A stretch of DNA of 18,061 nt from Chitinivibrionales bacterium (GTDB lineage: Bacteria > Fibrobacterota > Chitinivibrionia > Chitinivibrionales > WJKA01), in assembly GCA_038247415.1 (NCBI GenBank), contig JBBRUX010000062.1:1-18061 (forward strand), written 5' to 3'. Within the stretch, counting starts at the first letter, position 1. Every line of letters begins with the position of its first letter. The position numbers were made by a program, and so were the translations under genes. A model generated the notes under the pieces. It worked only from the letters and a program-made list of their open reading frames with translations. It searched no databases and had not been told where the DNA came from. Below are positions 1 to 18,061 of this stretch, piece by piece.

Positions 1-174
1 GTAGCGATCCGACCGTTCATCTTTATGACGTGCAATGCGATCGCGCATCTCATCATCGAATGCAACAGCAGTGGCAATAAAGCCGCGCTTGGTATAACTC
101 TTTTCTGCGAGCTCAAGTGCAAACGAGCTTTTGCCTGAACGCGATCCTCCGGTAATAAGTGTTATTTTTCCCAT
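1..174 (-). CDS. cobU: Bifunctional adenosylcobinamide kinase / adenosylcobinamide-phosphate guanylyltransferase, N-terminal 58 aa, truncated by the window edge
   Basis: Not in the ORF track. Manual translation from ATG at 174 gives MGKITLITGGSRSGKSSFALELAEKSYTKRGFIATAVAFDDEMRDRIARHKDERSDRY, with the CobU/CobP motifs TGGxRSGKS (P-loop), IATA and DxEMxxRIxxH. Overlaps the upstream gene by 13 nt. Confidence 0.95.
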   Translation of the reverse strand, partial: MGKITLITGGSRSGKSSFALELAEKSYTKRGFIATAVAFDDEMRDRIARHKDERSDRY

Positions 175-965
175 AATGCCTTTAATAATTCAACCGACGA
201 AAAGGTTTCATCCTGCGAAAAGAGTTCTATTGTAACGACCTTTGAATAATTTCTGAGCACCGTATTAATAAATAATTTCAGTTCTTCTTTATCATGATGA
301 ATCAATGACTTATGATCTTTACCCTCATGCAGGCCATGAAAATGGATAACGCGAGTCTGCGGTAACAATGCAGTGCAAATTTCCTGCCATGGCTGCTTAT
401 AAATCCACAAGTGACCAATATCAATACAGTGCGAAAACGAGTGTCGATTCACCAGCGGAATATTGAGCATTGCATCGTAGCCCAAGGTCTCGACACAGAA
501 TTTTTTTGGATCGGCATATCGAGCAAGGTCGGCACACACCGAATCGACCCGTTGTTTCCAAGGACCAACTTCGGATACTTCGTAGGGAAACCGAATTCCT
601 TCTAAATGGAGGATGTATCCAAATGGACCAAGCTGTTCTGTAAGTTCTATAACACTAATCGCCTGTTGTGTAAAAAAGAATCGTTCGCGTGGATCTTCCG
701 AGCCAGCTTTGCGATCGATAGGAAAATGGACGGTGTAGGTAATGTTGTACTGTTTCGAAAGTTCTGCGAGTTCGGCAATCACCAGCGGATCTGGCATATT
801 TGAGTAGTCACTCGACTCAAAAAGAACCAATTCAATATCATCAAATACCGGTGCGAGCAAACGCACATTCGGCACAATATCAGCTGGATACACGTAGGAT
901 GTGCAACCCAATTTAAAGGGAAAATGGTGTTTCTTGCTCATATTTTTCAGAGGTACCTCATACAT
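162..965 (-). CDS. cbiR: Cobamide remodelling phosphodiesterase CbiR-like (AP endonuclease 2 / xylose isomerase-like TIM barrel)
   Basis: 267 aa. N-terminal LGCTSYVYPADIVPNV..DDIELVLFES and metal-ligand-type motifs TVHFP, ILH, CVET, CIDIGH, VIHFHG..KDH, TIELF. Lies between btuF and cobU in a B12-riboswitch operon. Alternative start ATG at 941. Confidence 0.75.
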   Translation of the reverse strand: MYEVPLKNMSKKHHFPFKLGCTSYVYPADIVPNVRLLAPVFDDIELVLFESSDYSNMPDPLVIAELAELSKQYNITYTVHFPIDRKAGSEDPRERFFFTQQAISVIELTEQLGPFGYILHLEGIRFPYEVSEVGPWKQRVDSVCADLARYADPKKFCVETLGYDAMLNIPLVNRHSFSHCIDIGHLWIYKQPWQEICTALLPQTRVIHFHGLHEGKDHKSLIHHDKEELKLFINTVLRNYSKVVTIELFSQDETFSSVELLKALWEK

Positions 966-1018
966 TTATTGTGCATCATGCCCAACAAATTAAAATCCAA
1001 AAACTCATAGCATTACAA

Positions 1019-1921
1019 CTATCTGTCAATATTTTTTGGCTTCATTTTCTTAAGGCGCCACTCCCCCACAATTCTGCGCACATCACTCAGCAGCATCATG
1101 ATTCGCGGACTCGGGATTGTCGCATAATCGGCACTCACCGAAAAAACCTGGCTATCCTGAATTGCCGGAACCGTGGTAAAAATCTGCCAGTCCTTCTTGA
1201 GTTTTTGGGCTTGTGATCGATACTGCTCCATACTCGGCATGACATCAATAATGATATCCGGTTTTAACCGCATAATTGCTTCGGCGCTAATCGTTGGATA
1301 ATTTGCCGACGTGTCGCTCATAATGTTTTTAGCGCCTGCCAAGGTTATGAGTTCCCCATAAAACGTCCCTTGAGCTGCCACCCAGCACGACGACACTTTT
1401 CCTGTGCCAGCTCCATCGCGACCAATGGTTATCATGATTGATGGTTTTGGGGATGCAGTGTCGGCGCTCAACTTTTCCCGCATATTTTTGGTTAGCGAGT
1501 CACCTTTGGGTGTTGCTCCAAGATATTGGGCAATGGTATCAATAGAAGCAACCACCGCCGAAAGGTTGTGATCGTCTATGAGCACACATTTTATGTTTTG
1601 CGACTTACAAAAATCCGCAACTTTACTTTGTTCTTTAAGGATAAATACAAGATCCGGTTTCAGTGATAACATCACCTCAAAATTCGGATCGAGATATCCA
1701 CCCAAATGCTGAATATTCTTAACCTCTTTGGGCCACGTGCAAAAGTCGCTTACCCCTTTAACAACATTCCCTTTACCGATAAGGAATATAGTTTCGGTGA
1801 TGCTTGGGGCAAGAGAAATGACCCGTGTATAGGTAGCTGCAGTCGCATCCTTTGACTGCGTGCGACTCTGACAACCAAACACAAGAAGCGATAGTAATCC
1901 AGCCAAAAAAAGTCTAAGCAT
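1019..1921 (-). CDS. btuF: Cobalamin ABC transporter substrate-binding lipoprotein (helical-backbone metal receptor)
   Basis: 300 aa. Lipobox LVFGC; RVISLAPSITE, GVSDFC, PNFEVMLSLKPDLV, ISAEAIMRLKPDIII, PSPR. AGGA SD 7 nt before the ATG. B12 operon context. Confidence 0.85.
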   Translation of the reverse strand: MLRLFLAGLLSLLVFGCQSRTQSKDATAATYTRVISLAPSITETIFLIGKGNVVKGVSDFCTWPKEVKNIQHLGGYLDPNFEVMLSLKPDLVFILKEQSKVADFCKSQNIKCVLIDDHNLSAVVASIDTIAQYLGATPKGDSLTKNMREKLSADTASPKPSIMITIGRDGAGTGKVSSCWVAAQGTFYGELITLAGAKNIMSDTSANYPTISAEAIMRLKPDIIIDVMPSMEQYRSQAQKLKKDWQIFTTVPAIQDSQVFSVSADYATIPSPRIMMLLSDVRRIVGEWRLKKMKPKNIDR

Positions 1922-1932
1922 TGATATTTCCT

Positions 1933-3099
1933 TTACTTTCTCTCAACTATTGCCATAGAGCCAGGGTTTAATCCGGCAGTATTGGTAATAGTCGATCCGA
2001 TTTTCTGATTGGTTGCAGCATCAAAAACAAGCAACCCGCCTTTGCTAGTACCTTGTTCCCCAACATATAAACGCTGAATTACCGAATCGTAACAAATTCC
2101 TCCGTATGCATTGGTTATACCCGAAAGGGTTGCGACAACGGTTCCTGTGAAAAAATTTGCTTCTACTACGCGTACATCACCCCACGCTACATAGGTTTCA
2201 ACATACCAACTCGTTCCACCCTTGCAAACAATATGCTCGGGTCGTCCACCCAACGTCGATTTGCTTATTGCATTTGGCAGATGTTGTCTGTTAGTCAGGT
2301 TGAGCACTTCAACTGCTCCATCATTTAATGCATCGTAGCTGCCACACGACGTTACATACAGGAGGTTGTTTCGCAGCACCATTGATGTCGGATTGGTGTA
2401 AGCCAATGTGATAGTGTCAATTATTGTATTACTGTTTTTATTTATAAGCACAATCAAACCAGGTCCATAGAGTGCGGGAGAATCGGTAGTCCGATGATTC
2501 ATGAGAACATACACAGTATCCCCATATTGAGTAAGCGCTGTTGCGTAGGGGCTTGGTGTTGCACTTGTTGGCGTTGGATTATAACAATATGCAGCCGTTG
2601 AGATTCTCCCGGTTGAATCACCTGTCTCTGGGTTGACAATCAACACATAGGGAACATTCTCTGTTGCAACGAAAGCCTTGGTAGCATTAATTACTTCGAT
2701 ATCGAGCGGATTACAGTTATCTGCCAGACTCTTTTCATATACCACAGATTGTTGACCTAAAACCGAATCACCTTTATTCGGGTCGATCTTGAGGATATTG
2801 TCTGTCCCAAATCCCTCGAGTGCATACAGATACCCCCCAACATTTTTCAGTCGTACATCAGCCCCGATAGTGAGTGAATTCGATGCGTAACTTGACGAAG
2901 TATCATTCATCCAGTTAAGCTGACCATTAACATAATTGTTTGTGGCAACAAAGAGAACTCGAGAGGCATGCGAATTATCAAGAGGAGCCACGACTACCTT
3001 GGTATCAAATATACACCCGTTAAGAAGCACTACTCCCGATACGAGAGCCACAGCAAGCGACACAATTTTCTTCATTTTCATAATCATTAACCCTTTCAT
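1933..3099 (-). CDS. Lipoprotein with probable YncE/YVTN-type beta-propeller, BtuG-like putative cobamide-capture protein
   Basis: 388 aa. Basic N-terminus, hydrophobic stretch and lipobox LLNGC. Beta-rich propeller-like blades (NTIIDTITLAYTNPTSMVL, FDAATNQKIGSTI, NPGSMAI). Lies between btuB and btuF. True start may be 3087, 3081 or 3075 (AAAGGG at 3096-3091). Confidence 0.65.
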   Translation of the reverse strand: MKGLMIMKMKKIVSLAVALVSGVVLLNGCIFDTKVVVAPLDNSHASRVLFVATNNYVNGQLNWMNDTSSSYASNSLTIGADVRLKNVGGYLYALEGFGTDNILKIDPNKGDSVLGQQSVVYEKSLADNCNPLDIEVINATKAFVATENVPYVLIVNPETGDSTGRISTAAYCYNPTPTSATPSPYATALTQYGDTVYVLMNHRTTDSPALYGPGLIVLINKNSNTIIDTITLAYTNPTSMVLRNNLLYVTSCGSYDALNDGAVEVLNLTNRQHLPNAISKSTLGGRPEHIVCKGGTSWYVETYVAWGDVRVVEANFFTGTVVATLSGITNAYGGICYDSVIQRLYVGEQGTSKGGLLVFDAATNQKIGSTITNTAGLNPGSMAIVERK

Positions 3100-5252
3100 T
3101 ACAACGTGTAGGATAACGTACCGAAAAATCCCCTTCCGGGAAAAGGATTTGAACCGTACGCATCTCCGTAAAAAAAGACATTGGTGATATTATTTATTGC
3201 GAGAATTACACTCAAGCGGGGCCCCGCCAAAGCAGTAATTTTTGCATCATGGGTAAAGACAGATGGTCGTTGTAGTGTATTAGGATAATCGAAAAAAACA
3301 GGGCTTGAGTATGAAAAAACATAGTTCAGCGAGAGAAACGAAAGTGGTGAAAGAGTGGTTCGAAAAGTACCAGAAAGCACTGGTTCGTTAGGAATCTGTT
3401 TGAGCAACTGGTTCGCATAAATCGTGCGGCATAAAGGGTTTTGAAGCGTGCTCTGCGCCTCTATGCCCAACTTGTCATGAAATAGCGAGGTGCCTACATT
3501 ACACTCAAGGCCACTAATCCGCGCTTCGTCAAGATTACGTGCAACCATCCCTTGAGGAGTTGTAAGCAAGGAAATAGCCTGAGAGTTGAGAGTAGAAAAT
3601 AAAGCTACATCTCCAAAAAAATGGGCAGTTTTGATTTTAACTCCACCATCAACGGTTGTACCTTTTTCTACGTGTAAATGAGGATTCGGCATGACCGTTC
3701 CATTGCTGCCATACCGTTCCATGAGGGTTGGCCGGCGATAATAAGTACCAACATTCATGTAGGCCTTTACACATGTATGTGGCGATGCCCACACACCAAT
3801 TCTTCCTGATTGGTAATGAAAGTTACCTTCGCCGTTTAGAGAATCCACAAAAAATGTAGTGGGCATAAAATCACGTGTGCTGTTTGCACGCATATGCACA
3901 CCTTCGAGTTGCCCTGCAATAATTATCGATGCCCATTGTAACGGATTAATCGTTGCATCCACAGCAGCAGAGCCCGACACTTCATTATTATTGGCTTGCG
4001 GGTTTACAGCAATTTCTTTTGTAAACGATTTTGGAACAATTTCAGTGTATCGCCCAACCAGACTAGCATCTATGATGCAAAATTCTCCAGGACTAAACCA
4101 CATAAGATTCGATTTAAATAAGGCCCGATTCTCCTGCGTACCAATGTCAATTATTGGTAAAGAGCCCCATTGCGAGTTCACCTTGTCTAAATCTGTAAAA
4201 CTATAGCGCAACACATTTCCTGTGTATCCAAGATTACCACGCAACACAAACCCTTTGTCAATAAATTTAGTGTTTTTTCCATGCACCACAACATCGAGTC
4301 CTTCGGTTGCCAATGCTGCTGTGGGTGCTGGCCGCTGCTCGGATCGGGGAAGTCCTTGATGGCTTTGCTGATAGCGAATGGTCGCAGCCAATTCAGAAGA
4401 ATATTTCGGCATTGGTAACCGAATCCTGCTTAAGGCGGATATACCTCGATATTGAGCATTTCGTTGGTCTCGATACACATCATCAGCAGTATTATTCCCT
4501 GTTCCATTGCGATCTAAATAACGAAAGTCATTTTCTGCAGACTCATAGGAAATATTCGTGTATCCATCTGCCAATTTCAAATCGGGAATCGGATAAAAAA
4601 GTGCTATGGCAGACTGCATATGCCCGTATGAACCTGCACCGGCAATAATATCCCCTTTTAGTGAATCCACACGTGATGGAGTTTTAAGCACCACTGCCCC
4701 ACCGATGCTATTTCCGCCAAATGCTGCAGGTGTAATGCCTTTGTATACTGTAATATTGTCAATAAGCGAGGGTGAGATTTTACTTAAATCCACAGCGCTC
4801 CCATCGATACTATTTAATTGCATATCATCTAAAAACACTGCAACTTTACTACCAGGAATACCTCTGAGCGATACCGTTTGAAAGCTGCCTACTCCCCCAT
4901 ATTTTTTAGTTTGAATTCCACTCTGCGACGAAAGAATTTCAGCTATGTTTTTCCCGGCCCCCTGATATTCCTTGACCTTGACAATAGCAATATCTGAGGG
5001 AGTGACAAACACTTGATTGTGTCGAGTATCACGAACGCGTATTTCGTGGCGAATTGTATCTGCCAAAACGGGAGAAGTTACCTGCGAAGATGTATCTGAA
5101 AGGGTACCGGATGATGGGATTGAATCACTCAAATGAGAAGGAGCCGCTAATGAATTGGAAGCACTTGAATCTGCATTCGAAAATGCAAAAAAAACGAGTA
5201 TAACTATATACCCAATGCCATTACGAATATGAAAATAACAATAAGAAGACAC
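3099..5252 (-). CDS. btuB: TonB-dependent outer membrane receptor, BtuB-like (cobalamin)
   Basis: 717 aa, GTG start. Signal-like N-terminus; plug motifs AEILSSQSGI, VSLRG, VAVFLDD, ITVYKG, GGAV; barrel motifs YRRPTLMERY, PNPHLHVEKG, INNITN; terminal PGRGFFGTLSYTL. First gene behind a cobalamin riboswitch. Confidence 0.85.
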   Translation of the reverse strand: MSSYCYFHIRNGIGYIVILVFFAFSNADSSASNSLAAPSHLSDSIPSSGTLSDTSSQVTSPVLADTIRHEIRVRDTRHNQVFVTPSDIAIVKVKEYQGAGKNIAEILSSQSGIQTKKYGGVGSFQTVSLRGIPGSKVAVFLDDMQLNSIDGSAVDLSKISPSLIDNITVYKGITPAAFGGNSIGGAVVLKTPSRVDSLKGDIIAGAGSYGHMQSAIALFYPIPDLKLADGYTNISYESAENDFRYLDRNGTGNNTADDVYRDQRNAQYRGISALSRIRLPMPKYSSELAATIRYQQSHQGLPRSEQRPAPTAALATEGLDVVVHGKNTKFIDKGFVLRGNLGYTGNVLRYSFTDLDKVNSQWGSLPIIDIGTQENRALFKSNLMWFSPGEFCIIDASLVGRYTEIVPKSFTKEIAVNPQANNNEVSGSAAVDATINPLQWASIIIAGQLEGVHMRANSTRDFMPTTFFVDSLNGEGNFHYQSGRIGVWASPHTCVKAYMNVGTYYRRPTLMERYGSNGTVMPNPHLHVEKGTTVDGGVKIKTAHFFGDVALFSTLNSQAISLLTTPQGMVARNLDEARISGLECNVGTSLFHDKLGIEAQSTLQNPLCRTIYANQLLKQIPNEPVLSGTFRTTLSPLSFLSLNYVFSYSSPVFFDYPNTLQRPSVFTHDAKITALAGPRLSVILAINNITNVFFYGDAYGSNPFPGRGFFGTLSYTL

Positions 5253-5303
5253 GAAAATAACCCCCAGCCCCTACCACGAGGACCGCAAGCAAAAGAAAAG
5301 ATG

Positions 5304-5457
5304 TCGTTCGGCAGGTCTCCTGACTTTCCCAATTCTGCGGCCTTCCCGTTCTTAAAGAACAGTGACCAAGATTGCAGAATTCTTGCACCCAGAGGGTGGA
5401 GATTTACAGTGGCGGGTCCGTTCCGGAATTTCACCGGATTCCCTGAAGCCAAAACGA
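5304..5457 (-). ncRNA. Cobalamin (B12) riboswitch
   Basis: Minus strand reads AGGGAA-TCCGGTGAAATTCCGGA-ACGGACCCGCCACTGT ... CACTG-GTTCT/AGAAC hairpin-GGGAAGG ... AAGTCAGGAGACCTGCC (B12 box, 5326-5310). It is closed by P1 TCGTTTTGGC/GCCGAACGA and ends about 50 nt upstream of the btuB start. Confidence 0.96.
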
Positions 5458-5475
5458 ATGAAAAAGAACGGGTTC

Positions 5476-5504
5476 AATATACATCGAATAGCCAAGGGTG
5501 TCAA
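5476..5504 (-). promoter_or_regulatory. Sigma70-type promoter of the cobamide operon
   Basis: TTGACA (5504-5499), 17-nt spacer, TATATT (5481-5476), ending about 20 nt upstream of riboswitch P1. Confidence 0.8.
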
Positions 5505-5585
5505 ATAGCCATCAAACTACCCAGCGAGTTGCTTAAACCAACATTCTTCGGGGTGAGTTACGCCTGACTTTCGCTGCGAAAGCAA

Positions 5586-7352
5586 CTATTCTGATGCTGT
5601 CCACAATCCTAACCCAGGGTTTGAGACAGCAAAAAAATCATCTCCGTCGACTGTTTGATAGAATCCTGTATGGCGATCCGAGCCGTAACGGGCAATAATA
5701 CTTTCCGGATCTGCCCACTTAAAACCCACCGATTCTATTTCTTCTTTTGTCATCTTTGTTGTAGCGTAGGTTATTGAAAACCGGCCTTCGCTTGATCCAT
5801 GGATAAGGTGGGCCGCCACACTCAGCGAATCTGCAAGTTCGTTACCCTCTTTGACCCACGCAAGGATCTGGTCTCGCGAACGGTATCCGTACTTACGGAT
5901 GAGCGCATCGGCAGCCGGGTCTTCGCCAAACCGTTCGATGTCAGGTGCGACAACAATCAATTCCCCTCCGTGCGCCATTGCCATGCGAGTGCGATAAATG
6001 GCCTTGTTGCCAAGCCATGTGCTGTGGTATTCGCCACGCGGAAGATAGACAACGCATTTTTTGAGCGGTTGTGACAAGTGTGTGATATTGACTTGCGCAG
6101 AAAGCTGCGATGCATCTTCGAAGCACTGTTGGCCGGAGCCGACATACAGGCCGCGCACATGCTTACCCGATCCGTCAATTACTGTTAGAACGTAAATGAT
6201 TGGCACATCATCAAGAAACCGCCGTTGCGCTTCGGAAAAAAGCGCGCGTACCGGATTGACCGCCTTCCCCATGATGCGCTCCATACCATACACCGCACCG
6301 AGAAAGTGCGTAGCGTCAATGCTTCTTTTCCCACCGCAGCCAACGAGAATGTTTTTGCTGTGATTTGCCATGCCGGCAACTTCGTGGGGGACGACCTGGC
6401 CGATTGATAGGATGCAATCCAATGACTTGTCTGTCAGGAGCCGGTTGACCTCCACAGGCCATGGCTCTGCTATCAGACCCTCCGAGACAGACGACACAAA
6501 CCCACCTGGAATTTCCCCGAGGAGCTCAAGATCATCGCGCCAGGAGTGGTTGACTATGAGGGACTGAGGAATAGCGCCGAACATTCGCCGGATTTCGTCC
6601 CCGTGCATTGGCTGGTGCGATCCGAGGGCCGGAAGGATCGCCGAGACCGAAGTGCCAAAAAACTCACATGCGTATCGCGTCAATTCTCCTGCACGAGAAG
6701 TAAAGCGGGTAATATCGGGGGGAATGATGAGAACTTTTTTGCGCGTGCCAAGCTTCTCCAAGGCAGCACGAAGCCCATCGCGAAGCTGCTGCGGGGAAAG
6801 TGACGTCTGGGGGGATCCTGTTGACAAAAGGGTTTGTTGCCGTAACGGGAAAACACCACCGGGGTGCGTGCGTATCAAAGTGATGTGCCGAATAATTGTA
6901 TCACACATCTGCAGCGGCGTTGAATCGATCGGGATCCTGATCGCATCGGAAGGTTCCTCAAGCGCCGAAAGCTGGCTGTCAAGCAGTCCGGGTGAGAAAA
7001 AATGCCCCGAGCGGGTAGTGAGCCGTTTCAGCAGCACTTCCCGAGGGCCCACGAGATACACATAGGTGACCGGTCCTCCTGCGCTGAGGATATCCCGATA
7101 CTTCTGTTTAAGTGCCGAACATGCAAGCACTGCATTGCCAGCGCTGTTGCACTCTCCGATCTTCCGGGCAAGTGCGGCAAGCCAGGGAAATCGATCGTCA
7201 TCATCCAGCGCAATTCCCGCCGACATTTTTCGTTTGTTTGCTTCGGGGTGAAAATCGTCCCCATCAAAAAAAGGGATCTTCAACTCTTGTGCCACAAGCT
7301 GGCCAACGGTTGTCTTGCCCGACCCCGAAACGCCCATGATTACATAAACCAT
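5586..7352 (-). CDS. gntK: Fusion protein: N-terminal gluconokinase (GntK/IdnK type) plus C-terminal LarA-family (lactate racemase domain) nickel-pincer epimerase, probable D-mannonate/D-gluconate 2-epimerase (GntE-like)
   Basis: 588 aa uninterrupted ORF. Residues 1-~157 carry MGVSGSGKTT, DGDDFHPEANKRKMSAGIALDDDDRFPWL, LACSALKQKYR and RSGHFFSPGLLDSQLSALEEP. Residues ~175-588 carry PPDITR, ALGSH, VVPHEVAGMANHSKNILVG, ATHFLG and STWLGNKAIYRTR. GGAG SD in the end of the upstream gene. Confidence 0.85.
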   Translation of the reverse strand: MVYVIMGVSGSGKTTVGQLVAQELKIPFFDGDDFHPEANKRKMSAGIALDDDDRFPWLAALARKIGECNSAGNAVLACSALKQKYRDILSAGGPVTYVYLVGPREVLLKRLTTRSGHFFSPGLLDSQLSALEEPSDAIRIPIDSTPLQMCDTIIRHITLIRTHPGGVFPLRQQTLLSTGSPQTSLSPQQLRDGLRAALEKLGTRKKVLIIPPDITRFTSRAGELTRYACEFFGTSVSAILPALGSHQPMHGDEIRRMFGAIPQSLIVNHSWRDDLELLGEIPGGFVSSVSEGLIAEPWPVEVNRLLTDKSLDCILSIGQVVPHEVAGMANHSKNILVGCGGKRSIDATHFLGAVYGMERIMGKAVNPVRALFSEAQRRFLDDVPIIYVLTVIDGSGKHVRGLYVGSGQQCFEDASQLSAQVNITHLSQPLKKCVVYLPRGEYHSTWLGNKAIYRTRMAMAHGGELIVVAPDIERFGEDPAADALIRKYGYRSRDQILAWVKEGNELADSLSVAAHLIHGSSEGRFSITYATTKMTKEEIESVGFKWADPESIIARYGSDRHTGFYQTVDGDDFFAVSNPGLGLWTASE

Positions 7353-7355
7353 ATG

Positions 7356-8198
7356 TTACACTCCACAATAAGCCGAAAAACCGCCATCAACCGGAAGAAC
7401 TACACCAGTAATGAAACGCGCAGCGTCGGAGAGAAGGAACAGAGCTGCGTCGGCAACTTCCCGTGGATCGCCAAATCGCCCCATGGGCGTGTGTGCAAGA
7501 ATCTTCTGGGCACGCTGCGTTGGCTGACCAGATTTCTCATCGAGCAAAAGGAAACGGTTTTGGTCGGTAAGAAAAAAACCTGGCGACACCCCATTCACCC
7601 GAACATTGACAGGGGCAAAATGTACAGCCAGCCACTGAGTGAAATTATTAATCGAAGCTTTTGCTGCTGAGTAGGCAGGGATTTTTGTAAGCGGCCGAAA
7701 TGCGGTCATAGACGAAACCGTAATAATCGATCCACTGCGGGCTGCTGCCATGTCTTGCGCAAAAACCATGCAGGGAAGAATGGTCCCTTTGACATTGAGG
7801 TCGAATACCTCATCAAAACCGTCTATGTCAAGCCCGAAAAAGGTTGACTGGAAATCGTTTGCGGCGGACAGATCGAGTGCTTCTCGCTTTGTTGTAGCTT
7901 TGGGAGAATTCCCGCCTGCGCAATTAACTAGCATTGAAACCGGACCGATGGATTGACTTATTGCAGTGCGGACCTGCATGAGGGCGTCCCGACTCAGGAC
8001 ATCTGCTGCATATCCAACACAAACGCCTCCACACTCACGGGAAATCTCAGTGGCGAAACGTTCGGCCTTGGCTCGATCACGCCCAAGAATTACGGTCTTG
8101 ACACCAACGCTCACAAGGGCGCGGGCAATAGTACTGCCGATTGCGCCGGTTCCGCCGGTTACAACAGCAACCGATCCGGGAAATGAGAATTCGTTCAT
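7356..8198 (-). CDS. uxuB: SDR-family D-mannonate oxidoreductase (fructuronate reductase)
   Basis: TGGTGAIG, NCAGGNSPKATT, SSMTAFRPLTKIPAYSAAK (YxxxK), FTQWLAVHFA, PGFFLTDQNRFLL and HTPMGRFG match the Bacillus/Bacteroides-type UxuB SDR. Directly follows uxaC. Start set at ATG 8198 (AAAGGA 6 nt upstream). Confidence 0.85.
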   Translation of the reverse strand: MNEFSFPGSVAVVTGGTGAIGSTIARALVSVGVKTVILGRDRAKAERFATEISRECGGVCVGYAADVLSRDALMQVRTAISQSIGPVSMLVNCAGGNSPKATTKREALDLSAANDFQSTFFGLDIDGFDEVFDLNVKGTILPCMVFAQDMAAARSGSIITVSSMTAFRPLTKIPAYSAAKASINNFTQWLAVHFAPVNVRVNGVSPGFFLTDQNRFLLLDEKSGQPTQRAQKILAHTPMGRFGDPREVADAALFLLSDAARFITGVVLPVDGGFSAYCGV

Positions 8199-8213
8199 CA
8201 CACGTCCTTTGCG

Positions 8214-9611
8214 TTAATAGTTGAAATAGCTGAGCGCATTTATGGAACACAGGGAGGATACCAATTCATCAAGCATTTTTTCGTCGTCCGGAAACAAACC
8301 AGCAGTAACCTGTTTGCCAATCCATCCACACAAGACCCTACGGAAAAGCTCGTGCCGGGGGAAAGAGAGAAGTGAGCGTGAATCGGTGGTCATGCCAATA
8401 AATTGCCCAAGAAGTCCGAGTTGACTTAGTGTATTGAGGTGGCGCTCCATCCCGCTGCACTGATCCATGAACCACCATGCGGGGCCCCACGAAATCTTGC
8501 CGGGAGATGACCCGTCTGCAAACGCACCAACAAGCGCCATTAACGCTTCGTTATCGCGGGGGTTGAGATTGTAAAGCACCGTTTTCGGCAGGGAGTTGAC
8601 AGTATCCAACGCATTGAGCAGCGATGCAAGCGGACGGATGATGTGCGCATCATCAATGATGTCCCCTCCTGCATCGGCGCCGGCAGCGCTATGGAGTCTT
8701 GTCCGGACATTGCGCAGGGCACCTGCGTGCAGTTGCCAGACCCAGCCTCGACGGTGATATTCCCGGCCAAGCTCCAGAAGAACTGCTGTCTGGAGGATTG
8801 ATCGCTCGCGCATGTCGATTGGTTGACCATCGGAAGCTTTTTTGAAAACCGGCCCAACAAGATCTCGGGCATTGTCGCAAAAAAGCGGCGGTTCGAGCGA
8901 ATGGTCGGCACACCGGCAGCCGGCTGCATCAAACGCATCCATTCTGTGCACGAGAGCTTCCATCAGCGTGTCAATGGATGAAATAGCGACATTAGCAGCA
9001 CTACCCAGTCGTTGCAACCACTCCTGATACAGCAGGGGTGCCGTAATGTTGAATGCCTTATCGGGGCGGAAAGTCGGCAACACCCTTATTTCAAAGTCGG
9101 ATTCACGCAAAACCGTATGATAACGTAGATCATCGCATGGGTCATCGGTCGTGCACAATACACTGACGTTCATTTTCCGCAGCAGATTCCGTGCAGAAAA
9201 ATCGGGAGCTTGCAAAAGGGAAGATGTGTGTTGATAAATATCAACGGCAGTCTCAGGCGTTAAAAGCGTTTCGATCCCGAAATATCGTTTCAATTCCAGA
9301 TGCGCCCAGAGGTACAGCGGATTGCCCTGCGCCTGCGCAAGGGTGTTTACCCATGCGGTGAATTTGTCGTTCCATTGCCCATTGCCCGTGCACAGCGACT
9401 CGTCAATACCGTTACTACGCATGGCACGCCATTTGTAATGATCGGCACCAAGCCAGACCTGGGCAAGATTATCAAAGCGGACATCCTCGGCAATTTCCCG
9501 CGCGCAAAGATGATTGTGGAAGTCAACAATCGGCCGCCCTTTTGCGCAGGAGTGGAACAGGTTCTGTGCCACGCTGGTTGACAGGAGAAAATCGTCGGAG
9601 AGAAAGCTCAT
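8214..9611 (-). CDS. uxaC: Uronate (glucuronate) isomerase
   Basis: MSFLSDDFLL, PIVDFHNHL, WLGADHYKWRAMR, GNPLYLWAHLELKRYFG, CTTDDP, PTFRPD, QLHAGALRN, GPAWWFMD, GMTTDSRSLLSFPRHELFRR. Start moved to ATG 9611 (AAAGGA 6 nt upstream), giving 465 aa. Confidence 0.95.
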   Translation of the reverse strand: MSFLSDDFLLSTSVAQNLFHSCAKGRPIVDFHNHLCAREIAEDVRFDNLAQVWLGADHYKWRAMRSNGIDESLCTGNGQWNDKFTAWVNTLAQAQGNPLYLWAHLELKRYFGIETLLTPETAVDIYQHTSSLLQAPDFSARNLLRKMNVSVLCTTDDPCDDLRYHTVLRESDFEIRVLPTFRPDKAFNITAPLLYQEWLQRLGSAANVAISSIDTLMEALVHRMDAFDAAGCRCADHSLEPPLFCDNARDLVGPVFKKASDGQPIDMRERSILQTAVLLELGREYHRRGWVWQLHAGALRNVRTRLHSAAGADAGGDIIDDAHIIRPLASLLNALDTVNSLPKTVLYNLNPRDNEALMALVGAFADGSSPGKISWGPAWWFMDQCSGMERHLNTLSQLGLLGQFIGMTTDSRSLLSFPRHELFRRVLCGWIGKQVTAGLFPDDEKMLDELVSSLCSINALSYFNY

Positions 9612-9654
9612 GGTAAATCCTTTGTTAACCGTCCAGTAACCCATTGCCTTTGCA

Positions 9655-10521
9655 TCAACAATCCGCAAGCAACTTTTCCATTCGATGGCCATACTCCACG
9701 AACGTATCAAACATTGCCTCTGCCGGAACCTTCATCGAATCATGCGCGACCACCGAGAGATGCGGTTCTATGGAAATGTAGCCGCTGTATCCCGACTTTT
9801 TCAGGTCGGCGCAAATTCTTCTCACCGATCCATCACCTTCGCCGGGGTAGGAATACTCCATTGCGCCGTTGACTATCCGACCATCTTTGATATGGACATG
9901 GGATATGTGATCTTTAACATTTTGATAAAAACCCCATGCGTCTTGATACCGAAACGGCTTCTCACCGCAAATATCTTTGCGAAAGACCGGATTGCCCGTA
10001 TCGAGGGCCAGCTTGAAATTGGGGGATGCAATTGCATCAATCAACCTAAGCGTGTGCTCATGCGACCGCCCACCCCAAGTGTCGCAATTTTCGTGGACAA
10101 GGGTAACCCCGCCATCTTCTGCGATACGTGTCAAGTGGCGCATGCGTTGAATCACCTCCGCGGTCACCTGCGGATCGTTGACACTCCCATCTTCGGGAAC
10201 TGAAAAACTCATCACCCGAATAAGGGTAGTGCCCAACCGGTGCATCCTGAGAATGGCGCGGTGCAGCTGAGCATAGCTGGATTCGGGAGCCGCGCTTAGA
10301 GGAGTTGCCCAATTGGCGATGGCGCTACCAAAGCAACAGATGCCAACATTGGCATCCTGAAGTTTTTGGCAGACACCATCGAAGGCGCTATCGTCAAGAT
10401 TTGTGAGGTTGATACCATCAATATTCCGGCACTCGATGGATGTCCACCCAAGGGCGGCCACGGCTCTCAGTTGACCATCGAGATCGGGCGCTGCTTCGTC
10501 GAAAAAACCGGTGAGCTGCAT
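9655..10521 (-). CDS. Sugar phosphate isomerase/epimerase family (xylose isomerase-like TIM barrel), substrate unknown
   Basis: 288 aa. LTGFFDE, LVHEN, ALDTGN, HVHIKD, PGEGDG and ISIEPH give the typical E/D/H/E metal ligand set. Confidence 0.85.
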   Translation of the reverse strand: MQLTGFFDEAAPDLDGQLRAVAALGWTSIECRNIDGINLTNLDDSAFDGVCQKLQDANVGICCFGSAIANWATPLSAAPESSYAQLHRAILRMHRLGTTLIRVMSFSVPEDGSVNDPQVTAEVIQRMRHLTRIAEDGGVTLVHENCDTWGGRSHEHTLRLIDAIASPNFKLALDTGNPVFRKDICGEKPFRYQDAWGFYQNVKDHISHVHIKDGRIVNGAMEYSYPGEGDGSVRRICADLKKSGYSGYISIEPHLSVVAHDSMKVPAEAMFDTFVEYGHRMEKLLADC

Positions 10522-10524
10522 TGT

Positions 10525-11682
10525 TTACACCTTTCCAAACGAGCCAACAGTGTTGACATGGATCACTTTGGAAACCTTCTTTTTTATCGTTGATGATGCA
10601 ATAAGCTTCTTGAGCATGGTTTCGTAGGTGCGGCCGTTGATGGGCAAATTAATCTTCTTCCCGGTTTTTGATGAGAGTACCATTGCGTTTGCAAGCTCTA
10701 CCGATCGGATTCCTTCTTCAGCCGCAGCAATAAGCGGGGTTCCTTTGAGTATTGCGTCAATAAAGTTTTGCAGCACTTCGGCATGTTGTCCGCCGTTGCC
10801 TGAAACCGAAATGTCAATTTCCCAGATTTCCGGCGCAGCAAATGGATTATCCGATGATTTGAGGAATTTTATCGATGATACACTATTGCGGGTAAAATGG
10901 ACCGTCCCGTTTTCCACTACCACTTTTCCACGTTCACCGCAGATTTCGAGGCGGTTGGTGCCAGGGGCTTCACCGGTAGAGGTGATAAAAATTCCTGTGG
11001 CGCCATTAGGATATTCTAAATAGGCTGTTACTTCGTCTTCAACTTCGATGTTATGCCACTTACCAAAATGACAAAAGGCAGTAACCGATGTGGGCATCCC
11101 GCACAGCCATTGCAACAAATCGATGTTATGCGGGGACTGGTTCATCAGCACTCCCCCGCCCTCACCCGCCCATGTGGCACGCCACGATCCGCTGGCGTAG
11201 TAGCATTCAGGCCGAAACCAATTGGTAATAATCCAATTGACACGAACGATTTCTCCCAGCTCCCCGTCCTCAATAAGTTTCTTGACTTTTGTGTAATGTG
11301 GGTCAGTGCGCTGATTGAACATAGCTGCGAAGACCTGTTTTTTGTTTTTGCGTGCAGCAATCAGGCGCAAACAGTCGGAAACGTGCACCGATAGGGGCTT
11401 TTCTACCAGAACGTGCAGCCCTGCAGCAAGAGCGTCGATGCCTATTGTCGTATGCGAATAATGGGGTGTAGCGATAAGCACTGCATCGATCTCACCGGAT
11501 CGTATCATATCTTTTGCATCGTAGAAAGCATGGCAGCCAATTTCTGCGGCCTGCGCATCGGCGCGGTCGTGGAGGATATCGCACACCGCCGTAATGGTCA
11601 TGTTTTTTATCTGACTGCGATAACGGATGTGATAGGTACCCATATTTCCCATGCCAACAATACCGAGTCTGACGGTGTCCAT
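10525..11682 (-). CDS. Gfo/Idh/MocA family NAD(P)-dependent oxidoreductase
   Basis: RLGIVGMGNMG, AVLIATPHYSH, HVLVEKP, WRATWAGEGGGVLMNQSPHNIDLL, EVEDE. Start set at ATG 11682 (AGGAGG 6 nt upstream), giving 385 aa. The frame is open up to ATG 11793. Confidence 0.92.
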   Translation of the reverse strand: MDTVRLGIVGMGNMGTYHIRYRSQIKNMTITAVCDILHDRADAQAAEIGCHAFYDAKDMIRSGEIDAVLIATPHYSHTTIGIDALAAGLHVLVEKPLSVHVSDCLRLIAARKNKKQVFAAMFNQRTDPHYTKVKKLIEDGELGEIVRVNWIITNWFRPECYYASGSWRATWAGEGGGVLMNQSPHNIDLLQWLCGMPTSVTAFCHFGKWHNIEVEDEVTAYLEYPNGATGIFITSTGEAPGTNRLEICGERGKVVVENGTVHFTRNSVSSIKFLKSSDNPFAAPEIWEIDISVSGNGGQHAEVLQNFIDAILKGTPLIAAAEEGIRSVELANAMVLSSKTGKKINLPINGRTYETMLKKLIASSTIKKKVSKVIHVNTVGSFGKV

Positions 11683-11821
11683 TGTGTCCCTCCTGTAAAT
11701 ATGTTTTTTCAACTGAGATGTTCCGCGAAATTGTATCAAACCAGCCACTTTATTGCCAGTCAGCCCCCGTTCCAAAGTAACGCCGAATTTCATGGGTTTC
11801 CTTTCATAAAGTTTTTAAAGG

Positions 11822-12591
11822 TCATGACAGCCCAAAGCGACGGGAAAGAAACTCATAGCTCATCGCAAGCGACGCGAGCGGATCGTTATTAACCCAGTGC
11901 GCATCCTGTTCCACGATGATCCATTTGGTTCCGCTCTCCTGCGCAGCCCCGAGGATCCCCTCCCAGTCAAGGTTTCCGCTTCCAATCTCCCTAAAACACG
12001 GAGCCCCGAATCATCAATCCCGTAATCCTTGACATGCAGAAGCGGCAGACGGTCTTTGAGCCGCCTGATCCACGCAACGGGATCCCCGCCCCCTGCCTGC
12101 ACCCAGTAGGTGTCAAGCTCCGATTGCAGGTTGCTCGCGACGGTCAGCTCATAAATCCATTCCAGGATCGGTTTGCTTTCGATCCTGCGAAACTCCAGCG
12201 CATGGTTATGATAGGCAAGGATGCATGATGCATCCCGCAATGCCTGTCCCGCGGCATTGAGCCGTTTGGCAAATTTCCTGACATCCCCCATGCTCATCAA
12301 AGGAATCGGCCCGGGATGCGGTACTGCAGTGGCGCAGCAGTGCAATGCACCAAGCCTGTCAATGACTTTCCGGGGATCATCAAGGATATCTGTCGTGCTT
12401 TCGTGGGTAATGCAGCACTCTATCCCCAGCGCCGTCAACCGCTCATGGATCTTTTCGAAGGGAACCGATGAAATCCCGGAGATCTGAACACCGGTGTATC
12501 CCATTGCCCTGATTGTTCCAAGAACATCCGCCAAAGACGCTTCGTCATGAATTAATGAACGCACGGTAAACATCTGCGCTGCTAGTTTCAT
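11822..12591 (-). pseudogene. Sugar phosphate isomerase/epimerase (TIM barrel) interrupted by a 1-nt frameshift near 11993-12007 (pseudogene or sequence error)
   Basis: The first frame gives MKLAAQMFTVR..AYHNHALEF..ELDTYWVQAGGGDP..LLHVKD and then loses family character. The -1 frame continues FREIGSGNLDWEGILGAAQESGTKWIIVEQDAHWVNNDPLASLAMSYEFLSRRFGLS to a TGA at 11824-11822, the expected family C-terminus. Restored length 256 aa. Confidence 0.85.
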
Positions 12592-12692
12592 AAGAGATCC
12601 ATTGTAAAAATATTTATTTTTTAGCCACTTTTATTTGTTCTTTCATTGTAATATATTAAAAATACCAAGAAAACAGTCAGACAACTCATGTG

Positions 12693-12725
12693 TTTTCTGG
12701 CCATAAACATTCTCTTTTCTGCCAT
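12693..12725. promoter_or_regulatory. Candidate AraC-family operator (imperfect tandem direct repeat)
   Basis: TTTTCTGGCCAT (12693-12704) and TTTTCTGCCAT (12715-12725), with GCCAT cores 21 bp apart, in the divergent intergenic region. Confidence 0.35.
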
Positions 12726-12730
12726 TGATC

Positions 12731-13567
12731 ATGAATAACCACATTTGCAAATACTTTGAGCCGATCTACAGCCACTCATATGAGCTCGAATCGTTCCAGC
12801 CTCCGCTTGTGGTGCAGGCCGCGTTATACTCACGATGGGGACCGGGCGACGGATTTGCTTTCCAGAAAAAAATGCACACATCTCTTAATCTCATTACTGC
12901 CGGAGATGCCAGATTCTCCCAAAATGGCAGGACTGGCATCGTTCACACAGGGGAGCTCTTTTTAGCGCACCAAGGGCAAAGCCAACAGTTGTCAACTGGT
13001 AACGCTGGATATCTGCATAAACGGAGCCTTGTTATTGACGGATGGATGGTGACCCCGCTGCTGGAGCGACTGGGGCTGACGGGAGTCGATGTGGTGCGGC
13101 CGGCCAATCCGGTGTATGTTGTCAACCTTTTAAGGAGGTCGCTTTCCTGCATCAAAGATAAAAAGGATGGATTTGCCCAGCAGACTTCACTCCTTTTATA
13201 CGAAATTCTCATGGAGCTTGGTCGAAGCATCGCGCATGAGCATCCTCCCTCGGTGCTGCATGCAATTAGCTTTGTCCAGAAAAACATTGCCCGGGAAATT
13301 ACTCTTGAAGCAATTGCCGCTTCGGTCAACCTCAGCGTTCGGCAATGTTGTCGGCTATTTCAGGCGTCGATGGGTTGTTCGCTGATGCAATTTGTTATTG
13401 GTCAACGGCTGGCCATTGCGCGGGATCTGCTCGCCAACTCATCCCTATCAATAAAAGAAATTGCAGGACGTGTAGGGTATGGCGACCCATTTCATTTCTC
13501 TATTCAATTCAAGCGCCGTTTCGGGGCTAGCCCAAAATTGTTCAGGGAGAGTTCACCCGACCGGTAA
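12731..13567 (+). CDS. AraC family transcriptional regulator, divergent from the sugar-acid operon
   Basis: C-terminal double HTH ITLEAIAASVNLSVRQCCRLF..SIKEIAGRVGYGDPFHFSIQFKRRFGASPKLFR and a cupin-like N-terminal region. ATG 12731 preferred over TTG 12725. Confidence 0.93.
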   Translation: MNNHICKYFEPIYSHSYELESFQPPLVVQAALYSRWGPGDGFAFQKKMHTSLNLITAGDARFSQNGRTGIVHTGELFLAHQGQSQQLSTGNAGYLHKRSLVIDGWMVTPLLERLGLTGVDVVRPANPVYVVNLLRRSLSCIKDKKDGFAQQTSLLLYEILMELGRSIAHEHPPSVLHAISFVQKNIAREITLEAIAASVNLSVRQCCRLFQASMGCSLMQFVIGQRLAIARDLLANSSLSIKEIAGRVGYGDPFHFSIQFKRRFGASPKLFRESSPDR

Positions 13568-13573
13568 GTAAAC

Positions 13574-13599
13574 AAAAAAAACGCCAGCATTGTACTGCG
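13574..13599 (-). terminator. Probable intrinsic terminator downstream of the serine hydrolase gene
   Basis: Minus strand CGCAGTA-CAA-TGCTGGCG (7 bp, one bulge, one G-U pair) followed by T8, between convergent genes. Confidence 0.5.
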
Positions 13600-13627
13600 C
13601 AATTAGTGATCTCTTCGCCAAGAAAAT

Positions 13628-14860
13628 TTACCTGAAAAACTGTTGGTTAAGAATAATTTTTCCATGATACACAAAAATACCATGGTTACACGAATTTGAA
13701 TTTTGCATCCGGCGACCATTCACGCTAAAAATCGTCCCCGAGGGCGTTAGTGGGTGTTTAACTTTATTCACTGCAACCACAGGAGAATGATTTATTTCAG
13801 TTGTCGCCATAACCGGATTAAGCCTTTTCCAGATCTCATCATTTAACGTAAAGGGAACCATCGAATTATTAGGGGCATCGCCCATTCGGATAAACACCAG
13901 ATTCATGCTGGGAACTACATTTATAAATTGTCCATTTTTCCCTAAGGCAGCAATCATATCTGCAGGCGCATTTGGCGCCAACGATCCAGGGATAATAAGT
14001 TGCGATTGAGGAATCATAAAAGAAGTTTTGCCATTAAGCCACCAAAGATATCCATACGATTTGTTTTTATCCTGCGATGGATTTGTCATGTGTCGAAAGT
14101 AGGAGGTGTCGACTATAATGGGCGTTGTATTCCAACTGCCTTTGTTAAGAATCAGTAACCCAAAACGTGCCATGCTGCGGGCAGAGCTTACATACAGATT
14201 GTTATAACCCGATTTAATAAACATCCCATTCATACCAATTTTAGTTCGTATTTTACTCGCAAAATAGGCATTAAACGTTTGTCCTGCTGCAATTGAAACC
14301 ACACTGTCAAGAAGCGTATACGGGGCATTATGATAGGCCCATCGAGTTCCTGCATCTGCGCTATACGAAAGACATGAAGGCATAGTACAATAAGGATCAA
14401 CTACTCCATCATCCAGCCCAGAGGTCATAGTAAGCTCGTGACGAATAGTAATTAGATCTTCTTTAACCAACGGAGCGATTGTCCATCCATTTCCTAGCCA
14501 TCTGGATGTTTTATCCGAAAGAGAAAGCAAACCTTCTTGTTGGGCTATCCCCACCATGCATGAGGTGATTGCTTTTCCTGCCGATGCCCAGTACCATAGA
14601 CTATCTTTTGTAAACGTATCGAAATATTTTTCCAGCACTATTGCTCCATCCTTAAGAACAATAAACGCCTTAGAATTGTGAGACGCAAGATAGTTATACA
14701 AGGTATCGAGTTGTTCTTCATGCCAGCCAAGTGTTGACGGAGCTGTGGTTTTCCATGTTGTATCTAATAGGGTAACGGGAGGGAAATATAAGGCAGCAGT
14801 AATTGTCCATGATGAAATGAACATAACCAAGGCGGTTTGTGCCATTCGAAAGTTTGACAT
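13628..14860 (-). CDS. Secreted serine hydrolase, beta-lactamase class C / penicillin-binding-protein-like fold, with a possible degenerate T9SS-type C-terminal tail
   Basis: 410 aa. Signal-peptide-like N-terminus; SxxK (WASAGK), LTMTSGL, YxN (WAYHN), SARSMARFGLL, YGYLWW and ALGKNGQ. AGGAG SD 5 nt before the ATG. Confidence 0.88.
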   Translation of the reverse strand: MSNFRMAQTALVMFISSWTITAALYFPPVTLLDTTWKTTAPSTLGWHEEQLDTLYNYLASHNSKAFIVLKDGAIVLEKYFDTFTKDSLWYWASAGKAITSCMVGIAQQEGLLSLSDKTSRWLGNGWTIAPLVKEDLITIRHELTMTSGLDDGVVDPYCTMPSCLSYSADAGTRWAYHNAPYTLLDSVVSIAAGQTFNAYFASKIRTKIGMNGMFIKSGYNNLYVSSARSMARFGLLILNKGSWNTTPIIVDTSYFRHMTNPSQDKNKSYGYLWWLNGKTSFMIPQSQLIIPGSLAPNAPADMIAALGKNGQFINVVPSMNLVFIRMGDAPNNSMVPFTLNDEIWKRLNPVMATTEINHSPVVAVNKVKHPLTPSGTIFSVNGRRMQNSNSCNHGIFVYHGKIILNQQFFR

Positions 14861-15052
14861 AAGAACTCCTGAAAATGTGTAAAAAATTTGTATATCTAAA
14901 AAATTCTTTCCCGAATATAATTCTAATTAATTCAAAATAAAGAATTATATATTTGTAAATTTACGCACGCTGCCTTTATAGTGCGAAGAGCATAGCTATC
15001 ATAAACAAGTGATTGTATCTGGAAAAACAATCGCCCGAAGCATTAAGACCTA

Positions 15053-15295
15053 TCATCTTACAATAATAACACGATGGCCACGCTTAAAATGCCAGTACCC
15101 ACCAATCCAGACATTCCGATGCTGCAAATGATTCCACCGGTAATGGCCCGCAACCCACACTGCGCCAGGATGCGGCCTTGCAGGAACGACTATGGTTGGA
15201 GCTGGAGGAGCCAAAAGGACTGGAGAGCAACCAATAAGATATGGAAGCACCGCTAATACTAATGCACCAAGATACATCTTCAATGATTTCCTCAT
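15053..15295 (-). CDS. Small lipoprotein with WxxGxW (YXWGXW) repeats
   Basis: 80 aa from ATG 15295 (GGAGG 5 nt upstream). Signal peptide with lipobox LIGC, Pro-rich APPAPTIVVPARPHPG, then repeats VWVAGHYRW and VWIGGYW. Confidence 0.85.
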   Translation of the reverse strand: MRKSLKMYLGALVLAVLPYLIGCSPVLLAPPAPTIVVPARPHPGAVWVAGHYRWNHLQHRNVWIGGYWHFKRGHRVIIVR

Positions 15296-15362
15296 AAAAA
15301 CCTCCACAGTTAAGCAAAAAAGAGGACATAATCGAACAACGATTTATTACGCTGAATAGAAT

Positions 15363-15379
15363 CGCAAGTGGCATGCCAA
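15363..15379 (-). promoter_or_regulatory. Sigma54 (RpoN) -24/-12 promoter upstream of the WxxGxW lipoprotein gene
   Basis: Minus strand TTGGCATGCCACTTGCG is GG-N10-GC, close to the consensus YTGGCACGNNNNTTGCW. About 70 nt upstream of the ATG and correctly oriented. Confidence 0.7.
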
Positions 15380-15511
15380 TGCAATCGAGCATTCTAAAAT
15401 AGGCGCACACTACGTTTTTAGGAAGAGATGCGAAAAAGAGCGGTGGGATTGGAGCACACACTGTACCATGTGGTACGAATAAACTTACAGGAAGAATTCT
15501 AGCAATGAACT

Positions 15512-15545
15512 TTGAGAATACTCCACTTTCGAAGAGTATTCTCAA
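15512..15545. repeat. Perfect 12-bp inverted repeat (stem-loop) just downstream of the glycoside hydrolase stop; possible terminator or mRNA-stabilising hairpin
   Basis: TTGAGAATACTC (15512-15523), 10-nt spacer, GAGTATTCTCAA (15534-15545). No clean U-tract on either side. Confidence 0.7.
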
Positions 15546-15553
15546 CAATTCTC

Positions 15554-17914
15554 TTATCGAGTCAATTCGACATAAAACACTGGCTTAGAAGTAGGAATAG
15601 TAAGCACTCCATTGGTCATTATTCCCGTTTCGAGCTCTACCCCATTCCAGTCGACAAACCGATATTTCATGCCCGCGCACGCTGCATTTTCGATTGTTGC
15701 GCCTACTCGCGCTACAAGAACAGGCAGCGTTCCTTGATTACTGAGAGGCGGCGCAAAAAATTCCACGACATGATTCAAATCAAACTTGAAACCTTTATTA
15801 AAACTGGTGCTCACCAGAGAAACAAGTGCACGCTTACATTCTTTTAAAGGCGCATCGCTCATACTTGTCAATGAGAACGAAAGAAATTTTTCCGAGTCGG
15901 TAACAGGATAGGGCATGTCTGACGGGCACGCGATGGAAACATTTTTAAGCGTGGTACCATTGCGAAAAACGACTTTGTCCCCGTATTGACTTAAGAAACC
16001 CGTATACGAGGCTACTCCGGGAGCATCAAACATCAAATATCCCTTTTGCCAATCGTATTCGATTTCGTTATTAGGTTTAATAGGGTTAGGCTCAAAGGTA
16101 CGCGGGCGATACGATGGGCCCGTCGTAAGAGATCCTTCCTCCATAAAGCGCTCATATGATCCAGGCTCTTTAAAAACTGTATCCTTGGGGCGATCTTCGA
16201 GTGTTGGATCGATAATGAGCCTGCTCCCATACCGGTAGGATGTTGCAGCCATACGAGAAAGCATTCCCGGCCCATACGACAAATCGGGATCCATGCTCGC
16301 AGGATCGTATAAAGCCTTCTTACCAAACACAAAAAGAGTGGGGTTTGGTGCTGGGAGCAATAAACAGTTACGAAATATCTCAGAAGCTGCTTTCATTGCT
16401 GAAAGTTGTATTTCGTCAAATTGAAAATGAAGATTTATTGAATGCCCTACGTCAAGTTTTGCTTCGAATGGCTTCGTAAGTTTCGAGTCGGGCGCAAAAC
16501 CGTAGTAATGCCAGCAAATGATATCCCAATCCTGAATAGATCCAAGCGATGCAAGGCGCATAGGAAATTCTGCTCGATATTTAGAAGTATTATCGATTTG
16601 TGTTTCGTAAACAATAAAGGGTTTGCCAGGAAAACGGTTTTGCTCGAGCCATGGTTCCTTCCAGGCTAAACGAGGCAATTCTTCGAGCCCGCTAAAAAAC
16701 GGAAATCGTTTGTGTGTAGGATCGTGGTGGGTCCCACCAATGTAGCTGTCGTGTGCTACGGCATCTGCATGCTCATGAAGATATTGACACTGAATACTCG
16801 ACCCAGGAAAGCCCGTATTCCACAGGAGGGCACACTGCGTAAGGCTTTTGCCTAAGGGTTTAACAGCATTAGCTTCACGCTGTTTATGATTTACCCAAAG
16901 CTTGGTAAAAAACTCTAACACATCGCTACCGCGTGCACGGGTAAAATCATCACGGGAATATTCTTGTTTTGTACTTTGGAGCATCGCTACGGCCTCAGGA
17001 TTGGCATCACTTATTGTTACTGGTATGGTTGAGCTGCGAATAGGGGCAAGGAGAATCGACCGATTTGCAAGTGATTCTCCTTTAAGCAAAAAACCCCACG
17101 CTTTCGTCAGGTTAGCATCCGATCCATATTTCTTTTCGAGAAAGACGCACCATTGAGTGAGTAATTCATCCTGAAAAAACGTAGGTATTTTTTGCCATTC
17201 CCCTCCGGTCATACGCGAAATAAAGCCATCTTCGTTGGACAATTCCCAAACCGCACAGAATGGATCATCGGCAAGAGAAAGGCCCGTATACAAATTTACC
17301 CGCACTGCAGCGCGCTTCATATTGGCAATGCCTATTGTTTCCAAACGGGGATCCCATATGCGGGCTATATTATTAGTAAGCCGAACAGCGTCCAAGGTGC
17401 CGCCCATTTCACGAATTGCAAGCTTCCACGCTTTGGCTGTTTTGGGGTCTTTAAGACAATCAACATCATTTACAGTTGCGAATCCTGCGGCCTTGGAGAG
17501 AGCAGTATTCCAGACCCGAAATCCTGCCTGCTTCATTTTATAAAAAAGGTAGTCGCACACATCGGTTTCCGAGCCATCTCCTTTTGTATACTCTTTAAGC
17601 CCCGAGCTATACCGCACCATGGTAAACCCAAGCTCATGCAGGCGCGCTACCATGAGGTCCATATCATTGTAGGCATTACGATTGGGAGTTTTAAGCAATG
17701 AAAAACCGCCCGTTGTTGCCCAAAACCTAACGCGTTTTCCGTTTACTGAAAAATGCCCATTTTTATCCACCACAACATAAGCATCCTTATCTGTCACCAC
17801 AACAGGCTCCTTTTGTAGAGTACCACTCTTGGCCACTTGATTATTTGTTGCCCCATTTGAAAGCATAAGGAAACTAGAAATACCAATAATACCGAGTGCA
17901 AAAGTAATTTTCAT
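15554..17914 (-). CDS. Secreted clan GH-A glycoside hydrolase-like protein (GH5/GH42/GH148-like TIM barrel), substrate unknown
   Basis: 786 aa. Signal-like N-terminus; NGHFSVNGKRVRFW, LGFTMVR, NLYTGLSLADDP..WELSNE (putative acid/base E228), a GH42-like segment FLEKKYGSDANLTKAWG, and GKPFIVYE (putative nucleophile E437). GGAGG SD. Confidence 0.7.
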   Translation of the reverse strand: MKITFALGIIGISSFLMLSNGATNNQVAKSGTLQKEPVVVTDKDAYVVVDKNGHFSVNGKRVRFWATTGGFSLLKTPNRNAYNDMDLMVARLHELGFTMVRYSSGLKEYTKGDGSETDVCDYLFYKMKQAGFRVWNTALSKAAGFATVNDVDCLKDPKTAKAWKLAIREMGGTLDAVRLTNNIARIWDPRLETIGIANMKRAAVRVNLYTGLSLADDPFCAVWELSNEDGFISRMTGGEWQKIPTFFQDELLTQWCVFLEKKYGSDANLTKAWGFLLKGESLANRSILLAPIRSSTIPVTISDANPEAVAMLQSTKQEYSRDDFTRARGSDVLEFFTKLWVNHKQREANAVKPLGKSLTQCALLWNTGFPGSSIQCQYLHEHADAVAHDSYIGGTHHDPTHKRFPFFSGLEELPRLAWKEPWLEQNRFPGKPFIVYETQIDNTSKYRAEFPMRLASLGSIQDWDIICWHYYGFAPDSKLTKPFEAKLDVGHSINLHFQFDEIQLSAMKAASEIFRNCLLLPAPNPTLFVFGKKALYDPASMDPDLSYGPGMLSRMAATSYRYGSRLIIDPTLEDRPKDTVFKEPGSYERFMEEGSLTTGPSYRPRTFEPNPIKPNNEIEYDWQKGYLMFDAPGVASYTGFLSQYGDKVVFRNGTTLKNVSIACPSDMPYPVTDSEKFLSFSLTSMSDAPLKECKRALVSLVSTSFNKGFKFDLNHVVEFFAPPLSNQGTLPVLVARVGATIENAACAGMKYRFVDWNGVELETGIMTNGVLTIPTSKPVFYVELTR

Positions 17915-17957
17915 AATTCCTCCGGCGCGTTTTTGAGTTAAAGTCCGCTTTTGGTTT

Positions 17958-17987
17958 AAATTAGTCTCCCACCATCGCTACTGTCAA
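17958..17987 (-). promoter_or_regulatory. Possible sigma70-type promoter of the glycoside hydrolase gene
   Basis: TTGACA (17987-17982), 18-nt spacer, TAATTT (17963-17958), about 45 nt upstream of ATG 17914. It may instead lie inside the tail of an upstream gene. Confidence 0.35.
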
Positions 17988-18061
17988 ACGATTCTCTTTT
18001 GTGTAGGCTGTCGTTTCCTCCTTTGAAAATGCCATACTGAATGTCCGGTGATTCATCTGTA

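Follow-up and report, generated by a model that had tools for sequence, protein, structure and literature searches.

A sugar-acid kinase-epimerase fusion at the end of a uronate operon

The window analyzed here is the whole 18,061-nucleotide stretch of a contig from a Chitinivibrionales bacterium. Its reverse strand carries an operon with the gene order uxaC, SDR-type mannonate oxidoreductase and a fused gene (Table 1). The gaps are 12 nt and then 3 nt, with the stop of the SDR gene lying 3 nt before the ATG of the fused gene. Because the family match begins at residue 34 of the reading frame, uxaC probably starts at the ATG at 9611. Beyond the fused gene, a new transcription unit is marked by a promoter-like site (5504-5476) and a cobalamin riboswitch (5293-5468).

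The reading frame at 5586..7352 (reverse strand) translates into 588 residues, and its only stop is the terminal one. Family profiles match over both halves, which bears out the sequence-only reading of the window, where a single stop-free 588-codon frame was described as joining a complete kinase to a complete LarA domain. We conclude that one gene encodes both a sugar-acid kinase and a nickel-cofactor epimerase, and that the fusion is real and rare. The same reading had placed a linker of about 20 residues at about 6884-6819. A linker is present, but we put it at only about 10 residues because pLDDT in the AlphaFold model drops below 50 only at aa 162-170 and approximately aa 172 aligns with Met1 of stand-alone group-18 proteins. 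Its length differs between the nine fused proteins that were aligned. Mean pLDDT of the model is 87.7, and values in the kinase domain are mostly 83-94.

Table 1. Coordinates of the fused gene, the other operon genes and the contigs that span the domain junction.
Feature	Positions	Strand	Basis or remark
GntK/IdnK-type gluconokinase domain (predicted), N-terminal, aa 1-161	6870..7352	-	TIGR01313, phmmer, Foldseek; Walker A G7..K13-T14
Inter-domain linker, about aa 162-171, THPGGVFPLR	6840..6869	-	Low pLDDT, length variation, bridging contigs
LarA-superfamily group-18 domain, C-terminal, aa 172-588	5589..6839	-	NF052594, Lar_N, 4nar similarity, signature
Stop codon of fused gene, last gene of operon	5586..5588	-	Translation
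SDR-type D-mannonate oxidoreductase (fructuronate reductase)	7356..8201	-	NF006132, 360.7 bits (cut-off 281)
Glucuronate isomerase UxaC	8214..9710	-	NF002794, 528.2 bits (cut-off 387), aa 34-497
Contig, run X1 record 1	5500-7500		Possibly the source assembly itself
Contig, run X2 record 5	5500-7146		
Contig, run X3 record 10	6051-7164		
Contig, run X4 record 13	6759-7013		From another study

Profile searches of the organism's own genome (96% complete, 99 contigs) found a single Lar_N match and a single TIGR01313 match above the cut-off, and the two lie in the fused reading frame; neither a second LarA homologue nor a second GntK was found in this assembly. Genes for the cofactor proteins LarB (274.1 bits, cut-off 175), LarC (191.7 bits, cut-off 90) and LarE (320.5 bits, cut-off 150) lie on other contigs. 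Gnd is present as well, while UxuA had no match and Edd none over its cut-off in the same 96%-complete genome. The earlier proposal that consecutive steps sit on one chain fits both the other operon genes and this content of LarB, LarC, LarE and Gnd.

The kinase half

The N-terminal domain matches TIGR01313 ('gluconokinase, GntK/IdnK-type') with 163.7 bits against a cut-off of 113.75 (aa 3-149, model positions 1-154 of 164) and Pfam SKI at aa 10-115. Solved gluconokinases 3t61, 1knq and 4eun were retrieved by phmmer at E values of 3e-34 to 1e-30. In Foldseek comparisons with gluconate kinases 1knq, 1ko4 and 4eun, E. coli GntK among them, the TM-score (target) was 0.84-0.86 and the rmsd 1.8-2.4 Å; identity to E. 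coli GntK was 40%. When the domain is aligned to 1knq and 3t61, the Walker A loop (G7-VSGSG-K13-T14) and the DGDxxHP, DDDRxPWL, CSALK and RxxHF blocks are all found, and G7, G12, K13, D30, D32, H35, D51, D53, R54, W57, C78-L81, R110, R114, H117 and F118 are invariant in 9/9 fused proteins. The equivalog cut-offs for the E. coli GntK/IdnK enzymes were not reached (134.8 vs 265 bits for NF008583 and 119.7 vs 304 for NF007336). By its profile scores, then, the kinase half is classed as a member of the GntK/IdnK-type family and not as an equivalog of the enterobacterial enzymes, and its specificity for gluconate is only predicted because it scores below both cut-offs. E. coli GntK is reported not to act on mannonate (Cohen 1950, as cited in PMC6978723). 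In a tree of 82 rows, kinase domains of the fused proteins are intermixed with ordinary stand-alone gluconokinases (55-59% identity) and form no family of their own; since 27 of its 79 inner branches are unresolved, this tree is unfit by itself for counting fusion events.

The LarA half

The C-terminal domain matches NF052594 ('putative hexonate epimerase', NPN_18) with 563.4 bits at aa 182-585, where the cut-off is 500, and Pfam Lar_N (PF09861) with 45.2 bits at aa 200-351 (cut-off 23.3). The same domain reaches 59 bits against the malate racemase model and 27 bits against the LarA model, so that a grouping with lactate or malate racemases, which the sequence-only reading had named as evidence against itself, was not seen. 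The closest solved relative is Thermotoga maritima GntE2 (4NAR; E 2e-42 in phmmer, TM 0.79 and 26% identity in Foldseek), and TM-scores against 4nar, 2yjg, 5huq and 6c1w range from 0.69 to 0.79. Five LarA active-site motifs that had been picked out by eye are all present: D213-I-T-R216, G244-S-H246, P322-H323, N330-H-S-K333-N and A347-T-H349-F. In a profile alignment with the lactate racemase apoprotein 2yjg they fall on the DxxR, GxH, PH, Lys and His positions of LarA, and they are invariant in 9/9 fused proteins and 13/13 group-18 domains. Equivalents of the catalytic LarA residues H108 and H174 are H246 and H323, those of Lys184 and the Ni-binding His200 are K333 and H349, and D72/R75 correspond to D213/R216; these numbers were assigned by motif context together with a match to the columns of Dataset S2 (PMC7583248).

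Comparison with the same dataset gave a 20/20 match to the group-18 signature (D R H H E V K H V W L N K S/G A A L I H S), the residues being D213, R216, H246, H323, E324, V325, K333, H349, V368, W446, L447, N449, K450, S511, A513, A514, L516, I517, H518 and S520. All 20 positions are invariant in an alignment of 13 group-18 domains, and R456 is an additional invariant Arg in both the fused and the group-18 alignments. Membership of GntE1 or GntE2 (groups 19 and 20) was considered and rejected. The fusion has W-L-(G)-N-K and S-(V)-A-A-(H)-L-I-H-(G)-S in place of the group 19 signature W-T-A-K ... G-L/I-A-S-T-H-R and the group 20 signature E-S ... W-T-G-K ... N-A-A-V-I-N-R, and the differences fall at LarA Q295, V297, T353, W358, A360 and I362. 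The NPN-type active site, the EV/ES loop and the alpha-11 Trp are common to groups 18-20 and thus to GntE1 (LarAH19, C. glutamicum) and GntE2 (LarAH20, TM0442). Judged by its signature, the LarA half belongs to Desguin group 18 ('G2E3', putative), sister to groups 19 and 20. The earlier label GntE thus has to be corrected to its sister group 18. Groups 19 and 20 convert D-mannonate to D-gluconate in vitro, GntE1 with a very high KM for mannonate, and a hexonate substrate was predicted for group 18 (PMC7583248). This substrate has the status of a prediction because no published assay of any group-18 enzyme was found in the accessible parts of the literature on LarA homologues.

Fused, split and unfused forms

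Eleven full-length fused proteins were seen, the window protein included. TIGR01313 is passed by all 11 and NF052594 by 10, and nine of the others are 44-54% identical to the window protein. That all relatives might have separate genes had been raised as an objection to the fusion; the ten further full-length proteins answer it. The kinase precedes the epimerase in 11/11 fused proteins and in both split pairs. The LarA domains of the fused proteins do not form a single clade (AU p 1.5e-50), and the fused or split state has probably switched several times in the family.

Two of the comparable loci are in Gammaproteobacteria. A plasmid of the cultured bacterium Saccharobesus litoralis CCB-QB4 carries a fused gene (RefSeq WP_159084288.1, with the product name only 'gluconokinase, GntK/IdnK-type') beside larB, a UxaE-family gene, gnd and uxaC, and the available portion of a PeerJ paper on this strain lists uronate genes without the fused gene (PMC7953866). 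On Catenovulum adriaticum pCadTS8_2 the order is uxaC - TRAP - gntK - larAH - larC - larB, and the gntK stop and the larAH start overlap by 1 nt. The S. litoralis fusion and the C. adriaticum split pair thus have the same domains in the same order, near uxaC, gnd and lar cofactor genes, and their identity to the window protein is 45-47%. S. litoralis has practically no linker: its kinase end leads directly into what was once a Met-Thr-Tyr-Pro start. Of 60 relatives, a single one (G022) has both gntK and larAH18, and the fused gene is found in 0/60. In G022 the pair is split but overlaps by 14 nt, and the gene order, MFS - gnd - uxaC - mannonate oxidoreductase - gntK - larAH18, is as in the window.

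Group 18 is among the largest groups of LarA homologues (at least 595 species genomes have a group-18 relative) and consists of putative hexonate epimerases. Its stand-alone members are about 420-440 aa long; the closest are 54-57% identical to the LarA half of the fusion and share the 20/20 signature, but they have no covalent N-terminal gluconokinase. A GntK-type kinase adjoined the unfused gene at 0 of 80 loci searched by tblastn, and since only one of the 60 relatives has both genes, partnership with GntK is the exception in the group-18 family. A Pfam search of 20 loci likewise found neither SKI nor FGGY near unfused group-18 genes. Neighbors within 6 kb of the 80 unfused genes include Gnd (40/80), UxaC (28/80) and a close SDR (24/80), and other partners at these loci are a PfkB-family kinase (5/20), UxaE (7/20) and a PdxB-like dehydrogenase (4/20). 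T. maritima carries gntE and gntK as two separate genes, according to citations in PMC7953866 and PMC6978723. The sequence-only reading knew of no characterized fusion of this kind, and our literature search found no description of a GntK-LarA fusion, but the fused gene was already in public databases including RefSeq.

Proposed pathway and alternatives

The analysis establishes the architecture, the operon, intact catalytic residues in each half, and the presence of the cofactor and downstream genes in the genome. The reading we favor, with a probability of roughly 55%, is that the protein is a bifunctional enzyme completing a dehydratase-free glucuronate pathway, in which mannonate is converted to 6-phosphogluconate with epimerization first. 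UxaC would convert D-glucuronate to D-fructuronate, which the SDR enzyme would reduce to D-mannonate. The LarA domain, loaded with the nickel-pincer nucleotide from LarB, LarC and LarE, would then invert C2 of D-mannonate to yield D-gluconate by way of a transient 2-keto intermediate, with hydride passed to the cofactor and protons shuttled by H246 and H323. The P-loop kinase domain would use ATP to phosphorylate gluconate at C6, and the resulting 6-phosphogluconate would enter the pentose phosphate pathway through Gnd. The irreversible kinase step would pull the reversible epimerization. The gene itself may have arisen from an adjacent, translationally coupled gntK-larAH18 pair. We infer the substrate and which of the two reactions comes first, as well as any channelling. 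The operon and genome content fit the consecutive steps of the sequence-only reading, in which mannonate is epimerized and gluconate phosphorylated, but for the sequence of these steps a kinase-first order also has a biochemical precedent.

That precedent comes from Lactobacillus suebicus, whose uronate pathway lacks UxuA and also turns mannonate into 6-phosphogluconate overall, with the kinase acting first (Valk et al. 2020, PMC6978723). Its extracts form 6-phosphomannonate with ATP and epimerize it to 6-phosphogluconate, and without ATP they do not convert mannonate directly to gluconate; these two activities are orphans, not assigned to genes in that report. The kinase-first order thus exists in nature, and the fusion could by analogy consist of a mannonate kinase and a LarA-type 6-phosphomannonate/6-phosphogluconate 2-epimerase. 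We consider this distinctly less probable than the epimerase-first reading, yet it would accord with the uniform kinase-then-epimerase domain order, with the L/N/S of group 18 at LarA Q295, V297 and I362 (T/A/R or T/G/R in groups 19 and 20), with the additional Arg R456 and with kinase scores that fall short of the equivalog cut-offs for E. coli GntK. It is countered by the use of unphosphorylated mannonate in the sister groups 19 and 20 and by the position of the fused kinase domains among ordinary gluconokinases. In the portion of the L. suebicus report available, moreover, the candidate epimerase is described as aldose-1-epimerase-like, with no link to LarA homologues established. It is a more tentative suggestion still that the fusion and the coupled gntK-larAH18 pairs mark the route of Valk et al. 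2020 itself, with a mannonate kinase and a group-18 6-phosphomannonate 2-epimerase. If so, group 18 would differ from GntE1/GntE2 by its phosphorylated hexonate substrate, it would provide the first NPN enzyme acting on a sugar-phosphate, and two orphan activities would gain genes.

It is unlikely, in our view, that the substrate of the LarA half is some other 2-hydroxy acid (a different hexonate, for instance, or an acid derived from a uronate), with the kinase sharing regulation or a scaffold or phosphorylating a product other than gluconate. The group-18 label is only 'putative hexonate epimerase', LarA homologues can be promiscuous (up to 16 substrates; PMC11770544), and the PfkB, UxaE and PdxB-like partners of unfused genes point the same way. 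However, the partner is a GntK/IdnK-type kinase in every fused protein, a mannonate oxidoreductase gene precedes the fusion and gluconate is the C2 epimer of mannonate. Gnd, the user of 6-phosphogluconate, is also the commonest neighbor of the unfused genes, and in G022 and S. litoralis it is in the operon. It is very improbable that an error of assembly or sequencing produced the fusion, or that it reflects a recent read-through with one half inactive. Such a reading could appeal to the metagenome-type source assembly in 99 contigs and to the missing fused gene in the 60 relatives. Against it, contigs of four runs from two studies span the junction without a single difference or gap, a check that concerns assembled contigs and not raw reads, and the stop or indel in the linker that had been named as damaging was found in none of the four assemblies. 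In addition, all catalytic residues of both halves are kept in the ten other fused proteins, and the genome retains LarB, LarC and LarE while its sole GntK and its sole LarA homologue are in this reading frame.

In the epimerase-first reading, the fusion is an architectural variant of a known, predicted pathway, since both enzymes and the route were predicted earlier. The route would lead from uronic acids to ribulose-5-phosphate and bypass the dehydratase/KDG branch; a dehydratase-free route is of interest for the redox-neutral use of pectin-rich feedstocks (Valk et al. 2020, PMC6978723). The substrate had been predicted in 2012 and in 2020; Rodionova et al. 2012 (PMC4505799) is used here as cited in PMC7583248, PMC6978723 and PMC7953866. 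The fusion had been presented as a Rosetta-stone argument for the substrate of this LarA subfamily, and it does lend support; since a substrate for group 18 had been predicted before, both in the literature and in NCBIfam, the argument sharpens that prediction and does not create it. The gain is modest in that the family had been named by NCBI and a fused gene stood in RefSeq under an incomplete name. Nevertheless, gluconokinase fusions in several lineages, flanked by mannonate oxidoreductase and Gnd, are the strongest genomic evidence yet for gluconate or its 6-phosphate as product or substrate of group 18, and a single polypeptide allows the two reaction orders to be distinguished.

Bacteroidota GntK-Gnd fusions (about 620-645 aa, annotated as NADP-dependent phosphogluconate dehydrogenase) also join this kinase family to the enzyme of a neighboring step. 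Their partner is the next enzyme, 6-phosphogluconate dehydrogenase, whereas that of the window fusion would be the preceding epimerase. They are far commoner, accounting for most of the best 120 of 1103 matches, and the kinase is N-terminal in 115 of the 117 GntK-Gnd proteins checked.

A gluconokinase and a LarA homologue on a single chain

Translation of the fused gene yields 588 residues with no internal stops. The N-terminal part matches the GntK/IdnK-type gluconokinase model TIGR01313 (aa 3-149, 163.7 bits versus a cut-off of 113.75) and the C-terminal part matches NF052594, "nickel-dependent putative hexonate epimerase" (aa 182-585, 563.4 bits versus a cut-off of 500); the corresponding Pfam domains are SKI (aa 10-115) and Lar_N (aa 200-351). 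Among solved structures, those nearest in sequence to the N-terminal part are the gluconokinases 3t61, 1knq and 4eun, and the one nearest to the C-terminal part is the Thermotoga maritima protein 4NAR (E 2e-42). An AlphaFold2 model built from nine fused homologues (mean pLDDT 87.7, pTM 0.72) drops below a pLDDT of 50 only at aa 162-170. When the model was used for a Foldseek ranking, 4NAR came out on top (TM 0.79 on target), followed by lactate and malate racemases and then gluconate kinases (TM 0.84-0.86). The sequence-only reading, which had proposed a GntK-GntE fusion, correctly placed a linker between the domains but overestimated its length: the linker spans ~aa 162-171 (nt 6840-6869), and the first residues of stand-alone homologues from LarA group 18 align from ~aa 172 onward. 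All of the active-site motifs it had picked out by eye were recovered (D213-x-T-R216, G-S-H246, P-H323, N-H-S-K333-N and A-T-H349-F); when the lactate racemase apoprotein 2yjg is aligned with a 13-domain group-18 profile, they coincide with the DxxR, GxH, PH, Lys and His positions of LarA.

The fusion is real. Its proposed one-chain arrangement is borne out both by the junction, where no indel interrupts the linker, and by the existence of fused homologues. Assembled contigs, rather than raw reads, from four public runs (one possibly the source of this DNA, two from other samples of the same study and one from a different study) were compared with positions 5500-7500, and in all four the linker is covered without substitutions, insertions or deletions. 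Among the best 120 matches of a word-index search were eight further fused proteins of 584-603 aa (P0002-P0007, P0013 and P0067), with 44-54% identity over 99-100% of the query. A profile search run exhaustively against 1.84 billion cluster representatives gave, among the best 150 of 13,930 matches, four full-length fused representatives (P0067, P0238, P0239 and P0001, the window protein itself) and two shorter proteins (P0283 and P0302) matched across both domains. All 11 full-length fused proteins pass TIGR01313 and 10 of the 11 pass NF052594, with P0239 scoring 477 bits against the cut-off of 500. The nine fused proteins that were aligned have identical catalytic residues in both domains, and their linkers differ in length.

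The epimerase domain belongs to LarA group 18

Desguin et al. 2020 (PMC7583248) sorted 354 LarA homologues into 25 groups. D-mannonate is epimerized to D-gluconate by group 19, represented by Corynebacterium glutamicum GntE1, and by group 20, represented by T. maritima GntE2 (the protein of 4NAR); for group 18 (25 members, labeled "G2E3") a hexonate substrate was only hypothesized. The group-18 signature listed there at 20 LarA positions reads D R H H E V K H V W L N K S/G A A L I H S. At all 20, the group-18 residue is present in the window protein: D213, R216, H246, H323, E324, V325, K333, H349, V368, W446, L447, N449, K450, S511, A513, A514, L516, I517, H518 and S520. These 20 residues are invariant across a 13-sequence group-18 alignment. 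Because several of the positions carry different residues in groups 19 and 20, the domain is, judged by its signature, a sister of GntE and not GntE. The earlier assignment thus holds for the LarA superfamily but not for GntE itself. The accessible text of a 2024 follow-up (PMC11770544) describes more GntEs, one of them eukaryotic, and contains neither a group-18 assay nor a natural fusion.

Our literature search found no paper on a natural GntK-LarA fusion. The pathway idea was reportedly published by Rodionova et al. in 2012. Both components, the pathway idea and the group-18 prediction are already published, and the fused protein is already in RefSeq; the fusion is a new architecture for known parts and a predicted pathway. 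It is chiefly useful as a clean way to approach by experiment both group 18, a putative hexonate epimerase family, and the order of the two reactions.

Operon context and the order of the reactions

The fused gene follows uxaC and an SDR gene in a row with gaps of 12 and 3 nt (see table). Since the promoter-like site and cobalamin riboswitch downstream open a separate B12-uptake unit, the fused gene is the final gene of its operon. The genes directly downstream resemble an operon for B12 uptake and remodelling, and include the cobamide-remodelling phosphodiesterase CbiR. Upstream, one TIM-barrel ORF (243 aa) matches its family only over aa 97-189, and its last ~50 residues are Arg/Ser/Gly-rich and unlike the remainder, so it may be a frameshifted or truncated gene. 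A Gfo/Idh/MocA and TIM-barrel pair again adjoins group-18 genes at two unfused loci (L019 and L029).

Features in and around the operon of the fused gene
Feature	Position	Strand	Remarks
Riboswitch-led genes	162-5252	-	TonB-dependent receptor, 388-aa protein without family match, BtuF-like binding protein, CbiR
Cobalamin riboswitch (RF00174)	5293-5468	-	80.1 bits; behind promoter-like site
Near-consensus promoter-like site	5504-5476	-	Downstream of fused gene
Fused gene	5586..7352	-	Third and last gene, behind UxaC and SDR
SDR	7356..8201	-	D-mannonate oxidoreductase model match, 360.7 bits vs cut-off 281
UxaC, glucuronate isomerase	8214..9710	-	528 bits
Genes upstream of uxaC	9655-12591	-	Xylose-isomerase-like TIM-barrel protein, Gfo/Idh/MocA oxidoreductase, second TIM-barrel protein
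TIM-barrel ORF, 243 aa	11860-12591	-	
AraC-type regulator	12725-13567	+	Divergent from TIM-barrel and Gfo/Idh/MocA genes

The window is one entire contig (18,061 bases) of a genome of 3.84 Mb in 99 contigs, rated 96% complete. Elsewhere in that genome, LarE, LarC and LarB, which make the nickel-pincer nucleotide cofactor, each score above cut-off, and Gnd was found. Within this 96%-complete assembly, and for the models used, the fused ORF is the sole match to Lar_N and the sole match above cut-off to TIGR01313, the Edd model has no match above cut-off, and the UxuA model has no matches. The simplest pathway using all of these parts would run from glucuronate through fructuronate, mannonate, gluconate and 6-phosphogluconate to ribulose-5-phosphate. 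The domain architecture, the residues and the gene context are evidence for an overall reaction from mannonate and ATP to 6-phosphogluconate.

We favor, with a probability of about 0.55, an order in which mannonate would be epimerized to gluconate and then phosphorylated to 6-phosphogluconate, because groups 19 and 20 use free mannonate, the kinase half is an ordinary GntK-family member, and E. coli GntK reportedly does not accept mannonate (as cited in PMC6978723). Should the kinase act first, mannonate would be converted to 6-phosphomannonate and this epimerized to 6-phosphogluconate. We consider this order rather unlikely, although Lactobacillus suebicus extracts are a real precedent: in Valk et al. 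2020 (PMC6978723) they made no gluconate from mannonate without ATP, and 6-phosphomannonate was formed and interconverted with 6-phosphogluconate, the genes not being named. Two weak hints point in the same direction: the N-to-C order of the domains (kinase, then epimerase) and the residues specific to group 18, among them the invariant R456.

Split and fused forms

A search of a plasmid collection returned two records with at least 80% query coverage. Saccharobesus litoralis CCB-QB4 carries a fused gene (WP_159084288.1, named "gluconokinase, GntK/IdnK-type") followed by a hypothetical gene, larB, a TauE/SafE gene, a tagaturonate-epimerase-family gene and gnd, with uxaC nearby; the available text of the PeerJ genome paper for this strain (PMC7953866) does not mention the fused gene. 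In the related Catenovulum adriaticum the series is uxaC, three TRAP transporter genes, a gluconokinase (160 aa), a LarA homologue (430 aa), larC and larB, and the kinase stop and the ATG of the larA homologue share one base. This LarA protein has 81% identity to the fused LarA domain of S. litoralis and forms a fully supported clade with three fused proteins. In S. litoralis the former Met-Thr-Tyr-Pro start abuts the kinase end directly, and the fusion looks like a simple stop loss.

None of 60 relatives (genomes from the family or order of the window's genome) has the fused gene. A group-18-like match was present in 19 and a GntK-type match only in 13, and the two almost never share a genome. 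Only G022 has both, adjacent to one another, in the order MFS transporter, small ORF, gnd, uxaC, mannonate oxidoreductase, gntK (169 aa) and larAH18 (423 aa, 593 bits), the last overlapping gntK by 14 nt; the gene order matches that of the window, with kinase and epimerase as separate genes. The LarA match in another relative, G031, contains two stop codons.

A contig scan detected a relative in at least 595 species, and the 80 loci kept from it are all unfused. By tblastn within 6 kb, a GntK-type kinase was found at none of the 80, Gnd at 40, UxaC at 28 and an SDR sharing 45% or higher identity with that of the window at 24, with at least one of these last three at 58. A Pfam scan of 115 neighboring ORFs at the first 20 of 40 prepared full-flank loci (ORFs above 700 aa dropped) gave SDR at 12, Gnd at 10, UxaC at 8, UxaE at 7, a PfkB-family kinase at 5, a PdxB-like dehydrogenase at 4 and SKI or FGGY kinases at none. 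Group 18 thus generally sits in a hexuronate-to-6-phosphogluconate context, which agrees with the figures of Desguin et al. for SDR (36%) and 6PGDH (32%) (PMC7583248, Table S1), and a GntK-type partner is unusual. The PfkB-family matches (L018, L020, L029, L036 and L047) are weak, ~357-419 aa long and at most ~1.3 kb from the group-18 gene; these proteins are candidate hexonate kinases where a GntK-type gene is absent. The PdxB-like 2-hydroxyacid dehydrogenase follows the epimerase at L036, L038, L044 and L047, three with a DUF3410 domain.

Changes between the fused and split states, and other fusion partners

A LarA-domain tree was built from 11 fused and 54 unfused proteins, the latter chosen by hand (12 close word-index matches and 42 full-length profile-search representatives) and excluding fragments and proteins with other extensions. 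The fused label requires eight changes on this tree, at least five of them forced by well-supported branches. With two split-adjacent proteins added (67 rows), forcing the 11 fused rows to be monophyletic lowers the log-likelihood by 623.7 units (AU p 1.5e-50). The fused/split state has therefore changed several times, whether by fusion or by fission. In a poorly resolved kinase-domain tree, fused kinases lie beside different stand-alone gluconokinases.

GntK is habitually fused to neighbors in its pathway: fusions of the GntK/IdnK-type kinase to Gnd, in Bacteroidota, are far more frequent than those to LarA, and some fusions to an MFS transporter also occur. Of 117 GntK fusions checked (P0121-P0237), 115 have the kinase at the N-terminus. 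In this set the common Bacteroidota GntK-Gnd fusions are annotated as Gnd alone, and P0152 and P0227 are the MFS fusions. A second, different natural fusion within LarA group 18 is P0255 (823 aa), in which the LarA domain (aa 8-422) is followed by a C-terminal GlcNAc 2-epimerase/AGE-superfamily domain (PF07221, 156.6 bits).
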